Positions 1 through 64,000 of a stretch of 64,000 nt of DNA are shown piece after piece. Made by a program: the position numbers and the translations under genes. A model generated the notes under the pieces. The model did no database searches. It was not told the origin of the DNA and saw only the letters and a program-made list of their open reading frames with translations. The DNA comes from Candidatus Cloacimonadales bacterium. Its GTDB lineage: Bacteria > Cloacimonadota > Cloacimonadia > Cloacimonadales > JAIOQZ01. The stretch's first letter is position 1, and every line of letters starts with the position of its first letter. The stretch spans positions 2,720,001 to 2,784,000 of the forward strand of contig CAXXTU010000002.1 in assembly GCA_963662655.2 (NCBI GenBank), read 5' to 3'.

Positions 1-603
1 ATCGAATACGCGGGATTCCAGTTGAAACGTGGCGTCGGATGTCGCGAAGGATATTGCGGGGCTTGCGGTACGATCTACCGCGAAGCCGGAGATTACAAAC
101 TCAAGGGCGGCCTGGCGTGTCAGACTGTTGTAACGGACGGAATGGCGATTGCCCAGATTCCGTTTGTCCCGGCGGAGAAGCCCATCTATGACATCGCGGA
201 ACTAACGCCAGACGAGGACACGTTCCAGAAATTGTTCCCCACCGTCTTCCGGTGTGTCGCCTGCAACACCTGCACCAAGGCGTGTCCGCAGGAAATTCAG
301 GTGATGGACTACATTCAAGCACTGATTCGAGGCAATATCGCCCGAGCCGCGGACCTCTCGTTCGACTGCATCCGGTGCGGACTCTGCGCGCTGCGCTGCC
401 CGGCGGAAATCGTCCAGTACAACGCCGCGATCCTTGCCCAGAGGCTATACGCCCGATACCTTTCTCCCAAGCACCCGCAACTGGAAATCCGCATCGATGA
501 GATTGCGCAAGGAAAGTACGACCCCGAGTTTGAAGAGATGATGTCCGACACGAGAGAAAATCTGGCGAAGAAATACTACAGTCGCGAAATAAAACTCGGT
601 TAG
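1..603 (+). CDS. Fumarate reductase/succinate dehydrogenase-like iron-sulfur subunit, 5' end outside window
   Basis: CREGYCGAC 2Fe-2S motif and two CxxCxxCxxxCP 4Fe-4S motifs. The frame is open from base 1 and the gene is directly upstream of a flavoprotein subunit. Confidence 0.85.
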   Translation: MEYAGFQLKRGVGCREGYCGACGTIYREAGDYKLKGGLACQTVVTDGMAIAQIPFVPAEKPIYDIAELTPDEDTFQKLFPTVFRCVACNTCTKACPQEIQVMDYIQALIRGNIARAADLSFDCIRCGLCALRCPAEIVQYNAAILAQRLYARYLSPKHPQLEIRIDEIAQGKYDPEFEEMMSDTRENLAKKYYSREIKLG

Positions 604-639
604 ACCTTAACACGCTTAGATATTAGCAGGAGCAAAAGA

Positions 640-2313
640 ATGTACCCTGAATATATGATGGAATCCATTAAAAAGGTGGAGAAGACACGCCCCAAACGCC
701 TGGAGCTGGCGAAAAAGTATGGGAAGCAGGTCTATCCGCCCATGAGCGAATCAGATAGAGAAGAGATTCTCAGCAAGTTTCATCCCGATTATAAAGAAGA
801 ATCCCGCCGTGTAATCCGCATGGGGCCGAATAAAGGCGAGAAGGTGACCACCGAGATCGCCGACCTTCTCGAGTCCTACGCGCGCATCGATCCCGATATC
901 ATCGATCTCGAGAATATCACCGAGGAGACGGACGTGCTGGTCATCGGCGCCGGCTCCGCGGGACTTGCCGCCGCGCTCGAAGCGGAAGCCGCCGGCGCGA
1001 ACGTGACCATCGTCACCAAGTTGCGTCTGGGCGATTCCAATTCCATGATGGCGCAGGGAGGCATCCAGGCAGCGGATCAGGTGGACGACACTCCGACGCT
1101 GCACTACCTCGACGTGATGGGTGGCGGTCATTTCGACAACAAACCGGAGCTGGTGGAAGCGCTGGTCAAGGATGCCCCGCCGTCGATCAAATGGCTGGAA
1201 GACCTAGGCGTGATGTTCGACAAGAACGAGGACGGCACCATGCTGGTCAAGCCCGGCGGCGGAACCTGCCGTAGCCGCATGCACTCCGCACGCGACTACA
1301 CCGGCGCTGCGATCTGCAAGGTGCTGCGAGATGAAGTCTACAACCGCCCCGAGCGGATCAAATACATCGAATACACCGCCGTGATCGAATTGATCATGGA
1401 CGACAAGGGCCAGGCTGCCGGCGCAGTGATGTTCCACCTCGAGAACAAACAATTCACCACCATCCGCGCGAAGTCGATCATCATCGCCACAGGCGGGTTC
1501 GGTCGCCTGCACATACGTGGATTCGAGACAACCAACCACTACGGCGCTACCGCAGACGGACTGGTGCTCGGTTATCGAGCCGGCGCGAAGCTGTTGTTCA
1601 TGGATTCCGTACAGTATCACCCGACCGGCGCGGTTTACCCCGAGCAGATTCTCGGATTCCTCTGCACCGAAAAGATACGCTCGTTGGGCGCGCAGCCAGT
1701 CAACAACGAGGGCGAACTATTCGTCTATCCGCTCGAACCGCGCGACATCGAGGCTTCCGCCTTCATCCGCGAGTGCCTCGAGCGCGACCTCGGCGTCAAG
1801 ACGCCTTCGGGGCTCTACGGCATCTGGCTCGATTCACCGCTGATCGAGGAGCTCAGCGGACCGGGTACCATCGAACGCAATCTTCCCGCCATGCTGCGAC
1901 AGTACAAGCGCTTCGACATCGACATCACCAAATACCCCATGCTGGTCTACCCCACGCTGCACTACCAGAACGGAGGTCTGGAGATCAACGATAAATCGGA
2001 GACCACGATCCCCGGATTGTACGTAGCCGGAGAAGCCAGCGGCGGCGTTCACGGGCGCAACAGGCTGATGGGCAATTCCCAGCTCGACATCATCGTATTT
2101 GGTCGCCGCGCAGGAATTAACGCCGCGAAACGCGCCAGAACGGATGTGATGCACGGAGCGCTGACGCTCGATCACGTTCACAGTTACAACAAAGAAGCCG
2201 AAGATTTGGGTATTGACAGAAAAACCGTGTCCCCGATGGTTTTGCCTGACTATATCCCCGATCATGTCAAAGCGAAACAGCTTACCGCACATTACGAGGG
2301 AACCATACTTTGA
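640..2313 (+). CDS. FAD-binding fumarate reductase/succinate dehydrogenase flavoprotein subunit
   Basis: GAGSAG Rossmann motif plus SMMAQGGI, QYHPT, HYQNGG and HGRNRLMGNS motifs of the SdhA/FrdA/NadB family. Confidence 0.9.
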   Translation: MYPEYMMESIKKVEKTRPKRLELAKKYGKQVYPPMSESDREEILSKFHPDYKEESRRVIRMGPNKGEKVTTEIADLLESYARIDPDIIDLENITEETDVLVIGAGSAGLAAALEAEAAGANVTIVTKLRLGDSNSMMAQGGIQAADQVDDTPTLHYLDVMGGGHFDNKPELVEALVKDAPPSIKWLEDLGVMFDKNEDGTMLVKPGGGTCRSRMHSARDYTGAAICKVLRDEVYNRPERIKYIEYTAVIELIMDDKGQAAGAVMFHLENKQFTTIRAKSIIIATGGFGRLHIRGFETTNHYGATADGLVLGYRAGAKLLFMDSVQYHPTGAVYPEQILGFLCTEKIRSLGAQPVNNEGELFVYPLEPRDIEASAFIRECLERDLGVKTPSGLYGIWLDSPLIEELSGPGTIERNLPAMLRQYKRFDIDITKYPMLVYPTLHYQNGGLEINDKSETTIPGLYVAGEASGGVHGRNRLMGNSQLDIIVFGRRAGINAAKRARTDVMHGALTLDHVHSYNKEAEDLGIDRKTVSPMVLPDYIPDHVKAKQLTAHYEGTIL

Positions 2314-2332
2314 TAGCAAAAAGGAGCTATAG

Positions 2333-3787
2333 ATGAAGAAGTTGAATATCAGCCTCGATAATCTCAACGATGTTTTTCCCGACGACTTTTCACAGGAACA
2401 GATCGCGAAGGGCAAAACCCTTTTATTGAAGAAACTGGCGGAATTGATGCACCACCATTACGGCGGAAAGATGCAGACCGTTCCCAAAGCCGGTGTTTTC
2501 GGCTTCAACTGGTTCAACGTATGGTACACGCCGGGGGTATCGAAGGTCTCGACAACCATCCGCGACGACAACGAAACCTCCTTCGATCTCTCCAACCGCG
2601 GCAACCTCGTGGCGGTGGTGAGCGATTCCACCCGCGTTCTGGGTGACGGCGACTGCACCCCTCCAGGCGGACTGGGCGTGATGGAAGGAAAAGCGTTCCT
2701 GATGAAATACCTCGGAGGCGTGGACGCGACAGCGCTCTGCATCGACAGCCGCAACGAGAAAGGCGAGAAGGTGCCGGAAACGATCATCGAGTTCGTCAGG
2801 CGCTGCCAGCACAGCTTCGGCGCGGTGAATCTCGAGGACATCTCGCAGCCCAACTGCTACAAGGTGCTCGACGTCCTGCGCGAGGAGTGCGACATCCCCG
2901 TGTGGCACGACGACGCGCAGGGAACCGCCTGCGTGACGCTCGCCGGGCTCATCAACGCCGTCAAGCTGGCCGGAAAGAAGATGGAGGACGTGAGAATCGT
3001 GTTCATGGGCGCGGGAGCTTCCAATACGACGATCGCGCGCATTATCATCGCAGCCGGCGGCAACCCGAAAAACATGATCATGTTCGATTCGAAGGGGTCC
3101 CTCAACAAGGATCGCGAGGATATCAAGGCCGATCATCGTTTCTATCGCAAATGGGAGCTGTGCGAGAGCACCAACCCGAAGAAGATCAACGATTTCGGCG
3201 AAGCGATGAAGGGGGCGGATGTCCTCATTACATTATCAAAGCCCGGTCCGGACAGGATCAAAAAAGAATGGATCCATTCCATGGCGCCGAAGTCAATCAT
3301 CTTCGCCTGCGCGAACCCCGTACCGGAGATATACCCCTACGCCGCGAAGGAAGCCGGCGCGTTCATCGTGGCGACCGGTCGCGGAGACTTCGCCAACCAG
3401 GTCAACAACTCGCTTGGATTCCCGGGAATCCTCAAGGGCGCACTCATGGTTCGCAGCCGGAAAGTCACCGACGAGATGGCGATCGCCGCAGCAAACTCCC
3501 TGGCGAACTATGCCGAGAAGAAGGGCATTCATCCCGAATATATCATCCCGACGATGGACGAAGCGGACGTATTCCCGCACGAGGCGGCAGATGTGGCGAT
3601 GCAGGCGATCAAGGACGGTGTCGCGCGGATCACCATGACCCGTGAGGAGGCTTTTGCCCAGGCGGAAAAGGATATCCGCTATGCCCGTGACCTGACGGAT
3701 AATATGATGAAGAACGGATTCATCGGCAAAGCGCCGCAAGAACTTCTCGATCAGGCGCTTGCTCATGCGATAAATGAGTTAAATTAG
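2333..3787 (+). CDS. NAD(P)-dependent malic enzyme
   Basis: YTPGVS, VMEGKA, NLEDI, HDDAQGT, GAGAS, ANPVPEI and NQVNNSLGFPG motifs. Confidence 0.93.
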   Translation: MKKLNISLDNLNDVFPDDFSQEQIAKGKTLLLKKLAELMHHHYGGKMQTVPKAGVFGFNWFNVWYTPGVSKVSTTIRDDNETSFDLSNRGNLVAVVSDSTRVLGDGDCTPPGGLGVMEGKAFLMKYLGGVDATALCIDSRNEKGEKVPETIIEFVRRCQHSFGAVNLEDISQPNCYKVLDVLREECDIPVWHDDAQGTACVTLAGLINAVKLAGKKMEDVRIVFMGAGASNTTIARIIIAAGGNPKNMIMFDSKGSLNKDREDIKADHRFYRKWELCESTNPKKINDFGEAMKGADVLITLSKPGPDRIKKEWIHSMAPKSIIFACANPVPEIYPYAAKEAGAFIVATGRGDFANQVNNSLGFPGILKGALMVRSRKVTDEMAIAAANSLANYAEKKGIHPEYIIPTMDEADVFPHEAADVAMQAIKDGVARITMTREEAFAQAEKDIRYARDLTDNMMKNGFIGKAPQELLDQALAHAINELN

Positions 3788-3891
3788 TGGATAATTTTAA
3801 GCGGTATGGTTACTCTTGTCCCGTCCTGAAATAGGTTGACCGTTGTGTCAAAGGAGGCTCAGGTATGGGACAATCGGGCGGAATGGATAAC

Positions 3892-4025
3892 TGCCGTCAC
3901 TGGAAGGAAAGACTGCCGTCACTTGCAACTTGGAAGAATGACTGCATGAATGTGTTTGATGGTGCGAGAGATAAGGGCATTTCCTGTCACTTCTACTTGT
4001 GGAATTAAGGAAATCATGCTGTCAC
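3892..4025 (+). repeat. Diverged direct copy of the prophage right-end region (remnant of an older related element)
   Basis: Ungapped manual alignment to 38716-38849 gives 12 mismatches in 134 bp. Confidence 0.92.
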
Positions 4026-4048
4026 TGTAAGTTGACACCCTTCTTTCC
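4026..4048 (-). promoter_or_regulatory. Left-end terminal transposase-binding site
   Basis: Reverse complement GGAAAGAAGGGTGTCAACTTACA resembles the right-end unit GGAAAATGAAGGTGTCACTTTACA. Confidence 0.7.
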
Positions 4049-4052
4049 ATCT

Positions 4053-4437
4053 TGCAAAAACGATTCTCTCTTTTGATATGTGATTGAATTGACGTTGCTT
4101 GCGCGTATTTTCAGAGCGTTTTTGCACTTTTTCCATTTACGGGTTTCTGCGGGAGGGTTCTTCCACTTCGGGTTCATCTTTGCAGGAGTTTTACGGCTCT
4201 CATCGCTGGCGCAACTCGCTCTATCTGTTTAGCTTAGAAACCGCTTGCGCGTACTGGCTCAATCGTGTTCGCCCCAAGCGTCGCGTTTTTGCGTTTTTAC
4301 GCTTTTTCGCTTTTGCACTTCAGGCGTTTTTGCGGCCCGTGTGCAAAAACGAGCGCTAAAACGTGAAAATACGAGTGGAAAAACGATCTGCAAAAACGAC
4401 GCCTGAGAAAACGAGGTGAAAAAACGCGCGAAAACGC
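4053..4437. repeat. GCAAAAACG/CGTTTTTGC motif cluster with dense T- and A-tracts in the left-end region
   Basis: TGCAAAAACG at 4053, 4342 and 4389; CGTTTTTGC at 4117, 4284 and 4325; many additional AAAACG/CGTTTT variants. Confidence 0.75.
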
Positions 4438-4440
4438 TAC

Positions 4441-5241
4441 CTACTTCGCATAGTTGAAAACGCGAAACTGCATGGCCATCTCGCCGATGATCTGGAAACG
4501 CGTCAGTTCTTCATCCTCGAGGACGAGGGTTTCGTAGTCTGAATTGAAAGGCTTCAGCAGCACCTGCCGCTTCACCGGATTGTACTGCACCTTCTTGAGG
4601 GTGATGCCGTCCGAGGTGCGAACCGCGCAGACGCGTCGATCGAGGTTGTCCCAGTCGGTGCGTTGGTGAATGACCACGATGTCCCCGTGGTTGATGCGCG
4701 GCTTCATGCTGTCGCCATTGACTCGTAATGCGCAGTAGGAGTCGTGGCGGTCACGCAGAAAGGCCTTCGGGATTTCGATGTAGTCCCAGTCCGTGGTAAC
4801 GTTGTTCTCCATCGGTTCGCCTGCGGCAATCTCTCCCATCAGCGGCAAGGTGATGTTGCGCGTCTCGAAGGGCGAGAGTGGAGCCTTTGCGCCATTGCCG
4901 CTCATCTCCTCGAGCTTCTCCGTGCGACCGTTGGTCACCAGACTGCCGTCCTCGACGTGGAGAAACATATCGCCCTTGCCGGTGATGAGCCAGTTGAGGT
5001 TGACGTTGTACTCTTCGCTTATTCGAGCCAACGCTGTCGACGACGGCTTGCTCGGTTTCTTGTCGTTGATCCAGTCGGACACATTGCCCTGTGTGACGTG
5101 GATTCTCTTCGCAAACTCTGAACGCTTTATTCCAAGCGCATTTACCAGCAATTCCAAGCGTTTTCGCATCTCCATTTCATACTCCCGCACAGCTAAATTC
5201 TGCGATTTCAGGAACCTGCCACGTGGAGTCGATTGAGCCAT
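4441..5241 (-). CDS. Prophage repressor, XRE HTH plus S24 (LexA/CI-like) autopeptidase
   Basis: N-terminal HTH (EFAKRIHVTQGNVSDW), Ala-Gly site IAAGEP, catalytic GDSM and TLKK. Divergent from the ner-like gene. Start uncertain (5241 or 5180). Confidence 0.9.
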   Translation of the reverse strand: MAQSTPRGRFLKSQNLAVREYEMEMRKRLELLVNALGIKRSEFAKRIHVTQGNVSDWINDKKPSKPSSTALARISEEYNVNLNWLITGKGDMFLHVEDGSLVTNGRTEKLEEMSGNGAKAPLSPFETRNITLPLMGEIAAGEPMENNVTTDWDYIEIPKAFLRDRHDSYCALRVNGDSMKPRINHGDIVVIHQRTDWDNLDRRVCAVRTSDGITLKKVQYNPVKRQVLLKPFNSDYETLVLEDEELTRFQIIGEMAMQFRVFNYAK

Positions 5242-5242
5242 C

Positions 5243-5285
5243 AATTGACACCATTTTGTCTTTCAAGTGACGGCAGTTTTTCCTT
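5243..5285 (-). promoter_or_regulatory. Operator/enhancer-like region between repressor and ner containing end-type binding sites
   Basis: 5264-5285 is an exact 22-bp inverted copy of 38580-38601. 5245-5260 resembles the left-end site. TTGACA (5245) and TTGACG (5284) -35-like hexamers overlap these sites. Confidence 0.7.
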
Positions 5286-5374
5286 GACGAATTCGCATTT
5301 ACATAGCTTCTTAGCTTCGAGAATGAGAATCTTGCAACAACGCGAAGTTGTCAATGATAATTTGGGAGGTAGCC

Positions 5375-5605
5375 ATGAAACTAAACTACACAGGCCCAGA
5401 GATAAAGGCCGCTCTTGCGCTCAAAGAGCTGTCCACCATTGGCGTTGCGAGGGATATGGATGTCTCGCGCAGGGCGCTGGATTATTTCATCAAAGGACAA
5501 ATGAGTATGCGGCGAGGCGAGGAATTCCTTGCGAAATTGCAACCGGAACTCGACGAAATTCACAAGATTAGCAAGAAGCGGTTCAGAAATGCGAACCGAG
5601 ACTGA
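5375..5605 (+). CDS. Ner/Cro-like small HTH regulator
   Basis: GGAGG RBS; EIKAAL...VARDMDVSRRALDYFIKG HTH; lies between repressor and transposase as in Mu. Confidence 0.75.
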   Translation: MKLNYTGPEIKAALALKELSTIGVARDMDVSRRALDYFIKGQMSMRRGEEFLAKLQPELDEIHKISKKRFRNANRD

Positions 5606-7619
5606 CTTTCCCCGCAACGAGTTAACGATCGAGGGGATTCAAGATCGCTTCGGTGTGAGTACTGCTTCGGCTTATCGGCTGACCAAGAAGAAGGGCTGGG
5701 AGTACGTGTCGCAGGTTCTGGAGGGCGGCGGACGCCGCAAGGTGTTTTTGGTGCCGGAGCAGGACATCCCCGGCAGGAAGAAGCCCAAGAAGGCGAAGAA
5801 AGTCGCTGCTGTGAAGGTGGCGAAGACCGAGCCTGCGCCAGCTCCCGCGATCTGCGAGCAAGCCGACGATCTGCCCGACCTGACGCCGGTGGCGAGGATT
5901 CCCGAACACGAGCTCCATAGGGCGCAACTGAAGGCCGAACTCTGCGAGAAGGTGTTGCAGCTCATCTCGGAGAACGGGGTGCAGAAAACCGCGATTGCCG
6001 ACGTACTCGCCGCCTACAACACCGGACTGCTCATCCCCGACCTCTACAAGCTGGAGGGTGAACGCAACGAGCGGACGCTCCGCAACTGGCTGAAGAACTA
6101 CGAGGAGAGCGGACGCGATTTCAAGTGCCTGGTTCGGATGGCGCGGGTGTCGAACAAGAAGAAGGCGACCGAACAGGAGCAGAACTTCCTTTTGCACATG
6201 CTGCTGGATACGAACCGGGTGAAGATCGGCACGGCGATCCGCAAGCTGAAGCAGCTCTCGCGGGTCGGGGTGGTCGAGTCGCCAACCAGTAGCCGCGCGT
6301 TGCGACGCTGGTGCGAGACGTGGCGGCAACAGCATATCCAGCAGTGGAGCCTGCTCCGCAAAGGCGGCAAGCACGCCAAGGACAACATGCTGCCGACACT
6401 GCTACGAGAAGAAACGCTTCGCGTCGGTGACGTGTGGGTGGCGGACGGTCACAAGTTAGCGTTCGATATCATCGATCCCAAAACGGGCAGACCGAAGCGG
6501 ATGATGCTGATCCTGTTCTTCGACTGGGGCAGTCGCTATCCGGTGGGCGCGTCCATCGCCAACACCGAGGACTCGGAGCATATCCTGCTCGCGCTCCGCA
6601 ACGGCATCCTGCACTGGGGTGGCAGACCGCGCTTCGTCTATCTGGACAACGGCAAGGCGTTCAAGGCGAAGCTGTTTCACGACAACTGGGAGAAGCACGA
6701 CCTCGAGAACGAGCTGTGCGGCGTGTTTCCGCGACTCGACATCGGCGTGGAGTTCGCCAGAGCCTACAACGCCAGAGCCAAGGTGGTGGAGCGGTTCTTC
6801 AAGACGTTTCAGGAGGACTTCGAGCGGTTCATGGAAACGTTTCGCGGCGGCTCCATCGCGGACCGACCGGCGTATCTGAATCGCAACGAGGAATGGGTGC
6901 GCAAGCTCAAGAAGCGCGAAGCCCTCGACATCGATCAAGCGAAAGCGCTCATCGGCTTCTACTTCCAGGAGCTGTACGGTCGCACGCCGCACGGTGGACT
7001 GAATGGCAAGAAGCCGTTCGAGCTGTTCAAGGCCAATCCCGCGCCGGAAGACCGCCGCATCGACGCCAGCGAGCTGAACTTCCTGATGCTCAAGGCTGAC
7101 AGCCGCAAGGTCGGCAACAACGGCATCCGGCTCAACAACGCCCTTTACTGGCACGACGAGATGGTCAGGCACGTCGGCAAGCGGCTCCGCATCCGTTACG
7201 ACATCATGGACATGCGCTCGATCCTTCTGTTCGACGAGACCGACCGCTTCATCTGTCAGGCGGCGTTGCGGAAACTGACCCATCCATTCGTCCAGATCGC
7301 AGGCGACGAAGCACTCGCCGAGAAGGACTTGAAGCGGCAACTCGCCCACCAGCGCAAGCTCGAAAGCGACGTCAAGACCAAGTCGGCCATTCTGCGCAAG
7401 CAAGTCGACGAGGCTGTGTCGTCCCTGCCGCTGCCGCAACTGCCTGCCGCTTCGGGAAGCTTCAACAACCAGCCGCTGCTCGAGCAGGGCGAAACGCCCA
7501 GTCCACACGAGGAAGCCATCGAAGTCACTTATCAAGCCGACGCTTCCACCGTCGAGCCTGCGGAGAAGGACGACCCGCTCAAGAAGCTCGATTCGCTATT
7601 TGAAAACTTAGGATTATAG
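5589..7619 (+). CDS. MuA-type DDE transposase
   Basis: N-terminal Mu-HTH-like segment (KKGWEY...GGGRRKVF), DDE triad VADGH / LDNGKAF / KVVERFF, and a Mu transposase C-terminal-like region. The ATG at 5589 overlaps the end of ner. Confidence 0.93.
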   Translation: MRTETDFPRNELTIEGIQDRFGVSTASAYRLTKKKGWEYVSQVLEGGGRRKVFLVPEQDIPGRKKPKKAKKVAAVKVAKTEPAPAPAICEQADDLPDLTPVARIPEHELHRAQLKAELCEKVLQLISENGVQKTAIADVLAAYNTGLLIPDLYKLEGERNERTLRNWLKNYEESGRDFKCLVRMARVSNKKKATEQEQNFLLHMLLDTNRVKIGTAIRKLKQLSRVGVVESPTSSRALRRWCETWRQQHIQQWSLLRKGGKHAKDNMLPTLLREETLRVGDVWVADGHKLAFDIIDPKTGRPKRMMLILFFDWGSRYPVGASIANTEDSEHILLALRNGILHWGGRPRFVYLDNGKAFKAKLFHDNWEKHDLENELCGVFPRLDIGVEFARAYNARAKVVERFFKTFQEDFERFMETFRGGSIADRPAYLNRNEEWVRKLKKREALDIDQAKALIGFYFQELYGRTPHGGLNGKKPFELFKANPAPEDRRIDASELNFLMLKADSRKVGNNGIRLNNALYWHDEMVRHVGKRLRIRYDIMDMRSILLFDETDRFICQAALRKLTHPFVQIAGDEALAEKDLKRQLAHQRKLESDVKTKSAILRKQVDEAVSSLPLPQLPAASGSFNNQPLLEQGETPSPHEEAIEVTYQADASTVEPAEKDDPLKKLDSLFENLGL

Positions 7620-7628
7620 GAGGATACA

Positions 7629-8351
7629 ATGAAGGAACTATCGCTGGTTCGCACCCAGAACGTTCGCGAGGCCGAGAAGATGATCAGCTATCTACTCAAC
7701 CGCCCCAAGACCGAGATGGTCGGACTTGGATTGATCTACGGTCAGCCCGGGTTGGGCAAGAGCCGTTTCGCAAGGCAGACAGCCATCCGCGACGACTACA
7801 TCTACATGCGGCTGGAGTCGACCATGACCGCGAAATCGTTTTCCATCCGGCTGCTCGAGCTGGTGCAGTACCACTTCGGCATGACCAAGACCAGACCGCG
7901 CGGCACTACGAACGACATCTTCAACACGGTGATCAACATCCTGCGTATACACGACAACACGGTCATCGTCATCGATGAAATCGACTACGCCTTCAAGATG
8001 CGCAAGCTGCTCGGAGCCATCCGCGACATCGTGGACGAGACGCTCTCGGTGGTGATCCTCGTCGGCATGGCGGACGCGCGCGACCGACTTCTGCTGGCCG
8101 ATTCGCACTACTTCGACCGCTGCAACTTCTTCTGCGAGTTCAAGGAACTGGGCAGGGACGACATCCAGCAGATCTGCGACGAAGTGGCTTCGGTCAAGCT
8201 CAGCGGCGACATCGTGAAGTACCTGCACGGCAAGACCAAGGGCAACATCCGCAAGCTGGTCAAGTCGCTCTACTCCATCGAGGGCATCGCGCGCGAGCTG
8301 GACGTGGACGAGTTCGGTCTCGAGCACCTGCAGCAAGCCAAGATCGCGTAG
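7629..8351 (+). CDS. MuB/TnsC-like AAA+ transposition ATPase
   Basis: Walker A GQPGLGKS, Walker B IVIDEID; directly follows the transposase; only 240 aa. Confidence 0.9.
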   Translation: MKELSLVRTQNVREAEKMISYLLNRPKTEMVGLGLIYGQPGLGKSRFARQTAIRDDYIYMRLESTMTAKSFSIRLLELVQYHFGMTKTRPRGTTNDIFNTVINILRIHDNTVIVIDEIDYAFKMRKLLGAIRDIVDETLSVVILVGMADARDRLLLADSHYFDRCNFFCEFKELGRDDIQQICDEVASVKLSGDIVKYLHGKTKGNIRKLVKSLYSIEGIARELDVDEFGLEHLQQAKIA

Positions 8352-8360
8352 GAGGCGGCA

Positions 8361-8870
8361 GTGGATTGTGGAAAGACACGCGCCATACGCAACTTCATCG
8401 AGTACTCCACCCGTCCGTTCACGGCGGAGACGGTCAGTCAGGAAACGGGGCTGGAGCTCAGCTACGTGAAGAAGATTCTGCAGTTTCTCAGGGACACGCA
8501 GGTCGTGCAGGTCATATCGAAGGAAGGCAAGTGGAATATCTACGTCAAGGACACCACCCCCGATGACGAGAAGCCGCTGAACCGCTACGGCTACCAGAAG
8601 GACTTCATGAAGCGCATCATGATCGAGCTGATCAACAACCATCACACCAGCCAGCGGGAGCTTGGCGAAAGCGTCGGCCTCTCGCGCGACAAGCTGGTGT
8701 ACTACTTCGCCGCGATGGTCTCGGCGGGGGTGATAGGGATTCGGGACGGACAGTACGTGGTGACCGATTCGGGGAATATCGGAGCGGTCGGCATGGACGT
8801 GGACTCGAAGATTGTCCGGAAACTGAGAAAACGAGCCAGTCAGACGCCCGGTGTGGCGGTGACGGCGTAA
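8361..8870 (+). CDS. Putative DNA-binding protein with two winged-HTH-like segments
   Basis: PFTAETVSQETGLELSYVKKILQFL and TSQRELGESVGLSRDKLVYYFAAMVSAGVI segments; GGAGG RBS before a GTG start. Confidence 0.65.
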   Translation: MDCGKTRAIRNFIEYSTRPFTAETVSQETGLELSYVKKILQFLRDTQVVQVISKEGKWNIYVKDTTPDDEKPLNRYGYQKDFMKRIMIELINNHHTSQRELGESVGLSRDKLVYYFAAMVSAGVIGIRDGQYVVTDSGNIGAVGMDVDSKIVRKLRKRASQTPGVAVTA

Positions 8871-8879
8871 GGAGCATAC

Positions 8880-9479
8880 ATGGCAAGAGCGCAGAAAATG
8901 CTGACGGATGAGCACGGCAACGAATACCCCGCCAAGATCATCGATCCCGCGATCGTGAGAAGGGACGCGGTGGTCAATCGGGTGATGAAGAGGGCGATCA
9001 GCCTGCACGACAAGCTGACCCGTGACAAGGAGAGGATGGCGGCCGACATCGAGAAGTACCTCGATCAGACAGCCGAACGCTACGGCGAGTCTTGGAAGGG
9101 CAACGCCGAACTCGTCAGCTTCGACGGCCGCTTCAAGGTGGAGGTGCGGTACCGCGAGCGTATCGAGTTCTCCGAGAAACTGCAGATCGCCAAGCAGAAG
9201 ATCGACGACTGCCTGAAGCGATGGTCGCAGGACAGCGACATCAACCTGCAGGCGGTTATCAAGGAAGCGTTTCAGGTCGATAAGAAGGGGCAGATCGCCA
9301 AACACCGCATCCTCGGTCTCAGACGTTACAACATCAAGGACGAGCAGTGGAAGCAGGCGATGGAGCTCATCGACGAAGCGATCAAGGTCACCTCCACCCG
9401 CCAGTACATCGCCTTCTACCAGCGCGAGAACGCCTCGGACAGCTTCAAGCTGGTCACTCTCAACTTCAGCGCGATATAG
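8880..9479 (+). CDS. DUF3164-family Mu-like prophage protein
   Basis: KGNAELVSFDGRFKV, IAKQKIDDCL, AFQVDKKG and WKQAMELI pattern typical of this family. Confidence 0.8.
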   Translation: MARAQKMLTDEHGNEYPAKIIDPAIVRRDAVVNRVMKRAISLHDKLTRDKERMAADIEKYLDQTAERYGESWKGNAELVSFDGRFKVEVRYRERIEFSEKLQIAKQKIDDCLKRWSQDSDINLQAVIKEAFQVDKKGQIAKHRILGLRRYNIKDEQWKQAMELIDEAIKVTSTRQYIAFYQRENASDSFKLVTLNFSAI

Positions 9480-9579
9480 GCGCGAACCGTCCCCGAAGAG
9501 TCGCCCGTGAACAGCGGGTTTTCTCTTTGGCCAGATTCATTGGCAAACGTGGGCAGGCGTCTTTGACGGTGGAGGCAAG

Positions 9580-9822
9580 ATGATACAGGATACCTGCGGA
9601 GAACAGATTATGGAACGAGTTTTCGACGACAAGAAATGCTACACGCCCACCCGGGTGGCGGAGATCCTCGCGGTCGATATCAGTACGGTCTACCGGCTGA
9701 TCCGCGACTTCGACGACCCGCTGCCAGCGTTCCGCCTCAAGGCCAACGGCCAGTTGCGCGTACACGGTGGCAAGGCGAACGACTATTTCGACCGGCACAA
9801 GGTCGACCCGCTGTGGGAATGA
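9580..9822 (+). CDS. Excisionase-like (HTH_17) small DNA-binding protein
   Basis: YTPTRVAEILAVDISTVYRLI...LPAFR pattern; GGAGG RBS. Confidence 0.75.
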   Translation: MIQDTCGEQIMERVFDDKKCYTPTRVAEILAVDISTVYRLIRDFDDPLPAFRLKANGQLRVHGGKANDYFDRHKVDPLWE

Positions 9823-9851
9823 GAAATGAGGAATTAGGAATGATGAATGGC
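9817..9851 (+). repeat. Five tandem degenerate 7-bp repeats (consensus GAATGAG), left arm
   Basis: GAATGAG AAATGAG GAATTAG GAATGAT GAATGGC. Confidence 0.85.
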
Positions 9852-9858
9852 GGGATTG

Positions 9859-10224
9859 TCAGGATTGCTGCTTACTCAGCGAATTGCGAACGGTCAGCTG
9901 AATCGAGGACAGCAACTTGATGATCTCGCCACATTCTTGCATGAGAGGTTCGAGTTGAGAACGTTGGATAATCTCGCTGTCAGCAAGCAGATTCAACCAG
10001 TATCGACATTCCATCGATTCCTTGTAGGCAATGCTGACCTTCGTGAGGAAATCGGGGCGTGTCTGCGCCGCTTGCCCCTCTGCAAGGTTGGCTCCGATGG
10101 ATGTACCGCATCGCAGAATCTGATCGGCAAAGATAAATTCATGCATCTCGCGCAGCTTCTTGCTGAGGCGAACGATCCGCAAAGCGAAAGCGTAGGATTT
10201 ATCAACGACAACATTCTCTTTCAT
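9859..10224 (-). CDS. Four-helix-bundle protein (23S rRNA IVS protein/TIGR02436-like)
   Basis: KSYAFALRIV...QILRCGTSIGANLAEG...DFLTKVSIAYKESMECRYWLNLL signature. Confidence 0.9.
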   Translation of the reverse strand: MKENVVVDKSYAFALRIVRLSKKLREMHEFIFADQILRCGTSIGANLAEGQAAQTRPDFLTKVSIAYKESMECRYWLNLLADSEIIQRSQLEPLMQECGEIIKLLSSIQLTVRNSLSKQQS

Positions 10225-10267
10225 GCCAGAACGTTGAAACAGCACAAGAAACTGTCAACGCGAATCT

Positions 10268-10302
10268 TCCATTCCTCATTCATAATTCATCATCCATCAT
10301 TG
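10268..10302 (-). repeat. Five tandem degenerate 7-bp repeats, right arm, inverted relative to 9817-9851
   Basis: TCCATTC CTCATTC ATAATTC ATCATCC ATCATTG, the reverse complement of GAATGAG-type units. Confidence 0.85.
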
Positions 10303-10315
10303 CCCGGAGGGCTTC

Positions 10316-10777
10316 ATGAACAGCAAAGAATACCGGCGTAAGCGAGAGTCGGCAAAGCGGCTCTACCTCAAGGGCGAGACCGACGTCGCCGCTCTGGCGC
10401 GGATGTTCGAGGTGGCCGACAAGACCGTGCGCAACTGGATACGCAAGGGCAAGTGGGACGACGAATACGACGAGGTGCATCATATCGAGGAAGAGATCGA
10501 TATCGCGGTCAAACGAGCTCTCATCCGCGCCCTCAGGGAATACGCAGAGGTTCCGCAGGATACCGCGCTGCAGTCGCTGGTGTCGCTGTTGCGCCAGTAC
10601 AACAAGAACGCCGAACCAACCCGCGATTTCATCGAGCACATGAAGCGGTTCCTGGACTGGCTGGTGGATTTCTATCACGCCCGTAACGACGAGGCGACCG
10701 CCAAGGCGATCCAGCGGGAAATCCTCGGTGAGGACGGCATCGTCGAGTACTTAAGGAAGCGCGCCGGACATGGCTAA
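10316..10777 (+). CDS. Putative terminase small subunit
   Basis: N-terminal HTH (AKRLYL...LARMFEVADKTVRNWIRKGKW); overlaps the terminase large subunit start. Confidence 0.75.
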   Translation: MNSKEYRRKRESAKRLYLKGETDVAALARMFEVADKTVRNWIRKGKWDDEYDEVHHIEEEIDIAVKRALIRALREYAEVPQDTALQSLVSLLRQYNKNAEPTRDFIEHMKRFLDWLVDFYHARNDEATAKAIQREILGEDGIVEYLRKRAGHG

Positions 10778-12314
10778 ATTCACGCAGAAAGACCAGACAT
10801 ACTTTACCCGCATAGCTGAGAAGACCGCCGGTGTCAAACCGTTCGCAGAAGACACGCCGCAGAAGAAACAGCAGCGTATCGCAAGGGCGAGCGGCGAGGG
10901 CTGGCGGTCTTTCTCGTTCTTCTGCACATCGTACTTTCCCCACATCTTCAAGCTGCCATTTTGTGATGCCCATAGGGAGATGTTCGAGGTGGTCGAAGCC
11001 GAAAGCGGCGTCACCGCCATCACGGGGTTTCGCGGACTGGGCAAGACCGTGCTCATGGGCGTCGTCTATCCGATCTGGCGGGTGATCAAGGGCGAGAGGT
11101 ACGTGATCCACACAGCGGCGGACGTCGATCTGGCGGAGGAGAGAACGGCCTTCACCTACAACGAACTGACCAACAACAAGCGGCTTCTCGGCGACTTCGA
11201 CGATCTGCGACCCATCGACACCACCGAGGACGACTTCTATCTGCGCAATCGCGGTCGCATTCGCGCGCGAGGTGTGAAACAATCGTTTCGCGGCTCCATC
11301 AATCCCCGCACCTCCACGCGCCCCGGTCTCATCGTTTGCGACGACATCGATAAGGAGGAGAACGTCGGCAACCAGACCATCGGCCGCAGGCGCATGGACA
11401 AGATCGTGCAGGAGATCGGCGGCGCACTCGACCCGTCCGGCTCCGGCAAGGTGATCTGGCTCGGTAATCTCGTCCACCCCAACTACGCCATCTGCCAGTT
11501 CATGGAGGCCATCGTCGAGGAGATCAAAGCCGACAACAACAGCTTCAATCCGGACGACGTGCGGCATCTGTTCGCAGAGGGAAGGCGACTCCTGCGCTTC
11601 TCTCTGGAAACCGATGGCGGCCAGTCGGTATGGGAGCGTCAATACCCCACCGGCGAGCTGCCCCTTCTACGTCGCAAGTTCGGTCACACAGGCTATCAGC
11701 GCGAGTTTCTCGGCGTACCGATGATCGAGGGCAATATGTTCAAGCACCACTGGTTCAAGCGGTACGCGCGGCTCCCCAAGCGCATGAAGCGGGTCTGGAT
11801 GTACGCCGATCCTGCGTGGGGCGAGAAGGGCTGCTACAAGGCGATCATCTCCATCGGTTACGACGGCCTGAAATTCTACGTGATTCACTGCTGGGTACGC
11901 CAGACCGAGAACTCGCGCTTCTTCGCCTTCTACTACAACGCATGTGCTGAGTTGTCTCGCCGCTACGGAGTCCGATTCCGCGCTGCGATGGAGACCAACT
12001 ACGGCCAGCACCGCATCCTCGCAGACTTCGACCGCTGGTGCCGCGAGAACGGGCGCAATCCTATCTCGCACCGCATCCGCCGCATCAACAATGACCGCAA
12101 CAAGGCCCTGCGCATCGAGCGCGTCGACACGGTCATCGAGACCGGCAAGGTCGTCTTTCCCGACGGGCAGGACACGCCAACTCTTATCAGCCAGTTTCTC
12201 ACCTACCCGCAAGGATACGTGGACGGTCCGGACGCCCTTGCAGGCTGCCTCGAACGCTTCCCCGAATATGACACCGGCCGCAACAGAACCAGAGTTCGGA
12301 GCTTCCGGTTTTGA
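10770..12314 (+). CDS. Terminase large subunit
   Basis: GFRGLGKT Walker A, IVCDDID Walker B, YADPA and DGPDAL nuclease acidic motifs. Confidence 0.9.
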   Translation: MAKFTQKDQTYFTRIAEKTAGVKPFAEDTPQKKQQRIARASGEGWRSFSFFCTSYFPHIFKLPFCDAHREMFEVVEAESGVTAITGFRGLGKTVLMGVVYPIWRVIKGERYVIHTAADVDLAEERTAFTYNELTNNKRLLGDFDDLRPIDTTEDDFYLRNRGRIRARGVKQSFRGSINPRTSTRPGLIVCDDIDKEENVGNQTIGRRRMDKIVQEIGGALDPSGSGKVIWLGNLVHPNYAICQFMEAIVEEIKADNNSFNPDDVRHLFAEGRRLLRFSLETDGGQSVWERQYPTGELPLLRRKFGHTGYQREFLGVPMIEGNMFKHHWFKRYARLPKRMKRVWMYADPAWGEKGCYKAIISIGYDGLKFYVIHCWVRQTENSRFFAFYYNACAELSRRYGVRFRAAMETNYGQHRILADFDRWCRENGRNPISHRIRRINNDRNKALRIERVDTVIETGKVVFPDGQDTPTLISQFLTYPQGYVDGPDALAGCLERFPEYDTGRNRTRVRSFRF

Positions 12315-13189
12315 CCTACTTCGACCGCGTGATGCTCGAATATTATCGCGTGCTCAACAATGCCTGGCAGCGCGAGGTGCGCGAGTCGGCGACGCAGGCC
12401 ATCAGGGCGTTGTCCGACATCCCTCGTCACGAGCGGCTCAATCGCACCCACATCGACGACGTTCTCGCCGTCATCGACTCCAACCTCGGCGAGGATTTTT
12501 CGTCCGCTGTACGCACCGAAACGAAGGCGTACATCCAGCGGTGCATGCTCCTTGGCCTCAGCGACGCGCAGAAGCAGGTTCCGCACAACACGCGCATCGG
12601 CTTGTACGGCGTACGGGAGAAGCGGCTCGAGACTGTCATCACCCGCCAGAACCTCTTCTGGATCGGCGAACGCTATGGCACAGACATCTCGCAGAAGTTT
12701 CGTTCCACCCTCACCGAGGCTGTCGCCTCCGGCTACACGAAGAAGATGCTGCAGGAGAAGTTATCCGGGCAGTTCAAGGACTTGGGCCAAAAATCGCAGC
12801 ACTACTGGCAGGGGCTGGCGGAGCACACTGCGCTACGGATTCGGGAGTTCGGGAGGTTGGAAGGATATCGCAAGGCTGGTGCGAAGTACTACCGGTTGGT
12901 GGTTGTTCTCGATGATCGCACGTCGGATATCTGCCGCGCCCTCGCTGCGCAGAACAAGGTCTATCCGCTCTCCGACGCTCTTGAGGTGATGGAAGACCTG
13001 CTGGCTATCGATCCGAAGCAGCACAGCCTCGAATCGGTGCGAGAACGCACGAAGGAGCTTGCTCCGTGGGTCAGTGACGACATGATAGAGCGAAACGCAT
13101 CCGGCAGACCAACCGGCGTCTCAGGAAGCCACACGCCCTTCCCACCGTTTCACTGGAAGTGCAGGACGGGGACAGAGGTGGTGATTTAG
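12311..13189 (+). CDS. Phage head morphogenesis protein (MuF/SPP1 gp7-like)
   Basis: LDDRTSDIC and PPFHWKCRT motifs; TTG start overlaps the terL stop. Confidence 0.8.
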   Translation: MTYFDRVMLEYYRVLNNAWQREVRESATQAIRALSDIPRHERLNRTHIDDVLAVIDSNLGEDFSSAVRTETKAYIQRCMLLGLSDAQKQVPHNTRIGLYGVREKRLETVITRQNLFWIGERYGTDISQKFRSTLTEAVASGYTKKMLQEKLSGQFKDLGQKSQHYWQGLAEHTALRIREFGRLEGYRKAGAKYYRLVVVLDDRTSDICRALAAQNKVYPLSDALEVMEDLLAIDPKQHSLESVRERTKELAPWVSDDMIERNASGRPTGVSGSHTPFPPFHWKCRTGTEVVI

Positions 13190-13219
13190 GGATTTGAAGG
13201 AGTCGATGGGACCAACGAG

Positions 13220-13245
13220 GAAAACTGGCAGCGAAGCCAGTTTTC
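13220..13245. terminator. Hairpin between convergent genes
   Basis: GAAAACTGGC-AGCGAA-GCCAGTTTTC perfect 10-bp stem. Confidence 0.7.
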
Positions 13246-13259
13246 GGTGTTTGTGGGGC

Positions 13260-13550
13260 TTATTCTGATTCGGGATCGGTGAAGTCTGCGGCGTTTTCAG
13301 GTGCGTTCATGAAATCGGCTACATCCTGCCGGGTGGCGTCCCAGTTGAGGATGCGTCCTGTCTCGATGTCGATTTCGTGGTTGATGTAGTCGCCCCAGTG
13401 CTTTCCCGGCATGAACTCCGGCACCGGGCCGTCGTAGTTCTTCATCGCTTCGCCGTTTTCGCCCTTGAAAGCAGCCCTCATGTTACCTGAAATCTTCGCG
13501 TTGATGATCATCGTTTTCAGGGTGGTCTCTGTGGTCTTTTTCGTCTTCAT
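13260..13550 (-). CDS. Hypothetical phage-type protein (96 aa)
   Basis: ORF with GGAG RBS before MKTKK; VPEFMP...WGDYI...IDIETGRILNW pattern. Confidence 0.7.
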   Translation of the reverse strand: MKTKKTTETTLKTMIINAKISGNMRAAFKGENGEAMKNYDGPVPEFMPGKHWGDYINHEIDIETGRILNWDATRQDVADFMNAPENAADFTDPESE

Positions 13551-13629
13551 CGTAGTCTCCTTTGTGTCTCTAATTATGTCTCTATGATAAAGATGACGCA
13601 CAGGAAGTCAAGTGCTTCAGGATATAGAG

Positions 13630-13658
13630 ACGCCGGTAAGTAAGCTACCGGCGTTTTT
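13630..13658. terminator. Intrinsic terminator-like hairpin
   Basis: ACGCCGGTA-AGTAAGC-TACCGGCGT followed by TTTT. Confidence 0.7.
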
Positions 13659-13721
13659 AAAAGTGTCTTGATTGCAATTCAATGGTTGAAGCAACACACA
13701 GAAACTGCAATACTCTATTGG

Positions 13722-16700
13722 TTACTCTACTTGCCAGACATCAACTTGATTGACATCGAATCCATCACTACTATCCTTGCTAACAATCAGAAAGTAGGCG
13801 TCACCTGTTGGCAAATATGTAGCAGGAATAATGGTGCTCCCTCCGCCTCCTTCAATTGTTAACGATCTATCGGAATTCCATGTTATTGTGACCTCCATTT
13901 CACTCCCATAAGAGTAAGAGCCAATCACTTCCATTGAAAGATTGCTTTCTGACCAAGCACTAACTTCTCCATTGTACAGTTTTATCCCTCCTCCAAGAGA
14001 AGTACCATAATATACCCAGTTATTTGTCAAACCAATATACGCTTGGTCTGTATTTCCTCCGCCGGAAGCCAAAAAAGGTGTTAATATGATTGTAAACGAA
14101 AATCCCGGTTGGAATTGCTGAAGCATACGTATTTGTCCCCAGCTGACATCATTGTAACGCATATGAGCATTACTATTCGATATTGGCGGTACCCAATTGC
14201 CACCATTACTGTTGCCACTCCATTGGTTTCCTTGCCATAATGTTGAATTCCAGCTATCAAAAGTTTCTTGGATCGTTGGCTCTTCTCCGATGTCTTGCTT
14301 TTCTGCTACAACCTCGTAGAAGCCAACCGAATCCGCTCCGGAAATCGGTAGTGTAACCGTCAGAAATTCCGTAGTAGTCTCAAGCGAAGCTCCTGACATT
14401 TCAGGGTTTTGTGCTGAATACACAGAGTATTCATCAACAGCCGTTGCATTGTTGAAGATGTCCTCGGTAACCTCATCCCATGAAAGGACGACTTGATTTC
14501 CCGTGAGATCGATCAACAAGTTCTCTGGTGCTTTGGGCGGTATATTGACCGCAAGTGTGTTCGTTGCAGAAGTAGTTGTGTTTTGTGCACCATCAAGAAC
14601 CTCGATGTAGTAATTGATAACTGGGTGTTGCTGCTCGGGAAGTGTCGCCATGAACAGGTCGCTTCCCAGAGAAGTCATGTTCACGCCGATATCCCGTGTG
14701 GTTCGTGTCGTTTCCCAGTTGTAGTAAAGGATTGCATTTAGGACACCGTTTTGATCAGTAATCTCAGCCGTGATTTCAATTTCATCGGTGTAGTATATAG
14801 TGCTGGGGGTAACTTGCGTGATTTCGATTTGTGTGTCGTCATGTGGATAGAATGTCTCGGCATTGTTGCTATACGCTTCATTATCATACATATCCTCAGC
14901 CTTGATATCGACGTAGTACGTCGTTTCGGATAGAGTCGCAGTATCGATCTGCGCCGAGTAGATAGTGTCATCTGCCGTGACATCCCCGTTAAGTCCATCA
15001 TCATGCATATTGAGTGTGAATTGAGCTATTCCATCCGGTTGCTGCACGATGCAGAATACGGAATCAGGGTTCACGCCAGAACTGTTATCTGTGACTGTCG
15101 CTGTCGCCAGAATCGTTGTGCCGATCATTGGATTGTCATCCGAGACTGATACGTTCGAGATTTGTGGAGGTACCGTCTCCCCCTGCACATCAATTATATA
15201 TGTATATGTTTCTGCATTCAAGCAGTCATCTTTCGTCAGGATTTGAAGCGTGCAGTCTTCAGTAATGGTGCTGACATCGATTGCGAAAGAGTTGCCTGTG
15301 ATGGTCAGGTCAGTCCATGGATCTGAATCAAATCGATATCTCAGTAGCTCGATTTCATTCTCATCGTAAGCTGTTCCTGACAATGCTGTAATCGATTCAT
15401 TCAAATTTATCGTACCGTTATTCGATGGGAGATAGACCGTAGGAGCTTCTGAATCCCACGGGGAGAAGATTTCGATTCTCGGATTACTATCCGTGATGAG
15501 CACAGCAAACAGTTTACCATTAGGGGACCAATTCAGTTGGTACATATCTGCATTTGATTCATATTGTTTCATCTGAATCATTGTTTGATTCTCGACATCC
15601 CACAAGCATACTTTTTTGTTATTTACACCTATTGATAGTAGATATCGACTACTACCCGGTTGCCAGTCCAGTTTGCTCTCGAACCAAGCTCCACTACTCA
15701 AGGTAGTTCCTGTATATGTTGAACCGTTGTAGATTTTAATTACCTCATCTCGATAATCGCTAATTGCTAAGATGCTGCTATCATCAGAAATGGCGACACC
15801 TTTAGTGTCATCATAATATCCTGGATTGGCATCGATGTTGTATTGAAATGAACCATTGTGATTCCAGACTGAGACCAATCCATCATGGGGTGAATCTTCT
15901 ACATATGAGACTACAATGAGATTGTTGGAAAAGTCTGCCTCATATGGATCCCATGATGTATCTCTTAACTGTTGATAGCTAAGAGAAGCCCCATTATGCG
16001 TGTAAAGCCTTGTGCCATCATTACTGCCTTCAGCATATATAAACTTCTCATTAGATATCCATTCCATGTTTCCTCTACGTTCATGAAGCCATATATCGTT
16101 ATTCGTTACTAGTTGACTCTGCGAAGCAACGTCGAAAATGTAGAAATCGAATGTTGTGGTAAAAGATATCTTACTGCCGTCTGGAGACAATCTGAGTAAC
16201 TGTATTACAGAATTATCCCCATTATAGTTGAAGAAATTCATAAATATGTCATCTTCTTCATGGATTAGGTCGCGCTCCTTGCACTTGTATTGCTCACTGC
16301 TATAGAAGATGGATTTAGAGTCTGCCCCCCAGTCAAAGGTGTTGTATTCATAAGTTTGGGACATGTCTATTGACTGAACAGGAATCATTTCAGGGACAGA
16401 AACTGTTACAGGGAAGCTGAATGAATGGCTACCGCCTTCGAAAAGGATATCAACTATCGCTGTTGTATTCTCTGTGAATGTGAGTCTTGCATAACCAGCG
16501 AGAAAGCCTGTGCTGATTGTAACAAAGTCCTTGGAATGTTGGTTGTTATCGAACAAGCCTTGCTCACATGTAAGTGTTAAAGGCATACCTGAATCTACAG
16601 GAGACCCTTGATCATACACACGAATACTAAGATCATAAATCGAGTATGTGGCATTATCTCCTGAATAGTAAACAGCTGCAGTTTGGAAGGTGTAATCATG

Positions 16701-18534
16701 ATCTGGTGCAACAATGTCGACTTCGGATATGTCATACACATCGTCGTTATCAGCATCTACACAGACTATATCAACGGTTCCCTCCATCTGGGGATAGTAT
16801 CCGACTGATGCAACACCTTCAGCATTGGTACAAACAGGATTATTATCCTGGAAGTATCCCATGTTTGGCGACTGCCAGAAATTGACTGGGTGATTCGCTA
16901 CAGCTGGTGTGATCGTTGCGTAGATGGTTGTGAGTTCGCCTACTTCAAACGGAGTCTCTTCGAATGATAACGCAATGCCTTCTGCAGGCTGTGGACTGAC
17001 GGTGAATGTAAGGGGGCCGTATGCTGGATATGGATTCTGGCAATCGTTGGCAATGAACTGGTAGGAATGTTGACCAAGTCCTATTTCTGAGCCTTCCATG
17101 TTATAAGTGAAACATTGACCGTCATAGGACATTTCATGAAGATCACCATCGATTGAAACTTGAACGATGGAAAACTCGTTCGGGTCATAGTGTTGAACGC
17201 TGAAAGTGAATTGATCATTCTCATATCCGTTTTCGGGATTAACAACACCATCAAACATGTAATTGTCTGGCAGTGTATTAGTTATCGTGAAATGACCAGC
17301 ATTCTCATCTGGGGCAGTGATAGAATACGCCGTTGCATGTTCACCCGTTGTTTGACCAGAGACCTCGACGATGTAGTCATTGGATGATGGCAAAGTTTCG
17401 ATGATATTCAGTCCATATAAGCCACTACTCAATGTGGCACAATATGCACCCGGTTCAACAGCCGAAAATGTACCCGTTCCTGCTGTTACAGCATTTGATC
17501 CATTTGAATAGGCCATTGTTAAGTTCACATCAGTTTGCTCAATAATGCTGAAATCGAAGCCGAAGTTTATCCAGTCAGAATCTTCAAACTCAATCTCATA
17601 TGTGTCAGACCCATTACTATCCAAGAAAGACCAAGTTCCTGCTGCCACTATATTCGACGAAACTGGGTTCATGTTGTTATAATCGTCGATATTCTCATTC
17701 ATTATTGTCAGAACTTCGCTACACATCGCTGCATGATAGGGAACCATTATTGTAAGATAGACGGTCGGGCTCATTAAAGCTATGCCTTGATATGCCAGTA
17801 AGTCCGTGCTTACATTGTCCATTATCGCATACATAGCTTCTTCGATAATCATTTCTGCTACACCTGAACTTAGGAATGTTTCAACAGCAATCGCTACAGG
17901 CCCAGATAAGAATACTGACGCTACATGTAAACCTCCTGTAACTGCGCCAGCGGCAAAGCCTACAGCCAAATGAATGCCAAACTCAGGAGTAGTCATAAGG
18001 CTCCAGTCCCAGTCATGTTGGTATAAGTACATGACGCCAGAAGAAGCTGCGCCAACAACTCCATGTAGTGTCATCCAAGTAGCTAAAGAAATTGTAACAG
18101 GCTCCCGACTTTCAAGTGAAGCCGCATCAATATTCATTGCATACGCATAGACATTCATGGCTTCAGTAGCTCCAATCAATTCTTTGGGAAATCTTGATAA
18201 TGGAACTTCCGTTACCAGATGTGTATTGAGATGATCTTCTTCAAGGCATGCCTTAGTGTAGAGTGTGTGTACGAAATTATTGAATAGCACACAATCTTCG
18301 TATGTCATCTCATCGAGAATACTTGCGAACTCGCTTTGCTCGATTCCTAAGTGATCCAGAAATTCGTTGTAAAATTCACTGTCAGCGGTAGCTATATACT
18401 CAAGCAAGTTATCATTGATTATAGCTTCATGGCAATTCACCAGTTGGAAGTGGGTAACATTCAGTTGGTGCACTGGCGAGTGATGTGATGCTGAACAAGA
18501 AAAGCACGAAAACGATAACAGAGACTTTGATCAT
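13722..18534 (-). pseudogene. Giant secreted multidomain protein (~1600 aa; glycine-rich hydrophobic region, Ig-like domains, WD40-like propeller), frameshifted near the 5' end
   Basis: RBS, ATG (18534) and signal peptide MIKVSVIVFVLFLFSITSLAS lie in a frame that stops at 18427. The 1583-codon body is in another frame. Confidence 0.75.
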
Positions 18535-18705
18535 GATTCCTCCAAAGTTTTTTAGTATTATTCGTCTATCAATATGCAAACCCCATGCCATCCGGCTTGA
18601 TGGCGACAATCTCACTATGATTCAATGAGATACATTTTTGCCATTTATTCATCATGTTGCAGTTCCGCCACAATATGTGGTGAAATGGCAACATATTGAT
18701 TTCTA

Positions 18706-21660
18706 TCACTCAACTTGATGATTTCCCCGCAGCACCTCATCCACATTCACAGCCACAGCGAAATCCACGTCCAGTTTGTCGAAATGCGCCTGTCCGCACT
18801 GGATTTTCTGGTTCTCGGACGCTCTTCGCTTGTCCGGATCATGGGTGCTCTTGGTTTCGCGGACGAGATAGAGCTTGTTGTCATGCTCGGTCACCACTGC
18901 CCAGTCGGGATTGTAGCTGCCGATGGGCGTCGGTACCTTGAACCAGTGGGGCAGCTTGCAGAAGAACTTCACGTTCTCGTTCTGGTCGAGCTTCTGTGCA
19001 ATCTCGCGCTCGACTTCCGAATCGACGACAATGCTGTCGTATGGCGTGCGGTTGTCCTTGCTCTGCACCTCGTAAAGCCGCTTCAGGTACTCGGTCAGCT
19101 CGATCTGCTTGCCTTCGTCGTCCAGCTCGAACTGCTCCATAAGGAAGTAGGTGTCCGGTATCTTCTCGTACTGGATGCCATCGATAATCATCTCGTTCAA
19201 GGCGCGTTTGATCTGCCTCGAGACAGCCGTCATGAAGCTCTGCGGATTCTTGCGGAACTGCCCGATTTTGCCGGAGCGAGCCAGTATATCCAGGAGCGTC
19301 TGTCGCGTGAGTTCCGTCTCGCGCTGAAGGAACGCAAGGATATCCGGCAAGCCGCCCTGAATCTTCACCTCTTCCGAGTAGGTATCCACCGTCTTTCCAT
19401 CGATACCGCTCTTCTTCATATCCACCTCTGTCCGGTCGATGTACAGCATCAGCGGTTCGATATCCGGCATCTGCTGAATGTAGGCAGACGCCCGGTCGAT
19501 GAGGTCTTGCGTGCTGAACTGCACCCTGTATCGCGTCTTCTGGCTGATGCGCTGCCATAGCTCTTTGAAATCCTCGTTGAGCATCACCCGCTTGTTGAAG
19601 CGCACCGTTCGTTTCGTGGAAGCTTTCTGAATGCGATTGCGCAATGTGAAGCCCTTCAGAACTTCCTTCACCTGCGCTTCCAAAGGCTTGAAGCAATCCG
19701 GCAGGGCGAGTGGTCGCTCCGGATCGAACACATCGGTTATGCTGGCGACATTGTCCTCGCGAAGCAGATAACCCTCGCGGATCAACGCCTGCCACAGCTC
19801 CTTCGACTGCTCCTGCCCAATCCTGGCTCCAGCCACATCAACAACGTTGGCGAACGCGATCGGCGACACCTTGCCAAACTGGATACCGCACTCACGCTCG
19901 TAATCGGTCTGAAGCCCCCTGGCGTATTGCTCGAACGACTCGGAAGCGATGACGGTGAGGCGGTTCACGTTGCGGTCATGCACCCGCTCGCCGTTCTGGT
20001 TAACCGGCAGGCGAAGTCCGCGCCCAAGCGTCTGACGTCGCTGGCGTTCCGTGTTCATATCGCGCAGGGAGCATATCTGGAACACGTTCGGGTTGTCCCA
20101 GCCCTCTTTCAATGCAGAATGACTGAAGATGAAGCGTAAGGGCTCGGTGTTGGAAAGCAACTTCTCCTTGTCCTGCATGATGAGATGATAGGTATCCTCG
20201 TCGGCCTGCGTCGAGCCGCTGGTGTCTTTCTCGATAACGCGACCCTTCTTCTTATCCACCGAGAAATAGCCGTTGTGCACCTCGTCGGCCGGGAAGGGAA
20301 TCAAGCCCATGTATTCCTGCTTGTTCGCAAACTCGTTATAGACTTCCTCGAACCACCGGGCGACCATACCCTTCTCCACAGAACCATCCTCGTTGTACAG
20401 GCGATAGCTCTTCACCTGATGCACGAAGAACAGGGTTAAAACCTTGATGCCCTGCCCCTTGAGCCGTTTCTCCTTCTCGAAATGATGCTGCACGGCAAGG
20501 CGCACCTGCTCCTTCAGCATCGCTTCGGCCAGACCGCCAAGCTCCTTGCCGGGTTCCAGCCGCACACCGTTGGCGAACTCCACATGCTCGTCGCCCGGTT
20601 GCAAGCTGATGCGAGTAACTCTGTAGCCCTCGTAGCCCGGATAGTTCGTCTTGTCGGCAAGGTCGGCGCGGTGCTTGAGGGTCACTGGTTTCTTCTTCAC
20701 CTCGGCGTTCCTGCCGTAGCTCATTACCTTCACCTTCGCCTGTGGGGTCTTGCCATTCTTGGGATAGCCGATCGACTCCAAACTCAAGTACACATCGGTG
20801 ACGCTGTCCTCGGTGCGGATGGAATCCACCTCGATCTGCTTCACGAGTCCCATATCGTAGGCTTGAATCGGATCGAGGCGATAGACAAGATTGTAGGGGT
20901 TGATATGCGTGGCGGAATATCGCAGGGCGAGAAGCGGGTTCAGCTCTTTGATGGCGTCCTTCGAGACCTCCGCCGTGTCCACGCTCTGCGGCTCGTCGAT
21001 GATGACGATGGGCCGCGTGCGCTGGATGTACTCGATCGGCTTGCCGCCGTTCATGTTGTCGCGTTCCTGATGGATGACGTTGATATCCTTCTTGCGGAAC
21101 GCCTGAATGTTGATGATCATGATCTGGATGGCGGAAGAGACGGCGAACGAATTGACCTCGCCAAGCTTGTCGGAGCTATACACGAAGCTGTTGAAGCTCA
21201 CGTTGTTGTAGAGACCCTTGAAGTGATCGGTCATCAGGCGGATGGACGAGGTGACGCCCTCGCGGATGGCAACCGACGGCACCACGATGATGAACTTGCT
21301 ATAGCCGTAACGCTTGTGCAGCTCGAAGATGGTGCGCAGATAGACGTAGGTCTTGCCGGTGCCGGTCTCCATCTCCACGCTGAAGTTGGGGAAGCTGTAG
21401 CTGTCGTCCGGGGCGATGATTTGCGTCGATTTCTCGATCTGGTTGCGCTGCTGCACGGTGTGCAGGTTCTTCAGCATCGCCTCGTCGTTGGGCAGCAGAG
21501 CGTTGGCATACACGCCTTCGTCCAGCTTGCTGGCGCCGTATTGCAGGCCCTGACTCAGCTCGAAGTCGGACTGGCGCGGGGGCAGACCCGTGAACAGGTC
21601 GCACACGGCGTTGATGGCGTCTTGCTGGAATTGCAGGTTGGCGTCGAACTTCAGTTTCAC
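18706..21660 (-). CDS. res: Type III restriction endonuclease Res subunit
   Basis: VEMETGTGKTY, IIDEPQ, SALKEGWDNPNVFQIC, QTLGRGLRL and YNPDWAV...ETK motifs. Confidence 0.95.
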   Translation of the reverse strand: MKLKFDANLQFQQDAINAVCDLFTGLPPRQSDFELSQGLQYGASKLDEGVYANALLPNDEAMLKNLHTVQQRNQIEKSTQIIAPDDSYSFPNFSVEMETGTGKTYVYLRTIFELHKRYGYSKFIIVVPSVAIREGVTSSIRLMTDHFKGLYNNVSFNSFVYSSDKLGEVNSFAVSSAIQIMIINIQAFRKKDINVIHQERDNMNGGKPIEYIQRTRPIVIIDEPQSVDTAEVSKDAIKELNPLLALRYSATHINPYNLVYRLDPIQAYDMGLVKQIEVDSIRTEDSVTDVYLSLESIGYPKNGKTPQAKVKVMSYGRNAEVKKKPVTLKHRADLADKTNYPGYEGYRVTRISLQPGDEHVEFANGVRLEPGKELGGLAEAMLKEQVRLAVQHHFEKEKRLKGQGIKVLTLFFVHQVKSYRLYNEDGSVEKGMVARWFEEVYNEFANKQEYMGLIPFPADEVHNGYFSVDKKKGRVIEKDTSGSTQADEDTYHLIMQDKEKLLSNTEPLRFIFSHSALKEGWDNPNVFQICSLRDMNTERQRRQTLGRGLRLPVNQNGERVHDRNVNRLTVIASESFEQYARGLQTDYERECGIQFGKVSPIAFANVVDVAGARIGQEQSKELWQALIREGYLLREDNVASITDVFDPERPLALPDCFKPLEAQVKEVLKGFTLRNRIQKASTKRTVRFNKRVMLNEDFKELWQRISQKTRYRVQFSTQDLIDRASAYIQQMPDIEPLMLYIDRTEVDMKKSGIDGKTVDTYSEEVKIQGGLPDILAFLQRETELTRQTLLDILARSGKIGQFRKNPQSFMTAVSRQIKRALNEMIIDGIQYEKIPDTYFLMEQFELDDEGKQIELTEYLKRLYEVQSKDNRTPYDSIVVDSEVEREIAQKLDQNENVKFFCKLPHWFKVPTPIGSYNPDWAVVTEHDNKLYLVRETKSTHDPDKRRASENQKIQCGQAHFDKLDVDFAVAVNVDEVLRGNHQVE

Positions 21661-21669
21661 AGCCGCCCC

Positions 21670-23691
21670 CTACACCGTGCGGAAGATGATCGGTTCGGCG
21701 TCGGCGCGGTCTTCGTTGAGCGCTTTGAAGGTCTGCGCGGCGTTGGCCTTGAGCTGGTCGTTGCCGTGGAAGGCGCTATCGAGGCAGATGAACTGCATAG
21801 GCTGCCGCGCCACCACTTCGTCCACAAGCTCCTGCGTGATCTCGTTTTCCAGGCACAGCATCAGCGCGCCATCGGCGATGGAATACACCCGCTTCCCGGC
21901 CAGTTGGAGTGTCTCCATCGGCTCGGTGAGGGTGTAGCCTGCCTTCAGCAGTATCTCAAAGAGGATGTCCTCCTCGGTGGCGTTCTCGTCGAGGTGGAAC
22001 ACGTGCTGGTGCAGGTAGTCGAGAATCTCCTCCTCGGTGGCGTCCACGCTGAGGTCTTGCCACACGCGGAAGTTGGAGCGCGCCAGCTTAAACACGCGAA
22101 AGCCGAGGTCTTGCGGCGATTTTTCCTCTTCCAGTCCGGGCAGCGTGGGTTCCTTCTCGGCCTGCTCCGCCCTGATCTTTTGAATGACGCGTCGGATGCG
22201 TTCCTTGCCGATCTCGGCGATGGTTCTTGGGACACCAAGCCTGTCGCAGAACTTGATTGCTGTCTTGTTTTTCTTTTTCCTTTCCTCTGTATCATCCAGT
22301 GATTCAGGATATTGAACCATAACATATTGTCGCTGTCCGTCATCTTCGAGATTCAACGAGAATACTGCATGCGCAAAGGTACAGGTTCCTGCAAAGAAAT
22401 CAACCACAATTGAGTCATCATTACTTCCTAAAGACAGAAGCCTTTGTAAGTAATCTGAGCCTTTCGGAAAATCGAAAAGTTTCTCACCCCCAAAGAGATC
22501 TTTCAATTCAGAAGTTCCGCTTCGAAACTTCATCAAATTCTTTGGAGTATTGAATCCAGATTGGCGAAAGAAAACACCATAATCATTACCTTTTTTTTCT
22601 ATGATGACTTCCGCTTTTCTCTCTATGAATCCCTCAAAACCCCATCTCCATCTATGAAGTTTGTTGTTTCGACTTCCTGGGCGTATGGCAATGTATCCTT
22701 TATCAATCAGATCTTGACGTGTTGAATAGACTTGTTCCTCAAGATTCAAGTGGATTTTTGTTTTATCGTAATCATTCACAGGAAAGAAATCACCTGTTGT
22801 CGGATTATAATAGATACTATAACCCATATCAGGTCGTGTTTCAAGCGGCGTAGGTGCATCGTTCAGATTTCGTAAGGAGTCATCGACCTTATCAACATGG
22901 TTGATTACCATTTGACTTGCTGAAAGGGCATACACTAAACAGTACTCAGTATTTGTTTGAATTTGAATACCTTCACCAGATTGATTTGCTCCAGTGATTA
23001 GAACTATCTGAGCCAGAAAATTCCCCTCCCCAAACACCTCATTGCAAAGCTTCTTGAGGTTATCCACCTCGTTGTCGTCAATACTGATGAAGATGACGCC
23101 GTCCTCGCGCAGGAGGTTGCGCGCCAGGTAGAGGCGTGGGTACATCATGTTGAGCCAGTTGGTGTGGTAGCGGCCCTCGGTGGCGGCGTTGGTGGTGAGC
23201 TTGCGGCCCTCTTCGTCGGTCTGTCCGGTGAGTTCGAGGTAGTTTGCCAGGTTGTCGTGGTAGTTGTCCTTGTACACGAAGTCCTTGCCGGTGTTGTAGG
23301 GCGGATCGATGTAGATCATCTTCACCTTGCCGAAGTAGCTCTTCTGCAACAGGCGCAGCACTTCGAGGTTGTCGCCCTCGAGGAACAGGTTCTGCGTGGC
23401 GTCGAAATCGACGCTTTCGTCGCGGCAGGGTTTGAGGGTGGCGGTGGTGCGCTGCTGCAGAATGCGCATGGCGTCGCGTTTGCCGGGCCAGTTCATGCCG
23501 TAGCGTTCGCGGCGGTTCTCGAACACCTCGGAGAACTCGCCCAGCGCGGCTTTCAGCTTCTCCCAGTCAATGCCTTCCACGGGGTTGCCGCGCTCGTCGA
23601 GGCTCTCGGTAAACACCTCGGGGAGCAGTTGTTTCAGTTGCGTTCGTTTATCTTCAGCCACCGGTTCGGTGCGCAGGTCGATTTTTTTCAT
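21670..23691 (-). CDS. mod: Type III R-M methyltransferase Mod subunit
   Basis: EGDNLEVL, IYIDPPYNTG, WLNMMYPRL and DFFAG motifs; upstream of res. Confidence 0.95.
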   Translation of the reverse strand: MKKIDLRTEPVAEDKRTQLKQLLPEVFTESLDERGNPVEGIDWEKLKAALGEFSEVFENRRERYGMNWPGKRDAMRILQQRTTATLKPCRDESVDFDATQNLFLEGDNLEVLRLLQKSYFGKVKMIYIDPPYNTGKDFVYKDNYHDNLANYLELTGQTDEEGRKLTTNAATEGRYHTNWLNMMYPRLYLARNLLREDGVIFISIDDNEVDNLKKLCNEVFGEGNFLAQIVLITGANQSGEGIQIQTNTEYCLVYALSASQMVINHVDKVDDSLRNLNDAPTPLETRPDMGYSIYYNPTTGDFFPVNDYDKTKIHLNLEEQVYSTRQDLIDKGYIAIRPGSRNNKLHRWRWGFEGFIERKAEVIIEKKGNDYGVFFRQSGFNTPKNLMKFRSGTSELKDLFGGEKLFDFPKGSDYLQRLLSLGSNDDSIVVDFFAGTCTFAHAVFSLNLEDDGQRQYVMVQYPESLDDTEERKKKNKTAIKFCDRLGVPRTIAEIGKERIRRVIQKIRAEQAEKEPTLPGLEEEKSPQDLGFRVFKLARSNFRVWQDLSVDATEEEILDYLHQHVFHLDENATEEDILFEILLKAGYTLTEPMETLQLAGKRVYSIADGALMLCLENEITQELVDEVVARQPMQFICLDSAFHGNDQLKANAAQTFKALNEDRADAEPIIFRTV

Positions 23692-23862
23692 GATTCCTCC
23701 AAAGAAGTGCGTATATCTCACAAACAAGTTTCCTATTCAACTTGCAAGTAAGCGAAACATGAAAAAAAGCACAAGGAAAAAATCGCCGGCGGCTTGAAAC
23801 ATCCGTGGTAAGCGTGGGCAAGCCGCTTTGCCATGCTTACATCCCCTTCCTACTCTCGCCCC

Positions 23863-24249
23863 ATGAAACAGATTGATTTGATCGACTGGGACCGCATCCG
23901 GTACTTCCGCAAGAGCGAGTTCGTCTGCCCGTGCTGCGGCAGGGTTGAACTCGACGCCACCTTCGTGTTGAAGCTGGACTTGGCGCGCGAAATCGCTGAC
24001 GTGCCGTTTGTGATTACGAGCGGCTATCGCTGCCCTGCGCATAACGCAGAGGTAGGCGGGGTGAAGCAGTCCACACACATGGCTGGACTGGCCGCAGACA
24101 TCGCGTGTCCCGACAGCGTGACGAGGCTCAATATCCTGCGCGGCCTGATTGTGGCGGGTTTCCGTCGCATCGGCATCGGCAAGAACTTCATCCACTGCGA
24201 CGTGGACACGACCAAGCCCAACAACGTCTGGCTTTACGGGGATCGGTGA
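23863..24249 (+). CDS. Endolysin, peptidase M15 family
   Basis: YF..SEFVCPCCG, ITSGYRCPAHNAEVGG, STHMAGLAADI and FIHCD motifs. Confidence 0.9.
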   Translation: MKQIDLIDWDRIRYFRKSEFVCPCCGRVELDATFVLKLDLAREIADVPFVITSGYRCPAHNAEVGGVKQSTHMAGLAADIACPDSVTRLNILRGLIVAGFRRIGIGKNFIHCDVDTTKPNNVWLYGDR

Positions 24250-24713
24250 TGGCTGTGCTGCCCGTTGCGACCGACAAGGCTGTCGCGATTCTGAACCTGA
24301 CCAGCGACCGACGCATTACCGCGACGTTCGAGGAGCACGCACCCGCCGTGATGCTGCTGTTGAAGCGCGTTTCGGACGTGGATGTGTGGGCCGACCTTCT
24401 CGCTGGCGAGGTCGACGACGACACCGCTGATAGCTACACCTTCGCGTACTGCTACCTGCTGCTGGCCGAGACGGTCGAACTGCTCAACCTGAAGACACTC
24501 GGCGAAGGCATCATCAAGACAACCGGCATCGATACGCAGCAGACCGAACTGCTGACCGGCTCCGAGGTGCAGGCGTTCCGCAAACACCTGACCATCAAGG
24601 CACTGGAAACCATAGAAGAATTTCTCAACGCAGACGGCTACTCACGGCTCCGCGAGCTGGCTCTCGGCGCCTCCCGACATCGAGTTTCCCGCACCAAGGC
24701 AAGCGTGATATGA
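24249..24713 (+). CDS. Putative head-tail connector protein
   Basis: Stop/start overlap with the endolysin; size and position in the morphogenesis operon. Confidence 0.55.
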   Translation: MAVLPVATDKAVAILNLTSDRRITATFEEHAPAVMLLLKRVSDVDVWADLLAGEVDDDTADSYTFAYCYLLLAETVELLNLKTLGEGIIKTTGIDTQQTELLTGSEVQAFRKHLTIKALETIEEFLNADGYSRLRELALGASRHRVSRTKASVI

Positions 24714-25180
24714 CCCCTTCCGACAACCCCGCCATCTACCGGGCCATCTTCGCGGCCATCGAGAGCCGTCTGCATCTCATTGGGAGCGTGATCGATGGGG
24801 AGGCGCGACGTCTGATATTGGAGCGTGACATCAAGGCCGAGGGCGACTTTCTTGCCAACACCGGCTATGAAGTCGAAGTGGGAAGCGCGTCCATCGACCT
24901 GATCGTCGGTTCCAACGTGCCGCACGAGCCGTTCGTGCTGGGCGGCAAGGTTCCCTCGTGGACACCGCTCGAGCCGCTCAAGGCGTGGGTGGAGCGTAAG
25001 AACCTGTCGTGGGTCGACAAGAAGAGCGGCAAGCAGCTCAGCGTCGAGCAAATGGCGTACATGATCCGCGCCAAGATCAAGCGTGAGGGCATCCCGGCGC
25101 GCAACGTATTCGCGGAAGTGATCAAGAACCGCGAGTCGTGGATCTTCCAGCAACTCGACAGCATCGAGGTGGCTCCATGA
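24710..25180 (+). CDS. Putative neck/tail-completion protein (HK97 gp10-like)
   Basis: VGSNVPHEPFV...LKAWV...IKREGIPAR pattern. Confidence 0.65.
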   Translation: MTPSDNPAIYRAIFAAIESRLHLIGSVIDGEARRLILERDIKAEGDFLANTGYEVEVGSASIDLIVGSNVPHEPFVLGGKVPSWTPLEPLKAWVERKNLSWVDKKSGKQLSVEQMAYMIRAKIKREGIPARNVFAEVIKNRESWIFQQLDSIEVAP

Positions 25181-25554
25181 GCTACACCGAGACCCGCGAG
25201 CTGATCTGTAAGGCGTTGGAAGACAGCGGCATCGAGGTGGAGAACATCCGCTTCCACAAAGACGACATCCCGTCCGCATTCCCCGCCGCGATGGTGGTCT
25301 TGCAAGGAGAGAAAGGCGTCAACGGCACCAGCAAGCGGTACACGAGCATCGAGCACGACATCGGCGTGTTTCTCATCGTCGACGTGAATGACTCCGACGA
25401 CCCGGACAGCACGGTTCTCGCGCTCTCGGAGCGGTTCCGCGAGCAGTATCGCAAGCACATCGGGCGCGACATCCCGCAGGTCGAGTACTACGCCGCCAGA
25501 GCTGATTCGGGCCGTCGCGTCCGCATCGCGAAAGTACTTACGGTGACGCCATGA
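25177..25554 (+). CDS. Putative tail terminator protein
   Basis: IPSAFPAAMV motif; ATGA overlap; position in operon. Confidence 0.55.
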   Translation: MSYTETRELICKALEDSGIEVENIRFHKDDIPSAFPAAMVVLQGEKGVNGTSKRYTSIEHDIGVFLIVDVNDSDDPDSTVLALSERFREQYRKHIGRDIPQVEYYAARADSGRRVRIAKVLTVTP

Positions 25555-26741
25555 GAGTGCGCAAGATCGGCGGGTTCAACGTCGGCTACAGCGACACCGA
25601 CGAGCTGCTCCAGAAGCGATACGGCGGTGTTTCAGCCGACTTAAACAATTGTAAGTGGACTGGCTCTCGTCGACTCACGAAGGCGCAGGAGCAGAAGAAA
25701 ATCGTTTCGTCGCCGTTCTCGATGAGTAACCTGCTGCGGTTGTTGGAGAAAGACGAGTATCACGCCGGGTGCGTCGCGGCCAAGATGAATGCGACAGTAA
25801 TGCAGGTGGAAGTCTCGAACTCAAGCCTGAAGAAATGGCTCCTCGAGGCGCAGTATCCGGGCAGCGAGGACGTGTCGTCCGTGCTGGCGGAGTTCCTCAA
25901 GTACTACCTGTCGTGCGGCAACGGCTTCCTCTTGAAGATGCGCAACACGAGAGGCCAGTGGGTCGGTCTGGAGCGACTCCTGCCCACCGAAACGCAGATC
26001 GTCGAGAACTACGACGAGTTCGGGTTCTTCCGTCCCGACTTCATCCAAGTCCGCAACGGCAAAAAGACCTTTTTCCCCGGAAACGACGTGATCCACTTCA
26101 AGCAGACGACCCACAAGTCCAACGCATGGGGCGTGGCTTGCCTGCCGGTCGCCGTGAATATCGAAATCCTCTCCGAGGTCAAAGTCTTCGACTACAACAA
26201 CTTCAAGAACGGCCTGCTCGTTGATTACTTCATGATCGTCGAGGGCGGCAGCCTGCGCGACGACGTGGTCGAGGACGCCGATGGCAACGAGGTATTGAAG
26301 GACGCTTTCACCGTCATCGAGGAGACGTTGCAAGCCGCCAAGGGAAACAACAAGTCGCACACGACCGTCCTCATCGAGACCGAGAACAAGGACGCTCGTA
26401 TCCGACTCGAACCGCTTCGCCAGCATGATCGCGACGGCGGGTTCATCACCCTCAAGAAAGACCTGCGCGAGGGGATTTTCGCCTACCATCGAGTCCCCGC
26501 GAGGATCGTTTCGCAGCTCATCCCGGGGCAACTCGGCGGCGACAACCGCTCCGACATGCTGATGTTCCACCACTTCGTGATCAAGCCGCTCCAGCACCGG
26601 CTCGGGCAGGTGTTGAGCAGCGCGTTCAACGCCGAGTTCGGCTGGAAGCTGACCCCCGCCGATTTCGACTTCGGCGACCTGACATCGATTTTCGAGAGCG
26701 AGGACGAGAAACTTTTCAATTCCAATAGATTAGGAGGCTAA
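25551..26741 (+). CDS. Phage portal protein (PBSX/P2-like family)
   Basis: YLSCGNGFL, DVIHFK, NFKNG, IFAYHRVPARIV and VIKPLQ motifs. Confidence 0.85.
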   Translation: MRVRKIGGFNVGYSDTDELLQKRYGGVSADLNNCKWTGSRRLTKAQEQKKIVSSPFSMSNLLRLLEKDEYHAGCVAAKMNATVMQVEVSNSSLKKWLLEAQYPGSEDVSSVLAEFLKYYLSCGNGFLLKMRNTRGQWVGLERLLPTETQIVENYDEFGFFRPDFIQVRNGKKTFFPGNDVIHFKQTTHKSNAWGVACLPVAVNIEILSEVKVFDYNNFKNGLLVDYFMIVEGGSLRDDVVEDADGNEVLKDAFTVIEETLQAAKGNNKSHTTVLIETENKDARIRLEPLRQHDRDGGFITLKKDLREGIFAYHRVPARIVSQLIPGQLGGDNRSDMLMFHHFVIKPLQHRLGQVLSSAFNAEFGWKLTPADFDFGDLTSIFESEDEKLFNSNRLGG

Positions 26742-28478
26742 ATGCAAGAACGCAAAACCGTGCGCAAAGGCGAGTTGCGCAACGTCGAGGTGGAGCTCGT
26801 TTCGCTCCTGTTCGACGACATGAATCCCGCCAATCAGAAAGGCTTTGTGGTGAAAGCCGCGAGCGGAAAAGCGTACAAGGTGCGCGGCTCGTCGGTGAAG
26901 TTCAAGAGCGAGACGAAGGGGCGTCAGGGGCGGCTGTTCGTGACCCTGATGGAGCCGGACGTGAAGGACGCGCAGGGCGATTTCTACACCGCCGAGGAGA
27001 TTCAAAAAGCCTGCGACCACTTCAGCAAGCACGGCATGGTGGGCCGTAACGACATCAACCACAACAACCACCCGATCGACGACTTCTCGGTCGCGGAAAA
27101 CTACATCCTCAAGACCGAGGATCGCACGCACTTCCCCGACACGCGCATCGGAGCATGGGTGCAGGTCTTAAAGTGTGACGACCTCGAATCCGCGCTATGG
27201 AAGAAGGTTGAGAAGGGCGACTTCAACGGCGTCTCGATCTATGGACGGGCCGACGACTACAACGACACCGGCGAGACCTTGAAGGCCATCCGCGACGAGA
27301 TTGCGGGGCTGCGCGACCTGAAGAAGTCGCTCAAGGACGCCAACCGTGAAGCGGAACTGGAGTCCGCCATCGACGAGCTGGAGAGCAAGGTCTCGCGCCT
27401 CGAAAGCGGCATCGACGACGGTGGACTGCGCGAGGCCGTGAAGTCCATCGAGAAGAGCCTCGACAGCCTTTCCTCGACCATGAGTCGCGCGATTTCGAAG
27501 AGCATTCAGGGCGAACCCGACGCCGACGGCGGTGACCGCGAGGTGATCGTCAACGGCGAGAAGGTGTTGGTCAAAGCCGCGCACCGCGAGATCTACAAGG
27601 GCATCGCGGACGTCGATTCGGGCAAGGCGATGAGCATCCTCACGCCCAACAATACGAGCCTGTTCATCGACGAGGTCATCGGCTCCAAGCCCGGCGACAC
27701 GCTGACCGATATCTCCGTTATCCCGCTCCTGAAGGACGAGAAGATCGACGTCGGCCTCATCGAAGACCTGATCTTCCACAACAGCCTCGACGGTACGCTG
27801 AGTGCGCAGGACGTCGCTACCGCCGACCTTTCCTGTCCTACGGGCATCCTCATGGCCGAGTTCACGCTCGGGCGCGACGTCGTGGAGTTCTACAAGGACA
27901 AGTACGGCGAGGACGCGTTCGGGGCCTACGTCGAACAGCACATCGCACGCAAGACCGAGAAGGCGATGCGTCTGTTACTGTTCCGGGGCGACCGCACGTC
28001 CGCAACCGCCAAGCTGAAGGCTCTCAACGGTCTCGTGAAGCTTGCCACCGACGGAACCGACGTCACCGCCATCAGTCCCACCACCTACGACGAGTGGACC
28101 GAACGGTTCGAGCAGGTGCTGCTGGGCTTCACCGACGAGATGCTCGAGGAACAGGAGAGCTTCCGTATCTATGTGAGCCACAAGGATCTGATTCGCATCC
28201 GCACGGAGCTTGGCCAGCGCGAGACCAACAAGGGCGACAAGCTGCTCCTGGAGGGCGGCAAGGTCAGCTTCAGCGGCATCCCGGTCAAGGCACGGCTCCT
28301 GCCCGACAACTACATCGTCTGCGGTCTGACGAAGTTCATCATCATCGGCTATCGCACAGACGCCGAACTCAAGGTCGAGCACCACGGCGCGGACTGGAAG
28401 TACCACTGGTACATCCGCATCCGGCCCGGCATCACCTACGTTCCGGGCTTCGTGAAATTCTACCAACTCACTGACTAA
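26742..28478 (+). CDS. Fused prohead protease (XkdF-like), coiled-coil linker and major capsid protein
   Basis: PDVKDAQGDFYTAEEIQKAC...WKKVEKGDFNGVSIYG protease pattern; helical linker; capsid-like C-terminal half (LLFRGD...LNGLVK). Confidence 0.75.
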   Translation: MQERKTVRKGELRNVEVELVSLLFDDMNPANQKGFVVKAASGKAYKVRGSSVKFKSETKGRQGRLFVTLMEPDVKDAQGDFYTAEEIQKACDHFSKHGMVGRNDINHNNHPIDDFSVAENYILKTEDRTHFPDTRIGAWVQVLKCDDLESALWKKVEKGDFNGVSIYGRADDYNDTGETLKAIRDEIAGLRDLKKSLKDANREAELESAIDELESKVSRLESGIDDGGLREAVKSIEKSLDSLSSTMSRAISKSIQGEPDADGGDREVIVNGEKVLVKAAHREIYKGIADVDSGKAMSILTPNNTSLFIDEVIGSKPGDTLTDISVIPLLKDEKIDVGLIEDLIFHNSLDGTLSAQDVATADLSCPTGILMAEFTLGRDVVEFYKDKYGEDAFGAYVEQHIARKTEKAMRLLLFRGDRTSATAKLKALNGLVKLATDGTDVTAISPTTYDEWTERFEQVLLGFTDEMLEEQESFRIYVSHKDLIRIRTELGQRETNKGDKLLLEGGKVSFSGIPVKARLLPDNYIVCGLTKFIIIGYRTDAELKVEHHGADWKYHWYIRIRPGITYVPGFVKFYQLTD

Positions 28479-28493
28479 CCAAAGGAGGACAAT

Positions 28494-28694
28494 ATGTGGA
28501 AATGGATATTGAAGCAAGCGATCAAGGCCCTCGCAGAGCCGATTGTGGACGCAGTCATCAGCGCGCTGGAGGCCCTGGCCAAGCGTAGCGAAAACACCAT
28601 CGACGACGCCTTCGTGGCGAAGTTCCGCGAGTTCAAGGAAGCCATTGTCGGCTTCATCCTCGCGCACTGCGGCGACATCGTCAAACGCGCGTAG
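28494..28694 (+). CDS. Small amphipathic phage protein (possibly lysis-related)
   Basis: Strong AGGAGG RBS; LEALAKRSENTIDDAFV pattern. Confidence 0.6.
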   Translation: MWKWILKQAIKALAEPIVDAVISALEALAKRSENTIDDAFVAKFREFKEAIVGFILAHCGDIVKRA

Positions 28695-28703
28695 GGAGCG
28701 TAC

Positions 28704-29249
28704 ATGCCCGTAGAAAAACCAACCCTACCCACCGGCATGAGCTCCGGCGACCTCGCGAATCTGCTCAACCAGATCGGCGGCGTGGACGTGTACAACGTCC
28801 ACGTCGGGGTCGGCGAGCTGACGGAGAGCGAAATCGCCGCGATGTTCGCGAGTCAGGCGTCGATGGAGACGGAGCTGAGCACGAACTTCGAGGAGCTCGG
28901 CGAGCTGGCCGAGAAGCCGTTCAAGGTCGAGTCGAAGACGGAGAAGCTCAAGACGCGCCACTACCAGATCGAGGGCAAGCGCACCAACGTGGTCACCGTG
29001 ACCATCGTGGGCATCAACGAGGACAAGAAGAACTGGCTCGAGGAGCAGAGCGCGGGGATGGCGCAGATCACGCTCGTGGCCGTGTCCAAGGACAAGACGC
29101 AGGCCGTGCTGATCAACGGCTGCCGCTGGACGGTGGACTGGAGCGGCGAAGCGGACGGCCTCTATACCCAAGAGGTGACGACCGAGTTCACCGGCAAGAC
29201 GAGCGGTAAGGTCAGTTTCTTCAACAAGATTCCGGCCACGGTCGAATAG
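28704..29249 (+). CDS. Putative major tail (tube) protein
   Basis: 181 aa, beta-rich, upstream of the tail chaperone; no sheath gene seen. Confidence 0.6.
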   Translation: MPVEKPTLPTGMSSGDLANLLNQIGGVDVYNVHVGVGELTESEIAAMFASQASMETELSTNFEELGELAEKPFKVESKTEKLKTRHYQIEGKRTNVVTVTIVGINEDKKNWLEEQSAGMAQITLVAVSKDKTQAVLINGCRWTVDWSGEADGLYTQEVTTEFTGKTSGKVSFFNKIPATVE

Positions 29250-29257
29250 GAGAAATC

Positions 29258-29458
29258 ATGGAATGCAGATGCGATCCTGAAATTCGTAAGAAGATTTCGG
29301 ACGTGCACAAGGAGGTGTACGGCAACGGCGATTCAAGCCGGTCGATGGTCACCCGAATTGCGCGTCTGGAGACGAATATCAAGCTGCTCACGAGCCTGAC
29401 CGTCAGCCAGTTCTTTCTGCTGATTGGCGTCGCCGTGAAGACCTTTCTGGGGGCGTGA
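29258..29458 (+). CDS. Small membrane protein, holin-like
   Basis: VYGNG...RIARLE coiled segment followed by a C-terminal hydrophobic helix. Confidence 0.55.
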   Translation: MECRCDPEIRKKISDVHKEVYGNGDSSRSMVTRIARLETNIKLLTSLTVSQFFLLIGVAVKTFLGA

Positions 29459-29808
29459 TGGACATCTCATACGCGACCTTCCGCAAGGTACTCTCGACGC
29501 TGCTTCGCAACGATCAACTCCGCGATGGGCTGACCGACCTGCTCGCCGGTAACGAGGTCGAGCTAAGCGAAGTCGACTTCCTGGACTTGCTCGAAGAATC
29601 CCACGTCGACATCGACATCCTGCGTATCCTCACCGGACGCGAGCCCGAGGACATCGGCCCCGAGCTGGCGGCGGAGGCGTTTACGGCTTTTTTCTCGGCT
29701 GTCAGAGGCAGTTGGCACGCGTTGACGCCCTTGCTCGACGCTTTGGGCTACACGGCGCGGGTCGAAGCGGGGACAGCTACAGGCGAGTGCGCAAGCACGA
29801 GTCCTTAG
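29455..29808 (+). CDS. Tail assembly chaperone (gpG-like); predicted -1 frameshift product extends to 29966
   Basis: Slippery T TTT TTC at 29688-29694; the -1 frame stays open to TAG at 29964-29966. Confidence 0.7.
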   Translation: MMDISYATFRKVLSTLLRNDQLRDGLTDLLAGNEVELSEVDFLDLLEESHVDIDILRILTGREPEDIGPELAAEAFTAFFSAVRGSWHALTPLLDALGYTARVEAGTATGECASTSP

Positions 29809-29958
29809 AGCATGGACTCAACACTTCGTGTTTCGCCACCGAACGGCTCGAGATGGCCCTGCGCGGGGTGGGGTTCACGCAGGCTGACTTCATCGAGCTG
29901 AGCTTGCCCGAACTCTACCTCCGCTACTGCCTCGCCATCGAAACCACAAGGAAATCAA

Positions 29959-30720
29959 ATGGATAGTCTGATTACATGGATCGGCGGCAAGAAGCTGCTG
30001 CGAAAGAAAATCGCCGCATTGGTGCCGGACGACATCACCGGTTACGTAGAGCCGTTCGGCGGCGCGGGTTGGGTGCTCTTTCACCGTGACCGCTGGGCTC
30101 GTCTCGAGGTGTACAACGACCTCGATGCGCGGCTGACGAACCTCTTCCTGCAGGTGAAGTTCCACCCCGACGCGCTCGTGAAGGAGCTCGAGCTGATGCC
30201 AGCCTCACGCGCCCTGTTCGACGAGCTGGTCGAGCAGCCCGGACTCACGGAGCTGCAACGCGCCGCGCGATTCCTCTACATCATCACCCGCTCGTTCGGC
30301 GGCAAGGGCGAACACTTCGGACGCGCCTCGACATCAGGTCCGAGCAGTATGCAGCGCAAGTTAGCTCGCGTCCACGACCTCAGCACGCGGCTCGACAAGG
30401 TGACCATCGAACACCTGCCCTACGAGGAGCTGATCGCCTTCTACGACCGGCCCGGCGTGTTCTTCTACTGCGACCCGCCATACGTGCATGGCACGACATA
30501 CGCCAACGCCAGACACTTCGACCACGAGAAGCTCCGCGACGTATTGAAGGGCGTGAAAGGCCGCTGGCTACTCTCCTACGACGACTGCCCTGAGGTGCGC
30601 GAGCTGTACGCTGGTCACACCATCATCCCGGTCTCTCGCGTGAAGGGGATCAACCGGATGAAGGGCGAGAGCATGTTCAAGGAGGTTATCATCGCAAACT
30701 ACGAGGTGTCAGATGAATAG
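29959..30720 (+). CDS. DNA adenine methyltransferase (Dam/D12 class)
   Basis: WIGGK, YVEPFGGAG, YNDLD and FYCDPPY motifs. Confidence 0.92.
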   Translation: MDSLITWIGGKKLLRKKIAALVPDDITGYVEPFGGAGWVLFHRDRWARLEVYNDLDARLTNLFLQVKFHPDALVKELELMPASRALFDELVEQPGLTELQRAARFLYIITRSFGGKGEHFGRASTSGPSSMQRKLARVHDLSTRLDKVTIEHLPYEELIAFYDRPGVFFYCDPPYVHGTTYANARHFDHEKLRDVLKGVKGRWLLSYDDCPEVRELYAGHTIIPVSRVKGINRMKGESMFKEVIIANYEVSDE

Positions 30721-31588
30721 CGTCATCGGCTGGGTGGGCGGCAAGCGACTCTTGCGCAAGGCGATTGTTCCGCTCATCCCGAAGCACGACACACATGGTG
30801 AGTGCGAAGCACGAATCCACTACGTCGGGAAAACTCGCAGCTTGAACCTGCTGGATAGCTGGTCAGGACTCACGCCTATCGGCGTTCGCCATAACTGCGA
30901 ACCCTTTGCTGGTGCAGCATGGATCCTGTTCGCTAAGTCGCGCGACCACAAGGAATGGCAGGCGACGAAGGGCCAGAAGTACCGCGAAATCCTCAACGAC
31001 ATCAACGGCGAGTTGGTGAATTTCTGGCGGCATGTGAAGCACCATCCGGCCGCGCTGAAAGCGGAACTCGACCGGCTTCTCGCCTCGCGGGAGCTGTTCC
31101 ACGAGTTCCTCGATAGCGAGTCGCGCACCGACCTCGAACGCGCGGTGCGCTTCTACTACGTGCTGGCGTGTTCCTACGGCAGTCTCAGCAGCACGTTCGC
31201 CGTGCGCGGTCACCTGACCATGCTGCCGATCCGTCGCGTGGGCAAGCTGGAAGCTGCCAGTGAGAGGCTACGAGACGTGATCATCGAGCGACTCGACTAC
31301 GAGGCCGTCATCCGCAAGTACGACCGACCAGCGACGTTCTTCTACATCGACCCGCCCTACTACGAGCGTGAGATGCTCTACGAGCGCGACAAGGTGGCTG
31401 CCTTTGACCAGCACGAGGAGCTGGCCAAGCTGCTACGCGAGGTGCAGGGCAAATGGCTGCTCAGCTACAATGACCACCCCGTTATCCGCGAGCTGTACAA
31501 GAACTTCACCATCGATGTGGTGAACACGAGATACTCGGTGTCTGGAACGAACAGAGCGAGTTCAGAGATACTGATCAGGAACTTCTAA
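30713..31588 (+). CDS. Second DNA adenine methyltransferase (Dam/D12 class) with an in-frame insertion
   Basis: WVGGK, EPFAGAA, LNDIN and FYIDPPY motifs; about 33 extra residues before EPF. Confidence 0.9.
   Translation: MNSVIGWVGGKRLLRKAIVPLIPKHDTHGECEARIHYVGKTRSLNLLDSWSGLTPIGVRHNCEPFAGAAWILFAKSRDHKEWQATKGQKYREILNDINGELVNFWRHVKHHPAALKAELDRLLASRELFHEFLDSESRTDLERAVRFYYVLACSYGSLSSTFAVRGHLTMLPIRRVGKLEAASERLRDVIIERLDYEAVIRKYDRPATFFYIDPPYYEREMLYERDKVAAFDQHEELAKLLREVQGKWLLSYNDHPVIRELYKNFTIDVVNTRYSVSGTNRASSEILIRNF
30794..30892. repeat. Palindromic ~99-bp in-frame insertion element
   Basis: Ends ATGGTGAG / TTCGCCAT are complementary with G-T pairs; internal hairpins GTGC-GAA-GCAC and ACGCC-TATC-GGCGT. 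Confidence 0.7.
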
Positions 31589-31606
31589 TGCGAACTCAAG
31601 AAGTAC

Positions 31607-31897
31607 TTACATCATGGAAAATGATGCAACTACCTGTAACACAAAACCCAATACAAGAAATATGACCCCTAAAACTGTCCAGTATTTAGATTTGTCAGCA
31701 TTTCTGATGTGCTCAGGTAAATTTTGACCAATCACGCCTTTTGTATTCGGGTTATTGATAACATCTGCAATCTGACCTAGTGATTTGTCGATAATCCAAA
31801 AGGCACTCATGATTGCTTTAACGAGGGATGAGATGCTAAATGCAAGGACAATTGAGCCTACCAGACTACTTGAAATACCGATTACATTGAGTAGCAT
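31607..31897 (-). CDS. Small AT-rich membrane protein with two TM helices (moron-like)
   Basis: AAGGAGG RBS; hydrophobic N- and C-terminal helices; antisense within the tail operon. Confidence 0.7.
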   Translation of the reverse strand: MLLNVIGISSSLVGSIVLAFSISSLVKAIMSAFWIIDKSLGQIADVINNPNTKGVIGQNLPEHIRNADKSKYWTVLGVIFLVLGFVLQVVASFSMM

Positions 31898-31955
31898 AAT
31901 TCCTCCTTATTAGGTTGATCCATAATGATATACACCGCTATTGGCTGTCAAGATA

Positions 31956-32444
31956 ATGAATTCAATTAAGTTCCGCATCATCATTGAGAAGGGCGACGCG
32001 AAGGCGGCTGTCACCGAAGTCGAAGCGCAAGTCGACGACCTGAAGCAGAAGGCGGAGGAGCCGAAGTCGCTGAAGCTCGACGCGCAAGCCGCGCTGGGCG
32101 TCATCCGCGACGTGATGCTGAACCTGTCCTCGCTGAAGTCGGTCATCGATGGGGTGGTGGGTAAGGCGAACGACCTGCTCAACGCATCGCTCAAACAGCG
32201 GCAGGCGATCACCCTCACCAACATCGCGTTCGGCGAGCAATCCGAGTCGATGCAGGAGTTTGCGTCGCGCATGCAGTCCGTTACTAACCACGGCGACGAG
32301 GAGCTGCTCCCGCTCATGGCCAAGATGCGCCAGACGTTCAAGATGACGACCGAGGAAGTGCAGGCCATCACGCCCTACATCCTCGACTTCGCGGACGCTA
32401 ACGCATCCACCGACGTCGAGGCGAAACAAAATAAACGATTATAG
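31956..32444 (+). pseudogene. Tail tape-measure protein, N-terminal fragment
   Basis: IKFRIIIE...FASRMQSVTNHGDE...ITPYILDFA tape-measure-like start; ends abruptly in AT-rich sequence at ~32425. Confidence 0.75.
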
Positions 32445-32524
32445 AAATGAAATATTAAACTTGACATGGATCATTTGGTTTGATATGGATTTAATAATTA
32501 ATCATGACAACATATGGAGGAATC

Positions 32525-33391
32525 ATGAGGCATTTTCTTCTCGCTATCGTGTTAATGGCTTGCAGCCTGCTTACAGCCGAAACCTGGATATACGAAAAGA
32601 CTGTCGTCAAGCTTCCCATGGGGGAAGAAGACGGGCAATTGAGTGTAAGGTATATGGACAACATGCACGAAGGCCCTACGAGCTTTACAATCGATGAAGA
32701 TGAAAATATCTATGTTAAAACAAGGAGAAAAAACATCATCAAGAAATTCGATAAAAACGGAAACTTTATCTGTGCGTCAAAATACGAAAAGGGTGCCGGT
32801 GATGTCGTTCGATTCATTGGCTACCATGACGGTTACATTTACACGATGAGTGGAGACTTGCGCGTTGTGTGTCTGCGCAGATACACTCGTGATCTCGATT
32901 TACATGACTTTCATCTGATACAAGCACAACCCAATACATTCTATGGCAGAAGTTTCATAGAGAGTAATTCGGGAGATTTTGGATTACTTAGAGGCAGTAA
33001 TCCCAAAGCAATTAGCGCAAGCAAATTGGTTCTACAGAATAACGTATACCATTTTCACAAAATGGAGTTATTCGATTCTTCCTACAAGCCAGTTGAACTA
33101 CAATCTGTATGGTCATCAGAAATCGGCCATCGCTTCATGGATTATGACACTTCAGGAAATTTATACTTTGAGAGATACATTCCTCACGAAGCAAACGATA
33201 TGGGCATCATTGATTCAAAGGGCTATTTCATTTCTACGAATGTGATATTCGAATCGAACAAGGAACATCATATTGCATTCATGGACAGCATCTATCCGAT
33301 TGTGCTGAAAAATGGTATCGTATATAATCTACTTGTCACGGAAGAAAGAATCGAACTCATCCGGTGGTATAAGACAGGAGAAGAAAAATGA
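32525..33391 (+). CDS. Secreted hypothetical protein, probable beta-propeller
   Basis: Signal peptide MRHFLLAIVLMACSLLTA; GPTSFTIDEDENIYV...IKKFDKNG blade-like repeat. Confidence 0.7.
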   Translation: MRHFLLAIVLMACSLLTAETWIYEKTVVKLPMGEEDGQLSVRYMDNMHEGPTSFTIDEDENIYVKTRRKNIIKKFDKNGNFICASKYEKGAGDVVRFIGYHDGYIYTMSGDLRVVCLRRYTRDLDLHDFHLIQAQPNTFYGRSFIESNSGDFGLLRGSNPKAISASKLVLQNNVYHFHKMELFDSSYKPVELQSVWSSEIGHRFMDYDTSGNLYFERYIPHEANDMGIIDSKGYFISTNVIFESNKEHHIAFMDSIYPIVLKNGIVYNLLVTEERIELIRWYKTGEEK

Positions 33392-35226
33392 AAGCATTAT
33401 GGTCTATGGCTTTACTGCTTGCTGTGATTAGTATTTCTGCTGTAAACTTGGAACTTGCTGAACAATATCGTGATTTTGAGTGGACGGTTTTCCGGGCAAA
33501 CATTGATAGCCATCATGAACCCATTGGACGTGAACTCTATGGCTATACCGATGCCCATCCTTGTGACTGGGTGGACAGTATCGGGGCAATAATAACCGGA
33601 ATGCCCTATCATTATGGAGGAAAAGACACATTTGCACAATGGAACCGGGATTACGGACATAATAGTTTTGGGCCCGGAGCCCATAGCGCTCATCACTCGG
33701 ATTCAACCACCTGTTCAACATCCTGGGCAGCAGGCATTGACTGTTCAGGATTGGTTGGAAGATGTTGGGGAATTTCCGAGGCTTTAATGCCCAATTGCGG
33801 ATGCGGGTATTTAACTTCCATCTCAACTGAAATAACTAATCAGCAAATACAACCTGGTGATGCTTTTATCAGGACAGCATATGAAAGACACGCACGTTTG
33901 TGTTACGCGAGAATAGAAGAAGGTCTTAATTATCAGTGGGTTGAAGTTATTGAGGCAGCTTCAGGTGATTATAATAAGGTGGTTCTACTTCAATATACTA
34001 TCGAAGACATGATAGATCATGACTTCAGATGCTACTCCCACTCTAATCCCACCAACATCGCATCAGGCTCTGTATCCGGTACGTGGACGCTCGAAGACGG
34101 CCCATACTTGATCGGTGGCGATATCCAGGTCGATATGACATCGACACTGAGCATCGAGGCCGGCGTCAACGTCATCTTCACCGGGCACTACAAGTTCACC
34201 GTATATGGTCAATTGCTCGCGCTGGGCACCGAGGATATGAACATCTTTTTCACCGCGGAAAACACGACCGCCGGCTGGGGCGGACTGCGGTTCATCAACA
34301 ACAACACCAATGAATTCGAACAATCCCGGCTGGCACACTGCAAAATAGAATATGGAAACGCTCAGGGAGACTGGCCCGACAATGTGGGCGGGGGAATTTT
34401 ATGCCAGTATTCCAATACGATCATCGACACCTGCGTTGTCGCGAACAACCGTGCGGTCGCGGGTGGCGGCATCTACCTGAATCATTCCAACCCCGAGATC
34501 TATTACACGCTGATATCGGAGAATCACGCTCAGGAATTCGGTGGCGGAATCGCAGCCTACGACAACTGCATGTTCTTCCTCATGAACAACACGATTGTCG
34601 ATAATGTTGTGGATGTGTCAGGCAATGTAGGTGGTGGTATCTTCTGCGATATGTCCTGCTGGGCTTACATTGTAAATACGATCGTATGGGGCAATACGTC
34701 CTATCAGGTGTATCTGTTTTACGATAGAGATTATACGATCAATTATTGTAACATAGAGGATGCCGTATTTCTGGGTGATGGAAATTTCTCGAGCGATCCA
34801 CTGTTCAACGGATCGGACCCCACTCGCTACGAGCTAACGAGCAATTCGCCCTGTATCGACACCGGGCATCCCAATTATAGCGATTCGGACGGTACAAGAA
34901 GAGATGTCGGCGCTTTTCCGTATTTCCAGGTACCGGAGCCACCGGACGTAACGATCAGCATACAGAACAATCAGGTGAGTCTCGCCTGCGGAAGCGCGTC
35001 TCGCAATAGTTATGTTGTCTATTCGTCGGACGATCCGGAAGGGACTTTTGCAGAGGACGAGACAGGATCGTTCAACGGAAATATATGGACTGCGTCACTT
35101 GCAGGAAGCAAACGATTCTATTACGTCACAACTGTGACCGGCAGTCGAAATAATGTCGAGAATATGGAAACGATTCCGCTTAGAGAGCTTACTGAAAGGC
35201 ACAAACGACTTATGTTAAAACACTGA
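33388..35226 (+). CDS. Secreted NlpC/P60-like cysteine hydrolase fused to a right-handed beta-helix
   Basis: GMPYHYGG, GIDCSGLV and PGDAF...H motifs; GGGI/NN repeats; SPCIDTG...DVGAF motif. Confidence 0.8.
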   Translation: MKALWSMALLLAVISISAVNLELAEQYRDFEWTVFRANIDSHHEPIGRELYGYTDAHPCDWVDSIGAIITGMPYHYGGKDTFAQWNRDYGHNSFGPGAHSAHHSDSTTCSTSWAAGIDCSGLVGRCWGISEALMPNCGCGYLTSISTEITNQQIQPGDAFIRTAYERHARLCYARIEEGLNYQWVEVIEAASGDYNKVVLLQYTIEDMIDHDFRCYSHSNPTNIASGSVSGTWTLEDGPYLIGGDIQVDMTSTLSIEAGVNVIFTGHYKFTVYGQLLALGTEDMNIFFTAENTTAGWGGLRFINNNTNEFEQSRLAHCKIEYGNAQGDWPDNVGGGILCQYSNTIIDTCVVANNRAVAGGGIYLNHSNPEIYYTLISENHAQEFGGGIAAYDNCMFFLMNNTIVDNVVDVSGNVGGGIFCDMSCWAYIVNTIVWGNTSYQVYLFYDRDYTINYCNIEDAVFLGDGNFSSDPLFNGSDPTRYELTSNSPCIDTGHPNYSDSDGTRRDVGAFPYFQVPEPPDVTISIQNNQVSLACGSASRNSYVVYSSDDPEGTFAEDETGSFNGNIWTASLAGSKRFYYVTTVTGSRNNVENMETIPLRELTERHKRLMLKH

Positions 35227-35285
35227 TTCGCAGCCCTTTCAATTTCCTTTTCGACCTGCAAATCCTGCGTCTCGACTGGCTGCGC

Positions 35286-36179
35286 ATGGTGCGCAAATTC
35301 CGCCAGTGGAACGGGCAACTCGCCTGCAACTGCGGCTTCCGCTACGCTCCTATGTTCAGCGGCGATTACGTCCCCGAGTTCCGCCTGCTCTTCTACTGCG
35401 AGCACGTCATCGAGGGCAACATCCAGTGCAAGGTGTACGCGCGCAAGTTCCGCTTCTACAACGCGATCTGCCGGATCGAGGACGGCGACGCCGAGATCGA
35501 CGAGAAGTCCGAAATCTACAGCACGACGCAGTATTCCGAGATGCTCGCTTGGCGCGACGAACTGTGCGCGGAGTACGTTCCGTTCGAACCGTGGGCTTCG
35601 GCGCGGACATTCCACCACAACGGCAACACCTATAGTATAGGAATAGAGGACGCTGATCTGGACGCGACCACCGCGCCGGAATACAAGTGCGTCGCCTACA
35701 CGGGCAACGCGATTCCGGCGAACCTATATCCGAAGGGCTTCTACGAGAGCGAGAACGAGCCGCTGGAGAAGCTCAAGGCCCTGAAAGCCGCGCTGCTCTT
35801 GCACAACCTGACCATCGTCTCGCTGCCCGGCGGCACGCTGCGGCTGGTGAACAAGGACGACGCCAGCAATACAGTTACCACCATCGACTCCGCCGACATC
35901 ATCGAGTTCAAGCGGAAGCGGCTCAATCGTTCGCGGCCCGACACCTCCGTCCTGGACTGTCTCGTGGGAAACACGACCAACCTGAAAGCCCTCATCGCCG
36001 ACTACTACGAGACGCTGTTTTGTCAGACGTGGAGCCTCGAAGCGACCGTCGACAACCTCGCCAAATACGACCTTGCGCTGTTCGACAAGCTCTTGATCGA
36101 GGGCGTGCAGTACCGCATCACCGAGTTGCAGCGCGACCCGAAGGCGGACGAATACAAGCTGAAGGCGTGGGAGGTCTGA
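35286..36179 (+). CDS. Phage tail protein, probably 5'-truncated
   Basis: Phage-like codon usage resumes at ~35250. The frame is open upstream of the ATG with no RBS. It ends in YRITELQRD...LKAWEV. Confidence 0.6.
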   Translation: MVRKFRQWNGQLACNCGFRYAPMFSGDYVPEFRLLFYCEHVIEGNIQCKVYARKFRFYNAICRIEDGDAEIDEKSEIYSTTQYSEMLAWRDELCAEYVPFEPWASARTFHHNGNTYSIGIEDADLDATTAPEYKCVAYTGNAIPANLYPKGFYESENEPLEKLKALKAALLLHNLTIVSLPGGTLRLVNKDDASNTVTTIDSADIIEFKRKRLNRSRPDTSVLDCLVGNTTNLKALIADYYETLFCQTWSLEATVDNLAKYDLALFDKLLIEGVQYRITELQRDPKADEYKLKAWEV

Positions 36180-36628
36180 TGCTGTGCTACGACGGCTTTC
36201 GCATCATCTCCATCGCGGGTGGCGCGTACTCCGGGTTCGTGGTCGAGAGCGGCGTGATCGACTACCAACCGCAACGCAAGTTTCGCGTTGAGAAGCAGTG
36301 CGTCTTCGACCCGACGATCCTCATCCGCCGCGAGCCGTACAACGAGGACAGCATCGAGTGCGAGGCGTATCTTCCAGCGAATCAGTACGATGAGCTGTAC
36401 ACCATCCTGAGTGACGCTGACCAGCTCTACATCGAGTTCGACGCAGGCTCCGGCACGCTACAGTTCCCGGTCATCATCGATAAACTGCCCAAGCTCGTGG
36501 ACGACGCCCGGTCGCACAGAAGCCGCATAAAATTCACGCTCACCAGCATCTACAAACAGCTTTCGCCCATCGACTTCGACAGCGTGTTCGGCTACGGCAA
36601 CGGCTGGGGCGATTGCTGGGGATTTTAG
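36179..36628 (+). CDS. Putative tail (Dit-like) protein, 149 aa
   Basis: TGATG stop/start overlap at 36177-36181; position in tail module. Confidence 0.55.
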   Translation: MLCYDGFRIISIAGGAYSGFVVESGVIDYQPQRKFRVEKQCVFDPTILIRREPYNEDSIECEAYLPANQYDELYTILSDADQLYIEFDAGSGTLQFPVIIDKLPKLVDDARSHRSRIKFTLTSIYKQLSPIDFDSVFGYGNGWGDCWGF

Positions 36629-36636
36629 GAGGACGC

Positions 36637-37611
36637 ATGCCCGAAACCACCAATTTCAACCTCTACAAGCCCCTCGCCGGTGAGTCCGGATGGGCCGCTG
36701 CGCTCAACGGCAACTTCGATACCATCGACGCGCTGCTCTACTCCCATCAGACCAGCATCGACGGTCACACCGGTACAGGCTCGAACAAGCACAACGCAGA
36801 GCAGATCCGCACCTCGGATGGCTCGGACGTGCAGTCCGCACTGGTGGCGAAAGCGAGCCTGCACCACTCGCATCAGGCCGAGGAAATCATCCTGCCCGAT
36901 AGCCAAGATTTGGGGCATCACATCGCGAGTATCAACGACGATATACAAAGTCTTGAAACAACGAAGGCTGCATTGCGGCACACACATCAATCGGATGACA
37001 TTCACTTTCCTGATGGCCGCGAGCTTGGGCAGCATATCGACAGCATCGACGACGACATAGATGCACTCCAGACCGGCAAGGCGGACGTCGAGCATGAGCA
37101 CGTTGAGTATGCCCTACAAACCGCCCTGGATACGGTTGAGAACACGCTCGATCTGTTGTTGCCCGACCTCGGTTCCGTCTCGCTGGGCGTGGACGTCGTC
37201 AACCGCAGCGGCGGCATCCGTATCCTGTTCAACACGACGCCTGCGGTGCACTTTTCGCAGGCTGAAATCCTCATCGAGAAAGACGGCGTGGAGGTGCATC
37301 ACGAGACGGTTCTGAGCACGTCCGTGTTCATCACGGGGAGCGAGCTGAGCGGCGTCGAGAACGGGGACGTACTCAACATCTCGGTAACCCTCTACAGCGG
37401 CCTCAGCTCGAAAATCAAGAAAGTCGACCACACCTACGCAACCACAACTTCACCGCTCGAGGAGCGCATCGAGACCATCGAAACGCAACTCACCCTCGGC
37501 AACATCATCGACGCTTTCGCACAGGACGAGGACGCACTGCAAGCCCTCGCCAACGTGCTACATTCCTCGAACACGCTGGCGCAGAAGGTCTCGGAGCTGA
37601 TGCAGACGTGA
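36637..37611 (+). CDS. Putative tail fibre/receptor-binding protein
   Basis: TTNFNLYKP...LNGNFDTID N-terminus; repeated KA..HxH units. Confidence 0.65.
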   Translation: MPETTNFNLYKPLAGESGWAAALNGNFDTIDALLYSHQTSIDGHTGTGSNKHNAEQIRTSDGSDVQSALVAKASLHHSHQAEEIILPDSQDLGHHIASINDDIQSLETTKAALRHTHQSDDIHFPDGRELGQHIDSIDDDIDALQTGKADVEHEHVEYALQTALDTVENTLDLLLPDLGSVSLGVDVVNRSGGIRILFNTTPAVHFSQAEILIEKDGVEVHHETVLSTSVFITGSELSGVENGDVLNISVTLYSGLSSKIKKVDHTYATTTSPLEERIETIETQLTLGNIIDAFAQDEDALQALANVLHSSNTLAQKVSELMQT

Positions 37612-37850
37612 GCACGATTCGCCAGAACAGCGTGTGGGATCTGCTGAACCGCAAGACGAAGCCGACGGTCTCGACCGACCGCGATATCGCCTTCGTCAAG
37701 ACCATCTATTCCACCGTTGACGAGAAGGAAGATCTCGGCATCCACGACGAGAATCTCGTGCTGAGCGGCACGGATTTCCCGCCGGACGCGAAGCTAGGGC
37801 AGGTATTCATCAAGAACGGTAAACCATATATCTACAAGGAGAACGAATGA
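37608..37850 (+). CDS. Small phage tail-associated protein
   Basis: GTGA overlap with the upstream gene; FPPDAKLGQVF..G..YIY pattern. Confidence 0.55.
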   Translation: MSTIRQNSVWDLLNRKTKPTVSTDRDIAFVKTIYSTVDEKEDLGIHDENLVLSGTDFPPDAKLGQVFIKNGKPYIYKENE

Positions 37851-38005
37851 CGCAAACCGAACTCTACCAGACTACGAAACTGGAGCTAACTCACGAGTAC
37901 GAGCGGCTCCAGAGACTCATCCATGAATCGCGCGAGAAGCTGCTCAAGACCGAAGGTGCGCTGCTGCTGCTCGGTCGGCTCGAACGTGAAGCGAAGGGGG
38001 CGTAA
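37847..38005 (+). CDS. 52-aa coiled-coil protein (below the ORF-track cutoff)
   Basis: ATGA and TAATG overlaps with both neighbours; AAGGAG RBS; MTQTELYQTTKLELTHEYERLQRLIHESREKLLKTEGALLLLGRLEREAKGA. Confidence 0.65.
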   Translation: MTQTELYQTTKLELTHEYERLQRLIHESREKLLKTEGALLLLGRLEREAKGA

Positions 38006-38481
38006 TGGCAGGCACATGGCAGGAAATCCTCGACTCCGGGCAACTCGGCGTCGCCAACGGCATCGCGCAGCTCGACAAGTCCGGCAAGCTGATCACCGAG
38101 CAGATCCCGCAGATCGAGCCGGGTAACATCACGGGCGTCCTCGAAGCGAGCCAGATCCCCGACCTCGACGCTTCCAAGATCACCACCGGCGTCTTCGTCG
38201 TGGATCGCGTACCCGACCTTGACGCCGCCAAGATCGCGACCGGCGCTCTCGCCACCGACCGCATCCCGACCCTCGCACAGAGCAAGATCACAGGCCTAAC
38301 TACAGCTCTCGCGGCCAAGGTCGAGACCCGCACCAAGATCAACGGCCACGCGCTGGAAGGAGATATCAAGCTCGAGACCACAGACATCATCGAGGAGGTC
38401 ACTGAGCTTCCAGAAGAGGGCGTCATCGGTGAGGTCGTGGCATACGGCGGGAAGCTGTACGTGTGGAGTGGTGATAAGTAG
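38005..38481 (+). CDS. Tail fibre repeat protein
   Basis: NGIAQLDKSGK motif and repeated IPDLDASKITTG units. Confidence 0.7.
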   Translation: MAGTWQEILDSGQLGVANGIAQLDKSGKLITEQIPQIEPGNITGVLEASQIPDLDASKITTGVFVVDRVPDLDAAKIATGALATDRIPTLAQSKITGLTTALAAKVETRTKINGHALEGDIKLETTDIIEEVTELPEEGVIGEVVAYGGKLYVWSGDK

Positions 38482-38497
38482 GATTATCGAGCATCGC

Positions 38498-38531
38498 AGG
38501 CCTGGGTCGAGAGATTCAGGCCTTTCTATTT
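38498..38531 (+). terminator. Terminator of the late operon
   Basis: AGGCCTGGGTC-GAGA-GATTCAGGCCT stem followed by TTCTATTT. Confidence 0.7.
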
Positions 38532-38579
38532 GCCTTGATTTCAGGACAATAGCTTCATTTGTGCCAGCATGTTTTCCTT

Positions 38580-38981
38580 AAGGAAAAACTGCCGTCACTT
38601 GCAGTTTGACTGTAACTTGCCGATTGAAGAGAAGATAGCTGGTATTCGCATGAATGACATTCTGCTTTCTAAACCACTGCAACAACTGGAAAACGGCTCG
38701 AAACGATGGAAAAATTGCCGTCACTGGAAGGAAAGACTGCCGTCACTTGCAACTTGGGAAAGTGACTACATGAATGTGTTTGATGGTGCGGGAGATAAGG
38801 GCATTTCCTGTCACTTCGACTTGTTGCACGATGGAAAACATGCTGTCACAAAGTGGAAAATGAAGGTGTCACTTTACATAAGGAAAACATGCTGTCACAA
38901 AGTGGAAAATGAAGGTGTCACTTTACAAGTGGAAAATGAAGGTGTCACTTTACAACTTTACATTTACACAGTCATTTTACA
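38580..38981 (+). repeat. Prophage right end: array of GGAAA-n-TGCYGTCAC-type sites plus stacked terminal duplications
   Basis: Sites near 38582, 38708, 38730, 38800, 38833 and 38855. 46 bp is identical at 38833-38878 and 38882-38927. Further suffix copies end at 38954, 38962, 38968, 38970 and 38981. Confidence 0.9.
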
Positions 38982-39013
38982 GCATTGCAGATAAACGATC
39001 TATAAGATAAAAG

Positions 39014-39090
39014 TGGTGGGTGATACTGGATTCGAACCAGTGACCTCATCGATGTGAACGATGCGCGCTAACCAGCTGTGCCAATCACCC
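39014..39090 (-). tRNA. tRNA-Val(CAC)
   Basis: GGGTGAT/ATCACCC acceptor stem, CATCG-TTCACAT-CGATG anticodon arm, GGTTCGAATCC T-loop, encoded CCA. Confidence 0.95.
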
Positions 39091-39122
39091 ACTAAAATAA
39101 AAAAGCAGGTTTGTAAAAAAAG

Positions 39123-39199
39123 TGGTGGGTGATACTAGATTCGAACTAGTGACCCCTTCGATGTCAACGAAGTACTCTAACCAACTGAGCTAATCACCC
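39123..39199 (-). tRNA. tRNA-Val(GAC)
   Basis: Cloverleaf with CTTCG-TTGACAT-CGAAG anticodon arm and encoded CCA. Confidence 0.95.
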
Positions 39200-39322
39200 A
39201 CGTACGTTTGAACGTGAAATAAACAATCCTCGAGAATGGGATTTTGTGTCAAGAATTTTTCGGCAAATCCTCACACATGCTATCATAGATGGGGGTCTCC
39301 CCCATTGAGATAACTCAATCCA

Positions 39323-40363
39323 TCAATAGTTTAGCGGAAGCGCGACCTTGTTGCCTGTCTTGGCCGACATATAGATCGCATGGATAATTTCCAGCGACTT
39401 TCGTCCATCTCTACCGTCGGTATGCGGCTTGGTATTCCCCAGGAGGGTGTCGATCACATTCTTGTAATACGGGATATGCCCAAATCCGTATACGTTCGGC
39501 GGTTGGTAATTCGTCTCCGTTACGATACGATCGTCGTCGTCATAGGACTCGAATTCCCACTTTTCGATCTTGTTGACCGCCATTCCGCCGATTTTGACGG
39601 AACCTTTTTCACCGAGGATCGTGATAGAGCCTTCGAAGTTCTTGGGGTAGGTGAGCATGGTTACGTTGATGTTACCAATGACACCGTTGCGGAACTTCAA
39701 GATGGCGCAGCCGGTATCCTCCGTCTCGATCTTCCTCGCCATCGTCGCGGTCTCAGCCAGCACATGATCGACTTCGCCGATCAGCCAGTGAAGCGCGTCC
39801 ACATAGTGACTTGCCTGATTCATGAACGCGCCGCCGTCAAACTCCCAGGTTCCGCGCCAGCTTGCCAGATCGTAATACTCTTGAGGCCTTTGCCAGAACA
39901 CGTTCGATTGAGCAAGGTAGATTCTCCCGAAGCGCTCCTTGTCGATAGCCCTCTTCAGGAGTTGCATAGTCGTATTGAGACGGTTTTGTTTAACCACGAA
40001 AAGCATGACTCGATTCTGGTCGCACGCCTTCACCAAGTCATCCGCTTCGCTCAGCCGTATTGCCATGGGTTTTTCCGTTATCACATGAATTCCACGATTC
40101 GCGGCCTCTATGCCAATTTCAGGATGAATCCCGCTTGGCGTACAGATGATAACCGCATCCGGTTTCTCTTTATCGAGCATCTCGAGGTAATTGGTGTAAT
40201 AGCTATTTACTCCATACTTCTCAGAAGCCTCTCTCGCTCTTTCTTCAACATTGTCCGCACAAGAAACGATGGTTGCATTATCCAGCTGTTTCATCGATTC
40301 AAAATGGTTTCTGGAGATTCTCCCACATCCAATCAGCGCAAATCGTATCCGTTCCATCGTCAT
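39323..40363 (-). CDS. Gfo/Idh/MocA oxidoreductase (WlbA/WbpB-like nucleotide-sugar 3-dehydrogenase)
   Basis: GCGRIS, EKPMA, VVKQNR and WRGTWEFDGGAFMNQASHYVD motifs. Confidence 0.88.
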   Translation of the reverse strand: MTMERIRFALIGCGRISRNHFESMKQLDNATIVSCADNVEERAREASEKYGVNSYYTNYLEMLDKEKPDAVIICTPSGIHPEIGIEAANRGIHVITEKPMAIRLSEADDLVKACDQNRVMLFVVKQNRLNTTMQLLKRAIDKERFGRIYLAQSNVFWQRPQEYYDLASWRGTWEFDGGAFMNQASHYVDALHWLIGEVDHVLAETATMARKIETEDTGCAILKFRNGVIGNINVTMLTYPKNFEGSITILGEKGSVKIGGMAVNKIEKWEFESYDDDDRIVTETNYQPPNVYGFGHIPYYKNVIDTLLGNTKPHTDGRDGRKSLEIIHAIYMSAKTGNKVALPLNY

Positions 40364-40377
40364 TCCTCCAAAGTGAG

Positions 40378-41259
40378 TTACTCAACCCATTCCAGCAAGG
40401 AATAAAGGTACTGGCCATACTGGTTGTTTTTCATTTCCTCAGCTCTAATTTTTAGCTGTTCTCGCGTTATAAATTTCTGCCTGAATGCGATCTCTTCAAG
40501 ACACCCGATCTTGAGATATTGCCGCTCTTCATAAGCCCTGATAAACACCGATGCATCGGCTAAAGACTCGTGCGTTCCGGTGTCCAGCCATGCATATCCC
40601 CTACCGAGAATCTCGACGCTGAGCTTTTCCTGCCTCAGGTATTCTTTGTTCACATCCGTGATTTCCAGCTCGTTACGATTGGAAGGTTTTATATTTTTCG
40701 CAACTTCAATTACGCTGTTCGGGTAGTAGTACAAGCCAACAACCGCGTAATTCGATTTAGGTTTTTCCGGCTTCTCCTCAATCCCCAAAACCTTCTTGTC
40801 CTTGTCGAAATGAACCACGCCATAACGTTGCGGTTTGCTAACCCAGTAACCGAAAACTACGGACATTTTCTCATTTTCAACCGTCGTAACGGCATTATGA
40901 AGGAAGTCGACAAGCTTGTTCCCATAGAAGATGTTGTCGCCAAGAATCAAGCAGACATCATCGTCGCCAATGAAATCCTCACCGATGAGAAACGCCTGGG
41001 CGATGCCCTCCGGTTTGGGTTGCTCCTTGTAATTGAGATTGATGCCGAAATCGCTTCCATCTCCCAGAAGCCTTTGAAACATCGGTAGATCATCCGGGGT
41101 TGAAATAATGAGAATCTCCCTGATCCCGGACAGCATCAAGACGGATAAGGGGTAATATATCATCGGCTTATCGTGAACAGGGAGCAATTGCTTGCTCACT
41201 GCTTTCGTTGCCGGATAAAGCCTGGTTCCACTTCCACCTGCGAGGACTATTCCCTTCAT
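40378..41259 (-). CDS. rfbA: Glucose-1-phosphate thymidylyltransferase
   Basis: [23 protein letters not shown] and [10 protein letters not shown] motifs. Confidence 0.95.
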
Positions 41260-41464
41260 AACCACCTCCATAGGGTTGATAACTTCTCCCACTCATAGAT
41301 TAACAGGTTAAAACTTGTGTCCAGATTTTTCTTGGGAATTCGTCCACGAACCTGATTATTACACTTTTAGCCAGAGCAATTTTCGTTCTCAATCGCTTGT
41401 TTTTTCCCTTGACAGTCAAGCATTGAAATCAATTCTGCGTTGAGGAAATCTGAAAAGGACAGGT

Positions 41465-42739
41465 ATGTACGCAAGTAGCAGATACATTAAACTGAATTCG
41501 AAACTGGATTATGCCCTGGTATACTGGGTTGCATTATTCCCACTCGTAAATATGATTATATATTACGCTACGGGGAAGTTGTTTCCCATTTTCTTCATTC
41601 CTTTTCTTTTCATACTTGTTATACTTGCAATCATTCAATCCGCCTTGTCAAACAAAGTCATCCACATGCCTCCATATCTCATTCTATTCGGACTATTTGC
41701 TTTATATCGCACACTCTGGTTATTTAATTTCTATATTATTGGAACCTACCAATCAAATTGGGACTTCATCTTTATATTGATTCGAGATCGCTTCTTGAAG
41801 TCTTTCCTTTTGCTCTTGCTAATGGAAAACATCTTTCTTAGCGATCATGAGCTAAAAAAAGTTATTTATCTTATAATCATTATTATTGGATGTGGATTAT
41901 TCTATTCAACACTGCAGATTGTCTATGGATATTCTTTTCTTAATCCATTTGCAGCATATAAAAACCTAGATGTTGCTGATTTCTCAATTAGATCTCAATC
42001 AATTTTTGTCTGGGCAAATGCTCAAGAACTCGGAATGAGCGTTCCGATGCTTTTGGCATTAATCCTTCCATTTCTTGAGAAGCGAAAGTTTCTTCGATTG
42101 TTCACAATCATCAGTTCGGGTATTATAATATTCCTTAACATGAGCCGTTACATGCAGTTAACCTTTACCGTCGTTTTATTAACATACCCACTAACATACA
42201 AAAAACACAGGGCAAGAGAAACCATATACAATACCTTCATTATCCTTATCTTGCTTACGAGCCTTATTGCAGTCACATCTGTTACAGTGCTTTCAAAAGA
42301 CAGTCTTATAAATAGGCTTACTTCCGATTCATATCGCTCAAGATTGCTAGCAGTTGAGCTTTTTAAGAAATTTATAGGTGAAAATCTGATTTTTGGAACT
42401 GGCGGAGTTAATACTTATGACCTGGTTAGAGAATTGGATGGAAGAAGTTCTCATATTCATGTTGGCTGGCTTTCCATTTTTTATTATTATGGACTTCTTG
42501 GCGGCTTGTTATACATTTCATCGTTTATTCTCTTAATTCGAGATACTTACAAATTAGGCAAAAAGAATTCCTATTGGGGGGCAACCATTGCCCTTTTAAC
42601 ATTTGCCATTGCTAATATGACAGGTACTAGCTTATATCTTGATTTTATCGGTTTTTCAATTCTAGTATTGATTAAAAATTTCATTATTCAACACCCTCAA
42701 CCAGAAACTCCAACTTACATCAACAAGGAATACGCATGA
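41465..42739 (+). CDS. O-antigen polymerase/ligase (Wzy/WaaL-like)
   Basis: Many TM helices; IFGTG...HIHVGWL...GLLG motif; AT-rich. Confidence 0.8.
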   Translation: MYASSRYIKLNSKLDYALVYWVALFPLVNMIIYYATGKLFPIFFIPFLFILVILAIIQSALSNKVIHMPPYLILFGLFALYRTLWLFNFYIIGTYQSNWDFIFILIRDRFLKSFLLLLLMENIFLSDHELKKVIYLIIIIIGCGLFYSTLQIVYGYSFLNPFAAYKNLDVADFSIRSQSIFVWANAQELGMSVPMLLALILPFLEKRKFLRLFTIISSGIIIFLNMSRYMQLTFTVVLLTYPLTYKKHRARETIYNTFIILILLTSLIAVTSVTVLSKDSLINRLTSDSYRSRLLAVELFKKFIGENLIFGTGGVNTYDLVRELDGRSSHIHVGWLSIFYYYGLLGGLLYISSFILLIRDTYKLGKKNSYWGATIALLTFAIANMTGTSLYLDFIGFSILVLIKNFIIQHPQPETPTYINKEYA

Positions 42740-44010
42740 GAGTGCTTGTGTTGTATGATGGTTTGACAAGAGAAGCCCAAAAGGCATTTGGTGCAAAAGG
42801 TAAGATAAACACTTGGATCGATGGAATGGAGACTGCTTTTCATAAATTGACCAGCGACAATGTCAGTTTCGGTTTTGCATCTATTCACGGTATCCCTGGT
42901 AAAACAGTAACAAGTGGGCGATTCTCATATATAGGTTCGCTTGACAAGGCTGATATCAAAAAAGGCCTTTACCGAAGAAAATATGAAAAAGCACTTCAAT
43001 TGTATCAGGAGAGTTATCGCAAAGTAGTTAAAGAATTCAATCCCGACGTGATCCATGTTTCCGGCTCGGAACATCCCTATGTTTTTGTGTGTTCTGAATT
43101 TCCAGAGATAACAATCATCTCTATTCAGGGGATTCGCGCCGTAACCCAGTATTATTCCGACAGATATTCCGAAGAATTGGCAAAACAAGAAAGCCTTAAT
43201 AGCTCTCCAATAAAAACGATTATAAAAAAAGCATTGTATGGAGAAAATATTCACTGGCTTTCAGAGTATGAAACGAATCACATCAAGAACGCGAAGTACA
43301 TTAACACGCAGAACGAATACTCCACAATGTATTTCTCCATGCTCAATCCTGACGCTACATACTTACAGTTCGAGAAAATCATCCGCAAAGAATTCTATAA
43401 TTCTGAGTGGAATCCTGTTAATGTTTCTCTCAATCGTGTTTTCACAATTATTTCAAATCAAGTGTCTTACAAAGGTTATGACACGCTTGTGAACACAATT
43501 ATACAGCTTCATAAAACAGGTAATAGAGAGATTACGTTCAATATTGGCGGTGTCAGAAGCGATTCCCCCATTGGCAAAATAATACTGAAGCGACTTAGAT
43601 CAAATGGGATTCCAATCGCCTCTATTAATTTCCTGGGATATCTTAATACCGAGCAAGTGGTTATGCACTTGCAAAACACTTCGGTTTTTGCTCTCTTCTC
43701 ACACATTGAGAACACACCAAACACATTGAAAGAAGCCCAGATGATGGGAGTGCCATGTGTTGCGCCTTATGTTGGTGGAGTTTCTTCACTTCTACAGGAC
43801 AGAAAAGAAGGTTTGATTTTTCAAGATACGAATTTCTATTCTGCCGCTTCTATGATTCTCTGGCTTTTACGTCATCCCAGGCAGGCGATTGAATATGGTA
43901 GAAATGCACGAAAAAGACGCCTTGAAGATAATAATCCCGAAAAAATAACCGAACAAATTATAAGAGCCTATCACACAATATATGAAAGCAATAGAAACAA
44001 AAAGCAATAA
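42736..44010 (+). CDS. Glycosyltransferase family 4
   Basis: PDVIHVSGSE and ENTPNTLKEAQMMGVPCVA motifs. Confidence 0.88.
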   Translation: MRVLVLYDGLTREAQKAFGAKGKINTWIDGMETAFHKLTSDNVSFGFASIHGIPGKTVTSGRFSYIGSLDKADIKKGLYRRKYEKALQLYQESYRKVVKEFNPDVIHVSGSEHPYVFVCSEFPEITIISIQGIRAVTQYYSDRYSEELAKQESLNSSPIKTIIKKALYGENIHWLSEYETNHIKNAKYINTQNEYSTMYFSMLNPDATYLQFEKIIRKEFYNSEWNPVNVSLNRVFTIISNQVSYKGYDTLVNTIIQLHKTGNREITFNIGGVRSDSPIGKIILKRLRSNGIPIASINFLGYLNTEQVVMHLQNTSVFALFSHIENTPNTLKEAQMMGVPCVAPYVGGVSSLLQDRKEGLIFQDTNFYSAASMILWLLRHPRQAIEYGRNARKRRLEDNNPEKITEQIIRAYHTIYESNRNKKQ

Positions 44011-45313
44011 AAATATCTTACATTTTATTCCAAAAAACGCGTGGCTGAAAGTTAAAAAAAGACTTAGAGACAACTTCAAGAATACTTTATTAAGCTATTC
44101 TGCAGTTATTATTCAAATTGCTATAGGCATTTTCACAGCTCCCATCTTCGCGCAAAACCTATCGCCGACAGATTATTCCATCGTTAGTTATTATAACTCG
44201 CTTGTGCTTTTCCTTTACCCAGTTTTACATCTTTCATTTGGAAACTATTATAGCGTGATGTTTCACAAGAAAAGCGAAGAAGAAAGAAAACGTCTCTTGT
44301 TCAATCTTGTCGTTTTCCTCTCTGTATTTGACATTGTCTTACTTGTTATCAGCTATTACATTTTTGTTCTATATTTCAATGTAGCCCATGTCAGCTTCGA
44401 CCTGACGCCTTACATTTTTATTGTACTTGCTCAAATTTACTTCTTTGTCTGGTTTGTCTTTCAGCAGACCCATTATCGAATGAAACGCGAATTTTTGAAG
44501 TACTTTTTAATTACTACTTTGAAAAACGTCTCATCCATAGGATCTGCCTTGGTTCTCGTAGCATTATATAAGATGGGAGCTACGGGACGCCTGTTGGGAG
44601 GAACAATTGGTACTTTTCTTGCCGGCGTTGTTTCAATCAGCCTTTTACGAAGTAAAATGCAGCCTACATTTGACTTTCAGATTATTAAAGACGCTCTGAA
44701 ATTCTGTGGGCCACTAATTTTGAGTGGGCTGGTCATTATTCCCTTCAGAGCTTTGGACGGAATTCTACTTGAGAAAAAGCACGACGTAGATTCGTTCAGC
44801 TTATACAGTATTGGCAAGAACCATGCGAACTATATATACGTTTTTGGAACATCCATATATCAGGCTTTTGAAACAGAGCTCTTCCTGAACATACATAATA
44901 AAGCAAGAAAGCAAATGTACATAAACATGTTCATCATGTCGGTGCTATTACTTGCGCCAACAGCCTTATATATTATCTTTGCAAAACCTATAGCAAACTA
45001 TCTCACCAGCGGACGCTACGTCGATGCGTATTATTACGGCAGAATTCACGCGATCGGATTCTTCTTTGTGAATGTGAGCGTGTTCATTCGCACCGTTGTA
45101 ATGGGGAAACAAAAGAGTTCAATGTACTTCTTCATCAACCTGACCGGAGCCCTTGCAAGCATTGTGCTCTACAATATAATGATTACTTTTTTCGGTTTCA
45201 CCGGCGCAGCTATTACGCGTTCCCTCGTACCGATCACAATGATCATGTTTGTTGTAATATATTATATGATCAAATGGAAGAAGGCTAAATCGAAATCCAA
45301 ACGTCCAGTTTAA
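43982..45313 (+). CDS. Polysaccharide flippase (Wzx-like)
   Basis: About 12 TM helices; PIFAQNLSPTDY and FGFTGAA patterns; start uncertain. Confidence 0.82.
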   Translation: MKAIETKSNKNILHFIPKNAWLKVKKRLRDNFKNTLLSYSAVIIQIAIGIFTAPIFAQNLSPTDYSIVSYYNSLVLFLYPVLHLSFGNYYSVMFHKKSEEERKRLLFNLVVFLSVFDIVLLVISYYIFVLYFNVAHVSFDLTPYIFIVLAQIYFFVWFVFQQTHYRMKREFLKYFLITTLKNVSSIGSALVLVALYKMGATGRLLGGTIGTFLAGVVSISLLRSKMQPTFDFQIIKDALKFCGPLILSGLVIIPFRALDGILLEKKHDVDSFSLYSIGKNHANYIYVFGTSIYQAFETELFLNIHNKARKQMYINMFIMSVLLLAPTALYIIFAKPIANYLTSGRYVDAYYYGRIHAIGFFFVNVSVFIRTVVMGKQKSSMYFFINLTGALASIVLYNIMITFFGFTGAAITRSLVPITMIMFVVIYYMIKWKKAKSKSKRPV

Positions 45314-46026
45314 CGTTCGGAATGAGTTTCTTTGATTGCACCGGGTGTTCCCCCCGGCGCAGTTTTGTATCCGCTTCAGTACTCGAAAATCATCAACAAT
45401 CGGGCCACCGGGATATGGGATAAATAGTTCCATTATCCTTTCACCAGGCTACAGAATGGAAGCGTTCTCCATCCCTGCACAGAGCACTAGAAATTTGCAA
45501 AAAGTAATTGACACCAGATTTTTCCAGAATCCAATTTCATTCATTGCATTTCAAACAATGTGTCACGCAGTCGATTACACGCTCTATAAACATGTTTTAA
45601 ACCTTATCCAAACATTTTTTTTCCGCTTTCCTAACAAGTACGATTGTTGCCTGTAATGTATTCAGTTAACCGGCATACCCATCGTAAACCATTTTTCCGA
45701 ATCGATGATTTAATTGCATGCAGAGCAGTTTCTTAATACCAATTACAAAACTGTAGAAAACAGGAAGAATCCCGTGATAACCGCCTTGACAAATAATTTT
45801 GAGAATGGATTTTTGATAGGTTGGATGTGTCGGAAACGGATATTCAGTTTTAGAAAGAACCGACTTTTGATCAGTTTGCCATGCGAGTGTTTCGCATGAT
45901 AGCAAGCGTCATGAAATTAGTAATCAACTGGTTGTGAATGGAAAAACGGAAATCGTTATACTGGGATTGCACGCTCTGGCAATCATGTTTTCTTCCTTTT
46001 CACCCGGGCATTGTACTTCAAGGTTA

Positions 46027-46137
46027 TGTGGATAAATTTCGAACCCAAATTTGTATGCTCGTTTTTATCTTACTGCCAAATAGATACTTGAAGTGCAATA
46101 ACATTGAAACATCGGATGTGGATAAGTTCGTGGATAA
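46027..46137. promoter_or_regulatory. DnaA boxes upstream of dnaA
   Basis: TGTGGATAA at 46027 and 46117; CGTGGATAA at 46129. Confidence 0.85.
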
Positions 46138-46177
46138 CTCCGATTAACACGATTATCAGCGTCATTTGAGGAGCTTT

Positions 46178-47515
46178 ATGGAAAGAGACCAGGATATATG
46201 GGAAAATGTTTTAAACACGCTCGAAGATCATATCAACCCGAAGAGTTTTAAAACCTGGTTCAGCGATACCAAGCTGATCGATATCGACAATAACATCATG
46301 CTGGTGCAAGTACCCACAAAATTCACCGCAGATTTCCTGAACCAGAATTATACAGTTCTATTATCCGAGATATCGTACAACCTGTACAAGAAAGAATACA
46401 AGGTACGATTCACCAATTATCCGTTGAACAAGCAGAGAAACGGCAGTTTCAAGCTCAACGGTAATCAGAAACAACCTGAAAACAGCAAACTCAATCTCAA
46501 GTATACCTTCGACCAGTTCGTCGTCGGTAAAAGCAACAATTTCGCTCATTCGGCCTCTCTCGCAGTTGCCGAGTCACCCGGTACCGCGTACAACCCGTTG
46601 TTCATCTATGGAGAATCCGGAATGGGGAAAACCCACCTCATGCAAGCGATCGGTAATTTCGTGAACGAGGAAAGCGGTTCGAAATACGTTTATTATACCA
46701 CGACAGAGGAATTCACCAACGAGATGATCGACGCGATTCAGACAAAGAAGATGACCGAGTTCCGCAACAAGTTCCGCAACGTGGACGTCCTGCTCGTTGA
46801 CGACATCCATTTCCTCGCGGGCAAAGAGAGTACGCAGGAAACCTTCTTTCACACCTTCAACGCGCTCTACGAGAGCAAGAAGCAGATCGTCATCACCAGC
46901 GATCGTCCCCTCAAGGACATCCACGATCTGGAGAAGCGACTCGTGACCCGCTTCGAATGGGGCCTGATGGCCGATCTGAAGAGTCCCGATTTCGAGACGC
47001 GCGTCGCTATCCTCAGAAAGAAAGCGGAAAACGAGGATATCAACCTCCGCGACGATGTAATCGGCTTCATCGCCGAGTTCGTTTCCAGCAACGTTCGCGC
47101 GCTGGAAGGCTCCCTCATTCGCATCCTGGCATACGCTTCCTACAATAACCTCAATACGGAAGACATCGATCCGGAACTCGCCAAGGAGATTCTTTCCGAC
47201 CTCATATCCGAGAAGGTTCGCGATATCAATCTGGACACCATCATGCAAAAGGTGTGCGACATGTACAACGTCACACCCGCACAGCTCATCGATAAAACCA
47301 GAAAGAAGCACATCGCCTTCCCGAGACAGGTCGCGATGTACCTCTCCAACCTCCTGATTCCACAATCATCATTGAAGGAAATTGCCGCTTATTACAAGCG
47401 TAAAGACCACACAACCGTGCTTCACGCGAAGAAGATGATCGAGAACCAGTTCCGTTCCGACAATAAATTCAGAATCCAGATAGAGCTCCTCATCAAGGAA
47501 ATCAAGAACACCTGA
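46178..47515 (+). CDS. dnaA: Chromosomal replication initiator DnaA
   Basis: YNPLFIYGESGMGKTHL, LLVDDI, SNVRALEG, RQVAMYL and DHTTVLH motifs; GAGGAG RBS before the ATG at 46178. Confidence 0.98.
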   Translation: MERDQDIWENVLNTLEDHINPKSFKTWFSDTKLIDIDNNIMLVQVPTKFTADFLNQNYTVLLSEISYNLYKKEYKVRFTNYPLNKQRNGSFKLNGNQKQPENSKLNLKYTFDQFVVGKSNNFAHSASLAVAESPGTAYNPLFIYGESGMGKTHLMQAIGNFVNEESGSKYVYYTTTEEFTNEMIDAIQTKKMTEFRNKFRNVDVLLVDDIHFLAGKESTQETFFHTFNALYESKKQIVITSDRPLKDIHDLEKRLVTRFEWGLMADLKSPDFETRVAILRKKAENEDINLRDDVIGFIAEFVSSNVRALEGSLIRILAYASYNNLNTEDIDPELAKEILSDLISEKVRDINLDTIMQKVCDMYNVTPAQLIDKTRKKHIAFPRQVAMYLSNLLIPQSSLKEIAAYYKRKDHTTVLHAKKMIENQFRSDNKFRIQIELLIKEIKNT

Positions 47516-47599
47516 TCGAGGCTCGCCTCTCCCCTATTCGATTATCGATTGGAAGGTTACATAACAATGACACGCAGGGGCTTTTCAGCGAAAAAATCA

Positions 47600-47855
47600 T
47601 TGTCCACTTATCCACATGAAAGCGTGTTGATCGCTGTGGATAACCCCTGAAATTTCTTTGACAAAATCATCCTGTGTGGATAAGTGGTAAGTTATTCTTC
47701 AGCAGTCCACGGGTTATCCACAAAACTGCCGAAGATGTAACTGGTAACAAGAGAGTGTTTTTGGCGTTATGCCTGCAGGGTTATGCCCATATCCACAGCC
47801 CTTGTTATTATTATTATCTCTAAAATCATATATATAATAGAATTTATAATAAGGA
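47600..47855. other. oriC: Replication origin oriC (DnaA boxes, trio-like repeats, AT-rich unwinding region)
   Basis: Perfect boxes at 47608, 47635, 47675 and 47714; near-perfect box at 47789; then GCCC, (TTA)n and an AT-rich tract. Confidence 0.85.
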
Positions 47856-47861
47856 ATACGT

Positions 47862-49076
47862 ATGAAGTATTACACCATACTGCTGATCGCAGTTGTTCTC
47901 CTGAGTGTCGCTTGTACAGATGAAGATAACAGAACAGGTGTCGATGGGAACATCCTGAATTCCGAAGAGGTGATCGTTCCCGGTTCCAGTATTACAAACG
48001 TTTGGAACTACCGGGATACCGTGCAGACTTATGACGGATCCACGGTTTTCACGGTTGGTAATTTCCAGAATACAACCCTGATGTCGCTTCTTCGATGGAG
48101 CAGCTTTCCGTCGGACGCTACCGCGCTCAGCGCAACCATGTATCTGGTTCCGAGCGACGACCATCTTCCTGACAGCATTACCGTGCAGGTTGGTGTGATC
48201 GACGAAAACTGGGAAGAGGATTCCGTGACCTGGACGAACGTCGATGACGAAGGCGAGTGGGAGAATACAGAGCACGTTTACGAACCCATCACCAGTTTCA
48301 CTTACCGGGAAGAGGTAGATACGCTCACTGTGGAGATTCCGCTGGATCTGATTCAGAGCTGGCTGGACAATGTTGGTGAAGACGAAACCAACAACTTCGG
48401 TATCATTCTGTTCTCCGATACACCGGATCAGGTGATCGAAATCTTCACGCTGGAGACCAGTTATGCCCCACTCCTCGAGATCGAATATCTCTCGGATGGC
48501 GATACCCTGACCTATTCCAAGGACGCCGTGGACGATGCGACGATCTACCATAATCCGGATGAAGATGCGACGCTCGGTCTGGTTTCGGATGGCTTTGTGA
48601 TCTCCAATATCTATCCCTACAGAAGCGTTGTCGAGCTCGAATTCGATCTGGAATCGTTCAACGCGCTGCTGACGCAACAGGGGTATGCGGAAATGAACGA
48701 GTACGATTACCGTCATTCCACCATTAACCGTGCCGAGCTGGTGTTCCAGATCGATACCGCCAATTCGTACTTCATGGACGATACCTTCTCCGCTAGAGCC
48801 TACATGATGCTTACGGACGAGCCTTCCGTGCCATTGATCTACACGGACGACTATCTGTTCTATTCAGGAACGGACGTGAGCTATTACGATAGCGATAGCC
48901 AGACCATCCGCGTGGACGTGTCGCCGATCTTGCAGGCCATTATGGCCGGTGAAGCGGACAACTACGGATTTGTCATCCGATCCATCGAGGAAGATCGCGA
49001 TCTGGGACGGATTTTCATGACTTCGAATCCAACACTCGACATCCTTTTCACCAGACCCTTTGTAGAGGAATTCTGA
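47862..49076 (+). CDS. Acidic lipoprotein of unknown function
   Basis: Lipobox LSVAC; WEEDSVTWTN motif reminiscent of DNRLRE-type domains. Confidence 0.7.
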   Translation: MKYYTILLIAVVLLSVACTDEDNRTGVDGNILNSEEVIVPGSSITNVWNYRDTVQTYDGSTVFTVGNFQNTTLMSLLRWSSFPSDATALSATMYLVPSDDHLPDSITVQVGVIDENWEEDSVTWTNVDDEGEWENTEHVYEPITSFTYREEVDTLTVEIPLDLIQSWLDNVGEDETNNFGIILFSDTPDQVIEIFTLETSYAPLLEIEYLSDGDTLTYSKDAVDDATIYHNPDEDATLGLVSDGFVISNIYPYRSVVELEFDLESFNALLTQQGYAEMNEYDYRHSTINRAELVFQIDTANSYFMDDTFSARAYMMLTDEPSVPLIYTDDYLFYSGTDVSYYDSDSQTIRVDVSPILQAIMAGEADNYGFVIRSIEEDRDLGRIFMTSNPTLDILFTRPFVEEF

Positions 49077-49077
49077 T

Positions 49078-49881
49078 ATGAAAAACATTCTTGTCATCGC
49101 ACTGGTGGCGATCGCGTTCCTTGTGGCGTGCGACGAAAAAGAAACCAAGCCGGAGGGAAACATCATTGCCCAGGTGAACGATGCGTATCTCATGCTCGAG
49201 GACCTTCAGTCCCAATACTCGCTCGACGAGTGGAGCTCGATGACCACTGACGAGAAACGCGAATTGGTAAACCAGTGGAAACGCCTTACCCTGCTGAGCC
49301 AGGCTGCCGAGTCCATGGGCCTCGATCAAAAGCCGGCCCTGCGCACGAAGATCGACAACGCCCGCATGAAGGTGCTGGCGAATGCAGTTCTCGCGCTTAA
49401 GATAAGGAACATTGATATTCCTGAAGAAGAGGCGTTTGAGTATTACAAGCAAAATTACCTCTCTGAGGAGACGGAGCTGAAGATACAGCGTATATTCGTG
49501 TCCACGCGAGAAAAGCTTCAGGAAGCACAAAATGCGATTCGTGGAGGCATGAAATTCACCGAGGCGGCACAAACCTATTCGGAAGAGGCAATCGGAAAGA
49601 GTGGGGGATGGGCCGGATTCAAGAGCAAGAAGGATCTGGGTGATCGGATATGGAGCGAGCTGATCAAACGAAATCCATGGGAATACGCGGTGGTTCAGGT
49701 CGATGACGGATATCTGATGATCCTGCATTACCGCAGCCGGAAAGTACCGACCCAGGCGGCTGATTTCGACGACGTGAAGTCGGAAATCGAGGAAAAGCTG
49801 CGCGTCGATAAGCTCAAGGGTGAAACGGATGACTTGATCCGCCAGCTCGAAAAAGAAGCGAATATTGAAATCAATGTGTAA
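49078..49881 (+). CDS. Parvulin-type PPIase lipoprotein (PrsA-like)
   Basis: Lipobox LVAC; IAQVND and FTEAAQTYSE...GG motifs. Confidence 0.8.
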   Translation: MKNILVIALVAIAFLVACDEKETKPEGNIIAQVNDAYLMLEDLQSQYSLDEWSSMTTDEKRELVNQWKRLTLLSQAAESMGLDQKPALRTKIDNARMKVLANAVLALKIRNIDIPEEEAFEYYKQNYLSEETELKIQRIFVSTREKLQEAQNAIRGGMKFTEAAQTYSEEAIGKSGGWAGFKSKKDLGDRIWSELIKRNPWEYAVVQVDDGYLMILHYRSRKVPTQAADFDDVKSEIEEKLRVDKLKGETDDLIRQLEKEANIEINV

Positions 49882-49894
49882 GAGGAAGCCATAC

Positions 49895-51160
49895 ATGAAG
49901 AAAATCGTATTGGTCGCTGTCTTGATTACAATGGCGATAAGCATGATCACTGCGGAAGTGTTGGATCGTATCGTAGCGAAGATAGGGCGGGAAGTTATTT
50001 TAGAAAGCGAGCTTCATACGCAGATCATGCAAATGCAGAGCATGCAGATGATGCCACCGGATATGACTGAAATGGATGTTCTGGATCAGATGATCGAATC
50101 GAGATTGATTATCCAGAAAGCGAAAGAAGAAGATTATCAGGTGGATGATCAGAAAATAAAATTGCAGGCCGAAAAAGAGATTAAGCAGATCGAGAAGCAG
50201 TTTCCATCGCGCGAAGCCATGGAACGTGAGATGCAAAAAGCCGGCCTGACATATTACGACCTTAAAAAGGTCTATCAGGATCGAATCCGCGAAGAGCAGC
50301 TCAAACAGCAGATTTTCCAGAACGAAATCAAGAGCAAGGTAACCGTTACCGAAGCTGAAGTAGAAGAGTACTACGAAGAGAATAAAGATGAAATCCCGCT
50401 GCGTCCGGAAAAAGACCAGATCGGCATGATCATGCGGACGATGGATGCAAGCGAGGAGACTCGTGAGACAGCGCTTCGCGAGATCAGCGAAATCCTTGAT
50501 GAACTGCGCGAAGGCGCTGACTTCGCAACGCTCGCGAAGAATCGCAGCGATTGCCCCAGCAAGAAGAATGGGGGAGACCTCGGTTTCTTTGGTCCCGGGC
50601 AGATGGTACACGAGTTCGAAAAGGCAGCCTATGCGCTTCAGCCAGGGCAGATCAGCGATGTTGTGAAGACGCAGTTCGGCTATCACATCATCAAGGTTGA
50701 AGAGCGGGACGGAGAAAACATCAGGGCGCGCCATATCCTCAAGCAGGTGGTAGCTTCGGACGAAGACGTTCAAGCTGAAATCATGTTGATGGAAAACGTT
50801 CTGGAACGCCTAAGAGCCGGCGAGGATTTCTACGAATTGGCCAAGACCTATTCGGAAGACGATTCGACAGCGGTTCGCGGCGGCGTGATGGGCGAGTATA
50901 CACCGGAGGAATATCCGGAGATGTTCAAGGAGCAATTGAACGCTCTCGATTATGGCGAATATACCGATGTGATCAGGCAGGATGAGCTCCTGTACATTTT
51001 CGGCAAGCTCCAGAAGATTCCGGAACGCCCATACGAATATACAGAGGTTCAGGAGCGGCTTCGCGGCTATGTGGAGAATCAGAAGCAAATCGAGATTTAC
51101 GAGGATCTCATACGTCAGCTCAAGAAAGACAAGTATGTCGAAGTCTACTTGAGCGAGTAG
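49895..51160 (+). CDS. surA: SurA-like periplasmic chaperone/PPIase
   Basis: LDRIVAKIG N-domain; two parvulin domains (SKKNGGDLGFF, KTQFGYHIIK). Confidence 0.85.
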   Translation: MKKIVLVAVLITMAISMITAEVLDRIVAKIGREVILESELHTQIMQMQSMQMMPPDMTEMDVLDQMIESRLIIQKAKEEDYQVDDQKIKLQAEKEIKQIEKQFPSREAMEREMQKAGLTYYDLKKVYQDRIREEQLKQQIFQNEIKSKVTVTEAEVEEYYEENKDEIPLRPEKDQIGMIMRTMDASEETRETALREISEILDELREGADFATLAKNRSDCPSKKNGGDLGFFGPGQMVHEFEKAAYALQPGQISDVVKTQFGYHIIKVEERDGENIRARHILKQVVASDEDVQAEIMLMENVLERLRAGEDFYELAKTYSEDDSTAVRGGVMGEYTPEEYPEMFKEQLNALDYGEYTDVIRQDELLYIFGKLQKIPERPYEYTEVQERLRGYVENQKQIEIYEDLIRQLKKDKYVEVYLSE

Positions 51161-51220
51161 AGTGATCAATCAAATTCGTTTTCGAAAGCTTGAAATAAAA
51201 TTTTTGTGGAGGTACTGAAG

Positions 51221-51682
51221 ATGAGAAGGATATCCGTTTTCTTCAGTACCTTTTTCTATACCGGCTTCTTCCCACTCGCGCCCGGTACGTTTGCAAGCAT
51301 TCTTTCGGCAGCGATTTTCCTGATACTATCCTCGAGATTCATCGGGGCAGGGCAGGCTATCATGTGGTGTATCGCGATTGGAACCACCCTGGCGAGCGTG
51401 ATTTTCAGCGATTTCGCGGAACGCGAACTCGGTCACGACGACGGCCGTATCGTGATTGACGAGGTTTGCGGTTACTTCATCGCCATCCTCATGCTTCCTC
51501 AGACAATTCTCACTGGCATCCTCGCACTTGTTCTATTCAGGATTTTCGATATTCTGAAACCGTTTCCGATCAATCAACTGCAAAAACTATCCGGTGGACT
51601 CGGCATTACGGCGGATGACATGATGGCCGGAGTTGTGAGCAATATCATTCTTCAGCTCCTCTATCACTTCGTATTGAAATAG
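51221..51682 (+). CDS. pgpA: Phosphatidylglycerophosphatase A
   Basis: APGTFAS, IVIDEVCG, FRIFDILKPFPI and GITADD motifs. Confidence 0.92.
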   Translation: MRRISVFFSTFFYTGFFPLAPGTFASILSAAIFLILSSRFIGAGQAIMWCIAIGTTLASVIFSDFAERELGHDDGRIVIDEVCGYFIAILMLPQTILTGILALVLFRIFDILKPFPINQLQKLSGGLGITADDMMAGVVSNIILQLLYHFVLK

Positions 51683-52131
51683 TCCGAACCGATTGGATTA
51701 CACAGTAGCGCCTGCGGGTTTATCTGTAACGAATGTAGAATTTTCAAAATGAGTGTGAAGGCGACACGCAATCCAAGGTAAAGTATGTTGGCTTCACGAG
51801 GTGAATCTCCGAGTATGCGAATTTTCTAAATGCTGTGTGATGGAGAGAGGATTGCAACATTGTGGAGAATGCAGCGAGATTCCGTGAGAAAAATTCTGGA
51901 AGAACAAGAATCCCAGGTGTTCCGAAGAGGAGCATCGAAAAATCGTGCAGGAAAGAGTTGCGCTACTCAGCAATATAAAAATACACTAATAAAAACCAAT
52001 TTAGGCAGAACTCACGAGATAAACACTCAATGAATGTAAAAATTATATTGGTATAAAACAAAACGATAATAAATTAGAAAACAGTAATTATAGAAAAGAC
52101 AACTGTTGCCACCGTCTCAGGACAAAAAATA

Positions 52132-52160
52132 ATCGCGATAGAAGAGCGTTCTATCGCGAT
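52132..52160 (-). terminator. Terminator of the minus-strand operon
   Basis: ATCGCGATAGAA-GAGCG-TTCTATCGCGAT 12-bp stem, followed by a T-tract on the minus strand. Confidence 0.75.
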
Positions 52161-52199
52161 ATGTAAAATGATACTGCTCGCGCCGAGATCGCGCGAAAT

Positions 52200-53249
52200 C
52201 TACAGGTATTTGGACGTACCCCGTTTCTCCAGTAGCTGCTGGATTTCCTTAACCTTCTCCGCGGAATCCTTTTTCGAGATGAGAATCGTGTCGTCGGTTT
52301 CAACAATCACGAGATTCTCCAGGTCGATGGTAGCTATAAGTCTTTTGGATCGAACATAGCAATTTTTCGTATTCAGCGAGATGACTTCCCCGGACTCCAC
52401 ATTTCCATCGTCGTCTTTTTTCAGGAGATCGTAGAGCGCTCTCCAGCTTCCGACATCGCTCCACCCGTAGGAAACGGGAATAACGATTCGTTTGTGGGCT
52501 TGCTCCATGATACCGATATCCACCGGGATCTTCGGCATGGTTTCGTAAATGTCTGAGATACCGCTTTGGCTTTTGGACCAGCGGCTTTGAATCTGAATAA
52601 GAAGCTCCTCGAGGCGGGGGAGGAGTCGCTGGAAATGTTCGCGGATGGTATCGATACGCCAGGCGAACATGCCGCTGTTCCAAAGGTAGTTGCCTGATTC
52701 CAGGAATTCGACGGCGGTGTCGTGATCCGGTTTTTCTTTGAATTGTTTCACGTGAAACATATTCTCACGCCACGTTTCACCCTTCTCGATGTATCCATAT
52801 CCTGTGGCTGGATACTCCGGTTCGATGCCGAACGTCACCAGGTTTTCTTGTTTCGCCGCAACCTCGGCAAGCTTGAGGCTGTTAAGGAAAGCTTCTTCGT
52901 CGCGAATAAAGTGATCCGCCGGAAGCACGGTCATCACTTCGTCTGATGGATATTTACCCGCAAGATACAGCGCGCTCAGGCCGATGCATGGTGCGGTGTT
53001 TCTTCCGAATGGCTCGATGATGATGTTCTCGACGGGCATCTCTGGAAGGTGTGTCGAGACGAGCTCTTTCTGATCGTCGGATGTGACGACGTAGATGTCT
53101 TTCCAGTCGATGAGGGGAAGGAGTCTCTCTGCCGTGAGCCGGATCATCGATTTGTCGCTAAAGATGTTCAAGTACTGTTTGGGATTGCTTTTTCTGCTGA
53201 GCGGCCAGAAGCGGGAACCGATTCCACCGGCCATAATGAGAGCGATCAT
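52200..53249 (-). CDS. manC: Mannose-1-phosphate guanylyltransferase
   Basis: MAGGIGSRFWPLSR, RNTAPC, TGYGYIE, FKEKPD, WNSGMF and GWSDVGSW motifs. Confidence 0.93.
   Translation of the reverse strand: MIALIMAGGIGSRFWPLSRKSNPKQYLNIFSDKSMIRLTAERLLPLIDWKDIYVVTSDDQKELVSTHLPEMPVENIIIEPFGRNTAPCIGLSALYLAGKYPSDEVMTVLPADHFIRDEEAFLNSLKLAEVAAKQENLVTFGIEPEYPATGYGYIEKGETWRENMFHVKQFKEKPDHDTAVEFLESGNYLWNSGMFAWRIDTIREHFQRLLPRLEELLIQIQSRWSKSQSGISDIYETMPKIPVDIGIMEQAHKRIVIPVSYGWSDVGSWRALYDLLKKDDDGNVESGEVISLNTKNCYVRSKRLIATIDLENLVIVETDDTILISKKDSAEKVKEIQQLLEKRGTSKYL
52744..52759. other. parS: parS site (perfect palindrome)
   Basis: TGTTTCACGTGAAACA. Confidence 0.9.
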
Positions 53250-53261
53250 GAAATGTACCTC

Positions 53262-53891
53262 CTACAGTCTCTGATCGATAAGGGATGCTCCGATTGGTAT
53301 TTTCCATTCGAAAACGGAGGGATCGATCGGCTGATCGAATAATGTGGTCTCGAATGTGTAGCGAACCGTGTTACCTTCAAGATCAGTATAATATATAAAA
53401 GTGATTAGCGTATTGCGCAAGTCGATCTCGACGCGGATCGATTTGTATTCCATTCCGTCAGAAGGCTCGATGCTGATCATGGCGTAATTTTCGGTATTGG
53501 AAAGGATCGTTGTCGTGGCGTTGTCACCAGCGTAGTAGGACAAGATTTGATCAGGTCTTATACCGGCGTCGCTCGTTTGCGGATAGGAAACGATCGCTTG
53601 AAGGGATGTTGAATCGTAAACGAGCATGGAGTCCGCTGTTACAAGAAGGAATTGCCCCTGCGGTTCATCGTATTGTATCGCGAAATTGGATTGATCGAAA
53701 TACATTGTTCCACGTGAAACCTTTTCGACATCCAGCTCGGGCCAAGCATTCTCCTGGGTGAATTCCGCTTTGAATGTATGAACGCCATCGTATCTTGCGG
53801 TGACGCGATCAATGAGCTGTTGCGCGGTTTGGGCATGAAGCGCGGAAAACGCGATGAATATTATCAGAAGATAGCTACATAATGTTTTCAA
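53262..53891 (-). CDS. lolA: Outer-membrane lipoprotein carrier, LolA-like
   Basis: Signal peptide; FKAEFTQ, Y..P.GQ and F...IP.GA patterns; follows ftsK; TTG start inferred. Confidence 0.75.
   Translation of the reverse strand: MKTLCSYLLIIFIAFSALHAQTAQQLIDRVTARYDGVHTFKAEFTQENAWPELDVEKVSRGTMYFDQSNFAIQYDEPQGQFLLVTADSMLVYDSTSLQAIVSYPQTSDAGIRPDQILSYYAGDNATTTILSNTENYAMISIEPSDGMEYKSIRVEIDLRNTLITFIYYTDLEGNTVRYTFETTLFDQPIDPSVFEWKIPIGASLIDQRL
53706..53721. other. parS: parS site
   Basis: TGTTCCACGTGAAACC. Confidence 0.8.
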
Positions 53892-56196
53892 TTTCGTCCT
53901 CCGTCGCAAGAACCTCACGAGATTTGCTTCCCACATGCGGACCAATAACACCTGCCTGCTCCAAGAGGTCTATAAGACGTCCAGCGCGCGCATAGCCTAT
54001 CTTGAAGTGACGTTGAAGCATGGAAACAGAAGCGGTTCCCGCTGAGATAACCGCACGCGCGGCATCGGGGAAAAGCTCGTCATCGTAGTCGAACGACCCG
54101 ATATCCGCTGAGTGCTCTTCGATCATCTCGATCTGGTAATCGGGCTTAGGCATGCGCTTGAGGTAATCCACCAGGTTCTCGATCTCTCCGTCGGACATGA
54201 ATGCTCCGTGGATACGCTCGCAGATCGCTTTTCCCGGTGGCAGGAAGAGCATGTCGCCGCGCCCGAGAAGGCGTTCCGCGCCGTTCATATCGATGATAAC
54301 GCGTGAATCGACCTTGGACGATACCTTGAAAGCGATACGGGCCGGGAAGTTCGCCTTGATGATACCGGTAATGACCTTTGTGGAAGGTCTCTGCGTCGCG
54401 AGGATGAGATGGATTCCTATTGCTCGAGCCATCTGCGCGAGGCGCGCGATCGGTTGCTCGATGTCGCGTCCGGCGGTCATGATGAGGTCGGCGAACTCGT
54501 CCACGATGATGAGGATGTAGGGAAGTTCCCGGTCCTCCAGCTCATCGCCTGAGGCTTGCATGTTCTTGATTTTATCGTTATATCCGCCAATGTCACGCAC
54601 TTTGTATTTCTGCAAGAGTTCATAACGTCTTTCCATCTCGGAGACGCCCCAGTTGAGCGCGATCAGCGCATCGTCGGGATCGGTAACGACGTTCTGGATG
54701 AGATGTGGGATACCTTCGTATCCGGAAAGCTCGATGCGCTTTGGATCGATCATGACCATGCGCACCTGATCAGGGGTGAGATGCAGAAGTATGCTGTTGA
54801 TCATGGTGTTAACGCAAACGCTCTTACCGGCGCCGGTCGCACCGGCGATGAGAAGATGCGGCATTTTCGTCATATCGGTTATAACCGGATTTCCAGAGAT
54901 GTCCTTACCAAGTCCGAGCGGAAGGATGTAATTACCTTTCTTCATCTCGTCAGAGAGAAGAACGTCTTTGAGGTATATCGTGTCACGTTTAACATTGGGA
55001 ATCTCGATTCCGATCAGGCCCCTTCCCGGGATCGGCGCTTGAATGCGGATACTCTTCGCCTTGATGGCAAGCGCGAGGTCGTCGGTAAGGGATAGGAATC
55101 GGCTTACCTTGACGCCCGGAGCCGGCTTGAGCTCGTACTGGGTGATGATCGGTCCGATATTTACGTTGATCACCTGCGCTTCAATGCCGAACTCTGCGAG
55201 CTTGTCCTTGAGTATCTGGCTGGTATTGCGAATCTCTTCTTCGGTCTCCTCGCGATCCCGGCGGGTGGTTCGTTCGGGGTTTTCGAGGAATTTATCGATG
55301 TCCGGAACGATGTAATGATCGAATTCCGGCTCAATTTCTTCTGTAACTTTTTTCACTTTGCGTTTCACAGGCTTCACATCACCACTGGGAAGCTCTTCAG
55401 GTTCTTCTTCGGGGATGTAGGCGTGATCGAATATCTGAAGCTCTTCTTCATCCCGGAAAGCCGGTGCGGGAAGCCTTGGTTCATCATCAACCTTCTGCTT
55501 CTTCTCTTCCTTGATCTTCACCGGTTTCTCGGGTTTCATCCTGGGTTTCTTTTCACGTGAAACATTGCGTTTAAACAAACTGAAGAATCCCTTCACAACG
55601 ACGATGAATCCGCGTCCAATCGTGATAACAACCAGCTTGAAGAAGTCGATGCCCGTTACGATAAGCAGCGAAAAGAACGCGCCAAAAAGTGATATAACCA
55701 GCACGCCGGTATCCTTGAATACGCGTCGCAGAATCCGGAAGATGAATGCGGGTAGCGAAGAGGCGTTACTGGAATAGTATTCAGGGTAGCGAAGGATAAT
55801 CAGGTTGATGAACGAGAAGAGAATGAAGAGTCCGATAATACGAAGATTTACAAAATTGCGGTTCTCACGCAGGAAAATGTAGTTGATACAAACGATGAAA
55901 ACGCATGAAAAAAGAGCGATGGTTACCCACTTTCCAAGCGAGAACACGAACACGTATCCGACAAGCACGCCGAAAACTCCGATGCGATTGCTTACCTGCG
56001 GCAAACGCAGATGAACGATGTTCGAAAAGGTGACGCCGCTATCCTTGATGATACTCACGTCGTTCATCAAAACCTGCTGATCGCAGGCTGAAGCAAGAAG
56101 GATAAGCGCGCTGAGGATCATCAGAACGGCCGCGATTACAATGCCCCATACCTTGGGTGTGAAGCTCATGTCTTGCTGTCGGCTCGCTTTGGGCAT
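53875..56196 (-). CDS. ftsK: DNA translocase FtsK
   Basis: N-terminal TM helices; PHLLIAGATGAGKSV, DEFADL, LATQRPS and gamma-domain SVSMLQR...GYARAGR motifs. Confidence 0.96.
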   Translation of the reverse strand: MPKASRQQDMSFTPKVWGIVIAAVLMILSALILLASACDQQVLMNDVSIIKDSGVTFSNIVHLRLPQVSNRIGVFGVLVGYVFVFSLGKWVTIALFSCVFIVCINYIFLRENRNFVNLRIIGLFILFSFINLIILRYPEYYSSNASSLPAFIFRILRRVFKDTGVLVISLFGAFFSLLIVTGIDFFKLVVITIGRGFIVVVKGFFSLFKRNVSREKKPRMKPEKPVKIKEEKKQKVDDEPRLPAPAFRDEEELQIFDHAYIPEEEPEELPSGDVKPVKRKVKKVTEEIEPEFDHYIVPDIDKFLENPERTTRRDREETEEEIRNTSQILKDKLAEFGIEAQVINVNIGPIITQYELKPAPGVKVSRFLSLTDDLALAIKAKSIRIQAPIPGRGLIGIEIPNVKRDTIYLKDVLLSDEMKKGNYILPLGLGKDISGNPVITDMTKMPHLLIAGATGAGKSVCVNTMINSILLHLTPDQVRMVMIDPKRIELSGYEGIPHLIQNVVTDPDDALIALNWGVSEMERRYELLQKYKVRDIGGYNDKIKNMQASGDELEDRELPYILIIVDEFADLIMTAGRDIEQPIARLAQMARAIGIHLILATQRPSTKVITGIIKANFPARIAFKVSSKVDSRVIIDMNGAERLLGRGDMLFLPPGKAICERIHGAFMSDGEIENLVDYLKRMPKPDYQIEMIEEHSADIGSFDYDDELFPDAARAVISAGTASVSMLQRHFKIGYARAGRLIDLLEQAGVIGPHVGSKSREVLATEDEIENIM
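55549..55564. other. parS: parS site
   Basis: CTTTTCACGTGAAACA. Confidence 0.7.
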
Positions 56197-56210
56197 TTCT
56201 GCTCCTTGTG

Positions 56211-57290
56211 CTATACGTTGAATCGAATCATGAGGATATCGCCGTCCTTGACGATGTAATCTTTACCTTCGAGGCGGAAACGTCCGTTCTCCTTGATCGC
56301 CTTCTCGGAACCGAGCTCGATCAGGTCGTCGTACGTGAAACACTCCGCGCGAATGAATCCGCGTTCCAGGTCGGAATGGATTTTGCCGGCGGCTTCTTGC
56401 GCGCGAGTCCCGTGTGTGATTGTCCAGGCGTGGACTTCTGGCGATCCCGCAGTGAAAAAGCTGATGTAGCCAAGAAGATCGTACGAGTATTTCGTCAGGC
56501 GGTTACAGGCGGATTCGTCGATTCCAAGGTCCTGCATGAATATTTCTGCGTCTTCCTCGGGAAGGTTGGCAAGCTCCATCTCGAACTTGGCGCAAACTTC
56601 CACCGTCATTGCGGATGGAGAAAGCTTGTCGATCACTGCCTGGGATTTACCAAAGCGCTCCTCGTCGGAATTGAGGATGATCAGGAGCGGTTTGCGACTC
56701 AGGAACTGGAAGCCGCGAATCAATTTAGCTTCATCGGGCTCGAGCTCGACGTTGCGCAGGGGTATGTCTTCCTCGAGCTTCTCTTTCAAGGTCAGAAGCA
56801 GCTTGTGTTCGAGAATCTGCGTTGCCGATTTGATTCCACGCTTGAAGCCGAGTTCGAGCTTCTCGATACGGTTCTCGATCGTGATGAGATCGGAGATGAC
56901 CAGTTCCGCCTGAATGGCTTCGAAATCGCTAACCGGCTTGGGTTCGTCCTGCGCCTCGTCCACGCCCGGATCCTGGAAATTGCGTAGGACCAGCGCCAGA
57001 GCGTCCGCCGTCTTGATTTCGGCCATGGTGTTGGCGGAGAAGGTTCCCTGTTGGGCGGCGCCTTCGCTCATGCCGGCGAAGTCCATGTATTCGATCTGCG
57101 CGTAAACAGTCTTCTTCGGTTTGTACATCTCGGTAAGCTTGTCGATGCGTGGATCGATGACATTCACGATGCCAAGATGCGGTTCCGATTTCATGGAAGC
57201 GTAAGGGGTTACCTCGATTTGTGCACCGGTAAGCGCGTTGAAGAGGGATGTCTTTCCGGAGTTCGTCAGTCCGATGAGTCCTATTTTCAT
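56211..57290 (-). CDS. ychF: Redox-regulated ATPase YchF
   Basis: GLTNSGKTSLFNALT, AAGKIHSDLERGFIRAE and RLEGKDYIVKDGD motifs. Confidence 0.93.
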   Translation of the reverse strand: MKIGLIGLTNSGKTSLFNALTGAQIEVTPYASMKSEPHLGIVNVIDPRIDKLTEMYKPKKTVYAQIEYMDFAGMSEGAAQQGTFSANTMAEIKTADALALVLRNFQDPGVDEAQDEPKPVSDFEAIQAELVISDLITIENRIEKLELGFKRGIKSATQILEHKLLLTLKEKLEEDIPLRNVELEPDEAKLIRGFQFLSRKPLLIILNSDEERFGKSQAVIDKLSPSAMTVEVCAKFEMELANLPEEDAEIFMQDLGIDESACNRLTKYSYDLLGYISFFTAGSPEVHAWTITHGTRAQEAAGKIHSDLERGFIRAECFTYDDLIELGSEKAIKENGRFRLEGKDYIVKDGDILMIRFNV

Positions 57291-58021
57291 TTCTTCTTCC
57301 TTTCTGTTGATCGTGCAGTGAAACGAAGGGAACGGAGTTCGTTCGTTTCGAGGAATCTCCACATGCCTGTCGGGAGCTTGCCCAGTTTCACGCTTCCCAC
57401 CTGAAGCCGTTTGAGGGATACCACTTCTGAGCCGACCAGCTCGACCATCCGTCGAATCTGGCGGTTTCGTCCCTCGAAAATCGTCATTTTAAGCACGGTG
57501 TTGTCCGTTTTACCAGCTCGCACGAATACCTTGGCCGGCATCGTCATGGTTCCGTCGAGTTCAACGCCCTTGCGCAATCTCATGATCTGCTTGTCGTCCA
57601 GCGTCCCTTTGACGATCACCTTGTACGTCTTGGGTATCTTGTGAGTGGGGTGCTGGATCATCTGCGAGAACTCGCCGTCGTTGGACAGCAGTAGCAAACC
57701 TTCGGAATCGTAATCGAGCCTTCCGATGGGGAAGATGCGTCCCTTGAAATCGGGAAGCAGATCGAATACGGTACGGCGATTGAAGGGGTCGTCCGCAGTG
57801 ACCAGATAATGCTTCGGCTTGTTCAGGACAATGTAGAGTCGTTCGTCGTCTATAACGGCTTTCTTGCCACTCACGGTTACGGTGTCGTTGGCCGGATCGA
57901 TATCCGTTGAAAGCTCCATGCAGAGCTGTCCATTGACCTTTACGAGGCCCTCGGTTATCAGCTCTTCCGTCTTTCTGCGCGATCCGAATCCGCATTGCGA
58001 GAGGAATTTATTAATTCTCAT
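57287..58021 (-). CDS. rRNA pseudouridine synthase (RluB/RsuA family)
   Basis: S4 domain; GRLDYDSEGLL and EGRNRQIRRM motifs. Confidence 0.92.
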   Translation of the reverse strand: MRINKFLSQCGFGSRRKTEELITEGLVKVNGQLCMELSTDIDPANDTVTVSGKKAVIDDERLYIVLNKPKHYLVTADDPFNRRTVFDLLPDFKGRIFPIGRLDYDSEGLLLLSNDGEFSQMIQHPTHKIPKTYKVIVKGTLDDKQIMRLRKGVELDGTMTMPAKVFVRAGKTDNTVLKMTIFEGRNRQIRRMVELVGSEVVSLKRLQVGSVKLGKLPTGMWRFLETNELRSLRFTARSTERKKK

Positions 58022-58024
58022 ATT

Positions 58025-58531
58025 CTACCACGATTGAAATGTGTTCTCCAGGATTGTGTCGTAGAGGTCCTTGAAGACTTCCTTCTGAGCCTCTTCCTCG
58101 CTCTCCGGCTCGGTGGAAGCAGTGTCGTTGCTGGGCTGCGCGAGGTACGTCTCGCTCAGGAGCAGGGACTCTTTCTCCCAGAGGACTTCGTTCTTCACAA
58201 AGTCGGTAAGTTTCACGTTGAAAAGGATTTTTACGACGTATTCCTTAATGTTGTTATTGGTATCGTAAGTATAGATTACGTTTTCGTAATCAAGAATGGT
58301 TCCTTCGAGCTGGCAGTTGGGGGAAATTTCCACAACTTGCAATTCCCCGTCGCCCTGGAAGGAATCCGTGAGCTCCTCGAGCAAATCCTGCTCAAGGGAA
58401 TACTCGACGGTTTTATTTTCAAACGATTCGATCCTTATCGTCTTGAGATAGGGGTAAGCCGTTTGATAAACCGAATAGGTACACGCAGTTAATACGACTG
58501 CTACGATTAGGGTTATCCATGTATTTCTCAT
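58025..58531 (-). CDS. LptE-like lipoprotein
   Basis: Lipobox LTAC followed by YS; FENKT...LEG.I pattern. Confidence 0.7.
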   Translation of the reverse strand: MRNTWITLIVAVVLTACTYSVYQTAYPYLKTIRIESFENKTVEYSLEQDLLEELTDSFQGDGELQVVEISPNCQLEGTILDYENVIYTYDTNNNIKEYVVKILFNVKLTDFVKNEVLWEKESLLLSETYLAQPSNDTASTEPESEEEAQKEVFKDLYDTILENTFQSW

Positions 58532-58654
58532 GCAGTCCGTATAATTGTTAAGGTGCCGGTGTCAAGAAATTACTGTTCTGCTTGACAGATTTTGCTTGCT
58601 TGCTTCATATTTGATACATGATAATGCACGTGGTGCGATATACAGGAGGATTGC

Positions 58655-59320
58655 ATGTCGAAAAAGCTGATCACGATAAGTGACGCGGCAAAGTTTTTGA
58701 AAATTGGTGAAGATGTTGTGCTTGAAATGGCTAAGGCGGGAACGTTTAGCCTGACGAAATCGGGTAAGACAAGCAAGGTCGATAAGCACGAAATTGAAGA
58801 GTGGCTTGCCAACCTTACCGAAAGTGAAGAAGAACATCTTGCTCTGACACGTACGGTATGCCGTTTCATCGATTACTTCAATTCGGAGTACGTTTTTCTG
58901 GATTTCGAGGCGGAAAACAAGTACGAGGCGATTGCCGAGATGTCGAAATTCGCTCGCGAGCTCAAGATTGTCCGCGATCACCGCTGGCTCTACGAGGTCG
59001 TCGTTGCCAGGGAAGAACTGGTCTCGACCGCTATGGGAAAAGGCGTTGCCTTCCTTCATCCTCGCCATATGCATCCAACCAAGATCAAGAAACCTTGTAT
59101 TCTCGTTGGACGCCCGAAAGAGGGTGTTGAATTCGACGCTCCCGACAACAAACCGGTAGAAATTTGTTTTATGCTGCTCCTTCACAACGATAAGCAGCAC
59201 CTTTTCAGCTTGTCATACCTTTCACGGTTCATGATGCAGGATGAAAGCATCCAGAAACTCATCGAAGCCAAGACACAAGAGGAGATCGCCGAAGTACTTA
59301 CGATGAACGCTATCAAGTAG
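58655..59320 (+). CDS. HTH plus PTS EIIA (Ntr/fructose-type) domain protein
   Basis: N-terminal excisionase-like HTH; REELVSTAMGKGVAFLHPR and FDAPDNKPV motifs. Confidence 0.88.
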   Translation: MSKKLITISDAAKFLKIGEDVVLEMAKAGTFSLTKSGKTSKVDKHEIEEWLANLTESEEEHLALTRTVCRFIDYFNSEYVFLDFEAENKYEAIAEMSKFARELKIVRDHRWLYEVVVAREELVSTAMGKGVAFLHPRHMHPTKIKKPCILVGRPKEGVEFDAPDNKPVEICFMLLLHNDKQHLFSLSYLSRFMMQDESIQKLIEAKTQEEIAEVLTMNAIK

Positions 59321-59444
59321 TCGATGCACCGCGATCGATTAACCATCACAATCGTTACAGACAATGATTTGACAACACCGCTATATCAAAAATCCAAATA
59401 ATGAAAGCGCTTCACAAAAACAACAGTTCGATGATGGAGGAGAA

Positions 59445-59897
59445 ATGCCGCAGGTAAGGGTGATCTTGGGAAGTAAATCCGATAAGGAACAGGGTGATAA
59501 AATCAAGGAATATCTGGAAAAATTCGGGATCGAATACGATTTCCACTATTCGTCCGCGCACCGTAAGCCGGACGAAACCGCGATGCTTGCCAAAAGCGCG
59601 GAGAAGGACGGCGTAAAGGTCATTATCGCCGCCGCGGGGATGGCCGCGCACCTTCCGGGCGTGGTTGCGTCGCATACGATTTTGCCGGTTATAGGCGTTC
59701 CGCTGAAAGGCGCGACGCTCGGCGGTGAAGACGCGCTCCTTTCCGTGGTGCAGATGCCCACCGGCGTTCCGGTGGCGACCGTAGCGATCAACGGCGGGAA
59801 GAACGCGGCGATTCTCGCCCTGCAGATTCTCGCCCTCGGCGACAGCGCCATGCGCGAGAAGCTGGTCGCGCTCAAGAAGGAGCTTGCGAAGGGGTAA
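59445..59897 (+). CDS. purE: N5-CAIR mutase
   Basis: GSKSD, SAHR, AGMAAHLPG and VQMPTGVPVATV motifs. Confidence 0.95.
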   Translation: MPQVRVILGSKSDKEQGDKIKEYLEKFGIEYDFHYSSAHRKPDETAMLAKSAEKDGVKVIIAAAGMAAHLPGVVASHTILPVIGVPLKGATLGGEDALLSVVQMPTGVPVATVAINGGKNAAILALQILALGDSAMREKLVALKKELAKG

Positions 59898-59919
59898 GCG
59901 CCGTCGCTAAAAAGTTTTG

Positions 59920-59947
59920 GGGCAGTCGAAAGCGGTTGCCCTTTTTT
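59920..59947 (+). terminator. Intrinsic terminator after purE
   Basis: GGGCAGTCG-AAAG-CGGTTGCCC stem followed by TTTTTT. Confidence 0.8.
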
Positions 59948-60012
59948 AATTTCTTTGACACAATCCGATTCCTTGTTAAAAGTTTGTATATGAAGAAATA
60001 ACGAGGGCCTCC

Positions 60013-61605
60013 ATGAAATACTTATACATAGCCATTTTACTAACAGCCTGCGCACTGCTATTTACTGAAAACCACCTCGACATCGTTTGGGAGCAACAGG
60101 GCGAGCAAGCCAGTGACGATTACGGCTACTATGTTATTGCGCTCGACTTCAATGGTGACGGCATCGATGATCTGGCAGTGAGTGCCAGACGCTATTATCT
60201 CAACGAAAATCACACGAATCAGAAAGGGAAATTATATATATATTTCGGTTCAGACGAAGGCCTTTCCGATGTACCAGACATGACTATCAGTACTCCTTAT
60301 GACTCGACATATTCATCTCAATCTTCATGGGTATTAATATCAAACCTTGGTGATATGAATGGTGATGGTTGTGATGAAATTGGTTACCGTTATCGGCGAA
60401 CTATTTACGATGGAGACTATCATTATTATGGCTATATCAATATCCTTTTAGGAAGTACAGAACAAGACTCGATTCCTGATTACATTTATGATGTATACTA
60501 CTTTGATACCGAAATCAATCCCTTGGGCGATATAAACGGCGACGGTTACGACGATGCAGGGATTACCGAGGATCGTGTCGATACCCTTTCCTATTCCATC
60601 GTCTATGGTGGTAGCTTTGAGAGGGTACCGTTCGTGGATTCTCTCTACACTCGGAACGGAAAGGGATTTCGCGGTCTGGGAGACGTGAATGGCGACGGCT
60701 ATGATGATTTCAGCTACTACTATGAACTCGACTGGGACCAGTACTACAGGCACTATAATCAGTTCTTCTTCGGTGGCCCCACACTCAGCACAACCCCGGA
60801 CCACATATTGGAATTCCTCGCCATTCCCAATTTATGGTATGAGCTTTGGCCTGCCGGCGACTGGAACGGCGACGGCTACGACGATTTCGTGCTCTCAGGC
60901 TACGATGTGGACGAAGAATCCATGACCGCACTCGGCTGTCCCTTATGGCGCGGCGGCGAAACCATTCACTGGGACTGGTATGGGTATATCGAATATTATT
61001 CATTTCTGGAGCCTTCGTACGGTGATTTAAATAACGATGGGAAGGGGGATATTGTAAATCCTTACCACGTTCCAAGCTCAGGGGGGATTATCTATTTTTA
61101 TCTCGGGTGTCAGAACGGTACCTGGGACTATAATAGCGGAAACGGTGAAGATGGATTTGGGGAAGCTTGCTCATATGCTGTGGGAGACTTTGACAACGAC
61201 GGATTCGACGATATCGCTGTGGGTGCACATGGCGATGGTTCGTTGGAGCCATTTCCTTATAACATAGGCGATATTTTCGTGTATGGTGGCCACGCCGGGC
61301 TTGTGGAACAGGATAACGCGACGGAAGATGAGGAAACGGTGCCGGAAACAAGTATAACTTTCAATGCCTACCCAAATCCGTTCAATCCGGAAGTGTCGTT
61401 TGAGATCAAGACGGATAACGAATATCATGATTTGACGATAGAAATCTATAATATACGAGGGCAAAAGGTGGAGACGATTGCGGTCGATCATGCCGGTGAA
61501 ACCGTGACTTGGACACCAAAAGACAAAGCGAGCGGGGTTTACACCTGTAAGCTGTGCGTGGAAAATACAATGCGATCGATAAAAAAAGTAACTTTGTTAA
61601 AATAA
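60013..61605 (+). CDS. FG-GAP (integrin-alpha-like) repeat protein with C-terminal sorting (T9SS-A/FlgD-like) domain
   Basis: Repeated GDxNGDGYDD; AYPNPFNP...IYNIRGQKV...SGVY C-terminus. Confidence 0.88.
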   Translation: MKYLYIAILLTACALLFTENHLDIVWEQQGEQASDDYGYYVIALDFNGDGIDDLAVSARRYYLNENHTNQKGKLYIYFGSDEGLSDVPDMTISTPYDSTYSSQSSWVLISNLGDMNGDGCDEIGYRYRRTIYDGDYHYYGYINILLGSTEQDSIPDYIYDVYYFDTEINPLGDINGDGYDDAGITEDRVDTLSYSIVYGGSFERVPFVDSLYTRNGKGFRGLGDVNGDGYDDFSYYYELDWDQYYRHYNQFFFGGPTLSTTPDHILEFLAIPNLWYELWPAGDWNGDGYDDFVLSGYDVDEESMTALGCPLWRGGETIHWDWYGYIEYYSFLEPSYGDLNNDGKGDIVNPYHVPSSGGIIYFYLGCQNGTWDYNSGNGEDGFGEACSYAVGDFDNDGFDDIAVGAHGDGSLEPFPYNIGDIFVYGGHAGLVEQDNATEDEETVPETSITFNAYPNPFNPEVSFEIKTDNEYHDLTIEIYNIRGQKVETIAVDHAGETVTWTPKDKASGVYTCKLCVENTMRSIKKVTLLK

Positions 61606-61666
61606 TAGAATGTTTTATACTTTAACCCTTTTTCAAGCAAACTCATGTATTATTTGGAGGGCCTCC

Positions 61667-63253
61667 ATGAAATACTTATACATAGCCATTTTACTAACAG
61701 CCTGCGCACTGCTATTTACTGAAAACCACCTTGACATCGTATGGGAGCAACAAGGCGAACAGCCAAGCGATGATTATGGTTTCTATGTCATTTCACTCGA
61801 TTTCAACGGTGACGGTATTAACGATTTAGCGGTGAGCGCTAAACGTTATCATGTTGATCCAGAAAATACAACATATAGTGGAAAGCTATATGTTTATTTC
61901 GGATCTGAAACTGGGCTTTCGACCATGCCTGATTTAACCGCATCCACTCCAGTGGATACAACATTCCTTAATATCTGGAGATTTGAACAAATTAACAATC
62001 TTGGCGACATGAATGGCGACGGATGTGATGATATCGGATTCAAATATCTTGAAAGAAGCGTAGATGATCCCTATAATCCTTATAGGTGTATGAAGATATT
62101 GCTCGGTAATACTGAGCAAGACACAATCCCTGATTTTGAATTCGAGGTTAACGACTCAGTTTGTGAAATCAACCCATTGGGCGATATCAACGGTGATGGT
62201 TACGACGATGCAGGGATTACCGAAGATAATGGTCCTGTCTCCTACTATATCGTCTATGGCGGCAGCTTCGAGAAAGTATCCTTCGTAGATAGTGTTTACA
62301 CACGCAATGGACGCGGCTTTCGAGGCTTGGGAGACGTAAACGGTGACGGATACGATGACTTCAGTTATTATTATGAACTCGACTGGGATGGTACCTACTA
62401 TCGTCATTACAACTGCTTCTTCTATGGCGCTCCTACTCTTAGTACATCTCCAGACCATGTTCTTGAATTTCTCGCCATTCCGAATCTTTGGTACGAACTT
62501 TGGCCTGCCGGTGACTGGGATGGTGATGGCTATGATGATTTCGTAATCTCAGGTTATGATGTGGACGAAGAATCCATGACCGCGATCGGTTGTCCCTTAT
62601 GGCGAGGCGGCGAGACCATTCACTGGGATTGGTACGGTTATATCGAGTATTATTCTGCCTTAATGCCGTCATTTGGTGACCTCAACAACGACGGTAAAGG
62701 AGACATCGTAAACCCTTATCATATCTCAGGTGCAGGAGGGATCATTTATTTCTACTTGGGCGATCAAAATGGAACCATGGATTATCATCGAGGTACTACT
62801 GAACAAGGTTTTGGTGAGATTGACTCTTATGCAGTAGGAGACTTCGACAACGACGGTTATGATGATATTGCCGTTGGTGCGTATGGAAATGGCAGCAACT
62901 ATAACACGAATTGGGGCTATGTTTACGTTTATGGCGGACATGATAACCTGGTAGAGCAAGATCAGGACGCAACGGATGACGAAACCGTACCGCCTACGGA
63001 CATCACCTTCAATGCATACCCCAATCCATTTAACCCGGAAATATCGTTCGAGATAAAAATGAACCATGAGCTTCATGACGTAAAGATTGAAATTTATAAT
63101 ATACGAGGGCAAAGACTCGTTACGATACCTGTCAGCATAACACACGATACCATAACTTGGGATGCCGAAAATTATGCCAGTGGCGTCTATTTCTGCAAAC
63201 TCAATGCCGGAAGGAAAATATTACAGACAAGGAAGGTGACATTGATGAAGTGA
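61667..63253 (+). CDS. FG-GAP repeat protein, tandem paralogue of 60013-61605
   Basis: Same architecture; ATG at 61667 assigned by identity with the first copy. Confidence 0.88.
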   Translation: MKYLYIAILLTACALLFTENHLDIVWEQQGEQPSDDYGFYVISLDFNGDGINDLAVSAKRYHVDPENTTYSGKLYVYFGSETGLSTMPDLTASTPVDTTFLNIWRFEQINNLGDMNGDGCDDIGFKYLERSVDDPYNPYRCMKILLGNTEQDTIPDFEFEVNDSVCEINPLGDINGDGYDDAGITEDNGPVSYYIVYGGSFEKVSFVDSVYTRNGRGFRGLGDVNGDGYDDFSYYYELDWDGTYYRHYNCFFYGAPTLSTSPDHVLEFLAIPNLWYELWPAGDWDGDGYDDFVISGYDVDEESMTAIGCPLWRGGETIHWDWYGYIEYYSALMPSFGDLNNDGKGDIVNPYHISGAGGIIYFYLGDQNGTMDYHRGTTEQGFGEIDSYAVGDFDNDGYDDIAVGAYGNGSNYNTNWGYVYVYGGHDNLVEQDQDATDDETVPPTDITFNAYPNPFNPEISFEIKMNHELHDVKIEIYNIRGQRLVTIPVSITHDTITWDAENYASGVYFCKLNAGRKILQTRKVTLMK

Positions 63254-63306
63254 GCCTCTCAACAGAGTTGAAGCATGTATCGAAGGATGGCAGGGAAGTA
63301 GGATCG

Positions 63307-64000
63307 CTATTCCTCTTCCACCGTTTCACGTGAAACCTGAGTGGTGTCGGGAATCTCCGGCTGCGAAATGGGCTCCGGTTTCCTCACGCTGAACATTCCC
63401 GGTTGCTCGCGGCGGAAATCCCTGATCCAGCGAAGCGTCTGGTAGTAGTGGTTGGAAGCGTGCCACAGCATGTAGCCGTCCGCACCGGCCTCATGTATCG
63501 CCGCAATCTGCGACCTGACATACTCCGGCTCGTAATGAACCTTCCATCCGTTTGCCTGGATGTACGGCACCACGCGACAATCGGGATCGCTATTCTGCAT
63601 CGCTTTCACGGTTCCCTGGAAAACAATCTGGAACGGCTCGTTCTCCACGTTCTTGCGGAAGTTGAATCCCGAGAAGAAGTGCGAGGAATAGAGCATGGGG
63701 TGTATCTTGTGCAGGTGCTTCGTCATGCGGGAAAGTTTCTGGCCGGTATTGGCGATATCCACCTTGCCCTGCCACGCGACGATGGCGAACACGTCCGCCG
63801 TCAGTTTGACTCCATGTCTGTCGCAAACCTTCCGGCAGTTGGCCACCACCTCTTCGATGATGTCCTCTTTCTGCCTCATCACGGCGGTTGAATCGCGCTC
63901 CATGCGCTCCATATCTTCGATCTGGAACGCGAACAGGGCGGAGTCAGCGCCACCCTGTGTGGGGAAGCGGATGTAGTCCATCTGAATCTCATCCACTCCG
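63307..64000 (-). CDS. Putative glycoside hydrolase (DUF4015-like), 5' end outside window
   Basis: DEIQMDYIRFP, ADVF, PMLYSSHF and GYMLW...Y motifs. Confidence 0.75.
   Translation of the reverse strand, partial: GVDEIQMDYIRFPTQGGADSALFAFQIEDMERMERDSTAVMRQKEDIIEEVVANCRKVCDRHGVKLTADVFAIVAWQGKVDIANTGQKLSRMTKHLHKIHPMLYSSHFFSGFNFRKNVENEPFQIVFQGTVKAMQNSDPDCRVVPYIQANGWKVHYEPEYVRSQIAAIHEAGADGYMLWHASNHYYQTLRWIRDFRREQPGMFSVRKPEPISQPEIPDTTQVSRETVEEE
63322..63337. other. parS: parS site
   Basis: CGTTTCACGTGAAACC. Confidence 0.8.

Follow-up and report, generated by a model that had tools for sequence, protein, structure and literature searches.

A tRNA-Val(cac) gene in the genome of an uncultured Cloacimonadota bacterium is faced by the right end of a Mu-like prophage, and the stretch that directly follows that end at 38878, 103 bp in total (38879-38981), consists of six head-to-tail suffixes of the end itself. 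We think it likely that these 103 bp are the stubs of serial, same-orientation insertions by related Mu-like phages into the last ~50 bp of right ends beside tRNA-Val. Right ends of this phage family lie 28-90 bp from the 3' ends of tRNA and tmRNA genes far above chance and always face the gene, and resident right ends are found with a left end within them or immediately behind them. Throughout, the window is the whole stretch of DNA that was analysed, 64,000 nucleotides in length.

By gene content and by its ends, the element at 4026-38878 (~35 kb) is a Mu-like transposable prophage. Its termini have the form TG...CA, with TGTAAGTTGACACC at 4026, GGTGTCACTTTACA ending at 38878, and several subterminal 22-bp repeats. 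The features on which the analysis draws are these:

4026..4051, plus strand: left terminus TGTAAGTTGACACC..., an inverted repeat with the right end (2 mismatches in 14)
4441..5244, minus strand: CI-type repressor, HTH plus S24 peptidase (Pfam)
5529..7619, plus strand: DDE transposase A, rve core plus Mu-transpos_C (Pfam 9.6e-19 for Mu-transpos_C; phrog_310, 2.2e-92)
7629..8351, plus strand: AAA+ transposition protein B, AAA_22/TniB-like, directly after A (phrog_296, 1.9e-25)
8361..8870, plus strand: tandem winged-helix protein, the gene after B (profile and fold searches)
38558..38878, plus strand: right-end region with subterminal repeats (sequence and repeat analysis)

Also encoded between the ends are DUF3164, a small and a large terminase, a Mu-F-like protein, a portal and a protease fusion (Pfam, PHROGs), together with low-GC cargo on the minus strand that comprises a type III restriction-modification pair and a 1583-aa WD40 protein. 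Neither a tyrosine nor a serine recombinase was found among the ORFs scanned with Pfam and PHROGs, in agreement with the first-pass annotation, which had proposed a transposable phage without an integrase. A ~22-bp motif, GGAAA..TGC.GTCAC, recurs in the right 320 bp at least six times in direct orientation and once inverted, and its copies are presumed transposase sites. The last two of them occupy the terminal 49 bp of the right end.

Reading outwards from that end towards the tRNA genes, the stack is composed as follows:

ending at 38878, plus strand: right terminus ...GGTGTCACTTTACA (sequence)
38879..38927, plus strand: stub 1, a 49-bp right-end suffix with two terminal sites, 2 mismatches against the resident's last 49 bp
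38928..38954, plus strand: stub 2, a 27-bp suffix equal to the terminal site (exact match)
38955..38962, plus strand: stub 3, ACTTTACA, an 8-bp right-end suffix
38963..38968, plus strand: stub 4, TTTACA, a 6-bp right-end suffix
38969..38970, plus strand: stub 5, CA, a 2-bp right-end suffix
38971..38981, plus strand: stub 6, GTCATTTTACA, 11 bp with 1 mismatch
38982..39013, no strand: 32-bp spacer from the outermost stub to the tRNA 3' end (sequence)
39014..39090, minus strand: tRNA-Val(cac), intact, 3' end towards the right ends
39123..39199, minus strand: tRNA-Val(gac)

A greedy suffix parse covers all 103 consecutive bases, whereas no shuffle of the flank out of 20,000 exceeded 12, and the same parse started at 8,995 other positions of the window reached 7 at most. 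TRF describes the stack as a repeat of period 49 (2.2 copies, 92% matches) and reports tandem periods of 27 and 8 as well. Stub 5 is meaningless by itself; the remaining stubs are far beyond chance. The sequence and the shuffle test therefore confirm the stack of terminal suffix copies that had been reported on first inspection, and the seven CA ends do lie 136, 87, 60, 52, 46, 44 and 33 bp from tRNA-Val, as had been stated. A 151-nt Logan record (run X15) matches 38859-39009 with 0 differences and 0 gaps and spans the whole stack; with a depth of 2 and an origin in the study that also yielded the best holders, it is weak and perhaps not independent support. The repeats break up the Logan contigs of X13, X14 and X16, and 38929-39002 is uncovered in X13 and X14, which is evidence neither way.

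The left junction of the prophage holds a further piece of a right end, next to a piece of an insertion sequence:

3817..3873, plus strand: solo left end (57 bp) of a 1333-bp IS, with 8 full IS copies elsewhere in the genome
3880..4025, plus strand: older right-end remnant of the TAAGG variant, a direct copy of 38703-38849 without the last 29 bp

The remnant is 91% identical to the right end over 137 bp. As it is a right end cut at -29 that adjoins the left terminus, the present prophage sits in an older right end. Both this remnant and stub 1, the latter at its start, carry TAAGG (...TAAGGAAA...), where the resident right end has GATGG (...GATGGAAA...), and each variant is found in relatives. 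Because its variant differs from that of the resident end, stub 1 derives from another element and was not copied from the present prophage.

Further to the left the record has been disturbed. In three congeners (G001-G003) a different gene lies next to the malic-enzyme gene, and in the window's genome (G000) that neighbour is found 270 kb away, beside an IS copy. The solo IS end and the displaced neighbour mark the left flank as a rearrangement breakpoint, uninformative on the pre-insertion site. The first-pass annotation had looked to relatives for an empty malic enzyme/tRNA-Val allele. This expectation did not hold, as the malic-enzyme flank is not the ancestral one and the allele is absent in the relatives examined. 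The relatives yielded no empty site: tRNA-Val(cac) is occupied in G001, G002 and G006, and in G003 it lies away from the oxidoreductase gene.

We compared the region with 61 relatives by BLAST and inspected the flanks; all genomes compared are metagenome assemblies. Right ends facing a tRNA were arranged as follows:

G001, tRNA-Val(cac): stubs of 13 + 8 bp after the full end, gap to the tRNA 40 bp
G002, tRNA-Val(cac): stubs of 11 + 15 bp after the full end, gap to the tRNA 35 bp
G003, tRNA-Pro(ggg): stubs of 50 + 17 bp after the full end, gap to the tRNA about 62 bp
G001, tRNA-Pro(ggg): single right end facing the tRNA, gap 45 bp
G002, tRNA-Pro(ggg): single right end facing the tRNA, gap 65 bp
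G006, tRNA-Pro(cgg): single right end facing the tRNA, gap 42 bp
G006, tRNA-Pro(ggg): single right end facing the tRNA, gap 48 bp
G036, tRNA-Pro(cgg): single right end facing the tRNA, gap 46 bp
G030, tRNA-Arg(cct): single right end facing the tRNA, gap 28 bp

A contig of G006 starts with ACTTTACA, followed by CTTCACA (a 7-bp stub), 40 bp and tRNA-Val(cac), and the tmRNA locus of G007 also has a 7-bp stub. Comparable yet different stacks occur in four other assemblies. That such stacks are found in independent assemblies, one of them a single 3.9-Mb contig, speaks more strongly for real DNA than the read record does. Many right-end loci of relatives have no stub at all. Had the stack been the normal structure of the end, as the first-pass annotation had allowed, it would be identical at every locus; instead, it reads 13+8 in G001, 11+15 in G002 and 50+17 in G003.

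Several relatives hold junctions that have not collapsed. One right end in G003 is cut at -11 and another at about -66, each followed by a left end, and at two further G003 loci a full right end is followed by GC and a left end. The corresponding junction in G006 has a right end cut at -2 and then a left end, and in the metagenome contigs L080 and L084 the right end and the left end are 46 and 22 bp apart. Serial same-orientation insertion into the terminus of a resident, proposed from the window alone, is supported by left ends seen directly inside or just after resident right ends. The histories are not always simple. The small elements at tRNA-Val in G001 and G002 have left and right flanks that share no duplication, and in the uncollapsed C5 array of G003 the flanks of the middle element misfit a simple two-step history, while the third element runs off the contig.

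Other loci in the window's genome show the same kinds of arrangement. Two copies of the same right end adjoin tRNA-Pro(ggg), at C2:311599 and 311498, with a 77-bp IS remnant between them and the outer one 50 bp from the tRNA 3' end. A sibling family, whose transposase is 48% identical, is represented by a 31-bp solo right-end stub, then CACAC, then a left end. CACAC also follows the sibling's right end, and its presence on both flanks indicates a 5-bp target duplication exactly at the tip of a resident right end; an assembly break within that prophage, however, puts the two ends of the sibling on separate contigs. A third, distinct Mu-like family sits at tRNA-Arg(ccg), where its end ...GCCTGACACTTTATA is followed by a 46-bp suffix, TTTATA, one base and the tRNA, giving stub lengths of 46+6. 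Excision footprints were considered as an origin of stubs and rejected, as the stack of the window holds no left-end prefixes, and a ~10.5-bp periodicity of stub lengths was dropped because the data are too few.

The association with tRNA genes was assessed with a pattern that makes no reference to them, TGTCAC-N15-20-GTCACTTTAYA, over 232 genomes of the phylum. It gave 37 matches in 22 of the 232 genomes, and the reversed pattern gave none. After merging, the matches represent 35 loci; at 15, ARAGORN places a tRNA or tmRNA no more than 250 bp downstream, in every case with the 3' end of the gene towards the right end. With 50 such genes per 3-Mb genome, 0.07 tRNA-adjacent loci are expected, giving a P of about 2e-31, or of about 5e-18 if only nine gene-by-genus combinations are counted as independent; as kin are not independent, these values are upper bounds on significance. 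Put differently, the 250-bp 3' flanks of tRNA genes make up ~0.4% of a ~3-Mb genome, yet hold 43% of the loci. The genes concerned are those for Val(cac), Pro(ggg), Pro(cgg), Pro(tgg), Arg(cct), Asn(gtt) and Asp(gtc) and the tmRNA gene, and the distance from right end to tRNA is 28 to about 90 bp, and up to 205. At the opposite terminus, none of 11 left-end loci had a tRNA beside it within the flank fetched.

The other 20 of the 35 loci lie away from tRNAs. One abuts a CRISPR repeat and one lies ~200 bp before a CRISPR array; four, in four genomes of three genera, are upstream of the same STAND/TPR sigma-54 activator gene; one is a tandem junction and one abuts an IS-like end. The remaining 12 have no evident feature, though for one of them a tmRNA missed by ARAGORN may lie ~250 bp away. 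Homing to a tRNA-adjacent site, as the first-pass annotation had it, therefore stands in that right ends recur at tRNA and tmRNA 3' flanks in one orientation, and falls short in that this site is not exclusive. The targeting of tRNAs is a strong preference.

Could the association arise if tRNA genes are not recognized at all? Insertion at any existing right-end remnant would suffice if the tRNA link reflected a few old founders, together with selection for harmless sites or for an orientation that spares the early operon from tRNA read-through. Insertion into resident ends is directly seen, spacing from the tRNA is loose and more than half of the loci lie elsewhere, no selector gene emerged from the Pfam, PHROGs and fold searches, and the tRNA-Val(cac) site is occupied in four related genomes and could be partly inherited. 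Such founders would nevertheless have to account for at least eight different occupied tRNA or tmRNA genes in several genera and families, for several loci at which no older stub is detectable (tRNA-Pro in G001, G002 and G006; G045; G036), and for the concentration of 43% of loci in ~0.4% of the genome. We consider this account unlikely.

The remaining alternatives concern the stack rather than its address. If the transposase used an outer CA, then the longer stubs would travel as part of a duplicated terminus and would not be a local record. That the 49-bp stub carries two complete terminal sites, and that stubs of 46-50 bp recur at three loci (the window, tRNA-Pro in G003 and the tRNA-Arg(ccg) family), would suit such a composite end. 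We nonetheless find it very unlikely, because the inner and outer copies differ in variant in the window (GATGG versus TAAGG) and are paired differently in G003, such a stub accompanies only a minority of the copies of this end, and the stubs of 2-17 bp are left unexplained. Slippage during replication, or tandem duplication of the terminus in place, would need no new insertions. It could produce the tandem periods of 49, 27 and 8 that TRF detects, and some slippage is needed anyway for a missing 34-bp unit (see below). All units end on the terminal CA while their start points vary, however, which fits events anchored at the terminus and not slippage of a fixed unit; the first bases of stub 1 differ from the resident end and match other elements; and slippage cannot create the right end-left end junctions of relatives. 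Its probability is, if anything, lower again than that of a composite end. Lastly, the genome is metagenome-derived and in 2 contigs, one break falling inside a prophage, and the contigs of X13 and X14 leave 38929-39002 uncovered, so misassembly of repeats deserves mention, as it did in the first-pass annotation. Given a short-read record that spans the stack and matches 38859-39009 exactly, albeit one record at depth 2, and comparable stacks in independent assemblies that include the one-contig genome, we attach almost no probability to an artefact.

We therefore return to serial insertion into right ends. On this model, right ends that bear transposase sites would draw an incoming transpososome to themselves or to the DNA beside them, whereas target immunity in Mu has the opposite effect. 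Stubs recur at lengths of 27 and 46-50 bp, and these lengths match the borders of the two terminal sites, as might be expected if insertion took place in DNA that is bent or exposed beside bound transposase; Mu transposase favours bent targets. Each insertion would split the resident end and leave its distal piece as a stub, the outermost stub then being the oldest, and the lineage would also prefer the tRNA 3' flank, through some selector. Older bodies would have been lost later, by homologous recombination between tandem copies, by deletion or by IS-mediated rearrangement. Of these, the first-pass annotation had named recombination. It is kept as one route, but not as the only one: the left-flank remnant in the window survives beside an IS remnant and breakpoint and, like the G003 arrays of internally deleted elements, points to deletion and IS-mediated rearrangement as further routes.

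Some details of the window require additional steps. An insertion at -29 that duplicated 5 bp should have left a 34-bp stub immediately beyond the present end, and this stub is absent. As a perfect tandem repeat of the end, the missing unit may have been lost by slippage, which is the weakest link of the reconstruction. The flanks of the element are GTCAC on the left and TAAGG on the right, with no shared 5-bp duplication. The left remnant and stub 1 share an overlap of 20 bp (1 mismatch), for which we have to assume either a hybrid history or one or more further deletions. Since the repressor of a lysogen should block homoimmune newcomers, the newcomers would have been heteroimmune or their targets dead remnants.

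Phage Mu is the textbook example of near-random transposition with target immunity, and Tn7-like elements are the textbook example of directed insertion. Like Mu-like phages of the D3112, B3 and BcepMu type, the window element has a left-end repressor divergent from an early operon with DDE A and AAA+ B, terminase, portal and Mu-F-like genes, and TG...CA termini with several ~22-bp subterminal sites. A 5-bp target duplication, a further trait of such phages, is indicated in the sibling element, whose ends lie on two contigs; the two flanks of the window element differ. One paper states that Mu spares about 5 kb outside its ends (cis-immunity), that no self-insertion occurred among ~10 million insertions and that Mu undersamples tRNA genes, and it passes on the view that the ancestry of Mu lies in a Tn7-type target search (PMC7350765). 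In the family studied here, by contrast, newcomers insert within the final 0-66 bp of resident right ends, and the 3' end of a tRNA or tmRNA gene is faced by 15 of the 35 right ends. The window element is Mu-like by its genes and ends, and it fails the hallmark of random target choice with immunity.

The transposition proteins also differ from those of Mu in their nearest solved relatives. For transposase A, the sole solved relatives at E<0.01 are TnsB chains of type V-K CASTs (4e-8), and for protein B the best is ShTnsC, a weak match (0.0037), so that at the thresholds used A and B are nearer to V-K CAST TnsB and TnsC than to any MuA or MuB chain. With Tn7-like elements and CASTs the window element shares a MuA/TnsB-type transposase with an AAA+ adaptor, and an oriented insertion shortly downstream of a tRNA gene; the right end of Tn7 adjoins its attachment gene. 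Its outermost stub lies 32 nt from tRNA-Val, compared with a CAST homing distance of 30-33 nt. Tn7-like CASTs home to tRNA genes through TnsD, 30-33 nt downstream, CAST I-D homes 30-33 nt after a tRNA-Leu gene, I-B2 uses tRNA-Val, and the Mu clade of the TnsC tree has no selector (PMC10293859). The window element differs from these systems in that it is a ~35-kb phage without TnsA, TniQ/TnsD or CRISPR parts among the ORFs scanned; the spacing of its family is loose (28-90 bp) and there is no target immunity, while orientation is the same in 15 of 15.

Two other kinds of mobile element bear comparison. Members of the IS30, IS21 and IS3 families insert at the inverted repeats of their own kind, and head-to-tail dimers spaced by 2-3 bp result. 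The preference for the end of a resident copy is shared, and the right end-GC-left end junctions of G003 are similar in form, but these are small ISs that move via circle or dimer intermediates, of which there is no sign here. Prophages and islands of the integrase type occupy the same class of chromosomal site at tRNAs and can fill one site serially. They differ from the window element, which has no recombinase among the ORFs scanned and has the ends of a transposon; here, the tRNA lies outside any repeated att core, and the left junction is a right-end remnant rather than a tRNA fragment.

A TniQ/TnsD selector was found neither in a Pfam scan of 39 ORFs nor in the PHROGs scan, and the ORFs scanned, which were the larger ones, included no TnsA endonuclease or CRISPR effector. 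In the operons of Tn5053 and V-K elements tniQ follows the B-type gene, the same slot that is taken here by 8361-8870. The product of this gene is a tandem winged-helix protein with a single cysteine, an AlphaFold model with pLDDT 91.5 and 52 relatives at E <= 0.001 among 1.84 billion representative proteins (HMMER), and 30 relatives are also winged-helix. Foldseek against the PDB returned no TniQ-like fold, giving generic tandem winged helices only, none at E <= 0.001. The protein is at most a candidate target selector; as the sibling family encodes a 28%-identical homologue, the presence of the gene does not discriminate.

We tentatively propose, with less confidence than for the insertions themselves, that a Mu-like lineage may have kept or regained a Tn7-style directed search. 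TnsB/TnsC-like A and B and a selector, possibly the winged-helix protein, would deliver a ~35-kb genome right-end-first to tRNA and tmRNA 3' flanks, with an attraction to resident right ends, and the stubs would be a layered record of infection. A search of the full-text literature found no description of tRNA-directed Mu-like phages or of transposable prophages of Cloacimonadota. If the proposal is true, a Mu-like phage that lands at tRNA genes and on resident right ends would represent either a living intermediate or a reversal, and the A/B machinery would not be bound to immunity. A route for placing ~35 kb of DNA at a defined, harmless site, guided by protein and free of CRISPR, might also follow from it. 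Stub stacks would preserve the order in which phages successively infected a single locus, a record that is rarely available.

Searches of larger collections extended the family somewhat. In genome contigs, a strict right-end pattern returned only the genomes already found and one chance match. In metagenome contigs it returned 9 loci, of which 2 are real (L080 and L084, described above), both of them right end-left end tandem junctions. Further tRNA-adjacent cases came from BLAST and IMG/VR. A looser pattern gave 20 loci in viral contigs; one contig (L144) stops 2 bp past the motif, and another (L127) clearly belongs to the same family and has tRNA-Pro(cgg) 184 nt away.

A third, distinct Mu-like family, with the terminus ...GCCTGACACTTTATA, adjoins tRNA-Arg(ccg) outside the window, at G000:C2:344718-344790 (G000 being the window's own genome, with contigs C1 and C2). 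There the family's end is followed by a 46-bp suffix stub, then TTTATA, one base and the tRNA; a tblastn search located no transposase for this element. At tRNA-Val, the 32 bp separating the outermost stub from the tRNA gene (window 38982-39013) are closer to the native tRNA-Pro(ggg) flank at G000:C2:311448-311480 than to the tRNA-Val flanks of congeners, which could reflect either chance in AT-rich DNA or flank DNA that was carried over.

Right ends also lie at sites other than tRNA genes. In one subfamily, they lie 100-150 bp upstream of one and the same gene, for a 1434-aa STAND/TPR/GAF sigma-54 activator, in four genomes of three genera (loci L088, L089, L091, L092 and L110 in G090, G097, G123 and G137); the shared position marks either a second preferred target or an old remnant passed on by descent. 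At L085 (G061:C13), a right end immediately abuts a partial CRISPR repeat, GGTGTCAAGCTGAAAC, that is similar to the phage terminus, and at L046 (G001:C1:1837672) the right end lies about 200 bp short of a CRISPR array.

The end-repeat regions of Mu-like elements repeatedly hold, within them or directly after them, a 1333-bp IS or its remnants, of which G000 has eight full copies plus remnants. These sites are:

Window 3817-3873; G000:C2:311523-311599, 319200-319217, 3322452, 3407922, 1311697 and 1615407: 1333-bp IS or remnants at Mu-like ends

At G000:C2:319217, an IS-like end comes after a right end, with GC between the two. Compared with the phage left end, the IS end (TGTCCCGTCC..GGTTGACC) shows a loose resemblance.

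The interior of the window prophage carries low-GC cargo on the minus strand, and two methyltransferase genes stand among its late genes:

Within window 13722-23727, minus strand: 1583-aa protein with WD40 repeats
Within window 13722-23727, minus strand: type III restriction enzyme (ResIII and endonuclease domain)
Within window 13722-23727, minus strand: methylase of the type III restriction enzyme
Window 29959-31588: two D12-class adenine methyltransferase genes, side by side

The sole contig break in the G000 assembly falls inside a sibling Mu-like prophage (C1:1-20970 and C2:1-10342). A mini derivative of the window prophage's own family, in which a partial repressor gene is fused to the last gene, lies at G000:C2:2453959-2454962, flanked on either side by an IS copy and near the gene that in relatives comes after malic enzyme. 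In a related genome, three family members stand in an uncollapsed tandem array (L107-L109, G003:C5:10400-31400), the middle one internally deleted and only about 10.5 kb long.
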